A DNA stretch of 64,000 bases. Origin: Thermodesulfobium acidiphilum (GTDB taxonomy: Bacteria; Thermodesulfobiota; Thermodesulfobiia; Thermodesulfobiales; Thermodesulfobiaceae). Below the pieces are notes generated by a model. That model was not told the DNA's origin. It did not search any database and worked only from the letters and a program-made list of their open reading frames with translations. Position 1 is the stretch's first letter, and every line of letters starts with the position of its first letter. A program made the translations under genes and the position numbers. The stretch is from assembly GCF_003057965.1 (NCBI RefSeq), contig NZ_CP020921.1:856916-920915 (forward strand). Reading direction: 5' to 3'. Of the stretch, positions 1 through 64,000 are shown piece by piece.

Positions 1-280
1 CTATGAAAATGAAGTTTTTACGCATTATGCTGCAGCTACTAGCATTCTTAGTTCGGTTGCAGATGTTGCTTTTGGCATTCAATATACTGCTGATTTTTTG
101 GGTTTGGATTTTATTCCCTGGAAAAAAGAAAATTTTGAACTTTGTATTTGTAAAAATAGTTTAAATGATCCTAAGATTTTGTCTTTGATTGACTTAATTA
201 AAAGTAAATCCTTTATTGATGCGAATTTAAATTTTAGCGGTTATGATTTTTCTGATACGGGTAAAATAAGGGAGGTTTAA
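1..280 (+). CDS. Partial (5' truncated) PBP-like substrate-binding domain protein (MoeA-PBP or HTH-PBP molybdate/tungstate type)
   Basis: Frame open from base 2: YENEVFTHYAAATSILSSVADVAFGI...LGLDFIP...GYD..DTGKI; directly precedes moaA. Confidence 0.75.
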   Translation, partial: YENEVFTHYAAATSILSSVADVAFGIQYTADFLGLDFIPWKKENFELCICKNSLNDPKILSLIDLIKSKSFIDANLNFSGYDFSDTGKIREV

Positions 281-281
281 A

Positions 282-1256
282 TTGGTAGATTTATTTGGAA
301 GAAATATAGATTATGCTAGAATTTCAATTACCGATAGATGTAACTATAGATGTATCTATTGTATGCCTGAGGAAGGTGTAAATTTTATTCCTCACGAAGA
401 AATTTTGCGTTTTGAAGAAATAGTTAGGATTATAAAGATTTTAAAGGAATTAGGAATAAAGAAAGTGAGATTAACAGGGGGAGAACCATTAGTAAGAAAA
501 AATGTAGTAGAACTTATTAGAAGAATAACAGAAATCAAACTGGACGATGTGTCCCTTACTACCAACGGTTCCCTATTAAAGATATATGCTGAAGATTTAT
601 TTAAATCAGGGTTAAGGAGATTAAACATTAGTCTTGATACTTTAAATTGTGAAAGATTTACAAGTATTACTCGAAAGGGTACTCTTATAGACGTTTTAGA
701 AGGAATAGAAAAGGCTATTTCAGTAGGTTTTAATCCTGTGAAGTTAAACGTAGTTGTCATGAAAGGGATTAACGATCAAGATGATCTGATTGCTCTTGCA
801 AATCTTACAAGGGAGAGAGAAATTCACGTAAGATTTATTGAGATAATGCCTATTGGGGATAACGATCAAAATGATAAGTTTATTAGTTGTGAGGAAATAA
901 TGGAAAATATATCGAAGTTTTTTAAGCTTGAAAGCACAAAGGGTCCTTTTGGAAATGGTCCAGCAGAATATTACAAGCTTGAAAACTCAAAGGGTACTAT
1001 AGGTTTTATTTCTCCACTTAGCAAACACTTTTGTGCGAAATGTAACAGAATAAGAATTACATCAGATGGAATGATAAGGCTTTGTTTGTTCTCTGACGTT
1101 GAATATAATTTAAAAGAAAAACTAAGATCAAATTTAACTGACGAAGAAATAAAAAAATTTATTTTAGAAACTTTGTTTTATAAGCCAAAAGGTCATCCGT
1201 ATATTCAAAAAGCTAGAGAAATTTATCATAGAAACATGTCTGCTATTGGAGGATAA
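282..1256 (+). CDS. moaA: GTP 3',8-cyclase MoaA
   Basis: CNYRCIYC radical SAM motif, CAKCNRIR..C second cluster, C-terminal MSAIGG. Confidence 0.97.
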   Translation: MVDLFGRNIDYARISITDRCNYRCIYCMPEEGVNFIPHEEILRFEEIVRIIKILKELGIKKVRLTGGEPLVRKNVVELIRRITEIKLDDVSLTTNGSLLKIYAEDLFKSGLRRLNISLDTLNCERFTSITRKGTLIDVLEGIEKAISVGFNPVKLNVVVMKGINDQDDLIALANLTREREIHVRFIEIMPIGDNDQNDKFISCEEIMENISKFFKLESTKGPFGNGPAEYYKLENSKGTIGFISPLSKHFCAKCNRIRITSDGMIRLCLFSDVEYNLKEKLRSNLTDEEIKKFILETLFYKPKGHPYIQKAREIYHRNMSAIGG

Positions 1257-1257
1257 A

Positions 1258-1722
1258 ATGTTTACTCATTTAGATAATAAAGGAAAAGCTCATATGGTAG
1301 ATATTGGAAAAAAGATTGATACTATAAGAGAGGCTAAAGCTCAAGCTTTTATTAGATTGACCGAAAAAACTCTTAATATAATAAAGGATCAAAATATTCC
1401 AAAAGGTGATATATTTTCCACAGCAAGAATTGCTGGGATTTTAGCTGCAAAAAAAACATGGGAACTGATCCCATTAACTCATCCAATACCAATTAATCAA
1501 ATTAGTATAGATTTTGAGGTTAAAGAAAATGGGATCATGATATTTTCTCAAGTAAAAACTAATTTTAAAACTGGAGTGGAAATGGAAGCGTTGGTAGCAG
1601 TTAATTTAGCAGCATTAACGATTTACGATATGATAAAAGCTGTTGAAAGAGGAGCTGTTATCGAGGATGTAAAGTTATTATATAAATCTGGTGGCAAATC
1701 TGGCACATATGAGTATACCTAA
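1258..1722 (+). CDS. moaC: Cyclic pyranopterin monophosphate synthase MoaC
   Basis: FTHLD..G.AHMVD, LIPLTHP, TGVEMEAL, KSGGKSG; ATG 1258 follows GGAGG. Confidence 0.96.
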   Translation: MFTHLDNKGKAHMVDIGKKIDTIREAKAQAFIRLTEKTLNIIKDQNIPKGDIFSTARIAGILAAKKTWELIPLTHPIPINQISIDFEVKENGIMIFSQVKTNFKTGVEMEALVAVNLAALTIYDMIKAVERGAVIEDVKLLYKSGGKSGTYEYT

Positions 1723-1757
1723 TAAATTAATAAAAAAACTTTTTTGAGGTGTAAACT

Positions 1758-2255
1758 ATGGATAAAAAAGTTACATTTGCCGTAGTAACGCTATCTGATT
1801 CTGGATACAAAGGAGAAAGAGAAGACCTTAGTGGGGAAAAAATTATTGAAATTTGTAAAGAAAGGGGTTTTTTACTGTCTTGTTATGAAATTTTGCCAGA
1901 TGAAAAGAATTTATTGATAGAAAAGCTGATTGAACTTTCTAACCAAAAAATAAACCTAATTTTAACAACTGGTGGAACAGGTTTTTCTGAAAGAGATATC
2001 ACACCTGAAGCTACTAGAGAAGTTATAGAAAAAGAGATACCCGGAATTCCTGAGGCTATGAGAAGTCTTAGTCTTAAAAAAACCAATAGAGCAATGCTTA
2101 CAAGAGGAATATGTGGAATTAGAATGAAGACAATAATTTTAAATTTACCTGGTAGTGTAAAGGCAGTAGAAGAGTGTTTAAACTTTGTTATTGATCCTCT
2201 TGAACATGGAATTGATATATTAATGGGTTGGGACAAAAATTGTGCAAGAACATAA
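1758..2255 (+). CDS. mog: MogA/MoaB molybdopterin adenylyltransferase
   Basis: TLSD, TTGGTGFSERDITPEA, NLPGS motifs. Confidence 0.9.
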   Translation: MDKKVTFAVVTLSDSGYKGEREDLSGEKIIEICKERGFLLSCYEILPDEKNLLIEKLIELSNQKINLILTTGGTGFSERDITPEATREVIEKEIPGIPEAMRSLSLKKTNRAMLTRGICGIRMKTIILNLPGSVKAVEECLNFVIDPLEHGIDILMGWDKNCART

Positions 2256-3384
2256 GAGGAATAAAAGAAACTATTCAGAAATAGTTGAAGAACTTTTAAA
2301 ATATTTACCTTCTGTTGGTTCACAAGAGGTTTTATCTTCTGATTGCGTAGGCGAAATATTAAGTGAAGACATAATTTTAAAAGAAAATTACCCTAACTGT
2401 TTTATTAGTAAATATGATGGATATCTATGCAAAGGCAATTCTCCATTTAAATTAATTAAAGAAATATATCCTAAAGATGAATTGAATTTTTCTATAGAGG
2501 AGGGCTGCTGTGTATTTCTTGCTACTGGCTCCGCTGTAAAGGAAATAAAAGAAGAACTGAAATTCTTTAAGATAGAAGATGTAGATGTTAAGGATAGTTA
2601 TATAATTCCGATAGCTGATGATACTAAAAATAATTGGATAAAACCAGGAAGTGAACTTAAATCTGGTGAAAAAATTTTCTCGCGTGGCAAAAAAATTTCT
2701 TATAAAGATAAATTTGCCTTAGAACTTTTAAATATTAGATTTGTTAAAGTTTTTAAAAGATTAAATTTAAGTATAATTAATACTGGATCTGAGTTAGTTA
2801 ATGAAAGTGATGAACCTAATGTTACACCTCTATCAAGCTGGATAATTGCTCCTATTGCACAGTTTGATGGTTTTAATGTAATTCATTCAGGTCCAATTGC
2901 TGATGAAGAATACCTTTTAGAAGAAATTTTAGAAGAAAATTTGAATAGCGATATAATATTGTTTATTGGTTCGACTGGTAAAGGGAAAAGAGATCTTATT
3001 AGAGGAGTTTTAAATAAAAAGGCTAATCCAATATTTGAGATTTTCAATACTCCTGTAGGCAAAAATAGTTATGCTTATTTGTGTGAAAATAAGTTAATTT
3101 TAGGCTTCTCCGGAATTATACAAGCAAGTGTAGCGCTTTATTATCTAATTTTACGAAATTTGATATTTAAACAAAGAAAGCTCCCCGTGGAAAATCTTGC
3201 TGATTTTTGTGATTTTTTAGAAAAGCCTGAAATCGGTAGAAGCAATTGGTATAAAAGCGAGAATATTGAAAGTGGTAGAATTATTTTAAAAAAGTGTAAT
3301 TTTTTGAATTCTGAATTCTTAGGCTTTTATTTCGATGAAAAGCTATTTATACAGAGAACGAATTTTTTTAATCAAGTTTTTTAA
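2242..3384 (+). CDS. Divergent MoeA-like molybdopterin molybdotransferase
   Basis: Degenerate MoeA motifs SKYDGY, ATGSA, NTGSEL, GSTGKGKRD, PVGK; located in the Moco operon. Confidence 0.7.
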   Translation: MQEHKRNKRNYSEIVEELLKYLPSVGSQEVLSSDCVGEILSEDIILKENYPNCFISKYDGYLCKGNSPFKLIKEIYPKDELNFSIEEGCCVFLATGSAVKEIKEELKFFKIEDVDVKDSYIIPIADDTKNNWIKPGSELKSGEKIFSRGKKISYKDKFALELLNIRFVKVFKRLNLSIINTGSELVNESDEPNVTPLSSWIIAPIAQFDGFNVIHSGPIADEEYLLEEILEENLNSDIILFIGSTGKGKRDLIRGVLNKKANPIFEIFNTPVGKNSYAYLCENKLILGFSGIIQASVALYYLILRNLIFKQRKLPVENLADFCDFLEKPEIGRSNWYKSENIESGRIILKKCNFLNSEFLGFYFDEKLFIQRTNFFNQVF

Positions 3385-3402
3385 TTTCTTAACCGGTTAA
3401 AA

Positions 3403-3411
3403 TGATATAAT
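3403..3411 (+). promoter_or_regulatory. Extended -10 promoter (TGaTATAAT), with palindrome TTAACCGGTTAA at 3389-3400 just upstream
   Basis: Consensus match about 90 bp upstream of the AMIN gene start. Confidence 0.45.
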
Positions 3412-3502
3412 GTTTTAAATTAGCTTTAACTTAGGATTTTTTAGATATTATATTTAGTAAATCTTTATTTAACTAATTTTTTAATCGTGGGGTGAGAGTG
3501 AA

Positions 3503-4557
3503 ATGAAACTTTTTTTAGCTTTTTAACTTTAATTTTTTTACTAACTAATGTGGACGTTGCTTATGCTGACATACTGTCAAATGTACAAAATATCTCTTAC
3601 AAGGCTACAGAAAATGGAGTGGAGGTTTTTGTTTACGTTCATGGTAATCCGAATTTTAATTATTTTAGATTACCTGATGGAAGAATAGTATTAGATATCG
3701 ATAATTCAATTATTTCTAAGAAGAACAATATAATAACGAAATCTCCTATTGCAAGAGAAATTCGCTTTGCTCAAAATACACCTAATAAAGTTAGAGTAGT
3801 TATAGAAAGTGATAAAAATTATCCATATATTGTATCTAAAAGAGCCGATGGTTTAGAAGTTAATATAGGAAATTTTAAAATGCCAAGCAATAGTTCAGAA
3901 AATGTTGACAATAATTCATCTGTACATGATTATTTAAACAATTCTACTTCATTTCAAGATATTAGGAGAAATTTCATTGAGAGGCAGCCAGAAATTATTG
4001 GAAATACCGATGTCAACAATCCAGGTAATCTTAGATCTAAATATGGTGGGTTTAATAGCTATAAAGATATAAATTCTGGCATATATGCTGCTTACTATAA
4101 TATTATTAGAAAACCAGGTTTTTACAATGGTGGGAATGAATCTATCAAGAATATTATTTATACGTGGGCACCTCCTAGTGAAAACAATTCCTCACGATAT
4201 TTAGATGATGTAATAAAGTATTGCAATAGATTTGGTTTAAACATAAACCCTGATACAAATTTTGCTAGTCTATCACTTGAACAGCAAGAAATAGTTTTGT
4301 GTGCAATGTTTAATAAAGAAGGAAATAGGGACTGGATAAATATTACAAGAAATCTATCTGAACAGCAAAAAATAGCTTTAATTAATAATTCTATTTTAGA
4401 ATATTCTTCTTTAAATTATATCGCATCTAACTCTGGTGGATCACAGCATCTTGTATCAAACCCTACAACACAAACAAGCAAAATTAAAGAATCTTCGCAA
4501 GGAATAGATAAAATCTTAGGTAAAACAATTGTTGGAATACTTCGAGCTATCTTTTAA
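3503..4557 (+). CDS. AMIN-domain protein with phage virion lysozyme-like (NNPGNLR) domain; start frameshifted in a T7 tract
   Basis: AMIN motifs RIVLDID, IRFAQN..KVRVVIE; NNPGNLR and WAPPSENN; SD plus ATG 3503 is out of frame with ORF 3550-4557. Confidence 0.7.
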
Positions 4558-4591
4558 ACTCTGCATAAATTAAGTTTTTTCAGCAAACTCA

Positions 4592-5305
4592 TTGGATGGT
4601 GATAAATTGGAGTCAAAAGTAATAGTTGCACTTGACTTAGAAGATTTAAGAGAAATAGAAGAAACAGTTAGAGAACTTTCAATATTAACGAAGTGGTTTA
4701 AAATAGGGTATCAAATGATTTCTTCCATTGGTATAAAAGAATCTGTAAGAATTGTAAAATCATTTAACTGTAATGTGTTTCTAGATATGAAATTGTATGA
4801 TATTCCTAATACAGTGGCTAGGGCCATAAGAAATCTCACGAAACTAGACATTGATATGCTTACGATACACATAAGTGGTGGCTCAAAGATGATAAAAGAA
4901 GCTTTAAAAAGTATTGATGATGGAAGTGATGTCAAGCTTTTAGGGGTAACGCTTTTAACTAGTTTTTCTAAAGAAGAAGCAAAAAAAATTTATAATCAGG
5001 ATGAAACTATTGATGTTGTTAAGAAATTTGCAAGAATTGGTTATGATATGGGATTGAGGGGTTTTGTTTGTAGTCCTCATGAGCTAAAAGCTTTAAAAAG
5101 TGAATTTTCAGACTGTATTTTTGTTGTGCCAGGAATAAGGCCATCGTGGAGTCTTAAAAATGATCAAGAAAGATTTGCAACCCCTTATGAAGCAAAATTG
5201 AACGGTGCAACGTATATTGTGGTTGGCAGACCTATAATAAAACCAAATAATAATTTAAAACCATCATATGCACTAAAATCTATCATTGAGGAGTTTAGTA
5301 AATGA
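4592..5305 (+). CDS. pyrF: Orotidine-5'-phosphate decarboxylase
   Basis: IVALD, FLDMKLYDIPNTV, PGIRP, DQ.R, VVGRPI; likely start TTG 4607. Confidence 0.96.
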   Translation: MDGDKLESKVIVALDLEDLREIEETVRELSILTKWFKIGYQMISSIGIKESVRIVKSFNCNVFLDMKLYDIPNTVARAIRNLTKLDIDMLTIHISGGSKMIKEALKSIDDGSDVKLLGVTLLTSFSKEEAKKIYNQDETIDVVKKFARIGYDMGLRGFVCSPHELKALKSEFSDCIFVVPGIRPSWSLKNDQERFATPYEAKLNGATYIVVGRPIIKPNNNLKPSYALKSIIEEFSK

Positions 5306-5919
5306 GTGAAAACAATGAAATATTGACTATTTTAAGAGAACATAATGCTATTGTTTATGGACATTTTTTGTATACATCGGGTAAACATGGTGAAGTTTAT
5401 ATTAATAAAGATGCTATATATATAAAACCAAAAGTGGTCTCAGAACTTTGTTTGAAGATGTCAATTATGGTAAGGGATATAGATTTTGAAGTTGTTTGCG
5501 CACCCACAATTGGTGGAGTAATACTCTCACAGTGGATTGCTTATCACAGTTCAAATTTAAAAAACACAGAAATATTATCTGTATTTTCTGAAGAAGTAAA
5601 CGGAAAAAGGGTTTTGAAAAGAGGATATGATAAGGTTGTTGAAAACAAAAAAATTTTAGTAGTTGATGATATTCTCACTACAGGTTCATCGATAAAAAAA
5701 GTAATTAGTGCAGTAAAGGATTGTAAAGGGATTATTCAAGGTAGTGTCTGTTTGGTAAATAGGGGTAAAGTAAATGCTAGGGACATAGACTCACCATTTT
5801 TGTCAAGCCTTTTAAGTATTGATTTTAAATCATACGAACCTGAAGAATGTCCTCTATGTAAAAGGAATATTCCTATTAATACCGATCTTGGTAAGGGTAA
5901 GAAATTGCAAAATTTATGA
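5302..5919 (+). CDS. pyrE: Orotate phosphoribosyltransferase
   Basis: GHF..TSGKH, VVDDILTTGSS PRPP loop, CPLC tail; ATGA overlap with pyrF. Confidence 0.93.
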   Translation: MSENNEILTILREHNAIVYGHFLYTSGKHGEVYINKDAIYIKPKVVSELCLKMSIMVRDIDFEVVCAPTIGGVILSQWIAYHSSNLKNTEILSVFSEEVNGKRVLKRGYDKVVENKKILVVDDILTTGSSIKKVISAVKDCKGIIQGSVCLVNRGKVNARDIDSPFLSSLLSIDFKSYEPEECPLCKRNIPINTDLGKGKKLQNL

Positions 5920-7166
5920 TATCAAATGAAAAGTGGAGATTTAAATTTATATCAAATGTTTTTAATGTTGAAGTTTTTCTGATAAACTTTATTAATGAGA
6001 ATAGTTTTTATATTGAGGCAATTATAAATAATAAGGAAACAACTACAGTATCAAAAAAATTTTTAGATTTTGTAAAAAAAAATCGTTATAAAGATTATAA
6101 GTTGCCATTTTTATATAAGGAAAAGGGCTACACATATCTCGAAGAATATTACTATCTGGATTACAGTACGTATATTATGTTTAAATTTAACACGAAAAAT
6201 ATACCAAATTTTAGAGAATTTAATGAGTTTAAAGATACTTTGATTCTTCAATCTCTTAATTCAAACCCCTGCAAAAAGCTGTTTGCAAGTGATTTTTCGT
6301 CTGAAGATGGAATTGTTGTTTTAGATGAGAACGCTAATGAACTGTATGCCTCTTCTAATGCAAAACTAATTTGTACAAAGGCTACAAATGTTATTGATTT
6401 TTATAATAAGGGTATATGGAGGGAATTTCTTTCAAAAAGTAAATTTATATGCCCAAAATTTTTTATAAAAACGCTTAGAAATGAAAATTATATGGCAAAT
6501 TTAGAATTTCACCCAATTTTTAAGGAAAATAAATTGAAATACTTTATTATAGTCGTAAAGGATTTATCAAAAAAATTATTATTAGAAGTTGAAAAACAAA
6601 AACAGTTGAATACAATGAAGGAAATTAATCATATGATTAAAAACAATCTTCAAATAATTAAAAGCATAATGAATATAAAATCACGGAGATTATCTGATAA
6701 AGAACTTATTGACGATATTTCAATAAAACTTGAATGTCTTGCAAGGGTACACGAACAATTAATCAAACTTTCTGAAGAATTATCTCTTAAAACGTTGTTA
6801 GAAAGTTTATTTAAAGTTCTAATTAATTCTGGTAGGGAAAAGTTGTACGTTTATGGTGATCTTATAGGTGAATATCAGAAAATGTTGCTATTAATACTTG
6901 CTCTCATCGAATTAATGCAAAATTCGCTAAAATATGCATTTTTAACTGAAGAAAAGTCCAAAATATTTATCTCAATAGTTAAAAGCTTTGAAAAAATTAG
7001 AATTACATATCAAGATTTTGGTGAGTTTAAATCTGAAGAATTCATTTCTAAAGGATATGGCAGCGATCTTATAAGGGCACTCTTAATTAATGGCCTGAAC
7101 GCCTCCTTTGTGCGAGTGCCTGTAAAGAAGGGGACTTTATTTGAAATTATCTTAGAAAATTTTTGA
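5916..7166 (+). CDS. Cytoplasmic sensor histidine kinase, HisKA_2 (PdtaS/EutW-like)
   Basis: H-box EINHMIKNNLQ, N-box ELMQNSLKYAF, G-box KGYG. Confidence 0.8.
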   Translation: MISNEKWRFKFISNVFNVEVFLINFINENSFYIEAIINNKETTTVSKKFLDFVKKNRYKDYKLPFLYKEKGYTYLEEYYYLDYSTYIMFKFNTKNIPNFREFNEFKDTLILQSLNSNPCKKLFASDFSSEDGIVVLDENANELYASSNAKLICTKATNVIDFYNKGIWREFLSKSKFICPKFFIKTLRNENYMANLEFHPIFKENKLKYFIIVVKDLSKKLLLEVEKQKQLNTMKEINHMIKNNLQIIKSIMNIKSRRLSDKELIDDISIKLECLARVHEQLIKLSEELSLKTLLESLFKVLINSGREKLYVYGDLIGEYQKMLLLILALIELMQNSLKYAFLTEEKSKIFISIVKSFEKIRITYQDFGEFKSEEFISKGYGSDLIRALLINGLNASFVRVPVKKGTLFEIILENF

Positions 7167-7209
7167 TAATTTTTGATATTATTTTTAATAAAAGTTTTGG
7201 AGGTAAAGT

Positions 7210-7839
7210 ATGAAGAGTGATATAAAGTTGTCAGCTAAGAATAAAGATCAGATAAGAATTTTTATTGCCGATGATGAGTTTCTGATTAGATTGGATATGA
7301 AGGAGGAATTAGATAGAGAGGGTTTTAAAGTGATTGGGGAGGCTAAAGACGGTGTTGAGGCACTTTCTGAGATAATTAGATTAAAGCCTGATGTAAGTAT
7401 TATAGATATCATGATGCCACATATGGACGGTTTAAAGTTGGCTAAGAGGTTAAAAGATGAAGATTTAGGTGCTGTTGTTTTTTTGACTGCTTATAATAAC
7501 AAAGATTTTATAGATAGAGCATCTAAAATTGGTGCTTTTTCTTATTTGTTGAAACCATATAGAATTAGTGAATTAAAGAGCGCTATTCTTCTTGCCTTTG
7601 AGAGATATAAAGATAATAAAATATTAAGAGAAAAAAATATAGAGCTCGAAGAATCAATTAAAACAAAGAATTCATTATATCGAGCAAAATTGTTCATAAT
7701 AGAACAAACTCGCTTGAGTGAAAATGAGATACATAAAAGAATGCAAGAATATTCAATGAAAAATAGAATCTCTTTAAGAGAACTTTCTGATCTGATTTTA
7801 AAAACTAAGAATATACCTGAAGGAATCAAAAATCCTTAA
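7210..7839 (+). CDS. ANTAR-domain response regulator (PdtaR/EutV-like)
   Basis: REC domain (ADDE, DIMMP, LTAY, KP) plus ANTAR-like RAK...LSENE..KRMQEYSMKNRISL. Confidence 0.88.
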   Translation: MKSDIKLSAKNKDQIRIFIADDEFLIRLDMKEELDREGFKVIGEAKDGVEALSEIIRLKPDVSIIDIMMPHMDGLKLAKRLKDEDLGAVVFLTAYNNKDFIDRASKIGAFSYLLKPYRISELKSAILLAFERYKDNKILREKNIELEESIKTKNSLYRAKLFIIEQTRLSENEIHKRMQEYSMKNRISLRELSDLILKTKNIPEGIKNP

Positions 7840-8875
7840 ATATTTTTGGGTTTACTTCATAACCTATCTCGTAGAGATCTGATCCGATCTCTTCCTGATT
7901 AGGATGATATCGTAAATTTGAGAATTTGCTTATTAGTTTTATAGTAATTAGATTTGATAACCAGATATAAATAATAGTAAAAATAAAAATAAAAATTATT
8001 CCAAAGCCTTTTATTAAACTTAAAGTAATTATTAGAAAGATCAGGCTTATTGCAACTGGTACTACAAGAAAAAGCGGATCGTCAAACAAAAAATTTACTT
8101 CAATTTTGTTTTGTATGTATATATTTATAAATGATACTATAAACGTTAAAACTAAAATAACATAGGATGGGGTAATTAGATTACTGGAAACAGTAAAAAT
8201 CATAAATGTAAAAAGTGATGAAATTAAAATTAAGGGGTCTACTTTTTTAGCAATAAAGATGGATGAAAGCGAACTAGCTATTATTGATAAAGAAAAATTT
8301 GAGAAAACAAACTGTAACCAACCTGGATCATATCCCTGGAAGAAGCTAATTGTAGAAAATATGAAGGTTAATGAGCCAAAATAAATAAAGAGTATATTGT
8401 TTCCTGGTATTGCCATAGATCTTCCATCCTTTGTAAATCTACCTATGCGCGGCCCTATAAGTTGACTGACAGAAAAGCTGGATATGGATGAGTAAAGTGC
8501 TACCAGAAAAATAAAAGCAAGTTTAAGTGAATTATAAAAGTTGAATTGCTTTGAAAGTAGTAGAAATAAGAAAGAATAAAGTGGGTAAATCAATAAAACT
8601 TGAAATGTTGAGTATATTAAAATAATTTTTATTGAAGTTTTCTCAATAAATTGAGTTATGATTATTGATAATGCAAATAATGAAAATACAAAGTATATAA
8701 TGTTAATTTGTAAGTTTAGTGTGTAAAAAAGAACTATAGGTAAGAAGTTTAGTGCGCTCAAAATAATAAAAGTAGTAATTAGAGTTAATACGTTCTTTGA
8801 TCTAATAGAACCTACTGCTAAAATTTGAAATCCCAGAAAGGCTATTAAAAATGATATGTAATTAAAATAATTCAT
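7826..8875 (-). CDS. Highly degenerate ammonium transporter (Amt) family membrane protein
   Basis: Amt loop motifs GF...GSIRSKN, IYP, GPRIGRF, IPGNN, DDP, LR....EEIGSD..E.G. Confidence 0.75.
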   Translation of the reverse strand: MNYFNYISFLIAFLGFQILAVGSIRSKNVLTLITTFIILSALNFLPIVLFYTLNLQINIIYFVFSLFALSIIITQFIEKTSIKIILIYSTFQVLLIYPLYSFLFLLLSKQFNFYNSLKLAFIFLVALYSSISSFSVSQLIGPRIGRFTKDGRSMAIPGNNILFIYFGSLTFIFSTISFFQGYDPGWLQFVFSNFSLSIIASSLSSIFIAKKVDPLILISSLFTFMIFTVSSNLITPSYVILVLTFIVSFINIYIQNKIEVNFLFDDPLFLVVPVAISLIFLIITLSLIKGFGIIFIFIFTIIYIWLSNLITIKLISKFSNLRYHPNQEEIGSDLYEIGYEVNPKIFKDF

Positions 8876-8978
8876 GATAATATTTTATATCAATTTTAAA
8901 AAAATATCCTGGTTTGTTTACCTCTTAATGTTATATTTAAAAGAAAATTGTTAAAACTGAGTTATAATATTTCCTAAA

Positions 8979-9770
8979 TTGTTTATAAGGAGTTTAACTT
9001 TGAAAGAAAGATTAAAAATAATTAAAAAATGTGCATTAGAAGCAGGTGAAATATTAAAATATTATTATTCAAATGAATTACATACTAGATTTAAAGGCAA
9101 GATTGATATGGTTACTGATGCTGATATAAGTTCTCAAGAAAAAATTATAAACATTATAAGATCAGAATTTCCTCATGACGAAATAATAGCTGAGGAAAAT
9201 TCAAAAAATACATATAATTTTAAGTCTACCTGGATTATTGATCCATTGGATGGGACGACAAATTTCATTCATAGGCTTCCATGGTTTGCTATATCTATCG
9301 CTTATATCAAAGATAATGAAATAAAAATTGGTTTGGTTTATATACCGCTATTAAATGAATTTTTTCTTGCTATTAAAGGTGAAGGTGCATTTCTTAATGA
9401 TGAAAAAATTTTTGTAAGTAAAGAAGATAACTTGGAAAAATGTCTTGTCGGGACCGGATTTCCTTATTCAATTCATGAAAACTATGAGGAGATAGTCAGA
9501 AGATTTAAAAATATCCTGATAAACGTAAGGGGGATTAGAAGACCAGGTGCTGCTGCACAAGACCTGGCTTATGTAGCGTGTGGCAGATTTGATGCTTTTT
9601 ATGAGGATGGGTTAAAGCCCTGGGATGTCGCTGCTGGAATACTTTTGGTTAGTGAGGCTGGTGGAAAAGTAACAGATTATGATGGTAACGAATATATAAT
9701 TGGACAATCAGATCAGATATTGGCATCGAATTTTTTGTTGCATGACAAAATTATGAAACTTCTTTCTTAA
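8979..9770 (+). CDS. suhB: Inositol monophosphatase family protein
   Basis: VTDAD, AEE, WIIDPLDGTTNF, WDVAAG. Confidence 0.92.
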   Translation: MFIRSLTLKERLKIIKKCALEAGEILKYYYSNELHTRFKGKIDMVTDADISSQEKIINIIRSEFPHDEIIAEENSKNTYNFKSTWIIDPLDGTTNFIHRLPWFAISIAYIKDNEIKIGLVYIPLLNEFFLAIKGEGAFLNDEKIFVSKEDNLEKCLVGTGFPYSIHENYEEIVRRFKNILINVRGIRRPGAAAQDLAYVACGRFDAFYEDGLKPWDVAAGILLVSEAGGKVTDYDGNEYIIGQSDQILASNFLLHDKIMKLLS

Positions 9771-9787
9771 GGATTTGGAAGTTCGAA

Positions 9788-9904
9788 ATGAAATCTAAAA
9801 TATTAACTGGTATTGTGCACAGAACTGATGAACAAGTAATTAGAACTAGAATATGTGTAGAATTAATAAACGGTTTAAAATTACATATTACATATGTTAG
9901 GTGA
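9788..9904 (+). pseudogene. Possible truncated TOBE/Mop-like fragment (38 aa)
   Basis: MKSKILTGIVHRTDEQVIRTRICVELINGLKLHIT resembles the TOBE beta-strand pattern. Confidence 0.25.
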
Positions 9905-9953
9905 GAATTTAGCAAATCTTACTAATATAAGATACTTTCTTTTAACTTTTTAA

Positions 9954-10184
9954 ATGTTTAATCTTAACTTTCAAACAATATTAATTGAAACAGTAGTATA
10001 TATTGTAATAAATATTTGTATAAAATTTATTTTGATCAGTGATGATTTAACAAAATTTAGAAGAACATTAATGCTCGGTTACCTTGTCTTTGCCAGTTTT
10101 TTTGTCTCTTTAAAAATCTTTTTGACTGTAAGTGCTCTTGTAATAATTTTAGCTTTCGGTATTAGAAAGTTTTTTGATTTTTAA
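9954..10184 (+). CDS. Small hypothetical membrane protein
   Basis: 76 aa with 2-3 hydrophobic segments. Confidence 0.55.
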   Translation: MFNLNFQTILIETVVYIVINICIKFILISDDLTKFRRTLMLGYLVFASFFVSLKIFLTVSALVIILAFGIRKFFDF

Positions 10185-10243
10185 ATAAAAGTATTATTGA
10201 TAATTTTTTAGTATGTTATAATCTTTGTAATTTTCTTTTTTTA

Positions 10244-10837
10244 ATGTTTTGTAAAGGGGAGATGGTATGTTTGGGTCTTAATTTGAATAGAAAAATGATT
10301 AGGTGTATTTTATTTACTTTTTTTCTTATCTCTTCCATTTTTAATTCGTCTCTTTCTTATGCATCAAGTGAAAATTTTGGAATGTGGCAAAATATAAAAA
10401 TTCAAACTTATAATTATAACGTATTTCCACCTAAATCTCTTTTTGCCTTTCTTTTAAAAAACAATGTACCTTATGATAGAGCAGTTGAAATGGTTGGGAT
10501 AGCTGGGGCAGAAAGCAATTATAATCCTAATGCTATTGTAGACAATCCTAAAGGGGGAATACTTCTAAGTTCAGGGAGGATTTCTTTACCTGAATACTCT
10601 GTAGGTTTATTCCAAATTAATTTATTAGCACATAGTAAAACTTTGTGCAAAACTTTTAGTGTATGCGATTGGGATGATCAGGTTAGTTGGTTATTAGATC
10701 CATATAATAATGCAGAATTTGCAATTTATATTTCTGGAAAGGGACAAAATTTTTCTCCCTGGAGCTCTTATCGAAATGGCAAATATTTGATGTATGCAGA
10801 GCAATTTTATAAAACTTATAGTTTGTCAGAACGTTAA
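10244..10837 (+). CDS. Secreted lytic transglycosylase (SLT/lysozyme-like)
   Basis: Signal peptide; AES catalytic motif, GLFQIN, DP..NA, PW..Y. Confidence 0.85.
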   Translation: MFCKGEMVCLGLNLNRKMIRCILFTFFLISSIFNSSLSYASSENFGMWQNIKIQTYNYNVFPPKSLFAFLLKNNVPYDRAVEMVGIAGAESNYNPNAIVDNPKGGILLSSGRISLPEYSVGLFQINLLAHSKTLCKTFSVCDWDDQVSWLLDPYNNAEFAIYISGKGQNFSPWSSYRNGKYLMYAEQFYKTYSLSER

Positions 10838-10946
10838 AGTATTAATTAAAGTACTAAATTGAAAATGGATCAGTAATTATAGTGTTTTATACTGGCTTTA
10901 CTCTAAAAAATTTATATTTCGTGACTTTTAATAAATTATTACTAAA

Positions 10947-12797
10947 TTAATCTGTACAAAAATGGTTCATATCAAGTTTATCCAATTCTAATCTTTTTAT
11001 TGTTTCAGGTAAAATTTTGCCATTTTCGTCAAGACCTCTTAATTTGTAATAATTAACAAGATGTTTTTCAAAGTCGTAAACAGCCTTACCTTTACGAGGA
11101 CCAGTTTCAGCAGCTTTGAAAAATCTTTCTGGAAGAGTATCGTCAGTTCTACCAAAACCATAGTTGTTGTTTATCATTCTTTGTAAAATAAAAATTCTTT
11201 CAGAAGTTTCCATCAATTCTTCAATATTTGTATTCCATCCAGTTACTAGATTTACACCATTTACAATATCATCTGCTGTTAAATTTCCAAAAAGATGGAA
11301 GAAACAGATTGTAAGTGAGTTTAATAAACATGATAGATCTTGTGCTCTAATAGCAAGCAATTCTTTATTTTCCATGCTATCTAGTAATGTTTTAATCTCA
11401 GTTCCAAATTGATTTAGAACTCCAGCTCTCTCTCCTACATGAGAAGCGCCTCTTTGGTGACATGCACCTCTGTTACCAGTAGCATAATTTATGGAGAGAG
11501 AATAAAAGGCTCTAGGATCGTGGGCAGGTATATCCAGATTTTTTACAGAAACGTTAAACGATTCTGGCATGTTAAAAGTGTTTATTAAATATTTTGAGCC
11601 TTCAGAAATAATTTTTCCTATCCCCCTTTTTTGACAGGTAAGGTTGATTAGATTTATTAAAGTTTCAGTATCACCCCATTTTGGTACGAAACCTATATCG
11701 CTTTGTTTAATATACCCTGCTTCATATCCTTCTATAACAGTTGCTATTAGATTTCCCATTGTGATAGTATCGATGCCGTATCTATTTGATAGATCATTTG
11801 CAATACACACTGCATCAAGATCTTTTATATCTAAATTTGTTCCATACAACGCAAGAGTTTCGTATTCTGGACCAATCCCTTTATAACCTGTTGGCGATTC
11901 TACGTATCTATGACATCCAATTACACATCCAAAACAATATCTACTTTTTGCATTAAGATATTCAGTATATCTCGGGGCAGCTAGAGCTTTTGCTCCTTCT
12001 TCCCATTCATCTTTAAGCCAGTGATGAATAGGTACATCTCCAAGCCTTTCAATGGCGGCCATTACAGCAGGAGTCCCTTCACCGTTAAATACATTTGCTT
12101 TTTTTAGTTTTTCGAATAGATCTCTTCTGAATTTAGAAAGATTTATACTATCGTATACGTTACACATTTCACCTTGAGCTACCACTATAGCTTTTAGATT
12201 TTTGGAGCCCATAACAGCTCCGGCTCCACCTCTTCCACCAAAACCATGTGCATTACTCACAACACAAGCAAACTTAACAAGACTTTCTCCTGCTTGACCA
12301 ATTGTGATGGTAGATATATTTTTTCCCTTATGTTTTTCTACGAGCATTTCATGGGTTTGGTATGTATCTAGACCCCATAGAGAATCAGCATCAAGAATTT
12401 CAATATCACCCTGAGATACATATAAATAAATCGGTTTGTCTGACTTGTTTTGAATTACAATTGCATCGAGTCCTGCTGATTTTAGATGAACAGAAAAATT
12501 ACTTCCGGCAGAGGTATCAGAAAAGGTTCCTGTAAGAGGAGATCTACACATTACAGAAATCTTTCCGCAGCCAGGTAGCATTCCTGCCTGCCATGGACCT
12601 GATGCTATTACAATTACATTCTTTTCTGAAAGAGGATCTGTTTCTTTTTTAACGAAATTATTTATGAAGTAAGCTCCAATACCACTCCCGCCAAGAAATT
12701 TCTTATAAAAATCTTTATTAAAATGCTTTAATGTAATTTTTCTTTTGCTTAGATCTACAAAAGCAATTTTTCCATTATTTCCAAACATATTTTCCAC
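10947..12797 (-). CDS. aor: Aldehyde:ferredoxin oxidoreductase (W/Mo-pterin)
   Basis: SPLTG, GRGGAGAVMGSKNLKAI, CxxCxxxC, GPEYET, HDPR, RGACH. Confidence 0.93.
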   Translation of the reverse strand: MENMFGNNGKIAFVDLSKRKITLKHFNKDFYKKFLGGSGIGAYFINNFVKKETDPLSEKNVIVIASGPWQAGMLPGCGKISVMCRSPLTGTFSDTSAGSNFSVHLKSAGLDAIVIQNKSDKPIYLYVSQGDIEILDADSLWGLDTYQTHEMLVEKHKGKNISTITIGQAGESLVKFACVVSNAHGFGGRGGAGAVMGSKNLKAIVVAQGEMCNVYDSINLSKFRRDLFEKLKKANVFNGEGTPAVMAAIERLGDVPIHHWLKDEWEEGAKALAAPRYTEYLNAKSRYCFGCVIGCHRYVESPTGYKGIGPEYETLALYGTNLDIKDLDAVCIANDLSNRYGIDTITMGNLIATVIEGYEAGYIKQSDIGFVPKWGDTETLINLINLTCQKRGIGKIISEGSKYLINTFNMPESFNVSVKNLDIPAHDPRAFYSLSINYATGNRGACHQRGASHVGERAGVLNQFGTEIKTLLDSMENKELLAIRAQDLSCLLNSLTICFFHLFGNLTADDIVNGVNLVTGWNTNIEELMETSERIFILQRMINNNYGFGRTDDTLPERFFKAAETGPRKGKAVYDFEKHLVNYYKLRGLDENGKILPETIKRLELDKLDMNHFCTD

Positions 12798-13023
12798 TCC
12801 TTTTATTGTTATATATATTATTATATTATTTTTATAAAATTTTACAAAAAAATCTAGATTATTTTTATAAATTTTTGTGCGATAAAAAATTATTTAAATA
12901 ATTATCTTTATTAAAATATTTTAAAAAATAAAATTCCTTCTTGAGATAATCTATTCTAAATTCATTACAAAATAGATTTTTTCACTATAATATTTCTATA
13001 TATTACTAATAGGAGTAAAAAAT

Positions 13024-15048
13024 TTGAAAATGACAGAAGAAGCATTTTTAAACGATCAATTTCTTCAAAATGCTCTAAATAGAGCTGAGAAAAGTTATTT
13101 TGAAAAAAGAAGAAAATTAGAAAAAGTTTTTGATTTTGAAAAATTTAAAGATGAAATAAGGGATATTAAAGAAAAAAATATTAAAAATTTAGAAGAAAAC
13201 ATTGTTTTTCTTTTAAACAACCTTAGATCAAGAGGTTTTAAGGTTTTTTTTGCGAAAGACTCTGACGAAGCTCTTGCATTTTTTTATAACATACTTACAG
13301 AAAAGGGCATAAAAAGAGTTGTAAAATCAAAGTCACTCACTACTGAAGAAATAAATTTGAACTCATTTCTTGAGAAAAACAATATTACTCCTGTAGAGAC
13401 AGATCTTGGTGAATGGCTGGTTCAGCTAAACAACGAAAAAGCTACTCATATGACAGCTCCTGCAATCCATATGTCAAAAGAGAAGATCCTAAACTTTTTA
13501 AATGAGAAGTTCAATGCAAACCTTAAGCTGGACATAAAAGAGATTGTTGATTTTTGTAAAAATGAAATAAATAAAGAGTTTGATAACACAAACTGCGGCA
13601 TTTTTGGGGCTAATGCGGTCACACGGGATGGTACATTCTTCATAGTGAGCAATGAGGGCAATATTCAGCACGTATTGAATCATGACATAAACATTTGTAT
13701 TGTGGGCATAGATAAGATAGTAGAAAATGCAGATGAAGCCTTTAAAATTGTTTCATTTTTGCCAAAAAATGCTACTGGTCAGGTTATCACATCTTGGATA
13801 GACGTTTTTACAAAGCCTCCAGGTGATGAATTTTTCGTAATACTTCTTGACAATAACCGTTCGAAAATCGCCAGAGAAGAGAAGTTTGACAAGATCTTAA
13901 ACTGCATAAAATGTGGAGCATGTCAGATGGCATGTCCAGTATATACTACTGTGGGCGGCCAGTTGTTTAGGGGCAAGACCTACGCTGGGCCAATTGGCGT
14001 ATTGCTTTCATATATGGAAGATTATAAATTGATGGATGAATTATCTTTTTTGTGTACAGGCTGTATGGCGTGCGATGAAGTCTGTTCATCCAGAATTCCA
14101 ATTCAATCACTAATATTAGAAATAAAGTCAAAGTATGAAAGAAATAATGTCATTAAAAAATTCGCAATTAAAAGTATGAAAAATTACAGACTATTAAGGA
14201 CTCTTATATCCCTTGCTAGTCCGTACTTTAAAGATGGTATCAAGATGAGAAGATTTAAATTTTTAAGAGATGAGTTTGGACTAAGTTTTAGAACTCTGCC
14301 AGCTATTAACAAAGAGTCATTTGACACAGTAAAAACTAAATCTTCAAAAATTGGACTATTTGCAGGCTGCTCTACCAACATATTTTATGATGATGTGGGT
14401 AAAGATTTATTACGTTTATCTAACTTCTTAAATATAGACATAGAGATTATAAATCAAAGTTCTTGCTGTGGGGCAGCAGCCCTTTACAATGGATTAAAAT
14501 CTGATGCTATCAATCAGGCACAGAAGACATTTAAAGATATTGAGAAATTTGACAAGATTTTATTTCTTGACCCTCACTGTGCGCACATGGTTCAAAGAGA
14601 TTATGTTGAATTTTTCGGCATAGATTTTTCCGATAGGGTAGTGGATGCTGGATTTTATTTTGTCGAATTTCTGAAAAACAGAAAATATAAATTTACTCCT
14701 TTGAATAAGGTCTTAACCTATCATCATCCTTGCCACCTTTCAAGAGGTATGAATCAAGCTATGCAAATCGAGGACTTTATAAAGGAAAAAGAAAAGAGAT
14801 TTTCTGAATTAAACGAGAAGGACAGATGCTGTGGCTTTGCAGGAACATACTCTATTATGCACAAACACATTTCCAACAAACTCGTTCAGAGAAAGATAGA
14901 TAATATTATTAATTCAAATTCAGAAGTTGTAATTACCTCTTGTCCAGGATGCATAATGCAAATATCTGGAGCCCTGGACGTTATGAACTCTAAAAATATT
15001 GGAGTAATACACTTTGTATCATATCTTAAAAATATTTTGGGAGCCTAA
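13024..15048 (+). CDS. LUD/4Fe-4S/CCG lactate-oxidation protein (LutB-LutA fusion, LdhH-like)
   Basis: ETDLGE, H..APAIH, CIKCGAC...CP, two CCG domains. Confidence 0.88.
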   Translation: MKMTEEAFLNDQFLQNALNRAEKSYFEKRRKLEKVFDFEKFKDEIRDIKEKNIKNLEENIVFLLNNLRSRGFKVFFAKDSDEALAFFYNILTEKGIKRVVKSKSLTTEEINLNSFLEKNNITPVETDLGEWLVQLNNEKATHMTAPAIHMSKEKILNFLNEKFNANLKLDIKEIVDFCKNEINKEFDNTNCGIFGANAVTRDGTFFIVSNEGNIQHVLNHDINICIVGIDKIVENADEAFKIVSFLPKNATGQVITSWIDVFTKPPGDEFFVILLDNNRSKIAREEKFDKILNCIKCGACQMACPVYTTVGGQLFRGKTYAGPIGVLLSYMEDYKLMDELSFLCTGCMACDEVCSSRIPIQSLILEIKSKYERNNVIKKFAIKSMKNYRLLRTLISLASPYFKDGIKMRRFKFLRDEFGLSFRTLPAINKESFDTVKTKSSKIGLFAGCSTNIFYDDVGKDLLRLSNFLNIDIEIINQSSCCGAAALYNGLKSDAINQAQKTFKDIEKFDKILFLDPHCAHMVQRDYVEFFGIDFSDRVVDAGFYFVEFLKNRKYKFTPLNKVLTYHHPCHLSRGMNQAMQIEDFIKEKEKRFSELNEKDRCCGFAGTYSIMHKHISNKLVQRKIDNIINSNSEVVITSCPGCIMQISGALDVMNSKNIGVIHFVSYLKNILGA

Positions 15049-15049
15049 A

Positions 15050-15469
15050 TTGATAGAAAAATTTATAGAAATAGCGAATCTAAGTGGTGTAGAAGTAAAA
15101 ATTGTTAAGAATATCGACTTTTTAAATGAGTTTGGTCTAAATACTTCTTTGGATTATGATTCTAATAAAGACGTTGGATTCATAAAGGCTCTATCAGGTG
15201 CGACCGAGAGCGCAAGCGCAGTCATCAATATTCCAAAACGCGAAAAGCTAAAATCCATATTAACTTCGAAAACTCTTTATATTTCAGTTGAAAACTCTTC
15301 TTTGAGATCTACATTAAGCGAAGCCTATTTTTTTGCAAAACAAAAATGCCAGGATGAATATATGCTATTTATCTCTGGAGAGAGCAAAACTGCAGATATA
15401 GAGAAGACATTGGTCAGTGGCGTTCAGGGACCTGAAAAAATTATATTTTTAATTCTTGACAAGGGCTGA
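15050..15469 (+). CDS. LutC/LUD-domain protein
   Basis: FISGESKTADIEKTLVSGVQGP; TTG 15050 follows GGGAG. Confidence 0.85.
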   Translation: MIEKFIEIANLSGVEVKIVKNIDFLNEFGLNTSLDYDSNKDVGFIKALSGATESASAVINIPKREKLKSILTSKTLYISVENSSLRSTLSEAYFFAKQKCQDEYMLFISGESKTADIEKTLVSGVQGPEKIIFLILDKG

Positions 15470-15479
15470 AGGTGATTAG

Positions 15480-16667
15480 ATGATCAATAATTTAAATTTT
15501 TCAAAGTCTCAAATAATAGTGCTACTAATACTTTGGTCAGCATTTCTCTTCTCTTTTGTGGACAGGCTTGCCTGGGCGCCAGTTATCCCTCTTGCAGCTA
15601 AGGCTCTTTCGCTAAATGCGAAAGAAGCGGGGAGTTATATGAGCGCATTTTATTTTGGCTATATATTGACTCAACTTCCGGGAGGATATCTGGCTGATAG
15701 ATTCGGTTATAGAAAGATTTTACTTTATTCGTTTTTTATAATGGGTTTTTTTACTATATTGATGGGCACAGTTGGAAACTTCTGGCAAGGTTTTTTTTAT
15801 AGAATATTTGCGGGAATGGGCTCGGGGGCTATATTTTCTGCATGTGTAAAGGGTGTATTTGATTGGTTTTCTGAAAAAAACAGGTATACTGCTATGGGAT
15901 TTTTTATGACTGCATCCTCTGTTGGAGTTTTCCTGGTAAACATTTTTGTGCCCACAGTAGCAAAATTTCATGGCTGGAACGCTTCATTTTATGTTGCAGG
16001 AACGCTGCCAATTATTACACTCTTATTTGCATACTTTTTTCTTTGTGAAAATAGCTCTTCAAATGATAGAAAATCAATTTTGAACTTTGTTTATGACATA
16101 AAGATCTTACTTAAAAATAAAGAATTTATGCTAACAGGTTTAGCTGGCTTTTTTGCAATGTGGGCTACATGGGGAACAGCTACTTGGGCTAACTCATATT
16201 TAAATAAGGGGTTGGGGCTTACTCTGATTCAGGCTGGCTTTTTTATGTCGGCTTTTGGAATAACTGCGTTAATATGTAAACCTATTGCTGGGATACTAAC
16301 CGATATTACTGGCTGGAAGAAAAAGAATATTTTATTTTTTATGTTAATTTTATTTTTTATTTTTTTGGTCATTTTTGGAATAAATAGAAGCATCTTTGCT
16401 CTGTATTTTCTTGCGCCTATATTAGGGATTCTTGCATTTGTCTACAGTCCTGTGATGAATACCTTTGTAGGAGAGCTGGCAGACAAAAGAAATATTGGCA
16501 TTGCAATGGGTTTGATAAATGCAATATGGCAGCTTGGATCTCTAATATCTCCACTGGCTGTTGGATTCGTGCTTGACTTAACACACAGTTATTTTTATGC
16601 ATTTTTAACCCTGGGAATTGGTCCACTATTAGGATCTATTATTATGTTGTCTGCATCTGATAAGTAG
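15480..16667 (+). CDS. MFS transporter
   Basis: About 12 TMs, motif A GYLADRFGYRK. Confidence 0.92.
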   Translation: MINNLNFSKSQIIVLLILWSAFLFSFVDRLAWAPVIPLAAKALSLNAKEAGSYMSAFYFGYILTQLPGGYLADRFGYRKILLYSFFIMGFFTILMGTVGNFWQGFFYRIFAGMGSGAIFSACVKGVFDWFSEKNRYTAMGFFMTASSVGVFLVNIFVPTVAKFHGWNASFYVAGTLPIITLLFAYFFLCENSSSNDRKSILNFVYDIKILLKNKEFMLTGLAGFFAMWATWGTATWANSYLNKGLGLTLIQAGFFMSAFGITALICKPIAGILTDITGWKKKNILFFMLILFFIFLVIFGINRSIFALYFLAPILGILAFVYSPVMNTFVGELADKRNIGIAMGLINAIWQLGSLISPLAVGFVLDLTHSYFYAFLTLGIGPLLGSIIMLSASDK

Positions 16668-16791
16668 AATTTTTGTGTTTTTATTGTTTCTCATTATTTA
16701 AGCTGTTCATAAGCTCTTAGTTTTGCACCTTTCTCTAAAACAAAATAGATCCGATTTAACTGTGATCATATTTAAGCACATGGCTATTAAT

Positions 16792-17140
16792 TTAAAACAT
16801 ATCCCTTATTTCATCTATACCTTTAGATTTTATAACGGCTCTGTGAAATTCTCTTAACTTCTCCCTATCTTTTGTTTTTTTTCATTAAGAGCTTTATATC
16901 TCCTGGAACTTTATCAAACTTGGCTTCAATGATATCTAAAAGTAAATCCTGGGCATCAATGATCATACCCTCTTCTCTTCCCTTTTCTATCCACTTCTCA
17001 ATTACAGGTGCAATCTTATCACCTCCTACAGTAGAGTCTAATATAGCCATCATTTTCTCTTCTTCTAGATCATTTACATTTTATCCCAATTATCCCAATT
17101 CGTTTTTCCATGATAGAAAACTACTGGAATAAACTGAACT
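16792..17140 (-). pseudogene. Rpn/YhgA-like recombination-promoting nuclease remnant
   Basis: IPVVFYHGKTNW motif joined by deletion to the C-terminal EKGREEG...EAKF..VP; frameshifted tail DREKLREFHRAVIKSKGIDEI. Confidence 0.75.
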
Positions 17141-17485
17141 TGTCTAAATTAAACCTCTTATACTTCTTTGAAATCTTTTCTATGTTTATTTGATGTATGT
17201 CTTCCATAAATTGGTTTAAACACAAGGATAAAAAGATGTCAAATAGGACTTTTTTCAAATATCATTAAGTCTATTCTTGACAATGGCTCTGTTTACTTTA
17301 ATATCCTAGCGATTATATTTGTTTTTATTTTGTCATCAATTCCTATACTGTAAAAAAATAACGTACATAATTTTCTGTAAAAGGGAAATGATTATCAATA
17401 AAGAAATATAAAAGGTCATTGTCCTCTGATAGAATATAGGGTTAGCTAAGCCAAATGATGTAGTTATAAAAAATAGTTTAAAGAG

Positions 17486-18592
17486 GTGGTCTTTATGCCA
17501 GATGCAATATCAGAGCAAGAAATCAATAAAAAGTTGTTGGATTTTATAAGAGAGCTTAAAAAAGATGGCAGACAGAGGTTGTTGAACGAGGAGGCTACCA
17601 AGCAAAGTGTTATTTTACCAATACTTAATGCCTTAAAATGGAATGTGTTTGACATAGAAAGCGTTTTCCCTGAATACTCTGTTAATGATAAAAGAGTTGA
17701 TTACTCATTAAGATCTAACAAGAAAAATAAGGTTTTTATTGAAGTAAAAAAGATTAATGAAGATTTGGATCAGCACCAGGAGCAGCTTTTAAATTACTCT
17801 TTTCAAGAGGGAGTGGGGCTTTCAGTTTTAACAAATGGAATCAGTTGGTGGTTTTATTTGCCTTCAGGAGAGGGAAGTTGGGCTCAAAGAAAATTTTATA
17901 CCATTGAAATATACGAACAAGAAGATAAAGTTGTAGTTGAAAAATTCGAAAAGCTTTTATCCAAAGATAATGTAGTTTCTGGCAAATCTTTGGAATATGC
18001 CAAGGAAATTTATTATAACAAAGAAAAACAAAATTTGATTAATACTACGCTTCCAAAAGCATGGAACAAAATAATAACTGATCCGGATGAACTTTTAATT
18101 GAGCTTTTAGCAGACGAAACAGAGAAATTGTGCGGATATAAGCCGGATAGTGAAACAGTAGAACAGTTTTTAACAAGAATTTCTCAAGAGGAAATAAAAA
18201 CCGAAAATATATATGTGCCAACAAAAATAAAGTCTATGCATAAAAAAAGTGATAGTTCAGTTTCTAATCAATACAGTGGAAAAAAGCCTATTTCCTTTTC
18301 TTTTAAAGGCGTTAAATATTCATTGCGTTCATGGAAAGAGCTGATAGTAAAACTATGTGAAATTATCTTATCTAAGCACAAAGACCAATTTAACTATGTT
18401 CTTGATTTGCATGGCACAAAAAGACCATATTTTTCTAGCAAATTAGATGAACTTAGAAAACCAGAGAGAATAAGTGGAACAGATATTTACCTTGAGACAA
18501 ACCTTAGCGCTAATAGTATAGTTAAGTTATCAAAAGATATAATAACGTTGTTTGGTTATAAAGATAGTGATTTAAAGATAGAAATTCAGTAA
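17486..18592 (+). CDS. HsdR N-terminal-like PD-(D/E)XK nuclease with C-terminal SeqA-like domain
   Basis: NEEATK..I.P.L..L.W, PEY, RVDY, IEVK, QL..Y, LTNG..W; C-terminal LHGTKRPYF...KPERISGTDIYLETNLS. Confidence 0.8.
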   Translation: MVFMPDAISEQEINKKLLDFIRELKKDGRQRLLNEEATKQSVILPILNALKWNVFDIESVFPEYSVNDKRVDYSLRSNKKNKVFIEVKKINEDLDQHQEQLLNYSFQEGVGLSVLTNGISWWFYLPSGEGSWAQRKFYTIEIYEQEDKVVVEKFEKLLSKDNVVSGKSLEYAKEIYYNKEKQNLINTTLPKAWNKIITDPDELLIELLADETEKLCGYKPDSETVEQFLTRISQEEIKTENIYVPTKIKSMHKKSDSSVSNQYSGKKPISFSFKGVKYSLRSWKELIVKLCEIILSKHKDQFNYVLDLHGTKRPYFSSKLDELRKPERISGTDIYLETNLSANSIVKLSKDIITLFGYKDSDLKIEIQ

Positions 18593-18736
18593 AACAATAA
18601 AAGAGCTTTTGTTAGATCATTGAAATCAATTTTTGTAAAAAAATTTTTCTTTATATCAATATTTATTTAATCGTGCTACAAAAATGATATAACAATAAGC
18701 ATTGTAAAACAATATGCTATGAAAATGGGGTGTTAT

Positions 18737-18969
18737 TTGAAACAGATTTATCATGAAAAATTCGGATTTAAACTATATCATGCAGATTGGTTGGAAATTT
18801 TAAACACTTTGCCAAAAAACTCTAAAAATATGATTTTTGCTGATCCATTCTATTTATCAATGCGGTTTCGCTTTAGAAATTAATAATTTTCATTTTCTAA
18901 ATGTTTAAGCCTAATGCATCTCCAAATTTATCATGTCGTTTTTTACAGCTAGCTACGAGACTCTGCTTT
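18737..18969 (+). pseudogene. DpnA-type (beta class) DNA adenine methyltransferase remnant
   Basis: Fragments in shifting frames: KLYHAD.LEIL..LPKNS..MIFADP | HSIYQCGFAL...FHFLN | FKPNASPNLSCRF | TASYETLL. Confidence 0.8.
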
Positions 18970-19026
18970 TAAAATCAAATAGCTTTTAAGTAATTTTTTT
19001 CATTTTAGTTTACATAAGACACATTA

Positions 19027-19827
19027 TCAGCAATTCAATATGACTTTCTGTACTGAATATTTCGATTGAGAAATTATTTGAGCTCCAAACCTAATTGATA
19101 TCTTGTTACTTGAAAACGATGCAAAAAAAGGAGAAAATCTATCGGAATATGACTTAACAGATTCAGTTGTTGCTAAAAATATTTTTTCAGGCATTATAAA
19201 GTATCCAATATTATTTGGACATAATGGTTCATGGACGATTAACAGTATATCGTGATATAAGCTATCAAATCCAATGTTTTTAATATCTGGATCAAATGAT
19301 CTGCTATCTCTTGATGGTAAGGAATTAATGAATAAATTAAAGAAATTTGTGCCTAAAATTAAATATGATGGATAGATAGTATTAATCCTTTCGAATTTCT
19401 TGGCAGCGCTCATAATATTTGGAACTATTAACTCATAATCAATAAAGATTGGTTCATATGAGTACTTATCAAAATTATTAATATTTTTAGGAAAAGCTGT
19501 GTAATAAACTTCATCTAATACGCTTTTTATAAACATTTTTGAAAATTGTTTTACCTGTGAATAGCATCTAGATTGTTCTTTCTTTATTAGGTTATTGAAT
19601 GACATATCATCTAATATTTCGTAATCTTCTTTTGATAATCTGGTAATGTAAATGTCATCTAAATAAAGTTTATTATTATCATCAATATTGGTAATTCCTT
19701 GAAAAAACTTAATGTTTTTCAATAGTAGATAGAATAGAGGACTTGATTGTAAACAAGTTTTTAAAGATCTTTTAACAAAATAATCATTTATTATATTTAA
19801 CATTTCGTCATAAAAATTTTTATTCAT
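19027..19827 (-). CDS. Hypothetical protein; putative HK97-fold major-capsid-like protein
   Basis: Intact 266 aa ORF; motif order resembles phage major capsid proteins (see finding). Confidence 0.55.
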   Translation of the reverse strand: MNKNFYDEMLNIINDYFVKRSLKTCLQSSPLFYLLLKNIKFFQGITNIDDNNKLYLDDIYITRLSKEDYEILDDMSFNNLIKKEQSRCYSQVKQFSKMFIKSVLDEVYYTAFPKNINNFDKYSYEPIFIDYELIVPNIMSAAKKFERINTIYPSYLILGTNFFNLFINSLPSRDSRSFDPDIKNIGFDSLYHDILLIVHEPLCPNNIGYFIMPEKIFLATTESVKSYSDRFSPFFASFSSNKISIRFGAQIISQSKYSVQKVILNC

Positions 19828-19907
19828 ACCTATAATTTTATATTAAATTTCAATTTTTGTAATTATTATTTATTTCTCCATAAACGTTTGGTCTTAGTTT
19901 GTTATTC

Positions 19908-20420
19908 TTAAGATTTTAAAGAACTTTGATATATCAAAGAATTTATTCTATTTTGAATAAATGATATTATCTCTTTCATCTCATCTTTAGATACCTTTGT
20001 GACAGATTTTGCTAGTTCTTTTATTTCGTTTTCATCCTTTCCTGTTAATTTTGAAATATAAAATATTTCCACTGAATCCTTATTATCTCCTAAACGTCCA
20101 CAACCACCTATTGTCCCTAAAAATTCATTGCCTATAAAAATAGGAATTACAAATTTAACCATCCCAGCATCACATTCATCTATAACGGTTTCTTTTTTAT
20201 CTAATGCAATTTTTCCTAATATTTGCTGAGCAACAGAACAGATCATAAGAGAGTTGCTATTATCTTTTATATAAGGACATAAAGCATTACCCATTTCTTT
20301 TGACCTAACCAGAATAAAGTTATCAGGCTTATAAACTACTCCAGTAAAGTTAAATTTCTCATGTATTTCTTCAACAAGTTTTGTTAGTTCTGACATAGGA
20401 ATAACATCTGTAATTTTCAT
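19908..20420 (-). CDS. Stand-alone PocR ligand-binding domain protein
   Basis: LCPYIK...IC, CDAGMVKFVIPIF....LGTIGGCG. Confidence 0.85.
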   Translation of the reverse strand: MKITDVIPMSELTKLVEEIHEKFNFTGVVYKPDNFILVRSKEMGNALCPYIKDNSNSLMICSVAQQILGKIALDKKETVIDECDAGMVKFVIPIFIGNEFLGTIGGCGRLGDNKDSVEIFYISKLTGKDENEIKELAKSVTKVSKDEMKEIISFIQNRINSLIYQSSLKS

Positions 20421-20669
20421 AAATAATTTCCTCCTTTAAAAAATTCTACAAAGTATTATGTTGGTTTTAGATATTATAGAAATTAACAAAAATATACTTA
20501 AAACCGTGTTCTTTATAAAGCAACAAGTTTTAATTATATCACTTTTAAATTTTTTAAAATTAAACAAGGATAATAAAAAATTATATTTTTAAATAATATA
20601 ATAAATTTTTTTTATTAATAGTATTTATTTAGTTCATTTAAAAGCTTGGCTTTAAAAAGGACAAACAAA

Positions 20670-20730
20670 TAAATAAAAACTCGCAATCCACTTATTTAGT
20701 ATTTGGCTGATAGTTTAAGCGAATTACGAG
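20670..20730 (-). terminator. 15-bp stem-loop followed by a U-rich tract
   Basis: Minus strand CTCGTAATTCGCTTA-N21-TAAGTGGATTGCGAG then TTTTTATTTA; mismatches are G-U pairs on this strand. Confidence 0.55.
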
Positions 20731-20744
20731 AATTAATTAATTTT

Positions 20745-21161
20745 CTAATTAAAGTTTCTAACATTAAAGAAAAAAAATCTTAAAATAAAATACAAAAACA
20801 TGCATACAAATATGTAGTTAACTGGATAAAATAGCATCTTTACATTATCTAATAGAAAATTTGAAACCAAAATATAAGGTACTAAGATAACAAAAAATAA
20901 TGAATTGGTTGCTATTTTAAGAAAAAAATATTTACCATAAAGATCATTAAATTCAGATTCAAATCCTTTTTGAGCATCCTTATTTTTTTGTGCGAGAGCA
21001 AGTATTGTATAGTATTTTATTTCTTCAAGCCTAATTTGATAATTATAAAGTTTGTTATAATTCTCTTTTAAAAGCCTAGGCCCTAGCAGATCATTTATCT
21101 TATCTGCAATAAAAATAACAAAGAAATTTATTATAATAAATATAACGTCTACGATCTTTAT
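20745..21161 (-). CDS. 138-aa membrane protein missing from the ORF track (TM, coiled coil, 2 TM); non-canonical start
   Basis: 139-codon open frame; ATA overlaps the upstream TAA; AGGAG lies 7 nt before an in-frame ATC. Confidence 0.65.
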   Translation of the reverse strand: MKIVDVIFIIINFFVIFIADKINDLLGPRLLKENYNKLYNYQIRLEEIKYYTILALAQKNKDAQKGFESEFNDLYGKYFFLKIATNSLFFVILVPYILVSNFLLDNVKMLFYPVNYIFVCMFLYFILRFFFFNVRNFN

Positions 21162-22189
21162 ACTCCTGGGAGATTTATTGCGAAAAAGCCCTTTAATATA
21201 TATCCAAATCCTACATATACTGCAAGAACTCCAAAAAGAATATAAAGAAAATTCATTGGCAAATACTTCTGTGTCTTAGGACCAATATATGCTCCAATTA
21301 GTATTCCTGCCATGCCTATAAGAATTGGTGGAGCTATCTTTATGCCAAACATTAACCAACCTACTATTGTTGAAAGCATGCCAAGGGTTACTGCCATTAC
21401 AGATGCGCCTGGAACAATATAGAAGGGAAGTCCAAGAACTATTGAGAGGAATGGAACATAAAGAAATCCTCCTCCTACACCAGCAACAGCAGATACAAAT
21501 CCTACCACTACGCCAAACAAAAAAGGTCCGAAGTTTTTTACTTTGAAGTGTTCTCCAAAGAAGTCAAATTCTACTGCTGCTAATCCAAGCTTTAGGTTTT
21601 CAATACCTTTTAATTCACTAAGACGTCCTTCAGCTTTTAACTTCTTTACTTCCTCCTGGAATCTTTTTGCGGCATCTTTACCTTTGCTCTTTGTCTTTGC
21701 TGCAAAGGGGGTTACCTGATAAAACATAAATATAGACACAAGAAGCGTAAGACAACCAAATATGCCTATAACGCTTGACATGTTTAGCTTTCCACCTGTA
21801 AGCCATACCCCCGCTTGAGCTCCTAATACGCTGCCAATACCCATAGCAAGACCAGCAGTCCAGATCAGTCTCTTGTTCAAAAACCACTGTATGGTACCCA
21901 TAGTAGTGTTTACGCTTGTAATAAGTGAGTTAGATAACCTTATATTATCTGACAAATACTTCCCTGAATCTATTTCTTTACCACCAACTGAAGCCTTTAT
22001 GCCTTTTAAAGAACTAGCCTTTGCACCAAGACCCAATACAGAAATATGGCCAAAACCTGCCATAATACCCCCAAAAGCACCTACAGTTGCCATAATCCAA
22101 CCGTTCCAAATTGACCAAAGAAAATATACTACTGCATCAATCTGAACCTTTTGATCACCAATTTGAAGCCAATCTACTGGAAAGATCAT
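21158..22189 (-). CDS. Sulfite exporter TauE/SafE (TSUP) family membrane protein
   Basis: VGAFGGIMAG, GVGGGFLYVPFL, GAYIGP motifs. Confidence 0.88.
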   Translation of the reverse strand: MIFPVDWLQIGDQKVQIDAVVYFLWSIWNGWIMATVGAFGGIMAGFGHISVLGLGAKASSLKGIKASVGGKEIDSGKYLSDNIRLSNSLITSVNTTMGTIQWFLNKRLIWTAGLAMGIGSVLGAQAGVWLTGGKLNMSSVIGIFGCLTLLVSIFMFYQVTPFAAKTKSKGKDAAKRFQEEVKKLKAEGRLSELKGIENLKLGLAAVEFDFFGEHFKVKNFGPFLFGVVVGFVSAVAGVGGGFLYVPFLSIVLGLPFYIVPGASVMAVTLGMLSTIVGWLMFGIKIAPPILIGMAGILIGAYIGPKTQKYLPMNFLYILFGVLAVYVGFGYILKGFFAINLPGV

Positions 22190-22338
22190 ATTGCCTCCTT
22201 TCTAAGATATATTTTACTTATAATGTATACTAATATATTAATCTCAGTAATTCAAGTATTATACTTGTATTTTTATATAATAATAATTTATCTTTCTATA
22301 AATAGAGTTTTATATAATTTATAAAACTAGTAAAGTTT

Positions 22339-23943
22339 TTAAAACTGTCCCCCTCTTTCATCTATCTTAGCTAAAAACTCTTTGTTATTTTTAGTTTTCT
22401 TAATATATTCAAGAATTAATTCAGTAACGTCACTTCCTTCTCTTGAGGACAAAACTCTTCTTAAATGCCAAATTTTTCTTAATTCTTCAGGTGTTAAGAG
22501 AAGTTCTTCCTTTCTAGTACTAGATTTCTTTAAATCTATTGCTGGGAAAATTCTTTTATCTGCAAGTTTTCTGTCTAATATCAATTCCCAGTTTCCTGTT
22601 CCTTTAAATTCTTCAAAAATGACGTCATCCATTCTGCTTCCTGTTTCCACAAGGCAAGTAGCTAAGATTGTAAGGCTTCCACCCTGTTCCACACATCTTG
22701 CTGCACCGAAAAATCTCTTTGGTTTGTGTATAGCAGAAGCATCAATTCCACCTGAAAGAGTTCTACCGGTTGTTTGAATTGTGGTATTGTATGCTCTAGT
22801 TAACCTGGTAATAGAATCCATAAGTATAAGCACATCTTTACCAATCTCTACTAACCTTTTTGCTCTTTCAAGAGCTAGTTCAGATATTCTTGTATGATTT
22901 TCTTGTTCTTCGTCAAAAGTCGAACTTATTACTTCACCTCTTACAGATCTCTTCCAATCAGTTACTTCTTCAGGTCGTTCATCAATTAAGACTACCATAA
23001 GATGAGTATCTGGATGATTAATTTCTATTGATTGTGCAATTTTTTTTAGAAGAGTAGTTTTACCAGCTTTTGGGGGCGCAACTATTAATCCCCTTTGTCC
23101 CTTGCCTATTGGAGTAAAGAGATCGATAATTCTTGTCGATTCATCTTCTGATGAATTTTCTAATTTAAACCTTTTGTGAGGAAAAACAGGCGTTAATGAT
23201 TCGAAATGTTTTCTGTTCTTTAGTTCTTCTGGTAAAATATCGTTTATATGATCTATTTTTATTAAACTGTAATACCTCTCACTATCTCTTGGTGGCCTAG
23301 TAAGCCCAGAAATTTCATCCCCCTGAAGAAGTTCAAATCTCCTTATTTGAGATGGAGCTACATAAATATCATTTGGTGATGGCTTATAACCATTTACCCT
23401 TAAAAATCCGTATCCTTCCTGAGTGATATCGAGTATCCCACTTGATCTTACAAGATCATCTCTTTTGTCATCTCTAGGATATTGCCTATCTTTAAAGGTA
23501 TAAAATTCTTTTTTTTGGAAAGTAGTGGCTTCTTTAACTTGAATGTTATTTTTATTGATCTCTTCTTGTGTTTTGGTAGGTTTTACTTCTTCGGTAACTA
23601 ATGCCTGTGTTTGTTCCTGATTTGTCGAAACAGCGTTTTCTTTTTTTCTCGTGCTCTTCAGTTCAATTTTTGCATCAGAAATTTTATCAAGCAATGATTC
23701 TAAATTAGTGTTATTTAAAGGTGTTTCAATTTCACCTTTACTTTCACTCTTTATACTCTCTTTGGTTGACTTTGTTTTTTTATACTCTTCTTCTTTGCCC
23801 TCAGTTTTCTTTATAGCGTTCAAGATTTTCTCAATTAATTCTGTTTTTTTCATAATGAAATAACCGGTGACTCCTACTTGTTTTGCAATTATTCTAAGCT
23901 CTTTTACAGATTTTTCATTTAATTCTTCGTTAGTAAATTTCAT
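22339..23943 (-). CDS. rho: Transcription termination factor Rho
   Basis: GYGFLR, PIGKGQRGLIVAPPKAGKT, DERPEEVTD, LSGG, FKGTGN. Confidence 0.98.
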   Translation of the reverse strand: MKFTNEELNEKSVKELRIIAKQVGVTGYFIMKKTELIEKILNAIKKTEGKEEEYKKTKSTKESIKSESKGEIETPLNNTNLESLLDKISDAKIELKSTRKKENAVSTNQEQTQALVTEEVKPTKTQEEINKNNIQVKEATTFQKKEFYTFKDRQYPRDDKRDDLVRSSGILDITQEGYGFLRVNGYKPSPNDIYVAPSQIRRFELLQGDEISGLTRPPRDSERYYSLIKIDHINDILPEELKNRKHFESLTPVFPHKRFKLENSSEDESTRIIDLFTPIGKGQRGLIVAPPKAGKTTLLKKIAQSIEINHPDTHLMVVLIDERPEEVTDWKRSVRGEVISSTFDEEQENHTRISELALERAKRLVEIGKDVLILMDSITRLTRAYNTTIQTTGRTLSGGIDASAIHKPKRFFGAARCVEQGGSLTILATCLVETGSRMDDVIFEEFKGTGNWELILDRKLADKRIFPAIDLKKSSTRKEELLLTPEELRKIWHLRRVLSSREGSDVTELILEYIKKTKNNKEFLAKIDERGGQF

Positions 23944-24015
23944 GGTGTTTTATCAAGACTTGGGGTTGTCCCTTGTCCTTCCTCCTTTCGTTTTTAAAAT
24001 TAAGTTAAGTCAAAT

Positions 24016-25272
24016 TTAAATAATATAGTCATTTAAAAAGTCTGCATAGTCTTGAGGTATGTCTAAAGTAATTTTTACTCCAGATGTAGACCATTCTTTT
24101 TCTAATATCTTTCCAGAAAAGTTCTTAATTAAATTAATAATTTTGGTTTTTTCATGGGGTAAAAAAATTTTAATTATTATTCTGTTTGGATATAAAAAAT
24201 ATTTTATTTTCGCTAGTAATTCATTAATTCCATAACCAGTTACAGCACTTATAAGACAATATGGTTTATATAATTGTGCAAGATCATGAATGTTTGTTAA
24301 ATTTGTACATTTATCAATTTTGTTAAAAACAAGAACACCTGGAATATCATTTGAATTTATTTCCTTGAGCACATCGTTAACACTTTTAATATCCTGTTTT
24401 ATAATTTCAACAGGCTTTGAGGCATCCACAACATGTAATAGAAGGTCTGATTCACTAATTTGAGATAATGTAGCCTTGAAAGCTTCTACTAATCTATGAG
24501 GTAGTTTTCTTATAAACCCTACTGTGTCTGTAAGAAAAACTTTTGTATCATCATCAAACTTTATTATAGCAGTTTTTGTGTCAAGTGTAGAAAATAGCTG
24601 ATCTTTTACTAAAACGTTTGAACTAGTTAAAATATTCATAAGAGTAGACTTCCCGGCATTCGTATAGCCTACTAAAGATATATTTGGAAAATTTGAAACA
24701 TTTCTTCTCTTTTTTATAATTCTATTTCTCTTTTCAATCAACTTTATTTCATTCTTTAATTTACTAATTTTTAAACTTAACGCTCTTTTATCTATTTCCT
24801 TTTTTGTTTCGCCTGGCCCCCTAGTGCCTATTCCCCCACCTAATCTAGATAAAACTTGTCCCCATCCAGAGGTTTGAGATAATAAGTAGTTTAACCTTGC
24901 TAATTCTACTTGTAATTTACCTTGTTTTGTACTGGCTCTTTTAGCAAAGATTGAAATAATTAACAAACTCTTATCAACTAATTCAACATCCCAAAAATCA
25001 CTAAGAAACCTGAAAAAATGCGGATCTACTTCATCATCTATTATAACAGCTTCAATTTCATTTTCTAAGATTATTTTTTTTATCTCTTCAGCCTTGCCCT
25101 TACCAATAAAGAAACTTGAGTCTTTATTTTTTAATTTATATAAAATCGAAACTACTGGTTCAAAATTTGCTGTTAAACAAAGTGCCTTCGTTTCATCTAA
25201 GAAGTACTCTACATTTTCATTTGAATGATATGTTTCTAAAATTAATGCTCTTTTAGGCTTACTTTTTAACAA
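24016..25272 (-). CDS. hflX: GTPase HflX
   Basis: GGGIGTRGPGE, VGYTNAGKSTL, DTVGFI, NKID. Confidence 0.96.
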   Translation of the reverse strand: MLKSKPKRALILETYHSNENVEYFLDETKALCLTANFEPVVSILYKLKNKDSSFFIGKGKAEEIKKIILENEIEAVIIDDEVDPHFFRFLSDFWDVELVDKSLLIISIFAKRASTKQGKLQVELARLNYLLSQTSGWGQVLSRLGGGIGTRGPGETKKEIDKRALSLKISKLKNEIKLIEKRNRIIKKRRNVSNFPNISLVGYTNAGKSTLMNILTSSNVLVKDQLFSTLDTKTAIIKFDDDTKVFLTDTVGFIRKLPHRLVEAFKATLSQISESDLLLHVVDASKPVEIIKQDIKSVNDVLKEINSNDIPGVLVFNKIDKCTNLTNIHDLAQLYKPYCLISAVTGYGINELLAKIKYFLYPNRIIIKIFLPHEKTKIINLIKNFSGKILEKEWSTSGVKITLDIPQDYADFLNDYII

Positions 25273-25277
25273 ATTTT

Positions 25278-26444
25278 TTAAAATTGTATACTTTTCGACT
25301 TCATTCTTTCAATAGCCTCTTTGATCCTATCTTCACTTACAGTAATAGCAAATCTAACATATTTATTCCCCTCTGAACCATAGCCGCTTCCAGGAGTAAC
25401 TACAATATTTGTTTCTAATATTAATCTTTCTGTAAAGGATGAGGCATCAAAATCTTTTGGTGTTTTTACCCAAAGATAAAAAGAACCTTTAGGAGGTTTT
25501 ATATCTGATCCTAAACTTTTCAGACCGTTAACCAATAAATCTCTTCTTCTAACATAAATGTTATTCATTTTTGCTATGAAATTGGAATCATCCCTTAGCG
25601 CTACCTCAGATGCCTGTTGAATTGCAACGAAAAGTCCTGAATCAACATTTGTTTTTATAATACCCAAGGCTTTGATAGCCTCACTCGATCCTACAACAAA
25701 ACCTACTCTCCATCCTGTCATATTGAACATTTTTGACAGGGAATGAAATTCAACACTTACTTCTTTTGCGCCATCAATCTGTAACAAACTAGGGCTTACA
25801 TAATTATCATAAGTCATCTCAGAATATGCCATATCATGGCAAATTAGAAAATCATATTTTTTAGCATAATAAACAGCTTTTTCAAAAAATTCGAGATTAG
25901 CTACAGCTCCAGTTGGATTATTTGGATAATTTAAAAATAAAATCTTTGTCTTTTCCAAAATTTCAACAGGTATTTTTTCAAACTCAGGTAAAAAATTATT
26001 TTCTTCGTTTATGGGCATAAAGTAAGGTGTTCCACCAGCAAGAATTGTTGCGACATTGTAAACTGGATAAGAAGGGTTTGGTACCAGTGTATAATCACCT
26101 TCATCAACAAAAGAAAAAGGAATATGTGCAATTCCTTCTTTAGAACCAATCAAGGCCATTACCTCTTTATCTGGATCCAGGCTAACGTTAAACCTTTTTA
26201 AAAACCATTCGGAAATAGTCTTTCTAAAAGAGTAGGTTCCTTCATATGGTGGATATCTGTGATTTCTAGGGTCTTCAACAAATTCTTTCATTGCATTGAC
26301 TACAAACATTGGGGTTGGTAAATCTGGATCACCTATACCAAAATCTATTAAGTCTCTACCTTCAGCTCTAAGTTTATTTTTCTTTTTATCAATTTCAGAA
26401 AATAGATAAGGTGGTACATTCTGTATTCTTTTCGCGGTTCTGAT
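25278..26444 (-). CDS. dapL: LL-diaminopimelate aminotransferase
   Basis: PPYLF, GIGDPD, IGSKEGI, NYPNNPTG, SLSK.FNMTGWR; start inferred at ATC 26444 behind GAGGAGG. Confidence 0.88.
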   Translation of the reverse strand: MRTAKRIQNVPPYLFSEIDKKKNKLRAEGRDLIDFGIGDPDLPTPMFVVNAMKEFVEDPRNHRYPPYEGTYSFRKTISEWFLKRFNVSLDPDKEVMALIGSKEGIAHIPFSFVDEGDYTLVPNPSYPVYNVATILAGGTPYFMPINEENNFLPEFEKIPVEILEKTKILFLNYPNNPTGAVANLEFFEKAVYYAKKYDFLICHDMAYSEMTYDNYVSPSLLQIDGAKEVSVEFHSLSKMFNMTGWRVGFVVGSSEAIKALGIIKTNVDSGLFVAIQQASEVALRDDSNFIAKMNNIYVRRRDLLVNGLKSLGSDIKPPKGSFYLWVKTPKDFDASSFTERLILETNIVVTPGSGYGSEGNKYVRFAITVSEDRIKEAIERMKSKSIQF

Positions 26445-26503
26445 TTTTAGTTCCTCCTCAATGAAGATATTTATTTTAATCCTAAGTTTATTTTTATAGA
26501 ATA

Positions 26504-26578
26504 TGGAGCGGGAAATGGGATTCGAACCCACGACCCTCGCCTTGGCAAGGCGATGCTCTACCGCTGAGCTATTCCCGC
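26504..26578 (-). tRNA. tRNA-Gly(GCC)
   Basis: Cloverleaf GCGGGAA...TTCCCGC-TCCA, anticodon loop TT GCC AA. Confidence 0.97.
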
Positions 26579-26590
26579 ATTTGCTTTTTC

Positions 26591-26674
26591 TGGTGGGCGA
26601 GAAGGGACTTGAACCCCCACGGTTTTATCCACCAGATCCTAAGTCTGGCGCGTCTGCCATTCCGCCACTCGCCC
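26591..26674 (-). tRNA. tRNA-Leu(TAG)
   Basis: GGGCGAG...CTCGCCC-ACCA, long variable arm, CCAGA CT TAG GA TCTGG. Confidence 0.96.
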
Positions 26675-26689
26675 CAGTGACTATGATGT

Positions 26690-26717
26690 ATTATAGTTAT
26701 AAATTTTTTTTTGTCAA
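26690..26717 (-). promoter_or_regulatory. Consensus sigmaA promoter for tRNA-Leu and tRNA-Gly
   Basis: TTGACA-16 nt-TATAAT, 15 nt upstream of tRNA-Leu. Confidence 0.85.
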
Positions 26718-26740
26718 TTGTTTTTTAAGAAATTTCAAAA

Positions 26741-27610
26741 TTAATCGATAAAACATTTTATAATTTCTTCGTAATCACTATGTCTTCTATCTCTAAAAAA
26801 AGGCCATATTCTTCTTACTTTTTCACTTTGATCTAAATCAATGTTTACATATAATATTTGTTCTGTTTCTTTTGCCCTTTCTAGATATTCTCCTTGAGGA
26901 CCACAAACAAAACTATTACCCCAAAATCTTATTTTTTGCTTTTTGTTTGATTCTAGGCCTACTCTGTTAACCGATATTACTGGCAGCGAATTTGCAATTG
27001 CATGAGATCTTTGAATTGTGAGCCAGGAATCTAATTGTTTTTTTTGTTCTAATTTACTATCATTTGGATCAAATCCAATTGCTGTAGGATAAATTAGTAT
27101 TTGCGCACCCTTAAGAGCCATAATTCTTGCAGCTTCTGGAAACCATTGATCCCAACAAATTAAAATCCCTATTTTTCCCAGACTACATTTTATTGGCTCA
27201 AAACCAAGATCTCCCGGCGTAAAATAATATTTTTCAAAATAACCTGGATCGTCTGGGATATGCATCTTTCTATATTTCCCAGCTATTTTTCCATCTTTAT
27301 CAAAAAGTATTACACTGTTATGATATATGCCTTGAGACCTTTTCTCAAAATATGGAAAAACTATTGCAATGTTATTTTTGCGAGCAAAGTTTTGAAAATT
27401 CTTTAAAATATCTGAATTATCATCCAATGCAAGATCAAAGTTTTTTGGGTCATAGGATATACAAAAATATTTATTTAAAAACAGTTCTGAAAAAATTACA
27501 ATGTCTGCACCATTTTTTTTTGCCTGTAATATTATTTTTTCAGATTGTAGGACGTTTTCATCAAATGTAAAGTTACAAATTTTTTGTACAATACAGACTC
27601 TAATTTTCAT
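26741..27610 (-). CDS. aguB: N-carbamoylputrescine amidase (CN hydrolase)
   Basis: E-K-C triad; YRKMHIPDDPG..EKYYF.PGD, ICWDQWFPE. Confidence 0.9.
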   Translation of the reverse strand: MKIRVCIVQKICNFTFDENVLQSEKIILQAKKNGADIVIFSELFLNKYFCISYDPKNFDLALDDNSDILKNFQNFARKNNIAIVFPYFEKRSQGIYHNSVILFDKDGKIAGKYRKMHIPDDPGYFEKYYFTPGDLGFEPIKCSLGKIGILICWDQWFPEAARIMALKGAQILIYPTAIGFDPNDSKLEQKKQLDSWLTIQRSHAIANSLPVISVNRVGLESNKKQKIRFWGNSFVCGPQGEYLERAKETEQILYVNIDLDQSEKVRRIWPFFRDRRHSDYEEIIKCFID

Positions 27611-28658
27611 TTTTTAAAACCTCTCTATTAAGAAAGCCATCTGGAATATTATTAGTAGCGCAGTGCAAAGCCCCACCTTGAGTAATTAGTATTCTTGAAT
27701 CAACTGGTATTACTTCTTTGTCAAAGAATATTTTTTCAAACACCTCTATAGCATTTTCGTCTTCTTTTGAATGATATATTGGAACTAAAACTGCAGAATT
27801 AAATATTAAAAAATTAGTGTAAGTTGCAGGTAAATAATTTCCTTGTTTGTCTCTAACTTCTGGTAAAAATATTGGAATTAAATTAAAAGGCTTATTGTTA
27901 CAATCTCTAAAATTAGTTAATTCTTTTTCCATCTGATTGAGCTCATTATAATATGGGTAATTTTTATTTAATGATTTTGAATAAACTATAGTATCTTTAT
28001 TTACAAATTTAGCTAACATATCAATATGAGAGTCAGTATGGTCCCCCATCAATTTTCCACTCTTTATCCATAGAATCTTTTTTTGCTCAAATATGTTTAG
28101 AAATAATTCTTCAATAGCCTCTTTAGAATATTGAGGATTTCTGTTTTCATTAAGCAGACAATTTTGTGTAGTTAAAATTATTCCAGCAGAATTGTGATCT
28201 ATACTACCGCCTTCCAATACAAAGTTTATATCCTTTTTTATTACACGTTTATCAAAAATCCCAGATGAAAATAACTTGTTATTCAAATCGTTATCAAATT
28301 CAAAATTAAACTTATTGCCCCAACCGTTAAATTTAAAATTTAAGAAAATCAAATTATCATTCTTTTTAATAAAGATTGGCCCATTATCTCTAATCCAGGT
28401 ATCATTAGTTTTAGCTTTTAGGCAGACTAGATCTTTGTAGTTGAAGTTTAATTCATTTTCACAGCTCAAATCTTCAGGAATTATTAAAATTACTTTCCCA
28501 AATTTTATAATTTGATCTATCAAACTGTGGTAAAATAAGCGAATTTTTAGCAAATTTTTGTTCCAATCAGTTTTTTCATGTGGATAAACAAGAATTAGTC
28601 CGTCTTGTTTTTCCCACTCTGCAATTAATGTACTCAAAGATAAACCTCCAATTTTCAT
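27600..28658 (-). CDS. aguA: Agmatine deiminase
   Basis: AEWE, DTWIRD.GP, FNGWG.K, EGGS, TD.HID, GGALHC. Confidence 0.92.
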   Translation of the reverse strand: MKIGGLSLSTLIAEWEKQDGLILVYPHEKTDWNKNLLKIRLFYHSLIDQIIKFGKVILIIPEDLSCENELNFNYKDLVCLKAKTNDTWIRDNGPIFIKKNDNLIFLNFKFNGWGNKFNFEFDNDLNNKLFSSGIFDKRVIKKDINFVLEGGSIDHNSAGIILTTQNCLLNENRNPQYSKEAIEELFLNIFEQKKILWIKSGKLMGDHTDSHIDMLAKFVNKDTIVYSKSLNKNYPYYNELNQMEKELTNFRDCNNKPFNLIPIFLPEVRDKQGNYLPATYTNFLIFNSAVLVPIYHSKEDENAIEVFEKIFFDKEVIPVDSRILITQGGALHCATNNIPDGFLNREVLKNEN

Positions 28659-28705
28659 ATATTATATAATATATAATTTTAACTTCTTTATATATAATTA
28701 ATACT

Positions 28706-29515
28706 ATGACAGATAAAAATAAGAAAATTAATAAAGATATGACTAAAGAAATTTCAGAACTTCAAACCCATGTTAATAAGTTACAACATAAGCTTGAAAA
28801 TTTAAAAAGTGAATACTATTCACTCAAAAACAAATTATCTTTATTTTCTAAAACATATCAGGAAAAAATAGGAAGATTATATATTGAATTAGATAAATTA
28901 AAAATTAAAATTACCAAACTCCAACTAGATAAAAATTTAAACAAATTAAATGATGACCTTATACACCAATATATTAGAACATCTTTAATTGAAGAAGAAA
29001 TAAAACTAAATGAAATTGAAGAGAAAATTTTTTATAATCTAAAGGAAGAAAAGAATAATGAAGAATTTCAAGAAAATTTAGATTGTGAAGTAGATGATAA
29101 AATAAAAATTTTTTACAGAAAACTTGCTTCAAAATTTCATCCTGATAAAGCAAAAGGTGAAGAGGAAAAAATATTGTTTCATAATTTAATGTCAGAAATT
29201 AATTTAGCATATAATCAAGGTGATTTAAAAAAATTACAGGAATTAGCTGATTCTTTAATTAACGAATTTGATAATTCTTTAATTTCTCAAATTAAAATTT
29301 TAAAGAAGAGGATAATAACTTTAAGCAAAGAAATTGATGAAATTACTTTTAAGATTCATGAGCTAAAAAGTTTAAGCATATATACGTTATATGTTAAGGT
29401 TGTAGAAGCAAAAGAGTATGGTATTGATCTGCTGTCACAAATTGAATCATCAATTTTAGCAGAAATAGAAAAATATAATAAAAAATACAAAGATTTTAGA
29501 AAAATTGAGCTATGA
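28706..29515 (+). CDS. Coiled-coil protein with central J-domain
   Basis: YRKLASKFHPD...MSEINLAY flanked by heptad-rich helices. Confidence 0.85.
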   Translation: MTDKNKKINKDMTKEISELQTHVNKLQHKLENLKSEYYSLKNKLSLFSKTYQEKIGRLYIELDKLKIKITKLQLDKNLNKLNDDLIHQYIRTSLIEEEIKLNEIEEKIFYNLKEEKNNEEFQENLDCEVDDKIKIFYRKLASKFHPDKAKGEEEKILFHNLMSEINLAYNQGDLKKLQELADSLINEFDNSLISQIKILKKRIITLSKEIDEITFKIHELKSLSIYTLYVKVVEAKEYGIDLLSQIESSILAEIEKYNKKYKDFRKIEL

Positions 29516-31332
29516 AAAGCGAATCCATAAAACTCTTTGACAATAAAAATCTTAATATTTCGTTAAATTCTACACTCTTAAATAAGATTGTAATAAGAAG
29601 TATTGAAGAAATAGATATAATGGGGTTAAATACTAAACAAGAGAAGAAACCTTCTAATGCTAATAAATTTTATTTAGATATTTTACATAAAATTCATTGG
29701 AATAACTCTTATCCTACTTCCTCATCAATTTCGAAAAAAGCGAAATTCTTGATTGTTGGTTTTTTTAACGGGTTTATAAACTTTTGGTCTATGATAGATG
29801 GCCTATACCTTGGGAAAATCCAGCTATCAAGAAATCCAATAATTTCAATTTCATCATGCGAAAATGAAGAATTAGTTGTTGTAGGAACGTGGGATGGTTA
29901 TATATTTGTTTATTCTATTTTGCAAGGAAAAATTATTTATAATAGAAAAATTGAAAACAAACCAATTAGAAAGATTCACTTTCTTAACAGCTTGGATTTA
30001 ATATCTTATTTAACAGACGATTCTAAAATATACTTTCTGTCTTTAAAAACCAACAAAAAACTCTTGCTTTATGAAAGTAATTTAAAGATTACTGCTTATG
30101 ATATAAGGCTTAACGAGGGTCTAATTTTTTTAGGTTTCATTAATGGACTAATTGAAATTTTTAATTTCAACAGAAATGTTGTTGAAGACAAATTTTTTAA
30201 AAGCAGATATAAGATACTGAATTTATCGGTTTCAAATGATTGTAAATATTTACTTTCTGTCGATGAAGGACATTCAAATTCACTTGGTTTATATAATCTC
30301 GATTGTTTAAAGCCTATTTGTTTTTCAGACACTTTTGGAACTTGCCTGGATGCAAAGTTTGTTAACTTTTCAGATATAATTATTTCTGTTATAAATTCTT
30401 CATCTAATCTTAAAGTTTTAAGTAAAAAGGAATCTCTTATTTCAAAAGTTGTTATAGTCAATAACAAAGATACTCTAGATTTGTTAAAGAAGGAATTTTT
30501 TGAAGTAAATGATCAAATTTCTACAGCATTTATTACTAATGATACTAAAACTATTTGTTTTGGCACAAAAACAGGATTTATTAATATTTTTTCTTTAGAT
30601 AATAACAAATTAATTAACTCTGAACTTATAGAAATTAACGTGCCCGTTAAGAAAATTTTTATCGCTAACGGAATATCTAAATCTATTTTTATAAATAAAA
30701 ATGGAAAAGTTTATGTATATAACGAAATATACTTTAAAAATTTACATATTTTAGATATTAAAATTAATGATTCTAGTTTATTTATATCAGAAAATAATAT
30801 CTATTGGACTAATAACAATAAAAAATTATATACGTTGAATTTTTCAGTTGAAAATAGTATTATCCAATCATTTGATATCGATTTTATTCCTCAACGCATC
30901 ATATTATTTAAAGATTTTTTCTACTTATCAACTTATGATGGACAAATTTTTATTTTCGATTCTGTTTCAAAAAAATTAGTTGATTGTTTTCATTCAGAAA
31001 TTGAAAATGGTAAATTTGCAGTAAATGAAAAATTTAATATTATATGTTATTATGATAACAAAAATTTGAAACTTTATGATAGATTGGGTAAGTTATTGAA
31101 GGAAATAAAATTTAATTTTAGCAAAGTTAGCTTATTAACATTCTCAAGTGATGGTGTGCACTTTGCTTTTGCCAATGATGACGAAATCTGTTTGTATGAC
31201 CTGGTTTCATCCGAAAAATTAAAAACTTTTGCAGGTCATTACGATAAGGTAGCATATATTAAATTTAGAGAAAATTCAAATATTCTTTTATCTATAGGTT
31301 TTGATAAAATAGTTAATTTTTGGAAATTTTGA
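29512..31332 (+). CDS. WD40-repeat beta-propeller protein
   Basis: Repeated G..DG.I..W/F units, terminal GH..KV...F......S.GFD..V.FW. Confidence 0.85.
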   Translation: MKSESIKLFDNKNLNISLNSTLLNKIVIRSIEEIDIMGLNTKQEKKPSNANKFYLDILHKIHWNNSYPTSSSISKKAKFLIVGFFNGFINFWSMIDGLYLGKIQLSRNPIISISSCENEELVVVGTWDGYIFVYSILQGKIIYNRKIENKPIRKIHFLNSLDLISYLTDDSKIYFLSLKTNKKLLLYESNLKITAYDIRLNEGLIFLGFINGLIEIFNFNRNVVEDKFFKSRYKILNLSVSNDCKYLLSVDEGHSNSLGLYNLDCLKPICFSDTFGTCLDAKFVNFSDIIISVINSSSNLKVLSKKESLISKVVIVNNKDTLDLLKKEFFEVNDQISTAFITNDTKTICFGTKTGFINIFSLDNNKLINSELIEINVPVKKIFIANGISKSIFINKNGKVYVYNEIYFKNLHILDIKINDSSLFISENNIYWTNNNKKLYTLNFSVENSIIQSFDIDFIPQRIILFKDFFYLSTYDGQIFIFDSVSKKLVDCFHSEIENGKFAVNEKFNIICYYDNKNLKLYDRLGKLLKEIKFNFSKVSLLTFSSDGVHFAFANDDEICLYDLVSSEKLKTFAGHYDKVAYIKFRENSNILLSIGFDKIVNFWKF

Positions 31333-31381
31333 TTTATAATTAAGAAAATTAATTCAAAAGTAGCTATTAGGGAGGATATTT

Positions 31382-31852
31382 ATGAAATATTTTATTGCAG
31401 TTTTTATTTTTATAGCTTTTTTATCTTTAAACTCTCTAAGTTTACAAGCCAAAACACTAGAGTTTAATAAAGAAAATTTTCTGAAAGGTTTTAATTCAAC
31501 TAAAGAATGTTATTTAAACACTAAAACCCCCACTGATTTTGTAATATGTTCATCGGATGTATATGAAAAGGATAAAAAAGAAAAATTTTTCGACGATAGC
31601 TTTAAAATGGGATATGATTTTTCTGCATGGTATATAATGAATAAGTATAGCCTGAAAGAGGATTTTAATCAATTAGAACTTGCAATTACTAGAGATTATT
31701 TCCTTGGATTTAGACAATATCAAGTTGATTTTAATATCAATGATAAAACTCTTTTCGTTTTAACAGGTGTAGATCAACAAAAAACGAAGGATTGGATAAT
31801 GCGTTGGGCAAACATATTAAATGAGGACCCTTATGCCTCAAAAGAACAATAA
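31382..31852 (+). CDS. Exported hypothetical protein
   Basis: SD GGAGG, signal peptide ending LQA. Confidence 0.75.
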   Translation: MKYFIAVFIFIAFLSLNSLSLQAKTLEFNKENFLKGFNSTKECYLNTKTPTDFVICSSDVYEKDKKEKFFDDSFKMGYDFSAWYIMNKYSLKEDFNQLELAITRDYFLGFRQYQVDFNINDKTLFVLTGVDQQKTKDWIMRWANILNEDPYASKEQ

Positions 31853-31858
31853 ATTATA

Positions 31859-33148
31859 ATGGATCCTGATGATGTAGAACAACTATCATTTAATACATTT
31901 TCTTATTTTACAAACAATGTTCTCCTAAACGAAGAAAAGCTTAAAATTTTACTTTTTAATATTCTTGAAAATTTTGAAGATGCAATAGTTATATATGATA
32001 ATAACTTAAGATGTATTTTCTATAATTCGAAATATTTAAACATATTGAATTTAAATTCGAAAGAAATCAATTTTTTTAATCATACCTTAAAAGAAGCTAA
32101 TAATCTTTTATCAAAAAAGGTTATAAATCCAACTGTTTTCTTAAATAGGAATTCTGAAATTTTAGATTTAAGCAGGGAAACTTCTGATATTATAGAGTTA
32201 ACAAATGATACTATTTTAGAAAGGCACTCTATCCCCTTTTCAGGTAGTCCGGATTTTAAAGGGAAAATAATAATTTATAAAGATATCACGAAAAAGATAC
32301 AAGAGAATATATCAGCAAGTTTGGATCAAGAAATTATAACCACAGTTATTCAAAACCTACCATTTTATTTGTTAATTGTAGATAGAAATAAAAATATTAT
32401 TTTTGCCAATCAGCAGGCAAAAAACTTTGATAACTTAAGTTCTACTTGTTACAAACTACTCTTTGGCAGAGAAAATCCATGTGAGAATTGCCAATTAGAA
32501 ATCGTTGTTAGCCAAAAAATTAATTATGCTTTTGAAACAAATTTTAAAAATAACAAGACTTTTTCTGTAATAATATCAAACTTAAAAAGTTCGTTAGACA
32601 ATGATTTGGTTTCAATTTTTGCAATGGATATTTCAAAACACAAAGAGGTGGAAAGTAAAAATCTTTATCTTTCTTATATTGATCCACTTACGGGGATTTT
32701 GAATAGAAGAGGATTTTTTGTATTTATCAAAAGTAATTATGAAAGAGTAAAATTAAATAATAAAAAATTATTCTTATTCTTCTTTGATATTGATGGACTT
32801 AAGAAAATTAATGATAGTTATGGTCATATCAATGGAGATATTGCAATAAAAAATATTGCAAAGATATTGAAATCTGCGCTCAGAGATAGTGATTTGCTGG
32901 CTCGTTTTGGAGGGGATGAATTTGTGGCGTTGGTGGTGTGTAACTCACAAAGCAATACAGATCAAATATTGAATAGGATATCTAAAAAAATTCATGATTT
33001 AAATTCTTCAAAAATCTTAAACTTTAATTTGTCAGTATCTTGTGGCATATCAGAAGTAAAACCTGATCAGCTTCAAGAAATTGATAAAATAATTCATAAA
33101 GCTGATCAGGCGATGTATTTAGAAAAAAAACAAAAGAAAAAACTTTAA
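31859..33148 (+). CDS. PAS-PAS-GGDEF diguanylate cyclase
   Basis: DPLTG..NRR, DID.LK.IND..GH..GD, RxxD plus GGDEF. Confidence 0.92.
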   Translation: MDPDDVEQLSFNTFSYFTNNVLLNEEKLKILLFNILENFEDAIVIYDNNLRCIFYNSKYLNILNLNSKEINFFNHTLKEANNLLSKKVINPTVFLNRNSEILDLSRETSDIIELTNDTILERHSIPFSGSPDFKGKIIIYKDITKKIQENISASLDQEIITTVIQNLPFYLLIVDRNKNIIFANQQAKNFDNLSSTCYKLLFGRENPCENCQLEIVVSQKINYAFETNFKNNKTFSVIISNLKSSLDNDLVSIFAMDISKHKEVESKNLYLSYIDPLTGILNRRGFFVFIKSNYERVKLNNKKLFLFFFDIDGLKKINDSYGHINGDIAIKNIAKILKSALRDSDLLARFGGDEFVALVVCNSQSNTDQILNRISKKIHDLNSSKILNFNLSVSCGISEVKPDQLQEIDKIIHKADQAMYLEKKQKKKL

Positions 33149-34117
33149 TTAAAGAACCTCAGAGTTAACACAATATTTTGGTTTTCTCCCTTCTAAGACA
33201 TCTAAAAGATTTTCGGCTGCAAGTTGCATCATATTTAATCTTGTTTCATATGTTGCTGTTCCTATATGAGGCGTAATAATAACGTTCGGTAGGTTTAAAA
33301 GTGGACTATTAAAAGGAATCGGTTCAGGATCTACTACGTCTAAGGCAGCAAAGGCAATTTCTTTATCCAATAAAGCTTTATAAAGATCTTCTGTTACCAC
33401 AATTGGTCCTCGTGCTGCATTTATTAGAATTGCAGTTTTTTTCATTCTCTTAAAAACTTCGTAATTAAATTTTCCTCTAGTTTCAGGAGTTAGTGGTGAT
33501 AAAACAACCAAATAATCTGAAGTTTCTATTAGCTCATCGAAGCTAACATATCTGGCGTTTAGACTCTTATCATTAGGATTTGGTTTTCTATTGTGATATA
33601 TTACATTCATTAATGAAGCCTTAGCTCTTCTTGCTAAAGCAGATCCAACATTACCCATTCCAAAAATGCCAAGTGTTTTACCATGTAAATCATGAGATAA
33701 AGGATACCCAAAATTTTTAATCCATTTGCCCTCTTTAACATAATTTACAGCATTTATAATATCTCTTGCTGCACAAATTAATAAACCATAAGTAAGTTCA
33801 GCAGTTGCTTCAACAACGACATGTGGAGTATTACATACTGGTATTTTTCTTTCAGTACAATAATTTACATCAATATTATCATAGCCCACAGCACACTGAC
33901 TAACAACTTTAAGTTTTTTTGCATCTTCTAGTAAGGTTTTTGTTACAGGATAGAACGTAGAATAAAGTCCATCTGCATCTTGAAGCCAACTCTTTATAAC
34001 TTCCTGAGGAGGTTGACTTTCTTCTTCCCAGCAAACAAGGTTAACTCTTTCTTTAAGCCAATTGTATGGCTCATCTAATATTTTATTTGTCATTACCACT
34101 TTAGGTTTTGAAGACAT
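33149..34117 (-). CDS. D-2-hydroxyacid dehydrogenase (glyoxylate reductase / D-glycerate dehydrogenase type)
   Basis: VGYDNID, GIFGMGNVG, INAARG, LDV..PEP, PHIG. Confidence 0.92.
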   Translation of the reverse strand: MSSKPKVVMTNKILDEPYNWLKERVNLVCWEEESQPPQEVIKSWLQDADGLYSTFYPVTKTLLEDAKKLKVVSQCAVGYDNIDVNYCTERKIPVCNTPHVVVEATAELTYGLLICAARDIINAVNYVKEGKWIKNFGYPLSHDLHGKTLGIFGMGNVGSALARRAKASLMNVIYHNRKPNPNDKSLNARYVSFDELIETSDYLVVLSPLTPETRGKFNYEVFKRMKKTAILINAARGPIVVTEDLYKALLDKEIAFAALDVVDPEPIPFNSPLLNLPNVIITPHIGTATYETRLNMMQLAAENLLDVLEGRKPKYCVNSEVL

Positions 34118-34118
34118 T

Positions 34119-34814
34119 TTATCCTCCTTTTATTTTTTTATTATTAAGAGAAACTAAAGTTTTAAAATATTGTTCTCTATTTTCGCAAATATTTTTTGTA
34201 ATAAGTGCTACATATTTCCCCTGAAAAAAGGCGCCATCTACTTCATTTTGAGAAACACTTCTAGAAGAATTTTCACCAGCAACACAAGAAGCTCCGTAAG
34301 GAGAGCAACCAGTTATTTCACTCATAATTGTTTGACCTTTAAACAAATAAGGCAAACCGACGATTATCATTCCTTGATGAAACAAATATGGCAAAAAGGT
34401 TAGAATAGTAGACTCTTGTCCTCCGTGTTGAGTATTAGAAGAAGTAAAAACGCTGCCAACTTTTCCAAATAGTTCTCCTCTTGACCATATGCCCCCAGTG
34501 CTATCTAAAAATGTTTTCATTTGTGCGCACATGTTCCCAAATCTCGTAGGAGTCCCAAACACTATTGCATCACTATTCGTTAAATCGTCTAATGAAACCT
34601 CAGGAATTGTTCTCCTTATTTTTTGTTGAATATCCTTTGCACCCATTTTTTCTATAATATCGTCAGAAAGAGTTTCTGGAACTCTTTTTATGCTTACTTG
34701 GGTACCTTCTACACTACCCGCTCCACTGCTAATAGCCTTAGCAAGTCTGTGAACATGGCCATACAAAGAATAATATACAATTAATACTTTAGCCAAGACT
34801 TTCACTCCTTTCAA
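34119..34814 (-). CDS. wrbA: NAD(P)H:quinone oxidoreductase WrbA
   Basis: YYSLYGH, GTPTRFGNM..QM, QHGGQE, SPYGA. Confidence 0.95.
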   Translation of the reverse strand: MKGVKVLAKVLIVYYSLYGHVHRLAKAISSGAGSVEGTQVSIKRVPETLSDDIIEKMGAKDIQQKIRRTIPEVSLDDLTNSDAIVFGTPTRFGNMCAQMKTFLDSTGGIWSRGELFGKVGSVFTSSNTQHGGQESTILTFLPYLFHQGMIIVGLPYLFKGQTIMSEITGCSPYGASCVAGENSSRSVSQNEVDGAFFQGKYVALITKNICENREQYFKTLVSLNNKKIKGG

Positions 34815-34917
34815 TATTTAAAATTATATATCGATTCCTAATCACTTTTCTATTTTTTATAATAGAATCCTTTAATACTTTTCAAAATTTCACTTATTAT
34901 GTTATAATTTAGCAACT

Positions 34918-34993
34918 GCCGAGGTAGCTCAATAGGCAGAGCAGCTGATTTGTAATCAGCAGGTTGTCAGTTCGACTCTGATCCTCGGCTCCA
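34918..34993 (+). tRNA. tRNA-Thr(TGT)
   Basis: GCCGAGG...CCTCGGC-TCCA, CTGAT TTGTA ATCAG; TGtTATAAT at 34900-34908. Confidence 0.96.
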
Positions 34994-35148
34994 TTTTTTT
35001 GTAAGAGTTATAGCTAAAAGCAGGATATCTATAAAGTTGTAACTTTTAATAAAATTTTTGATTATTTTATCTGATTTTCATGTAATGATACAATTCAATC
35101 AGCCAAATGGTCTTAAGAGAAAAGTAAAGTTTATTTTTTTATGATCCC

Positions 35149-35496
35149 TTAGAAAGTTATTACTTCAAATCCATTATTAATAAATCTCGCCATTCCGGCA
35201 TGCCCAGACATATCAGACAATATATTAAGATTTCTCTTTTTTGCTTCTTCTATAGTCCCCATCATGGTTGAGCATGCTTTACACACACCTTCAAATAGAT
35301 TTAGCTTTATCGCTTTTTGTGCAAGGTTATAGAGAGGGCTATTCTCGTTATAAAGTTCTGGGATTAACTTCGTAGACTCGCCTTCTAAAACTACCCGAAT
35401 ATTTATTCCACTCTCACTGAGCTCAATGCCATAAAGCAATACATGAATAAAACACATCGAATCTCCTCTAAAGGCAAAAAGCACAACATTTTTCAT
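35149..35496 (-). CDS. DsrE-like protein
   Basis: CFIHVLL, LEGE..K, VCKACS, MSGH, G.EVITF. Confidence 0.75.
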   Translation of the reverse strand: MKNVVLFAFRGDSMCFIHVLLYGIELSESGINIRVVLEGESTKLIPELYNENSPLYNLAQKAIKLNLFEGVCKACSTMMGTIEEAKKRNLNILSDMSGHAGMARFINNGFEVITF

Positions 35497-37289
35497 TATA
35501 ACTCCCTTCCTTTCAAAATATTTTTATTCTGTAAGTTCCACTCAAGAATGCACTTTACTGCAAGAGCTGTATATTGAGGATATTTTGATATTTTTCCAGA
35601 ATAATTCTTTATGCTCCTTTCTATAACATCAGAAAATTCTCCCGAGACGTAATTATTTAACTTAATATTGTTCATAATCATCAAAGATGCGCTTGATGGG
35701 TACGATTCATCAAATACATCTGCAATAGTTTTAAATTCACCCATGCTAAAATACCAGAAGTCATCAAAAAAGTTATTCGCATCTCTTGTAAATTTAATTG
35801 CCAATTTTAGGTATTCTTCTTCTTGAGTAAACTGATATGCTTCTATAAGAGCATCTACAAGATAAGCGTAGTCCTCTAAAAATGACCTTATTTTTATTTC
35901 TTTATTATAGACTCCACAATGATATAGAATGCCATCCATATATAGAAAACTTAGCAAAGATTTTAAGCAATCTTTAGCTAAAATATAATATTTTTCATTA
36001 ATTTTTGCTGCTTTAAATAAACTCTTTATCATCATAGAATTTATTGATGTAATTATTTTCTCGTCTATAAAAGGATATTTTCTCTCCTTTCTGAGATTTT
36101 TTAGTTCATTAAGCAAAGGTACTAATTCTCTTCTATCAGAATCACTTGAGAGCCTTAATATATTTCTTCCTTTAAAATTACCCTCCTTTGTAACAGATAA
36201 TGCTTTTGGGTCAATGTTGTAATTTTTAAAAATTTTTAAAATTTCATCGTATTCGTATGTATAGTATTTACCCTCTATTCCATCAGTATCCGCATCGCTT
36301 GAAGAATAAAAAAGTCCATTTTTTTGCATCTTTTTAATCATAAATTCTATGGTCTTTAAAGCAATTTCCAGATATAACTCGTTTTTTGTGATCTGATATG
36401 TATCCAGATAAATCTGTGACAAAAGAGCGTTATCATAACCCATCTTTTCAAAGTGCGGTACGAACCAGATATTGTCTGTACTATACCTGCAAAATCCACC
36501 GTCTACAAGATCGTAAAATCCGCCCATTGACATATTTTTTAATGTATTTTCAACCATTTTTAAAGGTTTATTTAGTTTTGTTTTATCATAAATATAAATT
36601 AGAGTATCTAAAAGAGAAGTTTGAGGAAATTTTGGTGCACTTGAAAATCCGCCATATACAATGTCATAATTTTCTTCGGTTTGTTTTAAGAAGAAATCAA
36701 TTACATTAACATCTATTTTAACCTTATTTTCAATTTTATATAACAAATTAACATATTTTAAAATTTCATCGCCCAATTTAGTTAACTTTGATTTATCGCT
36801 ATTGTATTGATTTGAAATTGCGCGTAAAATTTCAGGAAAAGTATATCTAACAGACTTTTTTTCTAAAGGAATATAGGTTGCAGCAAAAAATGGCTTTAAA
36901 TCATAGGTCATAAAGATACTAAGGGGCCATCCTCCACTGCGATTGTTAAACACTATATGAACATTCTGGTAGAATTTGTCAATTTCTGGGTGTTCTTCTC
37001 TATCTACCTTAATTGAAATAAAATTCTCATTTAAAATATTAGCAACTTCCTCGTTATTGAAAGATTCTTTTTCCATTACATGACACCAGTGACAACTGCT
37101 ATAACCGATACTAAGAAAAATAGGTTTATTTTCTTTTTCTGCTTTTTTTAAAGCCTCATTGCACCAGGGATACCAATTAACCAGATTATAAGAATGTTGA
37201 AGCAAATACGGTGAACTCTCGTTAATCAATGAGTTCGGTTTATTAGAAATTTGCATATTTTCCTCCAATCTTAGCAAACTTAAGAACAT
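35496..37289 (-). CDS. Thioredoxin-domain YyaL/DUF255 protein
   Basis: [38 protein letters not shown]; likely start ATG 37256. Confidence 0.92.
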
Positions 37290-37300
37290 TTAGCATAGCA

Positions 37301-37855
37301 TTAAATAGGATAATAAAGAATCATGCTTAATCTCGTAATTGAATAATAAATATTAGAGTATATGTGTGGCTTGTCAGCAAAAAATCTTATTGAATCTCCT
37401 TTGCTAATAATTAATTCTTCTTCTCCTAAAGAAACCTTTAATTCTCCTTCAAAAACTGTAATGAATTCTTGTGTTCTATCCGGATGCGCTATAGCTCTTA
37501 TACTACTGTCTTTATCAAGTTCTACTATATAAATTTCAAAACGTCTATTTTCATCAAAAGGGAAAATGGGATATACTCTGTATTTTCCACCATCTTCTAT
37601 TATGGGAGTTATATTATTAAATCTTACTACATCAACATTTGGTTTTGGGCTCTCCAGGAGTGCAGTAAAAGAAATTTTCAGTCCTGTAGTTATTTTTTTT
37701 AAAGTTGTTACTGTTGGATTTGACTCTGCTCTCTCGATTTGGCTAAGCAGTGATTTGCTAACTCCTGTAATCTCTGAAAGTTTATCAAGACTAAGTTTTC
37801 TTTTCTCTCTTATTTTTTTTAAATTATTAGCTATTATAAAATTTAAATCGTCCAA
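37301..37855 (-). CDS. XRE-HTH plus cupin transcriptional regulator
   Basis: LSLDKLSEITGVSKSLLSQIER..SNPT; cupin H...QE, GDSIRF.AD.PH. Confidence 0.92.
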   Translation of the reverse strand: MDDLNFIIANNLKKIREKRKLSLDKLSEITGVSKSLLSQIERAESNPTVTTLKKITTGLKISFTALLESPKPNVDVVRFNNITPIIEDGGKYRVYPIFPFDENRRFEIYIVELDKDSSIRAIAHPDRTQEFITVFEGELKVSLGEEELIISKGDSIRFFADKPHIYSNIYYSITRLSMILYYPI

Positions 37856-38008
37856 AAAACCTCCTAAAGTATTGCATGCTCAAACAAAATGCTATACTAT
37901 ATCAATATATTGTACAAATATATAATATAATATACAATACACACTTTAAAATGCTTATTATTTTTATTTTAGATCATTTTTTTATAAATTATTACTTAAG
38001 GAGAAAGG

Positions 38009-38719
38009 ATGAAAATTAGTAAAGATATTTTAAATACTACTTTCTTTCATGCTATTTTGATAACTATGCCTATAATGTTTGGTTATGTTTCAGGAGGAAT
38101 AGCATTTGGATTGTTATTGACCAGCAAAGATATTCCATGGATATTTGCACCTATCATGAGTCTTTTTATTTATGCTGGATCAATGCAATTTATAGCTATT
38201 CAGTTTTTTTTATCAAATACAAATCTTATTACAATTGCAATTATTACGTTGTTAATAAATTGCAGACACATGTTATATGGTCTTTCACTATTAGAAAAAT
38301 TTAACCTTACTGGAAAATTTAAACCTTATATGATATTCACTCTTACTGATGAAACTTATGCTTTATTAACAACTTTAAAAGAAACTAATGAAGCAAATAA
38401 ATCTAAATTTTACATTTATATAAGTTCATTAAACCATTTTTATTGGGTATTTGGAACACTTATAGGCGCTATATTAGGAAATATAATAAAATTTAATACA
38501 AAAGGTTTAGATTTTACTTTAACAGCGCTTTTTTTAGTAATTCTTATCGAACAGATTAGATCTTATAAAACTCGTTTACCTTTATGGATTGGTGCTATCT
38601 GTGCCATTGGATCAATTGCGGTTGTAGGTAAAGAAAATATGCTTTTACCATCAATTATAATGTCCACTTTGTTTTTGATGATTTTTAAAAAAGGGATAAT
38701 ACAAAATGAACATAATTAA
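38009..38719 (+). CDS. azlC: AzlC branched-chain amino acid exporter subunit
   Basis: YAGSMQF, N.RH..YG, LTDETYA, LDF.LTALF. Confidence 0.92.
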   Translation: MKISKDILNTTFFHAILITMPIMFGYVSGGIAFGLLLTSKDIPWIFAPIMSLFIYAGSMQFIAIQFFLSNTNLITIAIITLLINCRHMLYGLSLLEKFNLTGKFKPYMIFTLTDETYALLTTLKETNEANKSKFYIYISSLNHFYWVFGTLIGAILGNIIKFNTKGLDFTLTALFLVILIEQIRSYKTRLPLWIGAICAIGSIAVVGKENMLLPSIIMSTLFLMIFKKGIIQNEHN

Positions 38720-39047
38720 TATAATAATATCTATAGTAGCAATGACTTTAATTACATTTTTTGCAAGAGCATTTCCTTTTATTTTTTTAAGAACAAAAAA
38801 CCAATCTGAAATGCTCGTTTTTATTGGAAAATATGCACCTTTTAGTGTTATAACCATTTTAGTAATCTATTGCATAAAAGATGTTTCGTTGTCAAAACCG
38901 CCATTTGGATTAAACGAATTAATTGCTATTTTATTCGTAGTTATTCTTCACCTAAAGTTTAGGAATTTCTTTGTGAGCATATTTGTAAGTACATTCGTAT
39001 ATATGGTTTTGGTCCAGTTAAATTTATTGAACTTTTTACGCTTTTAG
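38706..39047 (+). CDS. azlD: AzlD subunit
   Basis: TFF.RAFPF, LVIYC.KD; overlaps azlC. Confidence 0.9.
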   Translation: MNIINIIISIVAMTLITFFARAFPFIFLRTKNQSEMLVFIGKYAPFSVITILVIYCIKDVSLSKPPFGLNELIAILFVVILHLKFRNFFVSIFVSTFVYMVLVQLNLLNFLRF

Positions 39048-39051
39048 TTGG

Positions 39052-39462
39052 TTAGGTTCGAAAAAAATCTACAATCCAGTCTTTAATCTTATCTCTAACT
39101 TCTCTAAACTTATCTAATTTTTCTTCTTTGGTTCCAGAAAACGATGCAGGATCTTCGAATTTTTTGTGAAATTGCTCCTTTCCTCCCGGAAAGTATGGGC
39201 AGCCCTCTTTTGCGTTATCGCAGACGGTTACTACATAATCAAATTCATCGTTCAGATACATATCAAAATTTTTGGAATATTGATTAGAGATATCGATCCC
39301 AATTTCTTTCATAACCTCTATGGCAAATGGATTAATAGATGTGGCAAAAGTGCCAGCGCTAAATGCTTCATAGTTTTCTGACAGCAAAGCGTTCATCAAA
39401 CCTTGTGCCATTTGAGAACGAGCGCTATTGTGAGTGCACAAAAATAAAACTCTTTTCTTCAT
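39052..39462 (-). CDS. arsC: Arsenate reductase (LMW-PTP, thioredoxin type)
   Basis: CTHNSARSQMA, TVCD.AKE.CP.FPG, DP. Confidence 0.88.
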   Translation of the reverse strand: MKKRVLFLCTHNSARSQMAQGLMNALLSENYEAFSAGTFATSINPFAIEVMKEIGIDISNQYSKNFDMYLNDEFDYVVTVCDNAKEGCPYFPGGKEQFHKKFEDPASFSGTKEEKLDKFREVRDKIKDWIVDFFRT

Positions 39463-39547
39463 TAATCTCTCCCAACTTAAGAATTTACTATATTATTTTA
39501 TTAAACTATTGTTAAAAACTTGTTAATGAAGAATAATACGAATTTTA

Positions 39548-40927
39548 TTATTTGCCTATTATCTTAGAGTATGAGCAGTCTTCAAGACTCTTGCCTTTAG
39601 GCTCTGTAAGAACTGATGTAGTTATAATTCCCATTAAACAAATAATTGAAACAATAACAAAGGTTATATTTAAGCCAAAAAACGATTCGGTAATAGGAAA
39701 AAGTAGTACTCCAAAAAAAGCTCCAAGTTTCCCTATTCCTGCAGATAAACCATGACCTGTGGCTCTATATTCGGTTGGAAAGAGTTCTGAAGGAAGCACA
39801 AAAGTAGTAGTATTGGGACCAAATTCAGTAAAAAGATAGCTAAGTCCATAGAGTATAAGAAATCCTGTTACATTATTTACTATGTCAGGTATTAATCCCA
39901 ATAATAAAAATGAAAGTGACATAATGCTAAAACCTATAAGTTGAATATATTTCCTTCCAATTATATCCATAAATATTATTGATAAAATATATCCTGGTAG
40001 AGCAAAAACAACAAATATTAAAAGCGAATAAATCATCTTTAACTCTAAAGAAGAACTATCACATATAGCGTTCATTACAATTGGTGTAGAAATCGTGTTG
40101 CCATAATAAGCCCAATCAAGCAAAAACCAACTACCAGCTGTTCCAAATAAAGTTAAAACATGTTGCTTGTTTGAAAAAAAATCTTTTAATTTATATCTAA
40201 TTCTCGAATTCAAATGTGGTGATTCATATGTCTTATCACCATTACCAATAAAATTTACAAAAGCAGTTAAGGCTGCTTTTTTATCACATACTATTTCTGA
40301 AAGATAACGAGGAGATTCAGGCAATTTTCTTCTTAGATAAATAACCATAATAGAAGGAATAGATCCTAACCCAAGCATTAAACGCCATACAAAGTCAAGT
40401 GGGATGTGAAGTAACAATAAACTTAAAGCAACAAGAGGACCAATTATAAGACCAAGAGCTTGCATAGAAAAAACTAAACCAACTAATTTACCCCGATCAG
40501 CTCTATTTGAATATTCACTCATTATAACAGCACTGACTGGATAATCTCCACCGATACCCAAACCTAAAATAAACCTTGAAAAAAGTAGAAACAAAAAGTT
40601 CGGCGAAAATGCTGACATTAGTGCACCAATTGTCATTATGAGAGCTTCAAGACCATAAATTTTTTTTCTGCCAAAATTATCTGCAAATCTACCAAAAAAA
40701 ATTGAACCAAACAAGGCAGCCAAAAGAGAACTACTACCGAGGAGTGCAATTTCTGAACGTGTAAGTCCCCAAACCGGAGCTATTAAAGATAAAGCTACAC
40801 CAATAATGAAGAGGTCATATGCATCAGTAAAAAAACCCATTCCTGAAACAAACATTGCTTTTAGGTGGTGCTTACTTAGTTTTAATTCGTCTAAATTTTT
40901 CTCAACCATACAAAATAATTGTAACAA
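39548..40927 (-). CDS. MFS transporter, phosphate:H+ symporter-like
   Basis: GFFTDAYDLF, GIGGDYP.SA...SE, W.LLD.AYY, FGPN.TTF..P.E.FPT. Confidence 0.85.
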   Translation of the reverse strand: MLQLFCMVEKNLDELKLSKHHLKAMFVSGMGFFTDAYDLFIIGVALSLIAPVWGLTRSEIALLGSSSLLAALFGSIFFGRFADNFGRKKIYGLEALIMTIGALMSAFSPNFLFLLFSRFILGLGIGGDYPVSAVIMSEYSNRADRGKLVGLVFSMQALGLIIGPLVALSLLLLHIPLDFVWRLMLGLGSIPSIMVIYLRRKLPESPRYLSEIVCDKKAALTAFVNFIGNGDKTYESPHLNSRIRYKLKDFFSNKQHVLTLFGTAGSWFLLDWAYYGNTISTPIVMNAICDSSSLELKMIYSLLIFVVFALPGYILSIIFMDIIGRKYIQLIGFSIMSLSFLLLGLIPDIVNNVTGFLILYGLSYLFTEFGPNTTTFVLPSELFPTEYRATGHGLSAGIGKLGAFFGVLLFPITESFFGLNITFVIVSIICLMGIITTSVLTEPKGKSLEDCSYSKIIGK

Positions 40928-40981
40928 AAAGCTTGAATTATGTTAAGTTAAGAAATTTAAATATTAATATAATGGCTTTAA

Positions 40982-42010
40982 TTAGCTGATAGGTAAAGAT
41001 ACAAAATTTAAATCAAAAGTTGTTTCTATTGAAAAAATATGTCTCTTTAAACAACATTTACATGGCATATTATATAAACCTTCTTTAAACGAAGAACGAA
41101 AATCTTTATATTTTTTTGAATTCCAAATTTCAGTTAAATCATCTGTTTCAATTTTACCAAATATTAACTTCTTATAATTTTTGTTGTCTATTGAATCAGA
41201 AATCAATGGTAAATTTGTAAAAACGCAGGGAGATGCTGAACCATCGCTGCCAATAAAGAGGCTTTTTTCGGGATTTTCACTACAAGTTCTTAATGTCTCT
41301 GTCAGTATTGGTATGTTACAATAAATTTCTAAGCCATAATCCCTTCCACGTTCAATTAAATTTTTAATTTTTTTTTGGAATTCATGTGATTCATTTAGGT
41401 TATTAAATTTCAATGATTCATTTTTAAATTTTGATGTAGGTATAAAGTCAAGCGTTGAGATAACTACCTGATTTATTCCTCTACCCTTCAATAAATCTGT
41501 TAATTTATAAATATTTTCTAATTCAGATGGAAATAATAAATATGCGATATTTATCACTGGCAGATTACTTTTCAACTTCTTTTTTACTTTGTTTATTTCA
41601 TTTATTGCGCTTAAAACTCTTTCTATCGAAGTTCCTTTTCTATATAGATCATTATTTTTGTCAACTCCAGCCAGTGAAAAAGAGATATTGTCCAATTCTG
41701 AATCGACTATTTTTTCAGATAACCCTTTGTCAATAAGATTTGCATTTGAAGTGGTACCTACTCTACAACCAGATTTCTTAGCAATTTCAATCATATCAAA
41801 TAATTTTGGGTTTAAAAATGGTTCTCCCCACCCTTGAAGATAAACAAGTTTTGTTTTATTTAAATGTGGTATTAATTTTTTAAAGGTTTCCATTTCAAAA
41901 TGTCTATTAATCCAATTTTCTTTATAAACAGTGTGGGGACAATAGTTACAACTTGCATTACAAAAGGAAGTAACCTCAACTTGTATCCAATCCCAAATTT
42001 TATTTTCCAT
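40982..42010 (-). CDS. Radical SAM protein with SPASM/twitch domain
   Basis: CNASCNYC, GWGEP, DG..SPC, CKCC. Confidence 0.9.
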   Translation of the reverse strand: MENKIWDWIQVEVTSFCNASCNYCPHTVYKENWINRHFEMETFKKLIPHLNKTKLVYLQGWGEPFLNPKLFDMIEIAKKSGCRVGTTSNANLIDKGLSEKIVDSELDNISFSLAGVDKNNDLYRKGTSIERVLSAINEINKVKKKLKSNLPVINIAYLLFPSELENIYKLTDLLKGRGINQVVISTLDFIPTSKFKNESLKFNNLNESHEFQKKIKNLIERGRDYGLEIYCNIPILTETLRTCSENPEKSLFIGSDGSASPCVFTNLPLISDSIDNKNYKKLIFGKIETDDLTEIWNSKKYKDFRSSFKEGLYNMPCKCCLKRHIFSIETTFDLNFVSLPIS

Positions 42011-42150
42011 GTTTACCCCCTTAATTTCTTAATGCTATTATTATTTTAAATCAAAAATTTTTTTTATAAATTTCAATATCAGCTATGCTAAAAATTTTAT
42101 TTATGGAATATAATATAATTTTATTACTTTGAACTGCATCTGGAGGTATT

Positions 42151-42840
42151 ATGAAAATTCTTGCTATTAGACATGTGGAGGAAGAAGGACTTGGTTATTT
42201 ATATAACGTTTTCTCAGAAAGAGGTTTTGGGATAGGAACTAATATTATAAGCATTTATGATGTCTTTAAAAATAATATTAGTAAAATCGATTTGAATGAG
42301 TATAACTTTTTAGTTATTTTGGGTGGATATATGGGAGTTTACGATCATGACAAATATTCATTTTTAAAGGATGAGTTTAAAATTGTAGAAAGCGCTCTAA
42401 ATAAAGATTTACCAGTTATAGGTATTTGTCTAGGTTCACAAATACTCGCACATGTTCTCGGAGCAAGAGTTTATAAAGGAAAAGAAGGCAAAGAAATTGG
42501 CTGGCATAAAATATACAAACAATACGATCATAAATTTATCCACAATTTTCCTAATGAATTTAAAGCTTTTTGCTGGCATGGAGACACTTTTGATCTGCCA
42601 AAGGATTCGCTTCACATATTTTCATCTGATAAATACCGAAATCAGGGGTTTATCTATAAAAATTCTATAGGCTTACAATTTCACATAGAAGTAGACCAGA
42701 ATATGATATTGAAATGGGCAAATTTATATTCTGACGAAATTAATAATGAAAAGATAAATAAGAATTCCTTAATAACAGATGTTGAAAATATCAAAAAAAT
42801 CCATAGTTATCTTGTCTCGCTAATTGATAATATGTTATGA
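42151..42840 (+). CDS. Class I glutamine amidotransferase
   Basis: GICLGSQ, WHGDTFDLP, LQFHIE. Confidence 0.9.
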   Translation: MKILAIRHVEEEGLGYLYNVFSERGFGIGTNIISIYDVFKNNISKIDLNEYNFLVILGGYMGVYDHDKYSFLKDEFKIVESALNKDLPVIGICLGSQILAHVLGARVYKGKEGKEIGWHKIYKQYDHKFIHNFPNEFKAFCWHGDTFDLPKDSLHIFSSDKYRNQGFIYKNSIGLQFHIEVDQNMILKWANLYSDEINNEKINKNSLITDVENIKKIHSYLVSLIDNML

Positions 42841-42848
42841 GTTTTAAA

Positions 42849-43220
42849 TTATATTTTAATACTTTCGCTATCAACAAACATAGACATTGCATAATAGTTC
42901 TTTCTTATATAAGATTCACATGCAATATGACCACCCAATAAACCCTTTATGGGTAAGTTTTGAGATTTACAACATTCAAGTGTATTGTATTTGATAGCAC
43001 ATGTTTTACAAACACCTAAAATATTTTGTCTAATATCAACATATAAGCTATTTAGAGGATGAGATGAATCATTAAAAATTGAAGTAATTAGTACTGCTCT
43101 ACACTCCAGTATAACTTTTGCCTCATTACCATTTTTATTCAGAATTTTTATATGCTTAAAAAGACGATAATATTTGCTAAAATCCGATGGATCCTCGCAG
43201 GCATAAAATAACATTTTCAT
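42849..43220 (-). CDS. DsrE-like protein, paralog of 35149-35496
   Basis: KVILE, GVCKTCA, GH pattern shared with the paralog. Confidence 0.6.
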   Translation of the reverse strand: MKMLFYACEDPSDFSKYYRLFKHIKILNKNGNEAKVILECRAVLITSIFNDSSHPLNSLYVDIRQNILGVCKTCAIKYNTLECCKSQNLPIKGLLGGHIACESYIRKNYYAMSMFVDSESIKI

Positions 43221-43332
43221 ATTACAACCTCCTAAAAATTTATTTTATTAATAGCCATCTCTCCTCTCATAATCAAATTAAATTATTAAATTTAATATAA
43301 TGTTAATTTTTAGTTAAATCACAGTTAATAAG

Positions 43333-44076
43333 CTATTCAAATATGAAAACAACTTGTACGTTTGCTCTTACTTCTATTTCACCACCTTCTATAGGTAGTG
43401 GCTGATTTGTCCCTGTTAAGGATTTATTGTAAAGATTTTCTTTCAAGATAGGATTTTGCATAAAAATTGGAGATACTGTTACGCTCTTTATCCCAGATAT
43501 CCTATATTTAGTTTTGTCCAATACTGCATTGGCTTGATTCCTTGCATCACTCATTGCAATTTCTATTGCCTGAAGTCTAAGCTGATTGATGTCTAATCGT
43601 TCGAATCTAATGTTATTAATTTGATTTACTCCATTATTGGTAAGTAAAGATATCATTTTGCCAGAATTTTCAACTGATGTTTTTAGAGTAAAGGATTCAG
43701 TTGCGCTATAGCCATCTAAAATTTCTTTGTTAGAATTTCTATCAAAAACGTATATTGGTTGGAGAGAAACGTTTGATGTCTTTATATCGTTCTTGTTAAC
43801 TCCCTGTTCATAAATTTTTTGTAAAAGGCTGTTAGCCTTCTGTGATAGAGTATCCATAGCATTAGACGGATCTGGGTTTTTTAAAGTAATATCAAAGTCT
43901 ATCAAAGCAATGTTTGGCCTTTCTTTTATTAAACCTGAACCTACCACCGATATAGTTTTATCGTTGTTAATTTTTAGATTGTAAATATTTTCCGATCCAA
44001 AAGATGGGTTGTTTGCCACTATCAGAAAACAAAATATAAATATAGAAACAAAAAATATATTGTAAATTTTATTCAT
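43333..44076 (-). CDS. SIMPL (DUF541) domain secreted protein
   Basis: Signal peptide; ISVVGSG...P, LQP.Y, A..DAR.QA, V.VVF. Confidence 0.88.
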   Translation of the reverse strand: MNKIYNIFFVSIFIFCFLIVANNPSFGSENIYNLKINNDKTISVVGSGLIKERPNIALIDFDITLKNPDPSNAMDTLSQKANSLLQKIYEQGVNKNDIKTSNVSLQPIYVFDRNSNKEILDGYSATESFTLKTSVENSGKMISLLTNNGVNQINNIRFERLDINQLRLQAIEIAMSDARNQANAVLDKTKYRISGIKSVTVSPIFMQNPILKENLYNKSLTGTNQPLPIEGGEIEVRANVQVVFIFE

Positions 44077-44557
44077 CTCTAAACCACTTTACTCTAACAT
44101 ACTTTTCACCCTCAGGATAAGTTATTTTAAGCTCACCTTTAAAAGCATTGTTTATTGCTTCTCCAATTCTTCTAGCAAGATGTTCATATGTTGTTTTTAT
44201 TTCTATACCATTTTCATTTTCAACAATAGATATAATCCTCTCAAGTGGCCTTCTTTCAATTTTATAAGCTTCAACATTTTTAACTGTGTTAATAATTTCT
44301 TCTTTATGATTATTTAAAAATTTTCCAGTAAGTAATACTACACCACCTTCATAATTATCTTCTATTCTTCTACATGCCGGACAAATCATCTTTGGGAACT
44401 CTTTTGGTATAGGTTTTACCCAACTAAAAATACCATCATTAAAAACTACTCCGCATCTTTCGCAAACTGAAGGTTCAGAATATTTTTCCTTGACGAAATA
44501 TGGATCGTGAAGATAATCCTTTATAAGTTTATCTTTTCTTCCGTTCAACAACAACAC
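44069..44557 (-). CDS. BCAM0308-family Zn-ribbon protein
   Basis: HDPY, CERCG...G..W, CPACRRI.D...G, P.ERI, TTYEHLARRIGEA, VRV.W.R. Confidence 0.8.
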   Translation of the reverse strand: MLLLNGRKDKLIKDYLHDPYFVKEKYSEPSVCERCGVVFNDGIFSWVKPIPKEFPKMICPACRRIEDNYEGGVVLLTGKFLNNHKEEIINTVKNVEAYKIERRPLERIISIVENENGIEIKTTYEHLARRIGEAINNAFKGELKITYPEGEKYVRVKWFRDE

Positions 44558-44578
44558 CTCCGTAATTTTTATTTACAT

Positions 44579-46051
44579 TTATGATGCACTCAATCTTTTT
44601 TCTTTAGCAACAATATTATCATTATTAGAAGTTAAAATACTTATAACTACAAATATAATTAAGTTTACCATCAATGCAGCAAAACCTGCATTTAAGTGAA
44701 GTCCAAAAATTGCAAGAGGATCCAACTTGCTAAAGGTTAAATAGACCACTAAAGTCTCTCCAACAATTAAGCCGCAAAATGAAGCAATCTTTGTAGCCCT
44801 CTTCCAGAACAATCCCAGAACGATCATAGGGAAAAATTGGGTAACTCCTGAATACCCTATTAAAAGAAGGTTAACCAATAAGTTTGGAGCAAAAATCGCT
44901 AAACAAAGAGCTGTAGCGGTAACTATAAAAACAATAATTCTTGCAACGAATTTCTGATGTGTGTGATCGGCATTAGGATTGAAACCTCTACAATAAATAT
45001 TCCTGGTGAAGATCATCGAGGTATTTAATATTAAGTCAGAAGCAGGAATCATACAAGCTAAAGCGCCAGCACCGCCAACAAGACCTAGGGCCCAACCCGG
45101 AAAAACCTTTTGAACCATTAACATAAAAGACATATCAGGATTACTTAGGCCCGGTATTATTAATAATGCCGTAAAACCAATAAGCATGGGGAAAAGCAAA
45201 CAAATCTGATATAAAGGAAGGAAAACTGCATTGTGTCTTAAAACTTCAGGACTTTTTGCGCTAAAACTGTTTGCAGAAAAGTGTGGCCACATATAAAACC
45301 CCAAACTTGTGAGTACCAGTGTAGACATCACCCAGCTCACATCAAGAACTTTAGTCCCACCAGGAAGAGCTAAGAATCCGGGCTTTGCAGCTTCTAGAGC
45401 TTCAAACATATTTCCAACACTACCAAAGAAATGGAATGGTAGATATAAACCAAAGAACACTACAGCAACTATCATTACTACATCTTTTATAACTGCAGTT
45501 GAAGCAACACCTTTAAGTCCACTAAGGTAAACAAAGATGGCTACTAGAGTAAAAGCTATTAACATTGCAGGAACCTTAGTAATCAAACCATAAGAACACG
45601 TTTGAATTATAATGCCTAAACCAGTCAATTGCAATTGAAGATATGGTAAAAGAAATAGTACGCCAATTATAGCAACTAAAATGCCTAATAGTTTACTATC
45701 GTAAATATGTTGTACCAAATCAGGTTGTGTCATCAAACTAAACTTTCTACCAATAGGAGAAATTTTTGGAAGTAGATAATATCCTACTACATAAGCAAGT
45801 GCGCCATAGCCCAATATATAAAAAGTAGGTCCACCTCTGGCATAAGCCCAACCGCTTGCTCCAAGAAAAGCAAAGGCAGTGTATATTTCTCCGGCTAAAA
45901 TAAACCAACTAAGCCATCTACCAAATTCTCTGCCACCAATAGCCCAACCTTCTAAGTTTAGCTTTTCTTTCATACCAGGGAGCATTCCTACAATAGTAGT
46001 AACAAAAATAAAAATAAAAATAATTCCTAAGGCTAAGAATTCATTTGACAT
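44579..46051 (-). CDS. Sodium:solute symporter (YhjB-like)
   Basis: GGR.FG, AGEIYTAF.FLG.SG, PYLQLQ..G, WPH. Confidence 0.9.
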   Translation of the reverse strand: MSNEFLALGIIFIFIFVTTIVGMLPGMKEKLNLEGWAIGGREFGRWLSWFILAGEIYTAFAFLGASGWAYARGGPTFYILGYGALAYVVGYYLLPKISPIGRKFSLMTQPDLVQHIYDSKLLGILVAIIGVLFLLPYLQLQLTGLGIIIQTCSYGLITKVPAMLIAFTLVAIFVYLSGLKGVASTAVIKDVVMIVAVVFFGLYLPFHFFGSVGNMFEALEAAKPGFLALPGGTKVLDVSWVMSTLVLTSLGFYMWPHFSANSFSAKSPEVLRHNAVFLPLYQICLLFPMLIGFTALLIIPGLSNPDMSFMLMVQKVFPGWALGLVGGAGALACMIPASDLILNTSMIFTRNIYCRGFNPNADHTHQKFVARIIVFIVTATALCLAIFAPNLLVNLLLIGYSGVTQFFPMIVLGLFWKRATKIASFCGLIVGETLVVYLTFSKLDPLAIFGLHLNAGFAALMVNLIIFVVISILTSNNDNIVAKEKRLSAS

Positions 46052-46061
46052 AATTCAGCTC

Positions 46062-46256
46062 CTATCCATTAGAATTTTTTGTATCAATTTTATAGACAAT
46101 ACTAAGACATACAAATGCTACAAATATACCTGCTACCAACCAAAAAGCTAAAAATGGAAGACCCAATACGATTGGTTTTACTGTGTTCACGAAAGGGATC
46201 GCTGCAATTGTCCAAACAAATGGAATTAGAGTCAAAACGAACTTTAAAGCTTTCAT
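46062..46256 (-). CDS. DUF3311/YhjC small symporter partner
   Basis: PF....PFVN...P..LGLPF..FW; directly upstream of the symporter. Confidence 0.85.
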   Translation of the reverse strand: MKALKFVLTLIPFVWTIAAIPFVNTVKPIVLGLPFLAFWLVAGIFVAFVCLSIVYKIDTKNSNG

Positions 46257-46277
46257 ACTGATATACCCCCTTATTTT

Positions 46278-47444
46278 TTATTTCAAAAGTTTTATCGTAG
46301 AATTAATAAGAACCTTAAGACCTACCATTAAGGCATCCTCATCGATATCGAAATGGGGGTGATGATGAGGATACACTATGCCCTTAGCTGCATTGCCAGC
46401 TCCAATAAAAAAGAACGCACCCTTTATTTTTTGTAGATAATAAGAAAAATCTTCAGCGCCCATTACTGGTTTTATATGTAGAACGTTTTCTTCTCCAATA
46501 ACTTCGATCGCAGAATTTTCAATTATTTTTGCAACGCTCTCGTGGTTTATTAGAGAAGGGTAGCCAAAGATAGGTTCCATAGTAAATTTTGCACTATTTG
46601 AAGCACATATTCCCTCACAGATTTCTTTAATGCGTTTAAACATTGTCTCTCTAACTTCCTGGGAAAATGTTCTTACTGTACCCTTTATAAGAGATTTATC
46701 AGGAATTATGTTAAAAGCGGAACCTGAGTTAAAAAGGCCGATGGATAAAACAGCATTTTCCAGCGGATCTATGCTTGTAGCTGTAATTATTTTAAGCGCA
46801 AGAATAATTTGTGCACCTGTTATAATTGGATCAATAGTTTGATGAGGCATTGACCCATGTCCTCCACGACCATTAATATTAATAATAAATTCATCAGCAC
46901 AAGCCATTAATTTATCATAACTAATCCCTATCTTTCCAGACTCAATTGGTTGCCACAAATGTGCTCCAATAATAATATCTACACCATCCAATGCCCCCTC
47001 TTCAATTAATCTTTTAGCACCTCCAATGGGTACTTTTTCTTCGTTTGGTTGGAAGATTAGTCTTAAGTTACCTCGCAATAAATCTATATTTTCAGAGAAA
47101 AATCTGGCAACTCCAAGAAGCATTGCTGTATGGCCATCATGTCCACACGCGTGGCACACATTAGGATTTCTTGATCTATATGATTTATCGATAGCATCAT
47201 CTATAGGTAAAGCATCTATATCTGCTCTTATTGCAACTCTTTTAGGACCACTTCCTATGATCTCACATATTACGCCAGTATCGCCAATTTTTTTAGGTTT
47301 TAATCCAAAACTTTCTAATTCAGAGATTATTTTTGCTTGAGTATTAAATTCTGCTAATCCAAGCTCTGGATACATGTGAAAATATCTTCTCATCTCTACT
47401 ACATATTCAAAGATATTTTGCAAAGAGTCCAATTTGTTATACAT
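46278..47444 (-). CDS. M20D amidohydrolase
   Basis: RR.FH..PEL, RAD.DALP, HACGHD.H, FQP.EE, GGHG..PH, EDF, HHP.F. Confidence 0.92.
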   Translation of the reverse strand: MYNKLDSLQNIFEYVVEMRRYFHMYPELGLAEFNTQAKIISELESFGLKPKKIGDTGVICEIIGSGPKRVAIRADIDALPIDDAIDKSYRSRNPNVCHACGHDGHTAMLLGVARFFSENIDLLRGNLRLIFQPNEEKVPIGGAKRLIEEGALDGVDIIIGAHLWQPIESGKIGISYDKLMACADEFIININGRGGHGSMPHQTIDPIITGAQIILALKIITATSIDPLENAVLSIGLFNSGSAFNIIPDKSLIKGTVRTFSQEVRETMFKRIKEICEGICASNSAKFTMEPIFGYPSLINHESVAKIIENSAIEVIGEENVLHIKPVMGAEDFSYYLQKIKGAFFFIGAGNAAKGIVYPHHHPHFDIDEDALMVGLKVLINSTIKLLK

Positions 47445-47527
47445 ATATACCCCCTATTTTATTGTATTTGAATATTATAAAACATTTAATTATGAAGTTA
47501 AATAAACAATCTTTATAATAAAACAAA

Positions 47528-48508
47528 TCAACAAGCAATTTTATTAAAAATATCCTGAATTTTTAAATGGTCATTTGTTTGGGTAAGGGCAAGACCTAAA
47601 AGTAAACGAGATTTAGATGTAGAAATTCCTTCCGAAAATATGCAACCAAAATCCTTTAGCCTGCTTGATCCACCCCTATATGAATATACAGGTAATACTC
47701 TGCCATTGTGACATCTTGAAGTGATTACAACTGGAATCCTTTGTTCTATGGCCATTATAATACCTTCTTCTAACTCAGGAGGCACATTTCCACGCCCAAA
47801 AGCTTCAATTACAATGCCCTCAGCACCATTTTTTATATAGAAGTCTATAATATCTGAAGTAATACCTGTATACGCTAAAATTGGCACAACCTTTGGGAAG
47901 TTTTCAGGAATTTGAAACTTTATCTTTGATCTATGATTGTTGTAGAAACAAATCCTATCTATATCAACATATCCAATTATTCCCATATTACCCGAATCAA
48001 ATGTTTTAACGTTGCTTGTATGACTTTTATGAACATATAGAGCCCCAAAAATTTCTTCATTTAGAGAAACCATTATACCTCTATTTTTTGCGCAATCGTC
48101 AATAGCTATTTTTGCAGAATTTTTTATATTTCTTGGACCATCTGAATCAAACTCGGATGCATCTCTTTGAGCAGCCGTGAAGATTATAGGCCTTTCATCA
48201 TCGATAGTCAATTCCAAAAAAAACGCACTATCCTCAATGGTATCTGTACCATGTGTTATAACTATCCCACTTATATTTTTATTTTTAAGTATATCTTTAA
48301 TTTTATTAGCGAGCTTTAATAAATTTTCTGGTTTCATATTGCAACTAGCAAAATTACTAAAATTTACTACTTCAAAATCTGCAATATCTCTAATGCCTGG
48401 CACGCTGCTTATAAGCCCTTCTCCAGTAACAGCAGGAATTGATTTTCCGGCTTCATTTTTTTTCATTGCAATTGTTCCCCCAGTTGCCACAATTACCACC
48501 TTTTTCAT
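47528..48508 (-). CDS. L-asparaginase
   Basis: ATGGTIA, THGTDTIE, DGP.N, K.HT. Confidence 0.92.
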   Translation of the reverse strand: MKKVVIVATGGTIAMKKNEAGKSIPAVTGEGLISSVPGIRDIADFEVVNFSNFASCNMKPENLLKLANKIKDILKNKNISGIVITHGTDTIEDSAFFLELTIDDERPIIFTAAQRDASEFDSDGPRNIKNSAKIAIDDCAKNRGIMVSLNEEIFGALYVHKSHTSNVKTFDSGNMGIIGYVDIDRICFYNNHRSKIKFQIPENFPKVVPILAYTGITSDIIDFYIKNGAEGIVIEAFGRGNVPPELEEGIIMAIEQRIPVVITSRCHNGRVLPVYSYRGGSSRLKDFGCIFSEGISTSKSRLLLGLALTQTNDHLKIQDIFNKIAC

Positions 48509-48620
48509 TGAATGCCTCCCACAAATTTTTTATTTTAATAATACTACTTAAAGAGGTATTTTAAATTAATTTGGTTTACAATGTAAGCTATAATTGTGAG
48601 TATGATAAAATATTTGGGAG

Positions 48621-51321
48621 TTGAATTATTTTCAAATGATTTTAAATATTTTAAAAAGAATAAGACAATATAAAATACTCACAAGTTTTTTACTTTTTCT
48701 ACCTACAATGTTTATTATTTTCTGGATTATTAGCAGCGAAGTCAAAGAATTTTTTAATGCTCAATTAATCGTTGAGAATAATGCAAGAAATTTAGCCTCT
48801 TTATATGCAAGTGAAATTTCAAGAAAACTTGACTCAAAGTTTGAAGTGCTTAAATTCATTGGAAATTTATTATTGAGCAATCGGTCTTCCGGTATTTTAG
48901 TTGATAAAGAGACCGCCAATTTTATAAAATATCTAACAAAATTTTATTCTGACACACCTGCTTTTAGTATATATTCCAAAGAAGATAAAATTATTTATAC
49001 TACTCTTCCAAATATTAGTGAAGTACCTAAAATAAATTTTTTTTCCGTTAATAAAAATTCAGACTATCAGCTTGGATTAGTTCACATAGGCTATTTTAAC
49101 ACCGAAGTATTAAATGAAAGATATATATTAAGAGATACCCTTGGCAAACCACTTTATTACATCCGAACGACATATTTTTTAGATAATTTATTTTCTAGTA
49201 ATCTAAAAAGCAAAAAAATTAATTTGATAGTAAAGGATTTAAGAAACAATGAACTATTAGGAAGACTTTCTGATGGAATTTTTATAAAAAACGCATCAAA
49301 TATTACTGGAAATGAAGTAATAGTAACAGTTCCCGGTTATCCATTTGAAATAAAAGCAGTTTATCCTAAAAAACTAATTTGGGAAACATATGTAAATATA
49401 TCTTTAAAAAGATTATTTATTGAAGGGCTTGTTTTAATTTTAATGATTCTTGTAAATGCTTTTATATTTTTCTATATAACTAAAAAAAAGAGAGAGAGAA
49501 AATCTTCAAAGAATTATTGATTTTGGCACTGTACTTGCACAAGTAAATCAATTGATCGCAAATGTACAAGATGAGTCAACTTTATATCAATCGATATGTG
49601 ACATAGCTGTAAGATATGGGCATCTAAAACTTGCTTTCATTGCTAAGCCAGATAAAGATGGCATATTTAGGATTCTTGCAGCATCGGGTAATACTAAATA
49701 CGCATATTCTGCTTTTATTTCGATTAGTCCTGAAATACTTGAAGGACAGGGCTCATCTGGAAAAACATGGAGAAATAAAGTTGCTAATTATGTCCAATCA
49801 TTTGAAAAGGAAAGTTTTACAGCTCCCTGGAAAAATCTGGCTAAAAAATATGTAATAAAATCAAGCGCTACTATTCCAATATTTAAAGAGAATGATATTT
49901 GGGCTTGCTTATCAGTATATCACTCTGAAGAGAATGTCTTCACAGGAGATCTGAAAAAATTATTAGAAGAACTCTCAAAAGATATTTCAATTGGCTTAGA
50001 CAGACTAGATTTTAGAAAAAAAGAGAAAGAAATCTCAGAGATCAGGAAGAATATTATTGAAAACGCTTTAATTGGTATCGCACTTGTAAAAAACAGGGAG
50101 ATCTTACAAGTAAACCCAAAGTTTGCTAAAATATTTGGCTACTCTGATGAAAAAGAACTCGTTGGAAAGCCAACAAAAATACTGTTTTATGATGAAGAAG
50201 AATATGAAAGAATTGATAAGTTATATAATGATTTATTTATAAACAAAAAAATTGAACTTATAGAAATTCGTCAAAAGAGAAGGAATAATGATTTAATTAT
50301 TTGCGAAGCAACAGCAAATGTTATTGACGAAAAAGAAAAGATCACTATTTGGACGGTCCAGGATATTACAGAAAGAAAAAAGGCTCAACTTGAATTAGAA
50401 AGGGCGTATTTTCTTTTAAACAACATAATTGAAAACTTACCCGATGCTACCTTTGTTATAAATTCTGAAGGAAAAATTATAGCATGGAATAAAGCTTTGG
50501 AAACATTGACAGGCAAGACAAAAGAAATAATGTTAGGGAAAGATTATCTAGAATATTCAATATTGTTTTACGATAAACCAAGACCATTACTAGCCAATAT
50601 AATCTTAAGTAATAACGAAAAACTTTTAAAGGAAAATTACAATTTGATTTATAAATCAGACAACATAATCTATGCAGAAACTTTTTCTCCAAAAATATTT
50701 AACAATGCAGGAGCATATGTATTTGTTGCCACGTCTAAGTTAATTGATAAGAAAGGAAATGTAATAGGAGCAATTGAATCAATAAGAGATATTTCTGAAA
50801 ACAAAAAAATGGAAGAAGAGCTATACGAGTTATCTATTAAAGATTCTTTAACTGATTCGTACAATAGAAGATATTTTGAAAAAAGATTAGAAGAAGAAAT
50901 TGAAAGAACAAAGCGAAATAAGATACCTTTTTCACTTATAATGTTTGATATTGATGATTTTAAAACTATTAATGACAATTATGGCCATGCGGTTGGAGAC
51001 AGAGTTCTTGTAGAAATTGTAAATTTCATTAAAAATAGAATCAGAAAGACTGATTTTATAGCTAGATGGGGTGGAGAAGAGTTTATGATACTCCTGACAA
51101 ATACCAATCTACATTATGCTGAAAAATTAGCTCTTGAGCTTAAGGATGGAATATGCAGATTAAATATCCCTGAAGTTAAATTCGTAACTGCTAGCTTTGG
51201 AGTTACGAGTTATCAGCACTTTGATACAGTAAATTCAATAACTAAAAGAGTAGATGATTTGATGTATGCTGCTAAAGCTGCAGGCAAAAACTGTGTAAGG
51301 TGTAGCATATATGAAATATAA
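48621..51321 (+). pseudogene. Membrane sensor-GAF-PAS-PAS-GGEEF diguanylate cyclase split by a frameshift (ORFs 48621-49520 and 49552-51321)
   Basis: Two TMs in ORF1; downstream frame open from 49480; frames overlap across A8-(GA)5; intact RxxD and GGEEF. Confidence 0.8.
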
Positions 51322-51330
51322 AATTTATAC

Positions 51331-51406
51331 TGGAGCCAACGGGCGGATTTGAACCGCCGACCTACTGATTACGAATCAGTTGCTCTGCCAGCTGAGCTAC
51401 GTTGGC
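51331..51406 (-). tRNA. tRNA-Thr(CGT)
   Basis: GCCAACG...CGTTGGC-TCCA, CTGAT TCGTA ATCAG; TGaTATAAT at 51418-51426 (minus strand). Confidence 0.96.
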
Positions 51407-51431
51407 CTAGTTTAAATATTATATCAAAAAA

Positions 51432-52928
51432 TTATGATTTTATGCCTAAGATTTTCAAAATTTCATCTGACATTTGCTCTTTATTTATTACAACTTTATG
51501 AATTATGCTTTTTTCTTTTAAAGACCTTAATGGTGCTGGAATCGGAACATTTGTTTTTTCTTCCAATTCAAACATTAAATCGAATTCACTTTTAGTAGGG
51601 TCTGGTTTTCCAAATAAAGCTTCGTAAATACTAATTGAAAATTTATATGGATTCGCAGTAGATAATATAAATGTTGGTGTAAAGTCCTTTGTTTGACTAA
51701 TGTATTTTAGATAAACAGATCTGCCTACAGAAGTATGAGTATCCAAAAGATAATTGTTTTCTTTGAAATCTTTATAAATTTGCTTTTTTGTTGTCGTATC
51801 ATCAACCCAATCAGCCCAAAACAGATTCTTTATTTTCGAGTGTAAATCATTATTTATCTTATATTCCCCATTTTCTTTTAGTTGAATCATTAGATTTAAA
51901 ATATAGTTTGAGTCCGAATTAGATAAATCATATAATAGTCTTTCTAGGTTACTAGAAATCAAAATATCCATTGAGGGAGAGATAGTTTTATAAAATTTTC
52001 TTTTCCTATTGTATATTCCATTGTTTATAAAATCTGTAAGAACGTTATTGCTGTTTGAAGCACAAATAAGTTTTTTTATTGGTAAACCCATTTTTTTAGC
52101 ATAATAACCAGCTAATATATTACCAAAGTTTCCAGTAGGAACAACGAAATTTATTTCCGAATTCATATCAAATAAATTGTTTTTCAAGCCCTGGATATAA
52201 GAATAAAAATAATATACTATTTGAGGAACTAATCTCCCCCAATTTATTGAGTTTGCAGAAGAAAGTTCAAAGCCATTCTGTAATAACTTATTGTTTAAAG
52301 CCACATCGTTGAAAATTGATTTTACACTGGTTTGTACGTCATCAAAATTTCCTTTTACTGCGAAAGAGAAGGTATTTGTACCTTCTTGAGTAATCATCTG
52401 TAACTTTTGAATCTCGCTTACTCCATTATGAGGGAAAAAAACAATAATTTTAGTACCCTTTACATCCTTATAACCTTCAAGAGCTGCCTTACCTGTATCG
52501 CCAGATGTAGCAACCAAAATAACTATTTCGTTATGTATGTTATTTTTATTTTTTGCAATCGACAGTAAAAGTGGCATAATTTGAAGAGCAATATCCTTAA
52601 AAGCTTGAGTTGGACCGTGCCATAATTCAGTTATTGAGCAATTTTTATTAAAACTAAAAATTGGAGTAATAAATTTATTATCAAATTTATCAAGATTATA
52701 AGCTTGATCTATACAATAGCTTATTTCATCATTAGTATAATCTGTTAAAAATTTCTTCAGTATTAAAAAAGCAACGTCCTGGTATCTTTCTAATTTCGAA
52801 ATTTCCTTTATATCGATTGGTGGTATTTCTTCAGGAACAAAAAGTCCTCCATCTTTCGATAAACCTTCTAGAATAGTTTCAGAAGCTAAGAGTTTTTCAT
52901 TATCTCCTCTAGTACTTTTATAAAGCAT
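51432..52928 (-). CDS. thrC: Threonine synthase
   Basis: Y.STRG, EL.HGPT.AFKD.ALQ, ATSGDTG.AA, NSINWGR, PTGNFGN. Confidence 0.96.
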   Translation of the reverse strand: MLYKSTRGDNEKLLASETILEGLSKDGGLFVPEEIPPIDIKEISKLERYQDVAFLILKKFLTDYTNDEISYCIDQAYNLDKFDNKFITPIFSFNKNCSITELWHGPTQAFKDIALQIMPLLLSIAKNKNNIHNEIVILVATSGDTGKAALEGYKDVKGTKIIVFFPHNGVSEIQKLQMITQEGTNTFSFAVKGNFDDVQTSVKSIFNDVALNNKLLQNGFELSSANSINWGRLVPQIVYYFYSYIQGLKNNLFDMNSEINFVVPTGNFGNILAGYYAKKMGLPIKKLICASNSNNVLTDFINNGIYNRKRKFYKTISPSMDILISSNLERLLYDLSNSDSNYILNLMIQLKENGEYKINNDLHSKIKNLFWADWVDDTTTKKQIYKDFKENNYLLDTHTSVGRSVYLKYISQTKDFTPTFILSTANPYKFSISIYEALFGKPDPTKSEFDLMFELEEKTNVPIPAPLRSLKEKSIIHKVVINKEQMSDEILKILGIKS

Positions 52929-52941
52929 TCTTTCACCTCAT

Positions 52942-53676
52942 TTAAAAAATAATTCTTCCAGAGAATAATGAATAATATTTGCCGTTCAAAATATAAATTA
53001 ATTCTCCTTCAGAGCCAATAGAATCTAAAATTGCGTTATAAACAATTTTATTTTGTTTCTCAATTTTTATAAATTCGTTTTTTAAAAAAAGTTTATTATT
53101 TATATCTTTTAATATCGTATCAAAAAAAATATCAGAAAAATTCTCTAAAATTTTCTCAAAATTTTCTAAAATATTGAACAAAAGCATGTTAACGTTTATC
53201 TCTCTTTTAAGGATCGATTTTAAGTTGATTGCAGGATATCTAATGTTTTCAATATTTATTTCATTATTAACGTTTATTCCAAAGCCACAAATATGATAAA
53301 CTTCACCATTAAAGTTAAATTTTTCTACAAGTATACCTGCAACTTTTTTATATAATAACATTACATCGTTTGGCCATTTGATCATCGGATGTAAAGTCAA
53401 ATTTTCGATAGACTTTAGCACAGCATAAGAACACATTAGAGGCAAAAGTGTATCTTTAAACGTAGAAAAATTTTTCAATGAAAGAGAAAACCACAGACCA
53501 CCTTTATAGGATTGCCATAGCGAATTTCGTTGTCCTCTTCCTTTAGTTTGTTCTGATGCAACTATAACAGGCGAAAAATTGTATTTTCTTATCCAATCTT
53601 TTGATACGTCCTGAGTACTCTCAACCTTTTTTAAAAATAATATTTTTTCTAAATCTTTCAAGATTCCTCCCTGCAA
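52942..53676 (-). CDS. birA: Biotin-protein ligase (no HTH domain)
   Basis: STQ, QTKGRGQ...W, KWPND, KV.GILVE, G.GIN. Confidence 0.9.
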   Translation of the reverse strand: MQGGILKDLEKILFLKKVESTQDVSKDWIRKYNFSPVIVASEQTKGRGQRNSLWQSYKGGLWFSLSLKNFSTFKDTLLPLMCSYAVLKSIENLTLHPMIKWPNDVMLLYKKVAGILVEKFNFNGEVYHICGFGINVNNEINIENIRYPAINLKSILKREINVNMLLFNILENFEKILENFSDIFFDTILKDINNKLFLKNEFIKIEKQNKIVYNAILDSIGSEGELIYILNGKYYSLFSGRIIF

Positions 53677-54230
53677 AGGAAGCCTTTTTCAGTAACAATG
53701 ATGTCCATTTTTATATCCCAAGGATCTGAGTTAATATTTTCAACTATCTGAACGTCAAACGCTACACCAATTTTCAAAGTTGTTTTTGGTAATTTTTTCA
53801 AAAATTTGTCGTAAAAACCTTTGCCAAAACCTATCCTATTAAAATTTCGATCAAATGCTACTCCAGGAATAAAAACCAGATCAAAATTTTTTTGCTTAAT
53901 TCTATTGGGTTTATACAAAGGTTCAAAAATACCATACGGTCCTCTTTCCCATATAGTATCTACAAAGCATTGAACCGGGTTAATCTTGATATTTTTTAAA
54001 GAAACAGTTGGCAAAAACACTTTTTTATGTCTTTTTAAAGCATCTGTATACAAAGTTTTAAGATCAACCTCACCCTTTATAGAGGAATATAACATCAAAC
54101 TATCAGCTTCCAGATAAAAGAAACTTTTTATAATCATTAAACAAATAACCTGGCTCATAGATTTTTGAAAATCTAAACTAAGACTTTCCCTTTTTCTAAG
54201 AACTCTTTCCCTTATTAATATTTTTTCCAT
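53658..54230 (-). CDS. 5-formyltetrahydrofolate cyclo-ligase
   Basis: YGIFEP, PGVAFD...RIGFGKGFYDK, WDI.MD...TE. Confidence 0.93.
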   Translation of the reverse strand: MEKILIRERVLRKRESLSLDFQKSMSQVICLMIIKSFFYLEADSLMLYSSIKGEVDLKTLYTDALKRHKKVFLPTVSLKNIKINPVQCFVDTIWERGPYGIFEPLYKPNRIKQKNFDLVFIPGVAFDRNFNRIGFGKGFYDKFLKKLPKTTLKIGVAFDVQIVENINSDPWDIKMDIIVTEKGFLCREES

Positions 54231-54250
54231 AAAAATTTACTTAAGGTAAA

Positions 54251-55558
54251 TTAAATTCCTAACTTTTTCAGAATTGAATCATCTGCTATAAGTGTTTGAG
54301 AACGCTTAGCACCTATACTAACGAATAAAACAGGGGTTTTTGATAGCTCTTCAATCCTTTTTATATACTTTATGGCATTCTCTGGCAAATCTTCAAATTT
54401 TTTAACGTTTGTAGTATCAGTTTTCCACCCAGGCATTTCTTCGTAAAGCAACTCAACATTATACAAATCGGATATACATGAAGGCATTCTGTCTACGACT
54501 TTACCGGATCTTAATTTATAAGCATATGCAATTTTTAATGTATCTAAATCATCCAATACATCAAGTTTTGTAAGCGCAAAACCGTCAAAAGAATTGACAA
54601 TTGAGCTATAGTGCAAGACCACTGCATCAAGCCATCCAGTTCTTCTTGGTCTACCTGTAGTAGTACCGAATTCATGCCCCTTTTGTCTGATTTTTTCACC
54701 TATATCATCAAATAACTCAGTAGGAAATGGGCCTTCGCCAACCCTTGTGGTGTATGCCTTCGCTATACCGATTATACCATTTATAAATTTTGGACCTACA
54801 CCTGAACCCATACACGCACCTCCTGCAGTTGGATGTGAAGAGGTTACAAATGGATATGTTCCATGGTCCAAATCAAGTAGTGTTCCCTGAGCACCCTCAA
54901 ATAAAACCTTTTGTCCATTTTTTAAGGCATCGTTGATTTCGTAAACAGAATCAATAACGTGATCTGCAAAGTATTCTTTAAATCTTAGCAACTCTTTAAA
55001 AATTGAATCAATATTTATGGAGCTTAAATCAACAAAATTACTATAAAGCTTTATTTTTTCCTCATAAGATTTGTGTAACAAATCCTTCAAATCAGACTCA
55101 GAACAATATAAATCTCCCATTCTTATTCCAACTCTACCATATTTATCCATATATGTTGGACCAATACCCCTGCCTGTAGTACCTATTACCTTCCCATTAG
55201 GAGTTTGGTCTTTCCATCTATCTATAATTGGATGGAACGGTAAAATCAAGTGAGTCCTTGTGCTTATGAAAAGGTTTTTACATTGATGACCTCTTTCTTT
55301 CAGGCTTTCAACTTCTTTGTGTAACATCCAGAGATTTAGGACTGCACCGTTACCAATTATGCATTTCTTGTCAGAATACAAAATTCCTGACGGTATGTTA
55401 TGAAACTTATATTCTTTATCATCAACTACCACAGTGTGACCCGCATTATCTCCACCTTGATATCTCACAATCAAATTCATCCTTTGCGCAAGCCAATCAG
55501 TAATTTTACCTTTCCCTTCATCTCCCCACTGTGCTCCTACAATAACAATTCCTGGCAT
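54251..55558 (-). CDS. purA: Adenylosuccinate synthetase
   Basis: QWGDEGKGK, GG.NAGHT, EGAQG, GTTTGRPRR. Confidence 0.98.
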   Translation of the reverse strand: MPGIVIVGAQWGDEGKGKITDWLAQRMNLIVRYQGGDNAGHTVVVDDKEYKFHNIPSGILYSDKKCIIGNGAVLNLWMLHKEVESLKERGHQCKNLFISTRTHLILPFHPIIDRWKDQTPNGKVIGTTGRGIGPTYMDKYGRVGIRMGDLYCSESDLKDLLHKSYEEKIKLYSNFVDLSSINIDSIFKELLRFKEYFADHVIDSVYEINDALKNGQKVLFEGAQGTLLDLDHGTYPFVTSSHPTAGGACMGSGVGPKFINGIIGIAKAYTTRVGEGPFPTELFDDIGEKIRQKGHEFGTTTGRPRRTGWLDAVVLHYSSIVNSFDGFALTKLDVLDDLDTLKIAYAYKLRSGKVVDRMPSCISDLYNVELLYEEMPGWKTDTTNVKKFEDLPENAIKYIKRIEELSKTPVLFVSIGAKRSQTLIADDSILKKLGI

Positions 55559-55578
55559 TAAACTACACCTCCAAAATT

Positions 55579-56904
55579 TTACTCATTGCTATAAAAATCC
55601 TCTTTATTTACAAATTTTGCTTGTTCTTTTAGAAACACCAATTCTACTTTGCCCAAAGGGCCATTCCTTTGCTTAGCAATAATTATTTCGGCAATTCTTT
55701 TCTTGTCTGACTTTGGGTTATAATATTCATCCCTATATATAAATGCTACAACATCAGCTATTTGTTCAATTTCGCCTGACTCTCTAAGATCAGAAAGTAC
55801 TGGTCTTTTCTCATTTCTAGTCTCGACTGCTCTGGATAGTTGCGAGAGAGCAATTATTGGAACTTCTATCTCTCTAGCCAAAGCCTTAAGCGATCTTGCA
55901 ATTTCAGCTACCTCTTGTACTCTATTTTCACTTTTTCTACCCTGCATAAGTTGCAGATAATCGACTATTATCAGTGATAATGGAGTTTCACTTTTTAATT
56001 TTCTTGACTTAGCCCTCATCTCAAGAGCAGATATATTAGGAGTATCATCGATATAAAGGTTACATTCAGAAAGCTTTGATATTGCTCTACTCAATCTGGG
56101 CCATTCATGTTCTTGAATATTTCCTGTTCTAAGGTTATGAATATCTATCATACTCTCAGCACATATCAATCTTTGAGATAATTGTTCCTTAGACATTTCA
56201 AGCGAAAATATCCCTACAGCCTTTCCGGGTTGCCCTGATAAATATCTTGCAAGATTCAAACAAAATGCAGTTTTACCCATTGATGGTCTTGCAGCAATAA
56301 TAATGAGATCTGAAGGCTGAAACCCTGCTGTTAAGAAGTCAAAGTCTTTAAAACCACTAGGTTCACCTGTTATGCCTGTTTTATTTTGAAATGACTTATC
56401 AATCATTTCAAAAGTAGAAGTGAGGGCATCCGATATATGGACAAATCCTTTTCTAGATCTTTTTTGTGTAATTTCAAAAACAAGTTTTTCAGCTCTATCG
56501 AGAGCATCTTCTATGTTTTCCCTGGAAAAGCCTATTTCTACAATTTCTGTTCCAACTTCTATCAACTTTCTAAACAATGCAGCTTCCTCAACTAGTTTTG
56601 CATAATATTGAGCATTGGCAGGCGTTAATAAATTCGAAACGAGATCGGCTAGATAACTTGGACCGCCTATTTCGTCCAACAAATTTTTTGTAGACAACTT
56701 TTCTGACAAAGTTACTATGTCTACAGGATCTCCCTTGTCAAAAAGCTCTACAATAGATGAATATATATGCCTATGAGCAGTTTTATAAAAATATTCTGGC
56801 TTAACAGTTTCAATGCACATTGCAATTGCTTCTCTACTAAGCAACATAGAGCCCAAAAGGGCTTGTTCTGCTTCTAAATTATATGGGGGAGTTCTATCTA
56901 ACAT
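55579..56904 (-). CDS. dnaB: Replicative DNA helicase
   Basis: AARPSMGKT, SLEM, DYLQL, SQLSR, SDLRESG.IEQ.AD, KQRNGP; no intein. Confidence 0.98.
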   Translation of the reverse strand: MLDRTPPYNLEAEQALLGSMLLSREAIAMCIETVKPEYFYKTAHRHIYSSIVELFDKGDPVDIVTLSEKLSTKNLLDEIGGPSYLADLVSNLLTPANAQYYAKLVEEAALFRKLIEVGTEIVEIGFSRENIEDALDRAEKLVFEITQKRSRKGFVHISDALTSTFEMIDKSFQNKTGITGEPSGFKDFDFLTAGFQPSDLIIIAARPSMGKTAFCLNLARYLSGQPGKAVGIFSLEMSKEQLSQRLICAESMIDIHNLRTGNIQEHEWPRLSRAISKLSECNLYIDDTPNISALEMRAKSRKLKSETPLSLIIVDYLQLMQGRKSENRVQEVAEIARSLKALAREIEVPIIALSQLSRAVETRNEKRPVLSDLRESGEIEQIADVVAFIYRDEYYNPKSDKKRIAEIIIAKQRNGPLGKVELVFLKEQAKFVNKEDFYSNE

Positions 56905-56971
56905 GATAACTATTCACAGAAACGGTTAAAATTAAAAATGGCAAAATTGAAAGTCATTTAAAAGAATAATA

Positions 56972-57706
56972 TTAGTATGCATAGAGATTTCCATAAGGTC
57001 TGTGAGATATCGCTTTAATCTTAATAAACCTATCTTTTAAGAGTTCTACAGCATTATAATTAAATTTACTTCCATATTCGCTTAAAATATTTTTTAATAT
57101 TTCATAATCATTATCATCTATATCAAGTACTACAACCTCTTTACCTATGTTGTTTATATTTACATCACCACGTATGTATATTTTTCCACCATGCATACCT
57201 GTACCAATTGCATCTGCTTTCATTACCTTAGGCGAATCAATATTTAATATTACCAAAATGCCCCCTGCCATGTATTCTCCTAAAAAGCTTCCCGCGCTTC
57301 CTCCAACCACAATCACAGGAACGTTGTTTTCAAATTCTTTCATGTGAATGCCTACTCTATAGCCTACATTTTTTTCAATAAAAATTTTTCCGCCTCTAGC
57401 AGCATATCCTACTACGTCCCCAGCATTTCCGTGAACACATATTGTACCACTGTTTAAAGTATTTCCCACACCATCCTGTGCATTACCAAAAAGCTCTATA
57501 TTTACACCATCCATAAACATGCCAAGATCATTGCCAGCAGTGCCATATATAGTAATTTTTAAGTCACTATTTTGTATCCCATTACCAATAAACCTTTGTC
57601 CAAGAACATTTATAATTTTAATTTCCTTATGACCTTGTCGAATAGACTCTTTAATCTTTTTGTTTAGCTGTTTTGAATCCATATTCATAGCATCTATTGT
57701 AACCAT
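56972..57706 (-). CDS. Glutamate synthase GXGXG (domain 3) subunit
   Basis: Repeated GNAQDG.G, GEYMAGG, GTGMHGG. Confidence 0.9.
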   Translation of the reverse strand: MVTIDAMNMDSKQLNKKIKESIRQGHKEIKIINVLGQRFIGNGIQNSDLKITIYGTAGNDLGMFMDGVNIELFGNAQDGVGNTLNSGTICVHGNAGDVVGYAARGGKIFIEKNVGYRVGIHMKEFENNVPVIVVGGSAGSFLGEYMAGGILVILNIDSPKVMKADAIGTGMHGGKIYIRGDVNINNIGKEVVVLDIDDNDYEILKNILSEYGSKFNYNAVELLKDRFIKIKAISHRPYGNLYAY

Positions 57707-57708
57707 AT

Positions 57709-59223
57709 TTACCTCCCGGCAGGCTTGACGCCAAGAACTTCCAGAGTTTCTCTTGAAAGTTCCAGTGCCCTTAATCTCTCTCTATTTCCAACTAAACTTT
57801 CTATAGCATTAATTCCTAATGCACCCATTATCTCTTTTAATTCCAGACTCCAACCTCTTATTAAATTAATGAGCTTTTTAGATGCCTCATCAGGATTGAG
57901 CCTTTCAACCAACTCTGGTCTTTGGGTAGCAATTCCCCATGAACAATTCCCTGTATAGCACTTCTGGCATAAAGTACAACCCATAGCTATTAAAGCAACA
58001 GTTCCAATAGTAACAAAATCCGCACCAAGAGCTAGAGCCTTTGCCATATCAGCGGCGTGTCGAATACCGCCAGCAGCCACAATAGAAACCTTATTTCTAA
58101 TCTTCTCTTTCCTTAACCTATCATCAACTGCAGCAATTGCAAGCTCTATGGGTATCCCAATATGATCTCTAATCATGGCTGGTGCTGCACCTGTACCGCC
58201 CCTAAAACCGTCAATTACGATATAATCTGCATCAGCTCTAGCAACTCCAGAAGCTATTGCAGCAATATTGTGAACTGCTGCAATCTTAACACCTACCGGT
58301 TTAGAATAATCTACAGTCTCTTTTAAAGAAGCAATTAATTGGGCCAAGTCTTCAATTGAATATATATCATGATGAGGTGCAGGTGAGAGTGCATCAGTAC
58401 CCTTTGGGATCATTCTAGTAGATGAAACTTCATTGTCTACCTTATATCCTGGCAAATGTCCACCTATTCCTGGTTTTGCTCCCTGTCCAATTTTAATCTC
58501 AATTGCAGCAGCTCTTTTAAGATATTCTGGACTTACACCAAATCTTCCAGAAGCTACTTGAACTATTATATTATCTGAATATTCATAAAGATCCTTGTGT
58601 AAGCCACCTTCTCCAGTATTCATCAAAATGCCACACTCCCTTGCAGCCTTTGCAAGCGCTTTATGTGCATTTAACGATATAGCCCCATATGACATTGCTG
58701 CAAATATAATAGGAGAATTAAGTTTTATATTGGGTTTAATGTTATCTTTCAAAACATATTTGTTATCCCTAAATTCTAAAGATATATCAATTGGTTTTTC
58801 TCCTAAATAGCTTATTATTTCCATTGGTTCCCTTAATGGGTCAATTGATGGATTAGTAACCTGACACGCGTCTAATAAAAGTCTATCAAAAATCACAGGG
58901 TACGGTTTATCATTACCTGCAGCTGTTAAAAGTATTCCCCCACTATTAGCCTGTTTCTTTATATTTTTAATGTATTCAGGTTTCCAATAATCATTGTGCT
59001 TTTGCGTGCCGGGAAATTTAATTATTTGAATAGCTTTTGTAGGGCAGATATACATACACCTTTGACAAGCTACACACTTCTCATGAATTGGTTTTACGTT
59101 CTTATCTTTGTCCTGCATAAGAGCTGAAAAACCACAATTCTTAACACATTGTCCGCACTTTATACAAACTTCTCTATCAACTTTTATAAAAAATTCAGGA
59201 AGTAGTTTATCAAGCACAGACAT
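57709..59223 (-). CDS. Glutamate synthase FMN-binding subunit with N-terminal 2x[4Fe-4S] (archaeal type)
   Basis: Two CxxCxxCxxxC motifs, MSYGA, TGEGG, QVASGRFG, GQGAKPG.GGHLPG, PHHDIYSIEDL. Confidence 0.93.
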   Translation of the reverse strand: MSVLDKLLPEFFIKVDREVCIKCGQCVKNCGFSALMQDKDKNVKPIHEKCVACQRCMYICPTKAIQIIKFPGTQKHNDYWKPEYIKNIKKQANSGGILLTAAGNDKPYPVIFDRLLLDACQVTNPSIDPLREPMEIISYLGEKPIDISLEFRDNKYVLKDNIKPNIKLNSPIIFAAMSYGAISLNAHKALAKAARECGILMNTGEGGLHKDLYEYSDNIIVQVASGRFGVSPEYLKRAAAIEIKIGQGAKPGIGGHLPGYKVDNEVSSTRMIPKGTDALSPAPHHDIYSIEDLAQLIASLKETVDYSKPVGVKIAAVHNIAAIASGVARADADYIVIDGFRGGTGAAPAMIRDHIGIPIELAIAAVDDRLRKEKIRNKVSIVAAGGIRHAADMAKALALGADFVTIGTVALIAMGCTLCQKCYTGNCSWGIATQRPELVERLNPDEASKKLINLIRGWSLELKEIMGALGINAIESLVGNRERLRALELSRETLEVLGVKPAGR

Positions 59224-60301
59224 CTTTATTTACCTCAACTTTCAAGGGCTTGCCGGCAACAAGGGAATATACTTTTTCGAGATTATTTTCTATTTTTCTA
59301 ATTGAAGATTCTTCACTTGCCAAATAAGAAAAGTCACCTTTTTTCCCGTAAACAAGAGGCCTTAGTTTAATTCTGTCATTTAATCCCATCATATAATTAT
59401 TGGTAGCAACAATTATTGCAAACGGCCCATTTAAAAGCAAATTCCCATAAGTCATTCTTAAAGCAGTATGAAGCTTTCTCTCTTCTTCAGGCATAATCTC
59501 TATATCCTTCCAAAACTTTGAAGCTACTACGTTACACGCAATTTCGAGAGGTAAACCATGTTTTCTAACAAGAAGGTCGAAAGTATATGCAATTACCTCA
59601 GTATCAGTTAAAAGTACACACTCATAACCGTAAGTTTCTAAAAATCTTTTGTTAATACCATATGAAGAAATCTCCCCATTGTGAACCACAGTCCAGTCAA
59701 GAATAGAGAACGGATGAGCACCTGCCCACCAACCAGGAGTATTTGTAGGAAATCTTCCATGAGCAGTCCAAATATATGCACTATATTTTTCTAACATAAA
59801 AAAACGCCCAATATCTTCAGGATAGCCTACGCCCTTAAAAACACCCATATTTTTCCCAGAAGAATTTACATACGATCCAGGAATCCTGGTATTTATAAGC
59901 ATTACCAACCTTACCACAAAATCGTTTGCATCTATATTTTTAGCTATTAACTTATCAGGTTTTGGCAATACAAAATATCTCCACAAAAGCGGAGGGTCTT
60001 TAATCTCTTTAATATTTCTGGTCGGGATCTTTTCTTGACGTTCTGTTATAAAATTTTCTTCAATTAATGAATCTACTTCCCTTTTTGCTGATTCATTATC
60101 AAACATAATGTGCAGGCAATAATAATCTGGAATTTCTGGATAAATGCCATAAGCAGCAAAACCTCCACCTAAACCGTTAGATCTTGAATGCATAACCGAC
60201 ATCATATCCATAATTGCATCACCAGATATGCGAACACCAGATTTATTCATGATTCCCGCTGCTGCACATCCAGATGGTATATGTTCTTCTGCAGGTATCA
60301 T
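59210..60301 (-). CDS. Glutamate synthase class II glutamine amidotransferase subunit
   Basis: GC near the N-terminus, H.RFPTNT, AHPF, HNGEI, TDTE, DR..LRP. Confidence 0.9.
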   Translation of the reverse strand: MIPAEEHIPSGCAAAGIMNKSGVRISGDAIMDMMSVMHSRSNGLGGGFAAYGIYPEIPDYYCLHIMFDNESAKREVDSLIEENFITERQEKIPTRNIKEIKDPPLLWRYFVLPKPDKLIAKNIDANDFVVRLVMLINTRIPGSYVNSSGKNMGVFKGVGYPEDIGRFFMLEKYSAYIWTAHGRFPTNTPGWWAGAHPFSILDWTVVHNGEISSYGINKRFLETYGYECVLLTDTEVIAYTFDLLVRKHGLPLEIACNVVASKFWKDIEIMPEEERKLHTALRMTYGNLLLNGPFAIIVATNNYMMGLNDRIKLRPLVYGKKGDFSYLASEESSIRKIENNLEKVYSLVAGKPLKVEVNKDVCA

Positions 60302-60443
60302 GAAAACCTCCTAAACAAATATTATTGGACTTTCTATTTTACAATAGATATTATATAGTTAGCAAATTAATTTATTTTGAGAAATATAAAAAATTATGGT
60401 GGTAGTATAAAATTATATTTTTATAACAAATTAAGATTATATT

Positions 60444-61345
60444 TCATTCACACCACGAAAAAGTATTTTTCCCATTATGTTTTGCATTAAAAAGATCCCT
60501 ATCAATATTACTAGTTAAATCATCCAGATCAATATTTGAATTGAAGATATCTGCGCCAATTGAAATCGTTACCTCTTCGTCAATTCCAAAATCAATTGAT
60601 GATATCCCATCTCTAATTTTCTGAACAATCTTTAACAGAGTGTTATCAGAAATATCCAATACAATAATTAAAAATTCGTCCCCGTCCCACCTTATAAAGA
60701 TATCTTCTTTCCTTAAAAAAGACCTTACTTCTTCTGAAACCTTTTTTAGAATTTCATCTCCTTTGGTATGTTCAAATGTATAGTTAAAATGCTTAAAGTT
60801 ATCTATATCGAACATTATCGCTCCAAACGAGTCTTTTGTTAGTAATATTTCTTTATACTTATCTTCCAGGGAAAATCTATTATGTATTCCTGTTAGAAAA
60901 TCTGTTTGAGCTTTATTATTAAGTTTTTTTAGTTTTTTTAGTTTTTTTAATAAAGCTTGTCACGTTTGAAGCGCTTATAAGTAGGCAGTTTTTCCCATCT
61001 TGTTCGAATTTAAGCATTCTGAATTTTGTATGTACAATAGTTGATTTATTTAATCTTCTGAGCTTAATATATTTTTTAGTAAATTTACTTTCATCTAAAT
61101 CATTTATTTTAATATTCAAATATTCCATGATATAATCCATTTTATCTGGATTAATAAGGATAAAAGGGGTCTTCTAAGCTAAGTATCTCTTCTATTTCTA
61201 AATTTACTAGTGTAGAAAAACATTTGTTAGCATAAATTATCTTGTTTATTTCGACATCATAAATATAAAATCCCACATCTATATTTTCAAAAATAAACTT
61301 GAAAATATGGGGGTTCAGATCAAGGCTGTTCTCTGTCTTACACAC
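60444..61345 (-). pseudogene. PAS-GGDEF diguanylate cyclase pseudogene in three fragments
   Basis: Frameshifts near 61165 and 60920-60950; TDFLTGIHNR upstream of fragment 3; degraded NYTFEH and RWDGDEF. Confidence 0.85.
60922..60948. repeat. Tandem repeat (AGTTTTTTT)x3
   Basis: Read directly; coincides with the second frameshift of the DGC pseudogene. Confidence 0.8.
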
Positions 61346-61448
61346 CAGACTCCCTATTTATAAAATTTAAGTACTTAAAAATAGCTTTTGACATTATATC
61401 ACAATAAAAATATTTTATTTTTCAGAAATCATATGTTTTAAATAATTT

Positions 61449-63038
61449 CTATTTTTTAACCCAATATGGTGTCAAAATGTCCTCAAATGCAGACGTGGCA
61501 GCTATAGCTCCTCTTGAGACAGCCACGACAATTTGCTTTTCTCCTCCTACTATATCTCCTGCTGCATATACTCTGTGAACGTTGGTTCTCATATTTCTAT
61601 CAACCTTTATATATCCTTCTTCATCAAGCTCAACACCTAAGTCTTTTGCAAGTGAATTGTTTGGCATATACCCAACTGCTATAAAAAGGCCGTCAAGAGC
61701 GAGAGTCTGCTCTTCACCTGTAACGTTATTTACAATCTTAATAAACTCAACTGAATCTTTCCCTAAGATTTCTTTTACCTCACTATTCCATATAATGTCT
61801 ATTCCAAGTTTGAAAAATGAATCTTGAAGGTATTTTTCTGCTCTTAGGGTATCCCTCCTGTGAATAAGAGTTATATCAGCTCCAACGTTTTTAAGATATA
61901 TTGCATCAGTTAAAGCTGTATTTCCCCCTCCTACAAGAAAAACTTTTTTACCCTTATAAAAATATCCATCACAAAGTGCACAGTAGCTTACTCCCTTGCC
62001 ATAGAAAGAGGTCTCACCTGGAACATTTAGCCTTTTTTTGGATGCACCAGTTGCTAAAAGAATAGCTTTAGACTTATAAAAATCATCAGATGTAATAACC
62101 TCAAAATAATCTTCTACTTTATTAATTTTCTTTACTTCCTCTCCAATATTAATACTTACATAATTAAGTACATGCTGAGTTAGAATATCAACTAAGGATT
62201 TCCCTGAAATACTGATGAAGCCTGGATAGTTCTCAACCTGAGGAGTAGTAAGTACCTGACCTCCTACCATCTCACTTTCAAAAATACCCACTGAAAGTCC
62301 TGATCTCCTTGCGTATATTGCAGCAGAGAGGCCTGCAGGACCAGCTCCTACTATTGTTAAGTCAAATTCTTTTAATTTTTCTTTTTCGTTATGAAGAAGT
62401 TCCTGAATGCCTTTTCCAATCAAAGATAACACAAATTCTTCATTTGATTGAAGGCCAATTGCTACCTGTTCATTATCTACATAAGTAACTGGTACAGATC
62501 TAATAGCCTTTTTCTGGGCGATTTCCTTATTTTCGAATATTTCTATTATTCTTGTCTTGATATTTCTATTAATCAAACTTGCGTTTATGGCCATTATAGC
62601 TTGTTGAGGGCAATATGGGCAGGTAGGACTCACGTAAACTTCCACGACTGTTTCTTTTTTTATATCACTAATTAACGAAGCATCTTTTTCATTTAAAAAT
62701 TGTTTTGTACCAGAAATTATCAAAATAGCGTTCACCAATGTGTGAGCTTCTTCTCCAATAGGAGTTCCTACGAATATTGCATCTAACTTTTCATCATCAA
62801 ATATAATTATAGGACACTTTATTTCTTCATCTATAAGATTTGAAGGTACATCGCTTTTTGATATAAATTTAACTGAAATTTTCTCTGAAACCTCTGGCAA
62901 AACTTCAAATATTTCTTTAGTATATTCGTAAAATTGATCTTTTACCTCTGGCAAAAAAACCTTTATATTTACACTTTCCTTCAATATCAAGAAGCTCTCT
63001 TTTAAAGAATTTTTTATCTTTTCGTCAATAATTCCCAT
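61449..63038 (-). CDS. AhpF-like fusion: protein-disulfide oxidoreductase plus thioredoxin reductase
   Basis: N-terminal Trx folds with CPYC; GAGPAG, ENYPG, GVSYCALCDG, GGGNTA, HRRD, AAGD. Confidence 0.9.
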   Translation of the reverse strand: MGIIDEKIKNSLKESFLILKESVNIKVFLPEVKDQFYEYTKEIFEVLPEVSEKISVKFISKSDVPSNLIDEEIKCPIIIFDDEKLDAIFVGTPIGEEAHTLVNAILIISGTKQFLNEKDASLISDIKKETVVEVYVSPTCPYCPQQAIMAINASLINRNIKTRIIEIFENKEIAQKKAIRSVPVTYVDNEQVAIGLQSNEEFVLSLIGKGIQELLHNEKEKLKEFDLTIVGAGPAGLSAAIYARRSGLSVGIFESEMVGGQVLTTPQVENYPGFISISGKSLVDILTQHVLNYVSINIGEEVKKINKVEDYFEVITSDDFYKSKAILLATGASKKRLNVPGETSFYGKGVSYCALCDGYFYKGKKVFLVGGGNTALTDAIYLKNVGADITLIHRRDTLRAEKYLQDSFFKLGIDIIWNSEVKEILGKDSVEFIKIVNNVTGEEQTLALDGLFIAVGYMPNNSLAKDLGVELDEEGYIKVDRNMRTNVHRVYAAGDIVGGEKQIVVAVSRGAIAATSAFEDILTPYWVKK

Positions 63039-63133
63039 ATTATCACTCCTTCTTTATATTAATAAACATATTTCAATTTTATACTTAAAATGTTAAAATT
63101 TAAATAATAAAAATTATTATCAGGGAGAAATCT

Positions 63134-63298
63134 ATGCCAAAATCAATTAGAGCTATTATGTTAATTACCGTAGCCATACTTTTGATAGTGGCTTTTTCAT
63201 TTCCTTTTAGTCTTTACGTAAGAATCATTAGCACGTTGTTTTCAATATTCTTTATATATGTAGCGCTTTTCAAACCAAATATTTTTGAGAAATTTTAA
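63134..63298 (+). CDS. Small 54-aa two-TM membrane protein (below the ORF track cutoff)
   Basis: AGGGAG SD then ATG; MPKSIRAIMLITVAILLIVAFSFPFSLYVRIISTLFSIFFIYVALFKPNIFEKF. Confidence 0.6.
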   Translation: MPKSIRAIMLITVAILLIVAFSFPFSLYVRIISTLFSIFFIYVALFKPNIFEKF

Positions 63299-63299
63299 A

Positions 63300-64000
63300 T
63301 CAAAAGATGCACTGAGGATCTTCATCTAAATATCTATCCTCTTTCCTTGTCGATAGAGCGAAACATACTGCCCTGCAGCCCCTACATTTCATAAATTCAG
63401 AACATTCCTTGCATTTTCCGAAATAATTTTCTTGATCCCTGAGCTTATTTAATACCTCAGAATTAGCCCATATCTCTCTAAATGAATCTCTTCTTAGATT
63501 ACCAAGAGGGATCTTTAGCCTCCTGCAAGGAACAAGGGTTGCATCGCTTAAAATAGTTATCCCTGCAAATCCTGCTGCGCACCCGCCAAAACCATAAGAC
63601 GTATTGCAATCGATGTACAAGGAAGCAATAGGATCGCCTGTATTTACTTTAAAATCAGAAATCAAGTTATTTTCCTTAACAAAATTATAAATAGATCTTA
63701 ACTCTTCTTTGCTTAATATTAAATCCTTGCTATCTTGCGAGTGTCCAGTGGGTACCAGCCTTGAGAAGACCAGTCCACTAACTTGCAGACTTTTGGCAAC
63801 TTGAAATAGATCCTGAAAAGATTCATAGTTAATTTTAGAAATTGTAGTGTTCAAAGTTACGTCAATTTCATTTTCTCTAAGGTTATTTATGCCGATAACG
63901 GCTTTTTTAAATGAATCTTGACCCCTAATATAGTCATGAATTTTTTCAGGACCATCCAAACTGACCTGTACCCCAGATACGTGAAAATCTTTAAGCTTTC
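63300..64000 (-). CDS. Radical SAM/SPASM protein (5' end outside the window)
   Basis: QVS.DG, GCAAG, PC, CxxC...CRGCRA...DPQC. Confidence 0.9.
   Translation of the reverse strand, partial: KLKDFHVSGVQVSLDGPEKIHDYIRGQDSFKKAVIGINNLRENEIDVTLNTTISKINYESFQDLFQVAKSLQVSGLVFSRLVPTGHSQDSKDLILSKEELRSIYNFVKENNLISDFKVNTGDPIASLYIDCNTSYGFGGCAAGFAGITILSDATLVPCRRLKIPLGNLRRDSFREIWANSEVLNKLRDQENYFGKCKECSEFMKCRGCRAVCFALSTRKEDRYLDEDPQCIF

Follow-up and report, generated by a model that had tools for sequence, protein, structure and literature searches.

The window analysed here is a 64,000-nt stretch of the Thermodesulfobium acidiphilum genome (contig NZ_CP020921.1), and it holds a gene for an Amt-like protein whose only histidine lies in the C-terminal tail. 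The locus raises the question of what an Amt homologue does when the residues for ammonium transport have been lost, and whether such a gene is under selection at all. On the evidence assembled below, it is somewhat probable that the protein is a selectively maintained, non-conducting Amt pseudo-transporter that acts via its cytoplasmic face.

Gene, family and fold

The features on which the analysis rests are as follows (coordinates within the window; E. coli AmtB numbering where AmtB is named).

7826..8875, minus strand: Amt-like coding sequence, an intact open reading frame of 349 amino acids with 11 transmembrane (TM) helices and a cytoplasmic C-tail
8876..8899, minus strand: upstream box AAAATTGnTATArAATATTrTy, abutting the ATG and kept in all four genus genomes (alignment)
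8792..8803, minus strand: RSKN, cytoplasmic loop 1, residues 25–28; R25 corresponds to AmtB R37; invariant in every ortholog covering this stretch
8627..8644, minus strand: EKTSIK, cytoplasmic loop 2; E78 corresponds to AmtB E121 and is invariant in the 28-row alignment A2
8486..8515, minus strand: TM5 segment FIFLVALYSS, which replaces DFAGG..VH (G163/G164 to F/I, H168 to A126)
8396..8455, minus strand: GPRIGRF-T-KDGRSMAIPGNN, cytoplasmic loop 3; R143 corresponds to AmtB R185; G141 and R143 are invariant in A2
8075..8086, minus strand: FDDP, cytoplasmic loop 5, residues 264–267; D265/D266/P267 correspond to AmtB D309/D310/P311
7856..7915, minus strand: C-terminal region LRYHPNQEEIGSDLYEIGYE, residues 321–340, which fits the Amt C-tail pattern LR..E.E..G.D..E.G and holds H324
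7210..7839, plus strand: response regulator (RR) with ANTAR output, convergent with the Amt-like gene, the 3' ends overlapping by 14 bp (linkage only)
5916..7166, plus strand: soluble HisKA_2/HWE histidine kinase (HK), overlapping pyrE upstream (linkage only)

The Amt-like protein is ~55–60 residues shorter than E. coli AmtB and has very short periplasmic loops. Bulky Ile, Leu and Phe account for 44.5% of its residues (Phe alone, 13%), while Gly and Ala have fallen to 6.6% together, compared to 18% in the genome's canonical Amt. A composition count found only five Arg, six Glu and seven Asp; Trp occurs only as W186 and W305, and Asp is absent from residues 1–149. The gene is AT-codon-rich (26.6% GC). 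Inspection of the sequence found a -10-like TAAAAT ending 7 nt 5' of the start codon and no Shine-Dalgarno before the ATG, such that the mRNA may be leaderless. A promoter scan returned 22 promoter-like sites against 17.6 expected and is thus uninformative; one terminator-like site falls within the RR gene. Known RNA families, searched at gathering scores across positions 1–24000 of the window, gave no matches, hence no sign of a known leader or riboswitch there.

Membership of the Amt family is faint at the level of sequence, with ~20% identity to any Amt. PF00909 matches weakly and over residues 59–180 only (31.3 bits, cut-off 23.2, E = 1.2e-7), and the TIGR00836 ‘amt’ subfamily model reaches 53.7 bits (E = 1.6e-14, residues 60–268), far under its curated cut-off of 343.3. 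A sequence search of solved structures returned no matches even at E 10, and the fold was recognised only via a model. The AF2 model (pLDDT 88, pTM 0.87), built from an alignment that included canonical Amts, has 11 TM helices and the C-tail, and the best 35 PDB matches in Foldseek are all Amt/Rh/Mep. With VIA-align, Ks-Amt5 (6eu6, Z = 33.4) and AmtB (2nuu_A, Z = 33.2; 2.9 Å over 335 residues) are effectively tied (rmsd 2.7–2.9 Å, 334–335 residues aligned), compared to unrelated folds that score from Z 11 down. The modelled tail aligns with that of GlnK-bound AmtB, where it is ordered (model 1–344 to chain 10–406). The nearest ESM Atlas clusters, taken as leads only, are short Amt-family proteins (355–399 aa, scores 0.90–0.93). 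Judged by these profile matches and by the predicted structure, the protein is a true Amt-fold homologue, as supposed in the initial annotation.

Pore residues and the cytoplasmic face

In AmtB, D160 stabilises the periplasmic water wire, W148 and S219 form the S1 recruitment site, and W212 is an S2 residue. Comparison with E. coli AmtB used three separate alignments (A1, an L-INS-i alignment of 41 sequences, and a third), and equivalents of D160, H168 and H318 were absent in all of them. The D160 position is never D (K/H/Q/Q/Q across orthologs), the H168 position is A126 in two of the three alignments and F in the third, and the H318 position falls in a 5-residue gap or on V, never on H. W148, W212, S219 and D313 are replaced too, with F269 at D313, within the stretch 3' of FDDP that also lacks H318. 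The exact residue found at D160, W148, W212 and S219 shifts with the alignment, yet it is never AmtB's own. Because the protein has a single His (H324, in the tail), neither twin-His residue is possible under any alignment, which bears out the earlier claim that both were lost. Within the genus, A126 and the V at the twin-His positions are invariant. The position of W148 (L/S), that of S219 (Y/F/N/S/A) and that of D160 are variable among orthologs, leaving no conserved periplasmic site. With W148/S219, D160 and both pore His gone, the canonical cycle, in which NH4+ is deprotonated, the proton relayed and NH3 passed through, would be impossible.

The initial annotation had gone further and described all pore signatures as gone and only cytoplasmic-face motifs as kept. 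The first description holds for D160, H168, H318, W148, W212 and S219, replaced or deleted, though an ‘FG’ remnant of WFGWFGFN persists (IYFGS). The second may not, as the Phe-gate positions F107 and F215 align to the genus-invariant F64 and F178 in all three alignments, a match to be weighed against a Phe content of 13% and an identity of ~20%.

The same annotation termed the protein ‘pore-dead’. The loss of transport residues stands; a closed pore does not follow from it. Single twin-His-to-Ala mutants of AmtB are reported as unselective channels that conduct NH4+ and K+ (PMC7447429), and RhCE, which has no twin-His, retains matched deep cavities that nearly span the membrane, for which an auxiliary role in transport has been raised (bioRxiv 10.1101/2022.02.10.479914); His loss alone is thus no proof of closure. 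The protein could then be a conduit for another substrate: with Ala and Val at the His positions and D160 gone, a fully hydrophobic pore could pass a neutral gas (NH3, CO2, H2S) or act as an unselective leak, gated by the loops and C-tail. The invariance of F64, F178, A126 and V and the conserved gating network agree with such a role, while the variable positions of the periplasmic mouth, the fast evolution of the periplasmic loops (below) and neighbouring genes that point to no substrate do not. Further, the wide exchange of Gly and Ala for bulky residues, e.g., G163/G164 to F/I, suggests a filled core, and in AmtB neither D160A/E nor the double mutant H168A/H318A transports, with the addition of S219A to the latter abolishing even binding (PMC7447429). 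A conduit of this kind is rather unlikely.

The cytoplasmic face presents the opposite picture. AmtB residues R37, K39, N40, E121, G183, R185, D309, D310 and P311 and the C-tail motif are retained, and the loop motifs listed in the initial annotation (RSKN; GPRIGRF, residues 141–147; IPGNN, residues 156–160; DDP; the C-tail) are all in place. In canonical Amts, these loops and the C-terminal region couple the subunits and form the GlnK-docking surface. Given only five Arg, six Glu and seven Asp in the protein, the coincidence of R25, E78, R143 and D265/D266 with AmtB R37, E121, R185 and D309/D310 points to retention beyond chance. The vestibule is altered: of the AmtB residues in contact with GlnK (Y32, S263 and D313), Y32 and D313 line the cytoplasmic vestibule into which the GlnK T-loop fits, and they have become A20 and F269. 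A complex prediction of the protein (alignment A2) with the GlnK of its genome (alignment A3), run without controls, scored 0.02 and 0.01, where the mark is 0.32, and counts neither for nor against binding. R37, E121, R185 and D309 constitute a salt-bridge network in GlnK-bound AmtB, according to bioRxiv 10.64898/2026.10.12.758405.

Other homologues without the twin-His were found among 34 weak matches, four of which (P0010, P0015, P0030, P0039) lack both His where these would align; three of the four keep R37/E121/R185/D309. Since the query shares little beyond the cytoplasmic motifs, its matches are biased to keep them, and this offers no independent support. As a separate observation, a context search for the P0010-like family yielded nine loci from Tepidisphaerales/Phycisphaerales MAGs, with D160 and both His present in seven and not in L023 and L026; no conserved neighbourhood was evident in the raw ORF list for these loci.

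Selection and genomic neighbourhood

Homologue searches did not find the Amt-like gene outside of Thermodesulfobium. Within the genus it is intact in all four genomes, with a 1050-nt frame free of indels at dS up to ~1.2, and no ortholog is disrupted. All six pairwise comparisons indicate purifying selection (dN/dS = 0.077–0.125; dS is 0.7–1.3, near saturation, in most species pairs, and the least diverged pair, with dS = 0.18, gives 0.077), compared to 0.05–0.10 for the canonical Amt of G001–G003. Identity across the genus is 77–83% for the Amt-like protein, 78–88% for the RR and 69–87% for the HK, which puts conservation of the gene on a par with that of the genes beside it.

Constraint is unevenly distributed. 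With region classes taken from the predicted model and the N-out topology of AmtB carried over by homology, cytoplasmic residues are the slowest (dN/dS = 0.018–0.057; 59 of 67 invariant), followed by TM residues (dN/dS = 0.077–0.163; 172 of 251 invariant), and periplasmic residues are the fastest (dN/dS = 0.10–0.22; 17 of 31 invariant). Across these four genomes of one genus, constraint on the cytoplasmic face is 3–6 times stronger than on the helices or outer loops, whereas in the control, the canonical Amt of G001–G003, the three classes are about equal (dN/dS = 0.06–0.105). In the tree, the stem of the Amt-like clade is 3.33 substitutions/site and its crown branches are ~0.1, which fits a single burst of change followed by constraint. 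The clade joins other long branches at 82% SH-aLRT (under the 95% mark), a grouping that likely reflects long-branch pull.

Divergence on this scale (the 3.33 substitutions/site stem, ~20% identity to any Amt), the loss of all transport residues, the AT-codon-rich composition and the missing Shine-Dalgarno might suggest that an amt duplicate survives here as a relic, decaying or without function. Set beside an indel-free frame in four of four species, dN/dS as low as that of the canonical Amt, values of 0.02–0.06 in the cytoplasmic motifs and a promoter-like box conserved before the ATG in all four, a relic is barely credible. Decay of the gene is rejected (intact frame in 4/4; dN/dS ~0.1).

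The combination of lost transport residues and a nearly unchanged cytoplasmic face suggests a protein that probably signals or docks partners rather than transports. The protein retains all 11 helices and the C-tail on trimmed periplasmic loops, and selection preserves the R25-E78-R143-D265 salt-bridge network and the C-terminal region; under the pseudo-transporter reading, an Amt-type trimer would sit in the membrane and work via its cytoplasmic face. It could offer a cytoplasmic partner, e.g., a PII protein or the adjacent kinase, a platform for docking or regulation, or serve as a non-conducting regulatory subunit in trimers with a canonical Amt, in the way that RhCE/RhD share trimers with RhAG. 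Candidate partners are PII, canonical Amt subunits and the neighbouring kinase/ANTAR regulator; non-conduction and trimerisation are inferred, as is any partner. The cytoplasmic network might also be conserved merely to hold the fold together.

The genomic neighbourhood offers little on PII. No PII gene lies beside the Amt-like gene, whose neighbours are the ANTAR regulator, the kinase and an IMPase gene; one PII gene maps to genome position 133794, and the other, at 1626149, forms a glnK-amt pair with the canonical amt ~760 kb away. The link to PII-type nitrogen signalling proposed in the initial annotation accordingly found no support here. A canonical Amt co-occurs in all four genus genomes, which is necessary and not sufficient for an RhCE-style heterotrimer.

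What is conserved nearby is the two-component pair. The pyrF-pyrE-HK-RR cluster and the convergent Amt-like gene occur in four of four genus genomes (the convergent RR/Amt-like layout is repeated in G001 and G003 and, by tblastn, in all three other genomes), while the opposite flank differs (an IMPase gene in G000 and G001, not in G003). The Amt-like protein could, on this basis, be the membrane partner of the HK and RR, an unfused counterpart of the Amt-histidine-kinase receptor Ks-Amt5, through which an RNA-binding antiterminator would receive an ammonium or membrane signal. Neither a membrane segment nor a known sensor domain was detected in the kinase, whose first ~220 residues, like the Amt-like protein, are confined to the genus; the RR is the only ANTAR protein of the genome, and the sensor Ks-Amt5 is the best structural match, tied with AmtB. 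Synteny inside one genus is weak evidence, however, and the Amt-like gene is convergent with the pair, not co-transcribed; the HK-RR pair, with its 4-nt overlaps, looks to belong to the pyrFE operon. Nor is there a conserved periplasmic site for sensing ammonium. Known sensor Amts retain all pore motifs (PMC11152129), and the N1/N2 receptor signature given in that source (QX6EX15NX2DF/TX54-60TX2S/T) is found in neither the protein nor its orthologs, though the regular expression matches 4 of the 42 proteins tested. A dedicated role with this kinase and regulator is improbable.

Comparison with known systems

The Amt field regards the twin-His and D160 as near-universal; a Thermodesulfobium homologue has none of them and yet is constrained like a working transporter. 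The sole natural variation, PMC7447429 states, is a change of His to Glu in certain fungal Meps. In the literature searched, no account of a prokaryotic protein of this kind was found, and the accessible portion of a 2023 review of prokaryotic Amts is silent on it. Confined to one small genus, the case is a natural experiment in which the Amt face thought to serve subunit coupling and PII docking is isolated from the conducting part, and the protein could reveal what that face does alone.

With E. coli AmtB, the Amt-like protein shares the 11-TM fold, the ordered C-tail with its motif, the cytoplasmic residues and perhaps the aligned Phe-gate residues; it differs in being shorter, in the absence of D160/H168/H318/W148/W212/S219/D313, in its TIGR00836 score (53.7 vs 343.3) and in having no adjacent glnK. 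It is the natural equivalent of the AmtB mutants D160A, H168A/H318A and S219A/H168A/H318A all combined, which fold and trimerise without transport (PMC7447429). Those mutants are otherwise wild-type, whereas in the Amt-like protein, which selection maintains, divergence extends over all of the pore and the periplasmic half.

The receptors Ks-Amt5 and Sd-Amt1 likewise reuse the Amt scaffold beyond uptake, a reuse here only proposed; Ks-Amt5 (6eu6) gives the highest structural score, and a kinase gene is adjacent to the Amt-like gene. In these receptors, every conserved pore motif is present, the twin-His among them, along with an N1/N2 ammonium site and a fused transducer (PMC11152129), whereas the Amt-like protein lacks the twin-His, the N1/N2 signature and a fused module. 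It ends 28 residues past the LR of the C-tail, and a length-unrestricted search returned no longer relative below E 1e-10.

By analogy, the closest counterparts of the Amt-like protein are the mammalian non-transporting subunits RhCE/RhD. The RhCE pore is blocked by a hydrophobic constriction and the protein forms a trimer with two conducting RhAG, binding cytoplasmic ankyrin-1 via its N- and C-termini (bioRxiv 10.1101/2022.02.10.479914). RhCE/RhD belong to the eukaryotic Rh branch, whereas the model fits Amt (Z 33) better than Rh (Z 27–28; 7uzq_L, 27.3). In the Amt-like case, the pore would have been lost separately, in bacteria, with the heterotrimer and partner binding carried over only by analogy. 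Tentatively, then, the protein may be a bacterial counterpart of RhCE/RhD that dropped conduction and became either a cytoplasmic-face module sequestering PII or kinase proteins independent of ammonium flux, or a silent subunit controlling the canonical Amt in mixed trimers. If true, it would be a natural split of the signalling or scaffold function of Amt from transport.

Identity and predicted fold of the Amt-like protein

7826-8875 (minus strand): Amt-like coding sequence, an open frame of 349 codons

The product passed the Pfam threshold for PF00909 (Ammonium_transp) weakly (31.3 bits vs 23.2), in a single stretch spanning residues 59–180, and matched NCBIfam TIGR00836 ‘amt’ with an E-value of 1.6e-14, although its score of 53.7 bits fell short of the 343.3-bit cut-off. 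Judged by these two profiles, homology to Amt is statistically established without a structural model. A PDB sequence search returned zero matches, even at E 10, and a word-indexed protein search gave five proteins at E ≤0.001 among 8000 scored candidates, all from the Amt-like family (identities of 100, 83, 77, 74, and 72%), which includes T. narugense DSM 14796 ‘hypothetical protein Thena_0953’.

An AlphaFold2 model was built from a 28-row alignment (A2) of orthologs, weak search hits, and the canonical Amt of the same genome; it was confident (mean pLDDT 88.0, pTM 0.87) but not independent of homology because canonical Amts were among the input rows. Eleven main helices (residues 4–23, 26–52, 59–76, 82–110, 117–140, 158–178, 186–209, 214–229, 237–262, 271–289, and 292–318) were followed by short tail helices. 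All 35 Foldseek matches in the PDB at E ≤0.001 were Amt/Mep/Rh chains, the best being Ks-Amt5 (6eu6; E 3.1e-8) and GlnK-complexed AmtB (2ns1_A and 2nuu; TM 0.77). The Amt fold presupposed by the initial annotation is present in the model, with VIA-align Z scores of 33.4 (6eu6), 33.2 (2nuu_A), and 33.0 (2ns1_A) at an rmsd of 2.7–2.9 Å over 334–335 residues, while Rh proteins scored 27–28 and the next unrelated fold, the urea channels, scored 11. Owing to an ordered C-tail, GlnK-bound AmtB chains gave the longest alignments (model residues 1–344); those to apo AmtB stopped near residue 324. Profile and fold together place the protein in the Amt/Mep/Rh superfamily.

Residues lost from the pore and kept at the cytoplasmic face

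The E. coli AmtB sequence from the K-12 record was compared with the Amt-like protein in three alignments (MAFFT with 6 sequences, L-INS-i with 41 sequences, and a third set). The position of AmtB D160 holds Lys in this protein and His or Gln in its orthologs, and never Asp in any of the three. The first twin-His position (H168) aligns with A126 in two alignments and with Phe in the third, while the second (H318) falls inside a 5-residue gap or at Val. W148, W212, S219, and D313 are all substituted, and G163/G164 of the DFAGG motif are replaced by Phe and Ile. The protein contains one His (H324, in the tail), two Trp (186 and 305), and no Asp before residue 150, so these losses are independent of alignment details. 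The initial annotation had described the pore signatures and both twin-His as gone, and the loss of D160 and the His pair was borne out; a possible exception is the Phe gate (AmtB F107/F215), whose positions still align with F64 and F178, both invariant in the genus, in a protein that is 13% Phe and aligned at about 20% identity. Most of the ~55–60 missing residues are explained by the periplasmic loops, which span just 2–7 residues.

In AmtB, neither D160A nor D160E complements yeast. When both His are changed (H168A/H318A), NH4+ is still bound near the S1 recruitment site but not transported, and the S219A/H168A/H318A triple mutant carries zero current (PMC7447429). That paper gives a change from His to Glu, seen in some fungal Meps, as the sole natural twin-His variation. 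The Amt-like protein is a membrane protein of predicted Amt fold that lacks the residues needed for the canonical mechanism and, as far as its sequence indicates, fails each tested defining feature of a working ammonium transporter other than the Phe gate.

The cytoplasmic motifs and C-tail, claimed as retained in the initial annotation, do align with AmtB. In loop 1, R25-S-K-N corresponds to AmtB R37, K39, and N40; E78 corresponds to E121, G141-P-R143 to G183 and R185, and D265-D266-P267 to D309–D311, and the tail keeps LR....EE.G.D..E.G. With Arg, Glu, and Asp so scarce (5, 6, and 7 in the whole protein), matches at charged AmtB positions are far beyond chance. A preprint (10.64898/2026.10.12.758405) ties a D309-R185-E121-R37 salt-bridge network, present in the AmtB-GlnK state and broken in apo AmtB, to gating, and its four charged residues are exactly those kept here. 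According to a review (PMC10433425), the Amt C-terminal region may mediate inter-subunit cooperativity, and the Amt tail and the GlnK T-loop become ordered together in the complex.

Genomic setting, distribution, and selection

The genome (G000; 1.77 Mb, one contig) encodes a single canonical Amt (PF00909, 415 bits) with DFAGG..VH, WFGWFGFN, and DD...VFGIHG all intact, located immediately downstream of a PII gene; a second PII gene lies elsewhere. The other three Thermodesulfobium genomes (G001–G003) each carry a tandem pair of canonical amt genes. The G000 gene (468 aa; L001:1492-2898, G000:C1:1624706-1625872 region; compared with L017-L022) matches the first tandem gene (476-aa frame) at its N-terminus, while its body has 86–90% identity to the second (437-aa frame) and just 69–71% to the first; from these identities it looks like a recombination chimera collapsing the pair.

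The Amt-like gene lies away from this glnK-type locus and is convergent with the gene of an ANTAR response regulator (RR):

4592-7839 (plus strand): pyrF-pyrE-HK-RR, with 4-nt overlaps joining pyrF, pyrE, and the histidine kinase gene (HK), and RR 43 nt after HK
7826-7839 (opposite strands): 14-bp overlap of the 3' ends of the Amt-like and RR genes, the same in G001 and G003
8876-8899 (minus strand): conserved box AAAATTGnTATArAATATTrTy, abutting the Amt-like ATG in 4/4 genomes

A terminator scan found no terminator-like site between the RR and Amt-like genes, so their transcripts must overlap at the 3' ends. HK is a soluble HisKA_2/HWE kinase, for whose first ~220 residues a search of 41 genomes turned up relatives only within the genus, and RR is the sole ANTAR protein of the genome; together they appear to form a two-component antiterminator system embedded in the pyrimidine operon. 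The pyrF-pyrE-HK-RR/Amt-like block is present in all four genus genomes. On its far flank, G001 has the IMPase gene, G003 lacks it over the adjacent 1.5 kb, and in G002 the contig stops 240 nt upstream. The box is kept even where sequence further upstream diverges, a -10-like TAAAAT ends 7 nt ahead of the ATG, and no Shine-Dalgarno was found before it; from these features a leaderless mRNA is possible. No other nitrogen genes occur within window positions 1-22000, which hold Moco synthesis genes, an aldehyde:ferredoxin oxidoreductase, lactate-utilisation genes, an MFS transporter, an AMIN protein, and an SLT lysozyme-like protein, among others. Between the IMPase and SLT-domain genes sits a hydrophobic ORF of 76 aa that matches no Pfam family (9954-10184, plus strand). 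Outside the window, the genome encodes a member of the NifH family (PF00142, 292 bits; G000:C1:1001481-1002230).

Of 41 genomes searched (40 relatives plus that of the window), all four from Thermodesulfobium contain a stop-free, full-length ortholog of 349 codons (E ≤1e-160). Six of the remaining 37 yielded only weak and partial hits (22–32% identity; E 1.4e-10 to 4.4e-4) in frames of 415–532 aa which, from frame length and Amt motifs at the loci, are taken as ordinary Amts. An exhaustive, length-unrestricted phmmer search of 1.84 billion representatives gave 35 proteins at E ≤0.001 and no fused or longer form; the only one at ≤1e-10 was the genus's own cluster. With the genome search, this indicates a subfamily restricted to the genus in what was searched. 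A quick ML tree built from 40 Amt proteins gave this clade a stem of 3.33 substitutions/site and crown branches of ~0.1, and put it among other long branches with no firm position; the canonical Amts of the genus are not its sister group and join E. coli AmtB at 100% support. Two weak hits, P0015 and P0027, form their own long-branched clade in this tree; both are Amt-like, lack H318 and an aligned D160 (P0015 also H168), and carry an N-terminal extension of ~60–100 residues before the first helix, coiled-coil-like by eye.

The four coding sequences are each 1050 nt with zero indels, and dN/dS is 0.077–0.125 in all six pairs (Nei-Gojobori; dS 0.18–1.21). A decaying gene, which the initial annotation had allowed for, is contradicted by these values and the intact frames. 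With residues classed by predicted model topology in an N-out orientation borrowed from AmtB by homology, dN/dS was 0.018–0.057 for the cytoplasmic class (59/67 residues invariant), 0.077–0.163 for helices (172/251), and 0.10–0.22 for the periplasmic class (17/31). As a control, the same partition of the canonical 437-aa Amt of G001–G003 (two informative pairs; G000 pairs left out because its chimeric N-terminus inflates values) gave 0.067–0.076, 0.101–0.105, and 0.062–0.087, respectively (whole gene, 0.05–0.10), with no cytoplasmic bias. Purifying selection maintains the Amt-like protein and is strongest at the intracellular loops and C-tail. Between species it is conserved to the same degree as its neighbours (77–83% identity; RR, 78–88%; HK, 69–87%; pyrE, 78–93%).

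Candidate roles and comparison with known systems

We infer that the protein conducts no ammonium, which is supported by its core of bulky residues (I+L+F, 44.5%; G+A, 6.6% vs 18% in both the canonical Amt and an MFS transporter of the window). As a main alternative, it may be a conduit for another solute: AmtB single His mutants still conduct, as unselective NH4+/K+ channels (PMC7447429), and RhCE retains cavities (preprint, bioRxiv 10.1101/2022.02.10.479914). The interpretation in the initial annotation, a non-transporting scaffold, decoy, or heterotrimer subunit for PII-type signalling or a channel for another substrate, is partly supported by the fold, the residue losses, and the cytoplasmic selection.

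As a non-transporting subunit, the protein would form Amt-type trimers and work via its cytoplasmic face, the kept elements being, in true Amts, the subunit coupling apparatus and the surface ordered upon GlnK binding. It could be (a) a platform that docks or sequesters PII independently of flux, (b) a regulatory subunit, itself silent, inside mixed trimers with the canonical Amt, like RhCE in RhAG2-RhCE, or (c) a membrane partner for the adjacent soluble HK. The first two are not ranked against each other; the third is weaker, since the two genes are convergent and the protein lacks the published ammonium-receptor signature. Counting against (a), the positions of AmtB Y32 and D313, which line the cytoplasmic vestibule, are changed. 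GlnK R47A still binds AmtB normally (PMC4274968), which indicates that deep T-loop insertion is unnecessary for binding.

Similar degenerations may recur, judging from at least four further weak hits without both His (P0010, P0015, P0030, and P0039; L-INS-i, 41 sequences), three of which keep the R/E/R/D network, in a sample biased by the query. The P0010-like Tepidisphaerales family mostly keeps pore residues (7/9 loci). These nine loci, on Tepidisphaerales/Phycisphaerales MAG contigs (L023-L031), encode a divergent short Amt subfamily (374–418 aa) with a common extra C-terminal motif, AYPDFQQNTIKS[FY]HLRE; D160 and the twin-His are found in 7/9, with W148 and F107 replaced, and the His pair is lost in 2/9.

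Full-text literature searches returned no account of a prokaryotic Amt homologue without the twin-His and D160; two papers naming both Thermodesulfobium and ammonium transporters deal, going by their titles, with other organisms. PMC11152129 describes sensor Amts as having every pore motif and a fused transducer, and the Amt-like protein has neither. It is apparently a non-conducting, cytoplasmic-face-only Amt of one genus, with moderate-to-good value as a case in which nature has separated Amt signalling from transport. The closest functional likeness is to RhCE/RhD: in the RhAG2-RhCE trimer, the twin-His-less RhCE subunit holds the cytoplasmic partner contacts (bioRxiv 10.1101/2022.02.10.479914), and the Amt-like protein is a distinct case, bacterial and belonging to the Amt branch.

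Follow-up and report, generated by a model that had tools for sequence, protein, structure and literature searches.

An intact, strongly conserved gene of Thermodesulfobium with a predicted HK97-type fold: a candidate for a new encapsulin-like family

The window, a stretch of 64,000 nucleotides from the genome of the hot-spring sulfate reducer Thermodesulfobium acidiphilum (a single contig of 1.77 Mb, 99.99% complete, hereafter G000), is ordinary chromosome. The Pfam families found in it include molybdenum-cofactor synthesis, pyrimidine synthesis, aldehyde:ferredoxin oxidoreductase and lactate-utilisation proteins, and Rho, HflX, DnaB, glutamate synthase and similar families are also encoded. 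The locus under study centres on a gene of 266 codons (ORF266), which is abutted at its 3′ end by the relics of a restriction-modification (R-M) system and preceded by a gene for a PocR sensory domain. The features of the locus are as follows, in window coordinates:

17455..18969, (+) strand: R-M relic island, abutting the 3′ end of ORF266; boundary context, outside the module
17486–18592, (+) strand: HSDR_N/PD-(D/E)XK-like gene of the island, 368 aa (PF04313, E = 1.2e-11)
18719–18883, (+) strand: putative methylase N-terminal fragment of the island, 54 aa, recognised by comparison with the sister genome G003
19027..19827, (−) strand: ORF266, 266 aa, an uninterrupted ORF with an ATG start; 31 kDa, pI 7.6
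19835..19863, (−) strand: promoter-like site (ATTACA, 17 nt, TAAAAT); its end lies 7 nt upstream of the ORF266 ATG
19908..20420, (−) strand: stand-alone PocR sensory-domain gene, 170 aa (PF10114, E = 2.1e-20)

The original prediction for this DNA described an intact, uninterrupted reading frame of 266 aa at 19027–19827, and the ORF listing bears this out, placing the frame on the (−) strand. The frame measured from stop to stop is 271 aa, with just five further open codons upstream, so that there is no room for a hidden N-terminal scaffold or protease domain. At the local base composition stop codons are expected to make up 8.7% of codons and the probability of 266 stop-free codons is ~3e-11 per start; ORF266 is therefore not a chance frame.

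A word-indexed search of 5.8 billion proteins recovered seven clusters of ORF266 relatives (77–100% identity), all of them full length (265–266 aa) and with a single 1-residue indel among them, one of which carries a name (Thermodesulfobium narugense DSM 14796, hypothetical protein). An exhaustive phmmer search of 1.84 billion cluster representatives returned the cluster of ORF266 itself and nothing else, a profile built from the seven sequences retrieved the same seven proteins and no more from the 5.8-billion-protein set (E ≤ 10), and none of 2116 candidates for longer (fused) proteins resembled ORF266 at E ≤ 1. Family-level searches were similarly empty, with no Pfam family at E ≤ 1, no match in NCBIfam or PADLOC, a best PHROGs match to a family of unknown function (E = 0.31) and only chance-level matches to PDB sequences (E ≥ 0.3). 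On the viral side, neither tblastn against 50,697 phage records (E ≤ 10) nor a search of IMG/VR found any relatives. A search of genome contigs likewise gave none, and one of metagenome contigs gave a single close relative (locus L061). Across the 21 genomes searched, ORF266 was matched in three, the genome of the window and its congeners G001 and G003; it was not found in G002 (94% complete, 140 contigs), the remaining one of the four genomes of the genus. The ORF266 family is a sequence orphan restricted to the genus Thermodesulfobium. Full-text literature searches returned no work linking Thermodesulfobium with encapsulins (the supplementary encapsulin lists of PMC8346489 lay outside their scope) and none naming the T. 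narugense homologue by its locus tag.

The three genomic copies of ORF266 were compared by the Nei-Gojobori method on codon alignments, giving pairwise dN/dS values of 0.069, 0.047 and 0.045 (dS, 0.75–2.3), with values for the flanking genes of 0.050 (rho), 0.044 (tauE), 0.102 (mfs) and 0.09–0.11 (pocR). Purifying selection on ORF266 is as strong as on housekeeping genes. Between G000 and G001, the dS of ORF266 (0.75) resembles that of neighbour genes (0.42–0.98), and its divergence has therefore kept step with that of core genes. A dN/dS near 1, the mark of a neutral relic, had been set beforehand as a result that could refute the original prediction; the values obtained (0.045–0.069) exclude a neutral relic and, with seven of seven relatives full length, confirm that the gene is retained by selection. 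In the genus Thermodesulfobium, ORF266 is a working chromosomal gene, present as a single copy and passed on vertically.

Conservation is uneven along the protein. Of the 266 columns across the seven sequences, 172 are invariant; conservation is highest in the N-terminal 36 residues (31 of 36 columns invariant) and lowest in residues 37–65 (12 of 29), which hold the only indel of the family. The GC content of ORF266 (25.3%) lies in the lowest 1.2% of the 1427 genome ORFs of at least 150 aa. Its GC3 is less extreme (10th percentile) and its codon usage does not stand out from that of the genome, so that the oddity lies in the amino-acid composition, which is rich in Ile, Ser, Phe, Leu, Asn and Lys and poor in Gly (1.9%) and Ala (2.3%).

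The place occupied by the R-M island is a variable hot spot. At the same position, G003 carries a DpnII-family endonuclease fragment, an N6_N4_Mtase in two pieces and the 368-aa HSDR_N/PD-(D/E)XK-like gene, G001 carries ArsR and a chromate transporter and no R-M island, and L061 carries an SNF2/SWIM helicase. The island has been recently exchanged between lineages: its nucleotide identity between G000 and G003 is 98.4–99.6%, with zero substitutions in the 368-aa gene, whereas the adjoining ORF266 is 76% identical. From this difference in identity it follows that the relics did not come from a prophage that once held ORF266. The original prediction had set the intact ORF beside shattered neighbouring relics; broken genes do exist there, but they are remnants of an R-M system and not of a prophage.

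Pfam scans of the 61 window proteins found no portal, terminase, tail, capsid or integrase family, in agreement with the predicted lack of portal, terminase, tail and integrase genes in the window. Genome-wide, PF05065, PF25209, PF03354, PF04860 and PF03237 had no match in G000, and ORF266 is a lone gene with respect to these phage families. The two tyrosine recombinases of the genome (~310 aa) both lie outside the window. No head-morphogenesis module (portal, terminase, protease or scaffold) was found around ORF266 among the window proteins and in the genome-wide family searches, and Pfam scans of the neighbours found no recognised encapsulin cargo gene.

On the 5′ side, a stand-alone PocR gene (170–176 aa) lies upstream of ORF266 in all four contexts available (G000, G001, G003 and L061). 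Neither ORF266 nor the stand-alone PocR gene was found in G002, where only a 365-aa PocR paralogue was matched and other genes occupy the contig beside tauE. The pair is shared by only four close relatives, and the synteny is therefore weak evidence of functional coupling. Among nine loci of other phyla with short stand-alone-like PocR genes, none had a match to the ORF266 profile alongside (best E = 0.76). The PocR-domain protein may be a partner, regulator or cargo of ORF266. Its last ~15 C-terminal residues vary in sequence and length, which argues against a classical targeting peptide, and no dedicated cargo with a targeting peptide was found encoded alongside ORF266, the other neighbours differing between genomes; a cargo, if there is one, may be distal or of a new kind.

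The 80-bp spacer upstream of ORF266 contains the promoter-like site, which scored 9 of 12 matches in a scan. The scan total (18 sites) was no higher than in shuffled sequences (21.6), so that it is conservation that supports the site: the core TTACAAAAA ... ATAAAAT is kept in four of four sequences and the remaining spacer diverges. No Shine-Dalgarno motif upstream of ORF266 is conserved among the four sequences. Judged from this spacer, ORF266 may have its own, near-leaderless transcript starting from the promoter-like site.

A structural assignment of ORF266 comes from the ESM Atlas, which contains the protein letter for letter. In the feature search the 30 nearest clusters score ~0.95; nine of these belong to named sets, every one of them HK97 capsid (PF25209, six times; PF05065; PF19821; GP7/PF05065/SU10), and the other 21 fall in a set with no common family, of which two of the three listed are viral clusters. 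In the structure search, the 10 listed of the 30 nearest models are all phage capsid clusters, including PF05065, PF25209 and Gp23 (TM-by-query, 0.65–0.79 over 218–258 aligned residues), the query being the Atlas’s own model of ORF266 (pTM, 0.58; pLDDT, 0.59). P0007, a relative 77% identical to ORF266, gave first scores of 0.96 to viral clusters, three named-set neighbours (PF05065, two; GP7, one) and a recognition score of 2413 against the tool’s mark of 2300. In calibration, a first score of at least 0.95 arose in ~1 of 100 shuffled sequences. The shared features number 125–143 of 256, compared with 170 typical of same-family matches, and thus point to a distant relative or a chance match and not to a family member. 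The two Atlas searches count as one source, and P0007 is a close relative of ORF266. An HK97 fold of ORF266 is probable on this language-model prediction, the sole source that supports it. Passages of PMC13669383 describe language models detecting HK97 capsid lineages that HMMs miss. The designation of the gene as HK97-type capsid-like in the original prediction agrees with the Atlas neighbours in named sets, all of them capsids; HMM, profile and motif searches gave no signal for it.

Structure prediction with AlphaFold2 (AF2) had been proposed as a check, and the models of ORF266 reached a pLDDT of only 34.8 with the 7-sequence alignment and 34.5 from the single sequence, leaving no usable model to compare with HK97 folds; a Foldseek search of such a model against BFVD and PDB, which is uninformative, gave no match at E ≤ 0.001 (TM ≤ 0.21). 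Both low-confidence runs agree on the order of secondary-structure elements, namely a helix at residues 3–36, a strand-prone stretch at 47–63, helices at 66–74, 77–111, ~131–148 and 153–169, and strand pairs at 207–220 and 235–246. This predicted order is compatible with that of an HK97 protein (N-helix, E-loop, spine helix, A-domain helices, P/A-domain strands).

Capsid and encapsulin profiles were built from genome-fetched sequences (16 for PF25209, 19 for PF05065, 11 for PF04454 and 11 for PF03864) and compared with the ORF266 alignment by HHalign, a low-powered test in which the capsid profiles detect one another at only 0.1–39%. The probabilities for ORF266 were 0.1% (PF25209), 0.1% (PF05065), 1.5% (PF04454) and 0.1% (PF03864), indistinguishable from those of a control of 110 random, composition-matched ORFs of 210–330 aa from the same genome; against the three profiles used for this control, 72, 91 and 19 of the 110 equalled or exceeded the score of ORF266, as did 54 of 110 on the summed profile score. 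With hmmsearch, the PF04454 profile placed ORF266 ~253rd of the 805 ORFs reported (1427 searched). Neither membership in PF04454 (no Pfam match at E ≤ 1; HHalign, 1.5%) nor membership in PF05065, PF25209 or PF03864 (no Pfam match at E ≤ 1; HHalign, 0.1% each) was found. The segments of ORF266 had been said to follow those of a common phage capsid family, but none of the capsid and encapsulin sequences compared (0 of 46 and 0 of 11) contains the motif strings given. With the motif and profile tests both negative, segment-by-segment capsid reasoning has no support at the sequence level. The further suggestion that the E-loop is largely deleted was likewise unsupported, for the variable segment at residues 37–65 remains (29 aa, with the only indel and low-confidence AF2 strands); lying between the N-terminal and the long helices, it fits a short E-loop hairpin rather than a deletion.

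Among known systems, ORF266 is closest to the Family 1 encapsulins (PF04454, Linocin_M18), resembling them in size, in standing alone and in having no scaffold. Both are single genes of ~265 aa in non-phage chromosomal context, the fold being predicted in the case of ORF266, and both are free of a scaffold domain, with no scaffold or protease gene detected around ORF266. According to passages of PMC8346489, an N-terminal helix replaces the long N-arm in Family 1 and the E-loop is short; the predicted N-terminal helix and short hairpin segment of ORF266 are similar. Family 1 encapsulins occur in thermophilic anaerobes, as does ORF266. Unlike Family 1, ORF266 has no known cargo gene beside it, such as one for a ferritin-like protein or a peroxidase, gives no PF04454 match (HHalign, 1.5% against the 11-sequence profile) and has relatives in a single genus only. 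With neither sequence membership nor a cargo operon found, it cannot be classed as an encapsulin.

The HK97 phage capsids (PF05065, PF25209, PF19821, PF20911, PF17236) are nearest to ORF266 in the Atlas feature and structure searches and belong to a similar size class (250–360 aa), but ORF266 differs from them in having no HMM or profile similarity, no portal, terminase, protease, scaffold or tail gene in the window or genome among the families searched, no relative in IMG/VR or phage records, and a core-like vertical inheritance. The encapsulins of Families 2, 3 and 4 are portrayed in parts of PMC8346489 as cellular HK97-derived proteins encoded in small conserved operons with non-phage genes. 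The shells of Families 2 and 3 are PF05065-like and detectable by capsid and encapsulin HMMs, whereas ORF266 is not, and they adjoin cysteine desulfurase, terpene cyclase or biosynthetic clusters; nothing of the kind was seen near ORF266. The A-domain encapsulins of Family 4 (PF08967 or PF08957, differing between passages of PMC8346489) consist of the A-domain only, at ~100 aa, compared with the 266 aa of ORF266. Portal-less, tail-less ‘mini’ viral genomes with encapsulin-like capsid proteins, as presented in sections of PMC13669383, measure ~8.75 kb and encode an integrase, replication genes and a scaffold protein. ORF266 is like these in that a predicted HK97-fold protein occurs away from portal, terminase and tail genes, and unlike them in being flanked by housekeeping genes, with no integrase in the window and a core-like divergence.

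The explanation that we propose is that ORF266 would be an HK97-fold protein whose sequence has diverged beyond detection by HMMs and profiles. The gene would derive from a capsid gene taken over by the cell, a course suggested by the finding of no portal, terminase, protease or second capsid among the families searched and by divergence at the pace of core genes. The 31-kDa protein would self-assemble as encapsulins do, with neither scaffold nor maturation protease, and form a small shell that is closed or capsomer-like; its nearly invariant N-terminal helix (31 of 36 columns) may provide subunit or client contacts, and the variable hairpin at residues 37–65 would take the position of the E-loop. 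Transcription would start from the gene’s own conserved, near-leaderless promoter, and the PocR-domain protein would be the only candidate partner, as a ligand-sensing regulator or as a client that carries no conserved targeting tail. For this explanation as a whole, a domesticated capsid protein assembling an encapsulin-like shell, we estimate a probability of about 0.4. ORF266 is on the strength of the predicted fold a candidate for a new encapsulin-like family. It seems rather unlikely that it founds, in the full sense, a cellular HK97-fold shell family found only in Thermodesulfobium, expressed from a leaderless promoter and coupled to a PocR sensor.

Several points weigh against the shell explanation, namely the single source for the fold, the low counts of shared features, the unusable AF2 models, the silence of HMMs and profiles (a low-powered test), the confinement to one genus, the failure to find the gene in G002 (94% complete), the odd composition and the lack of a recognised adjacent cargo gene or conserved targeting peptide.

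ORF266 might instead have an HK97 fold and form no compartment, serving to interfere with phage-capsid assembly as a defence decoy or as an oligomeric platform together with the PocR sensor. The same ESM Atlas fold lead favours this, as do the lack of a recognisable cargo gene, the constant pairing with a sensory-domain gene and the position of ORF266 at the edge of a hot spot with lineage-specific defence-type cargo (R-M relics in G000 and G003; the SNF2/SWIM helicase in L061; nothing of defence type in G001). Defence genes are usually patchy and fast-evolving. ORF266 diverges like rho and tauE (dN/dS ~0.05) and has no PADLOC match, and the island, at 98.4–99.6% identity against 76% for ORF266, came and went independently of it, all of which counts against a defence role. 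A protein of this fold that builds no compartment appears somewhat unlikely.

It is quite unlikely that ORF266 is instead a genus-specific orphan of non-HK97 fold whose language-model neighbours are misleading, for example through an AT-rich, phage-like composition. Pfam, PHROGs, NCBIfam, PDB sequences, tblastn of phage records and HHalign all returned no support for the HK97 fold, the AF2 models were unusable, the counts of shared features are low, the Atlas model is only moderate (pTM, 0.58; pLDDT, 0.59) and the composition is extreme. Set against this, the named-set neighbours are HK97 capsid families in nine of nine cases for ORF266 and three of three for P0007, a first score of at least 0.95 arises in only ~1 of 100 shuffles, and the structure search, which is largely independent of composition, listed only capsid clusters among its matches, over up to 258 of 266 residues.

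Two further readings of ORF266, as a neutrally evolving prophage remnant and as the endonuclease of the degraded R-M system alongside, are very improbable. In their favour, it lies next to a PD-(D/E)XK-like gene and a piece of a methylase, its GC content is low, and type II endonucleases are often sequence orphans, but the relic is rejected by a dN/dS of 0.045–0.069 with saturating dS, and the endonuclease by the lack of co-inheritance, ORF266 being present in G001, which has no R-M island, and differing in identity from the island (76% against 98.4–99.6%), and by the DpnII-family endonuclease fragment that the R-M relic of G003 has of its own.

Encapsulin censuses, as described in passages of PMC8346489, rest on HMMs and Pfam families, and a shell protein with no profile signal would be invisible to a census based on HMMs. 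ORF266 offers a clean test of language-model fold calls in a case where all alignment-based methods are silent; if the fold call is wrong, ORF266 is an ordinary, strongly conserved, genus-specific orphan. If ORF266 is an HK97-fold shell, cellular compartments derived from capsids would extend past the four known families, with an added case from a little-studied, deep-branching lineage, that of a thermophilic sulfate reducer. It would then bear on the debate, taken up in parts of PMC13669383, over exchange between viral capsids and encapsulins, and, if also coupled functionally to the PocR-domain protein, would join a capsid-derived shell to a separate small-molecule sensor for the first time.

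A search of the whole Thermodesulfobium acidiphilum genome (1.77 Mb) recovered no matches to five Pfam families (two for capsids, two for large terminases and one for portals), and the only tyrosine recombinases present were two proteins, each of ~310 aa, encoded at 635726 and 852108. On these searches, the genome appears to be without recognisable tailed-prophage head modules.

Upstream of the gene for the 266-aa probable HK97-fold protein (ORF266), a further conserved gene was identified beyond pocR, which encodes a stand-alone PocR sensory domain:
20745-21170, (-) strand: conserved small membrane-protein gene (~111–135 aa), between tauE and pocR
Homologues occur in two congeners, at L004:6628-6963 (locus from G001) and L005:3-410 (locus from G003), and the gene has no Pfam match. 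In T. acidiphilum the frame is open over 176 codons, overlapping the 3' end of tauE, while the first ATG, GTG or TTG start falls only within the last 41 codons; either use of an unusual start codon or loss of the start may explain this.

Elsewhere, the lowest GC content of the window (24–25%) was observed at 28706-31852:
within 28706-31852: 606-aa WD40 beta-propeller protein, with two flanking ORFs (269 aa and 156 aa)
Neither flanking ORF matched a Pfam family at E ≤ 1e-5. A 123-aa ORF at 60444-60815 (-) matched the GGDEF profile over positions 37–160 only, which may reflect either truncation of a diguanylate cyclase or a mis-called start.

A 64-bp stretch with 95% identity between the window (17359-17422) and G001 (L004 9004-9067) borders, in both genomes, the hot spot of variable gene content downstream of ORF266; it may delimit the insertion site on its far side. 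The spacer separating the MFS transporter gene from the restriction-modification (R-M) relics contains a 62-aa ORF (16865-17053, (-) strand) for which no Pfam family was found; it may be a further gene fragment. The relics themselves form an island:
17455-18969; counterpart L005 4190-5886 (G003): R-M relic island, with a 368-aa HSDR_N/PD-(D/E)XK-like gene plus a fragmentary methylase gene
Compared to G003, the T. acidiphilum island lacks a methylase portion and a DpnII endonuclease fragment. Because the island shares 98.4–99.6% nucleotide identity with its G003 counterpart, compared to 76–78% for the flanking core DNA, and the 368-aa gene carries no substitutions, the comparison points to a very recent lateral exchange of the R-M island, with deletions in T. 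acidiphilum afterwards.
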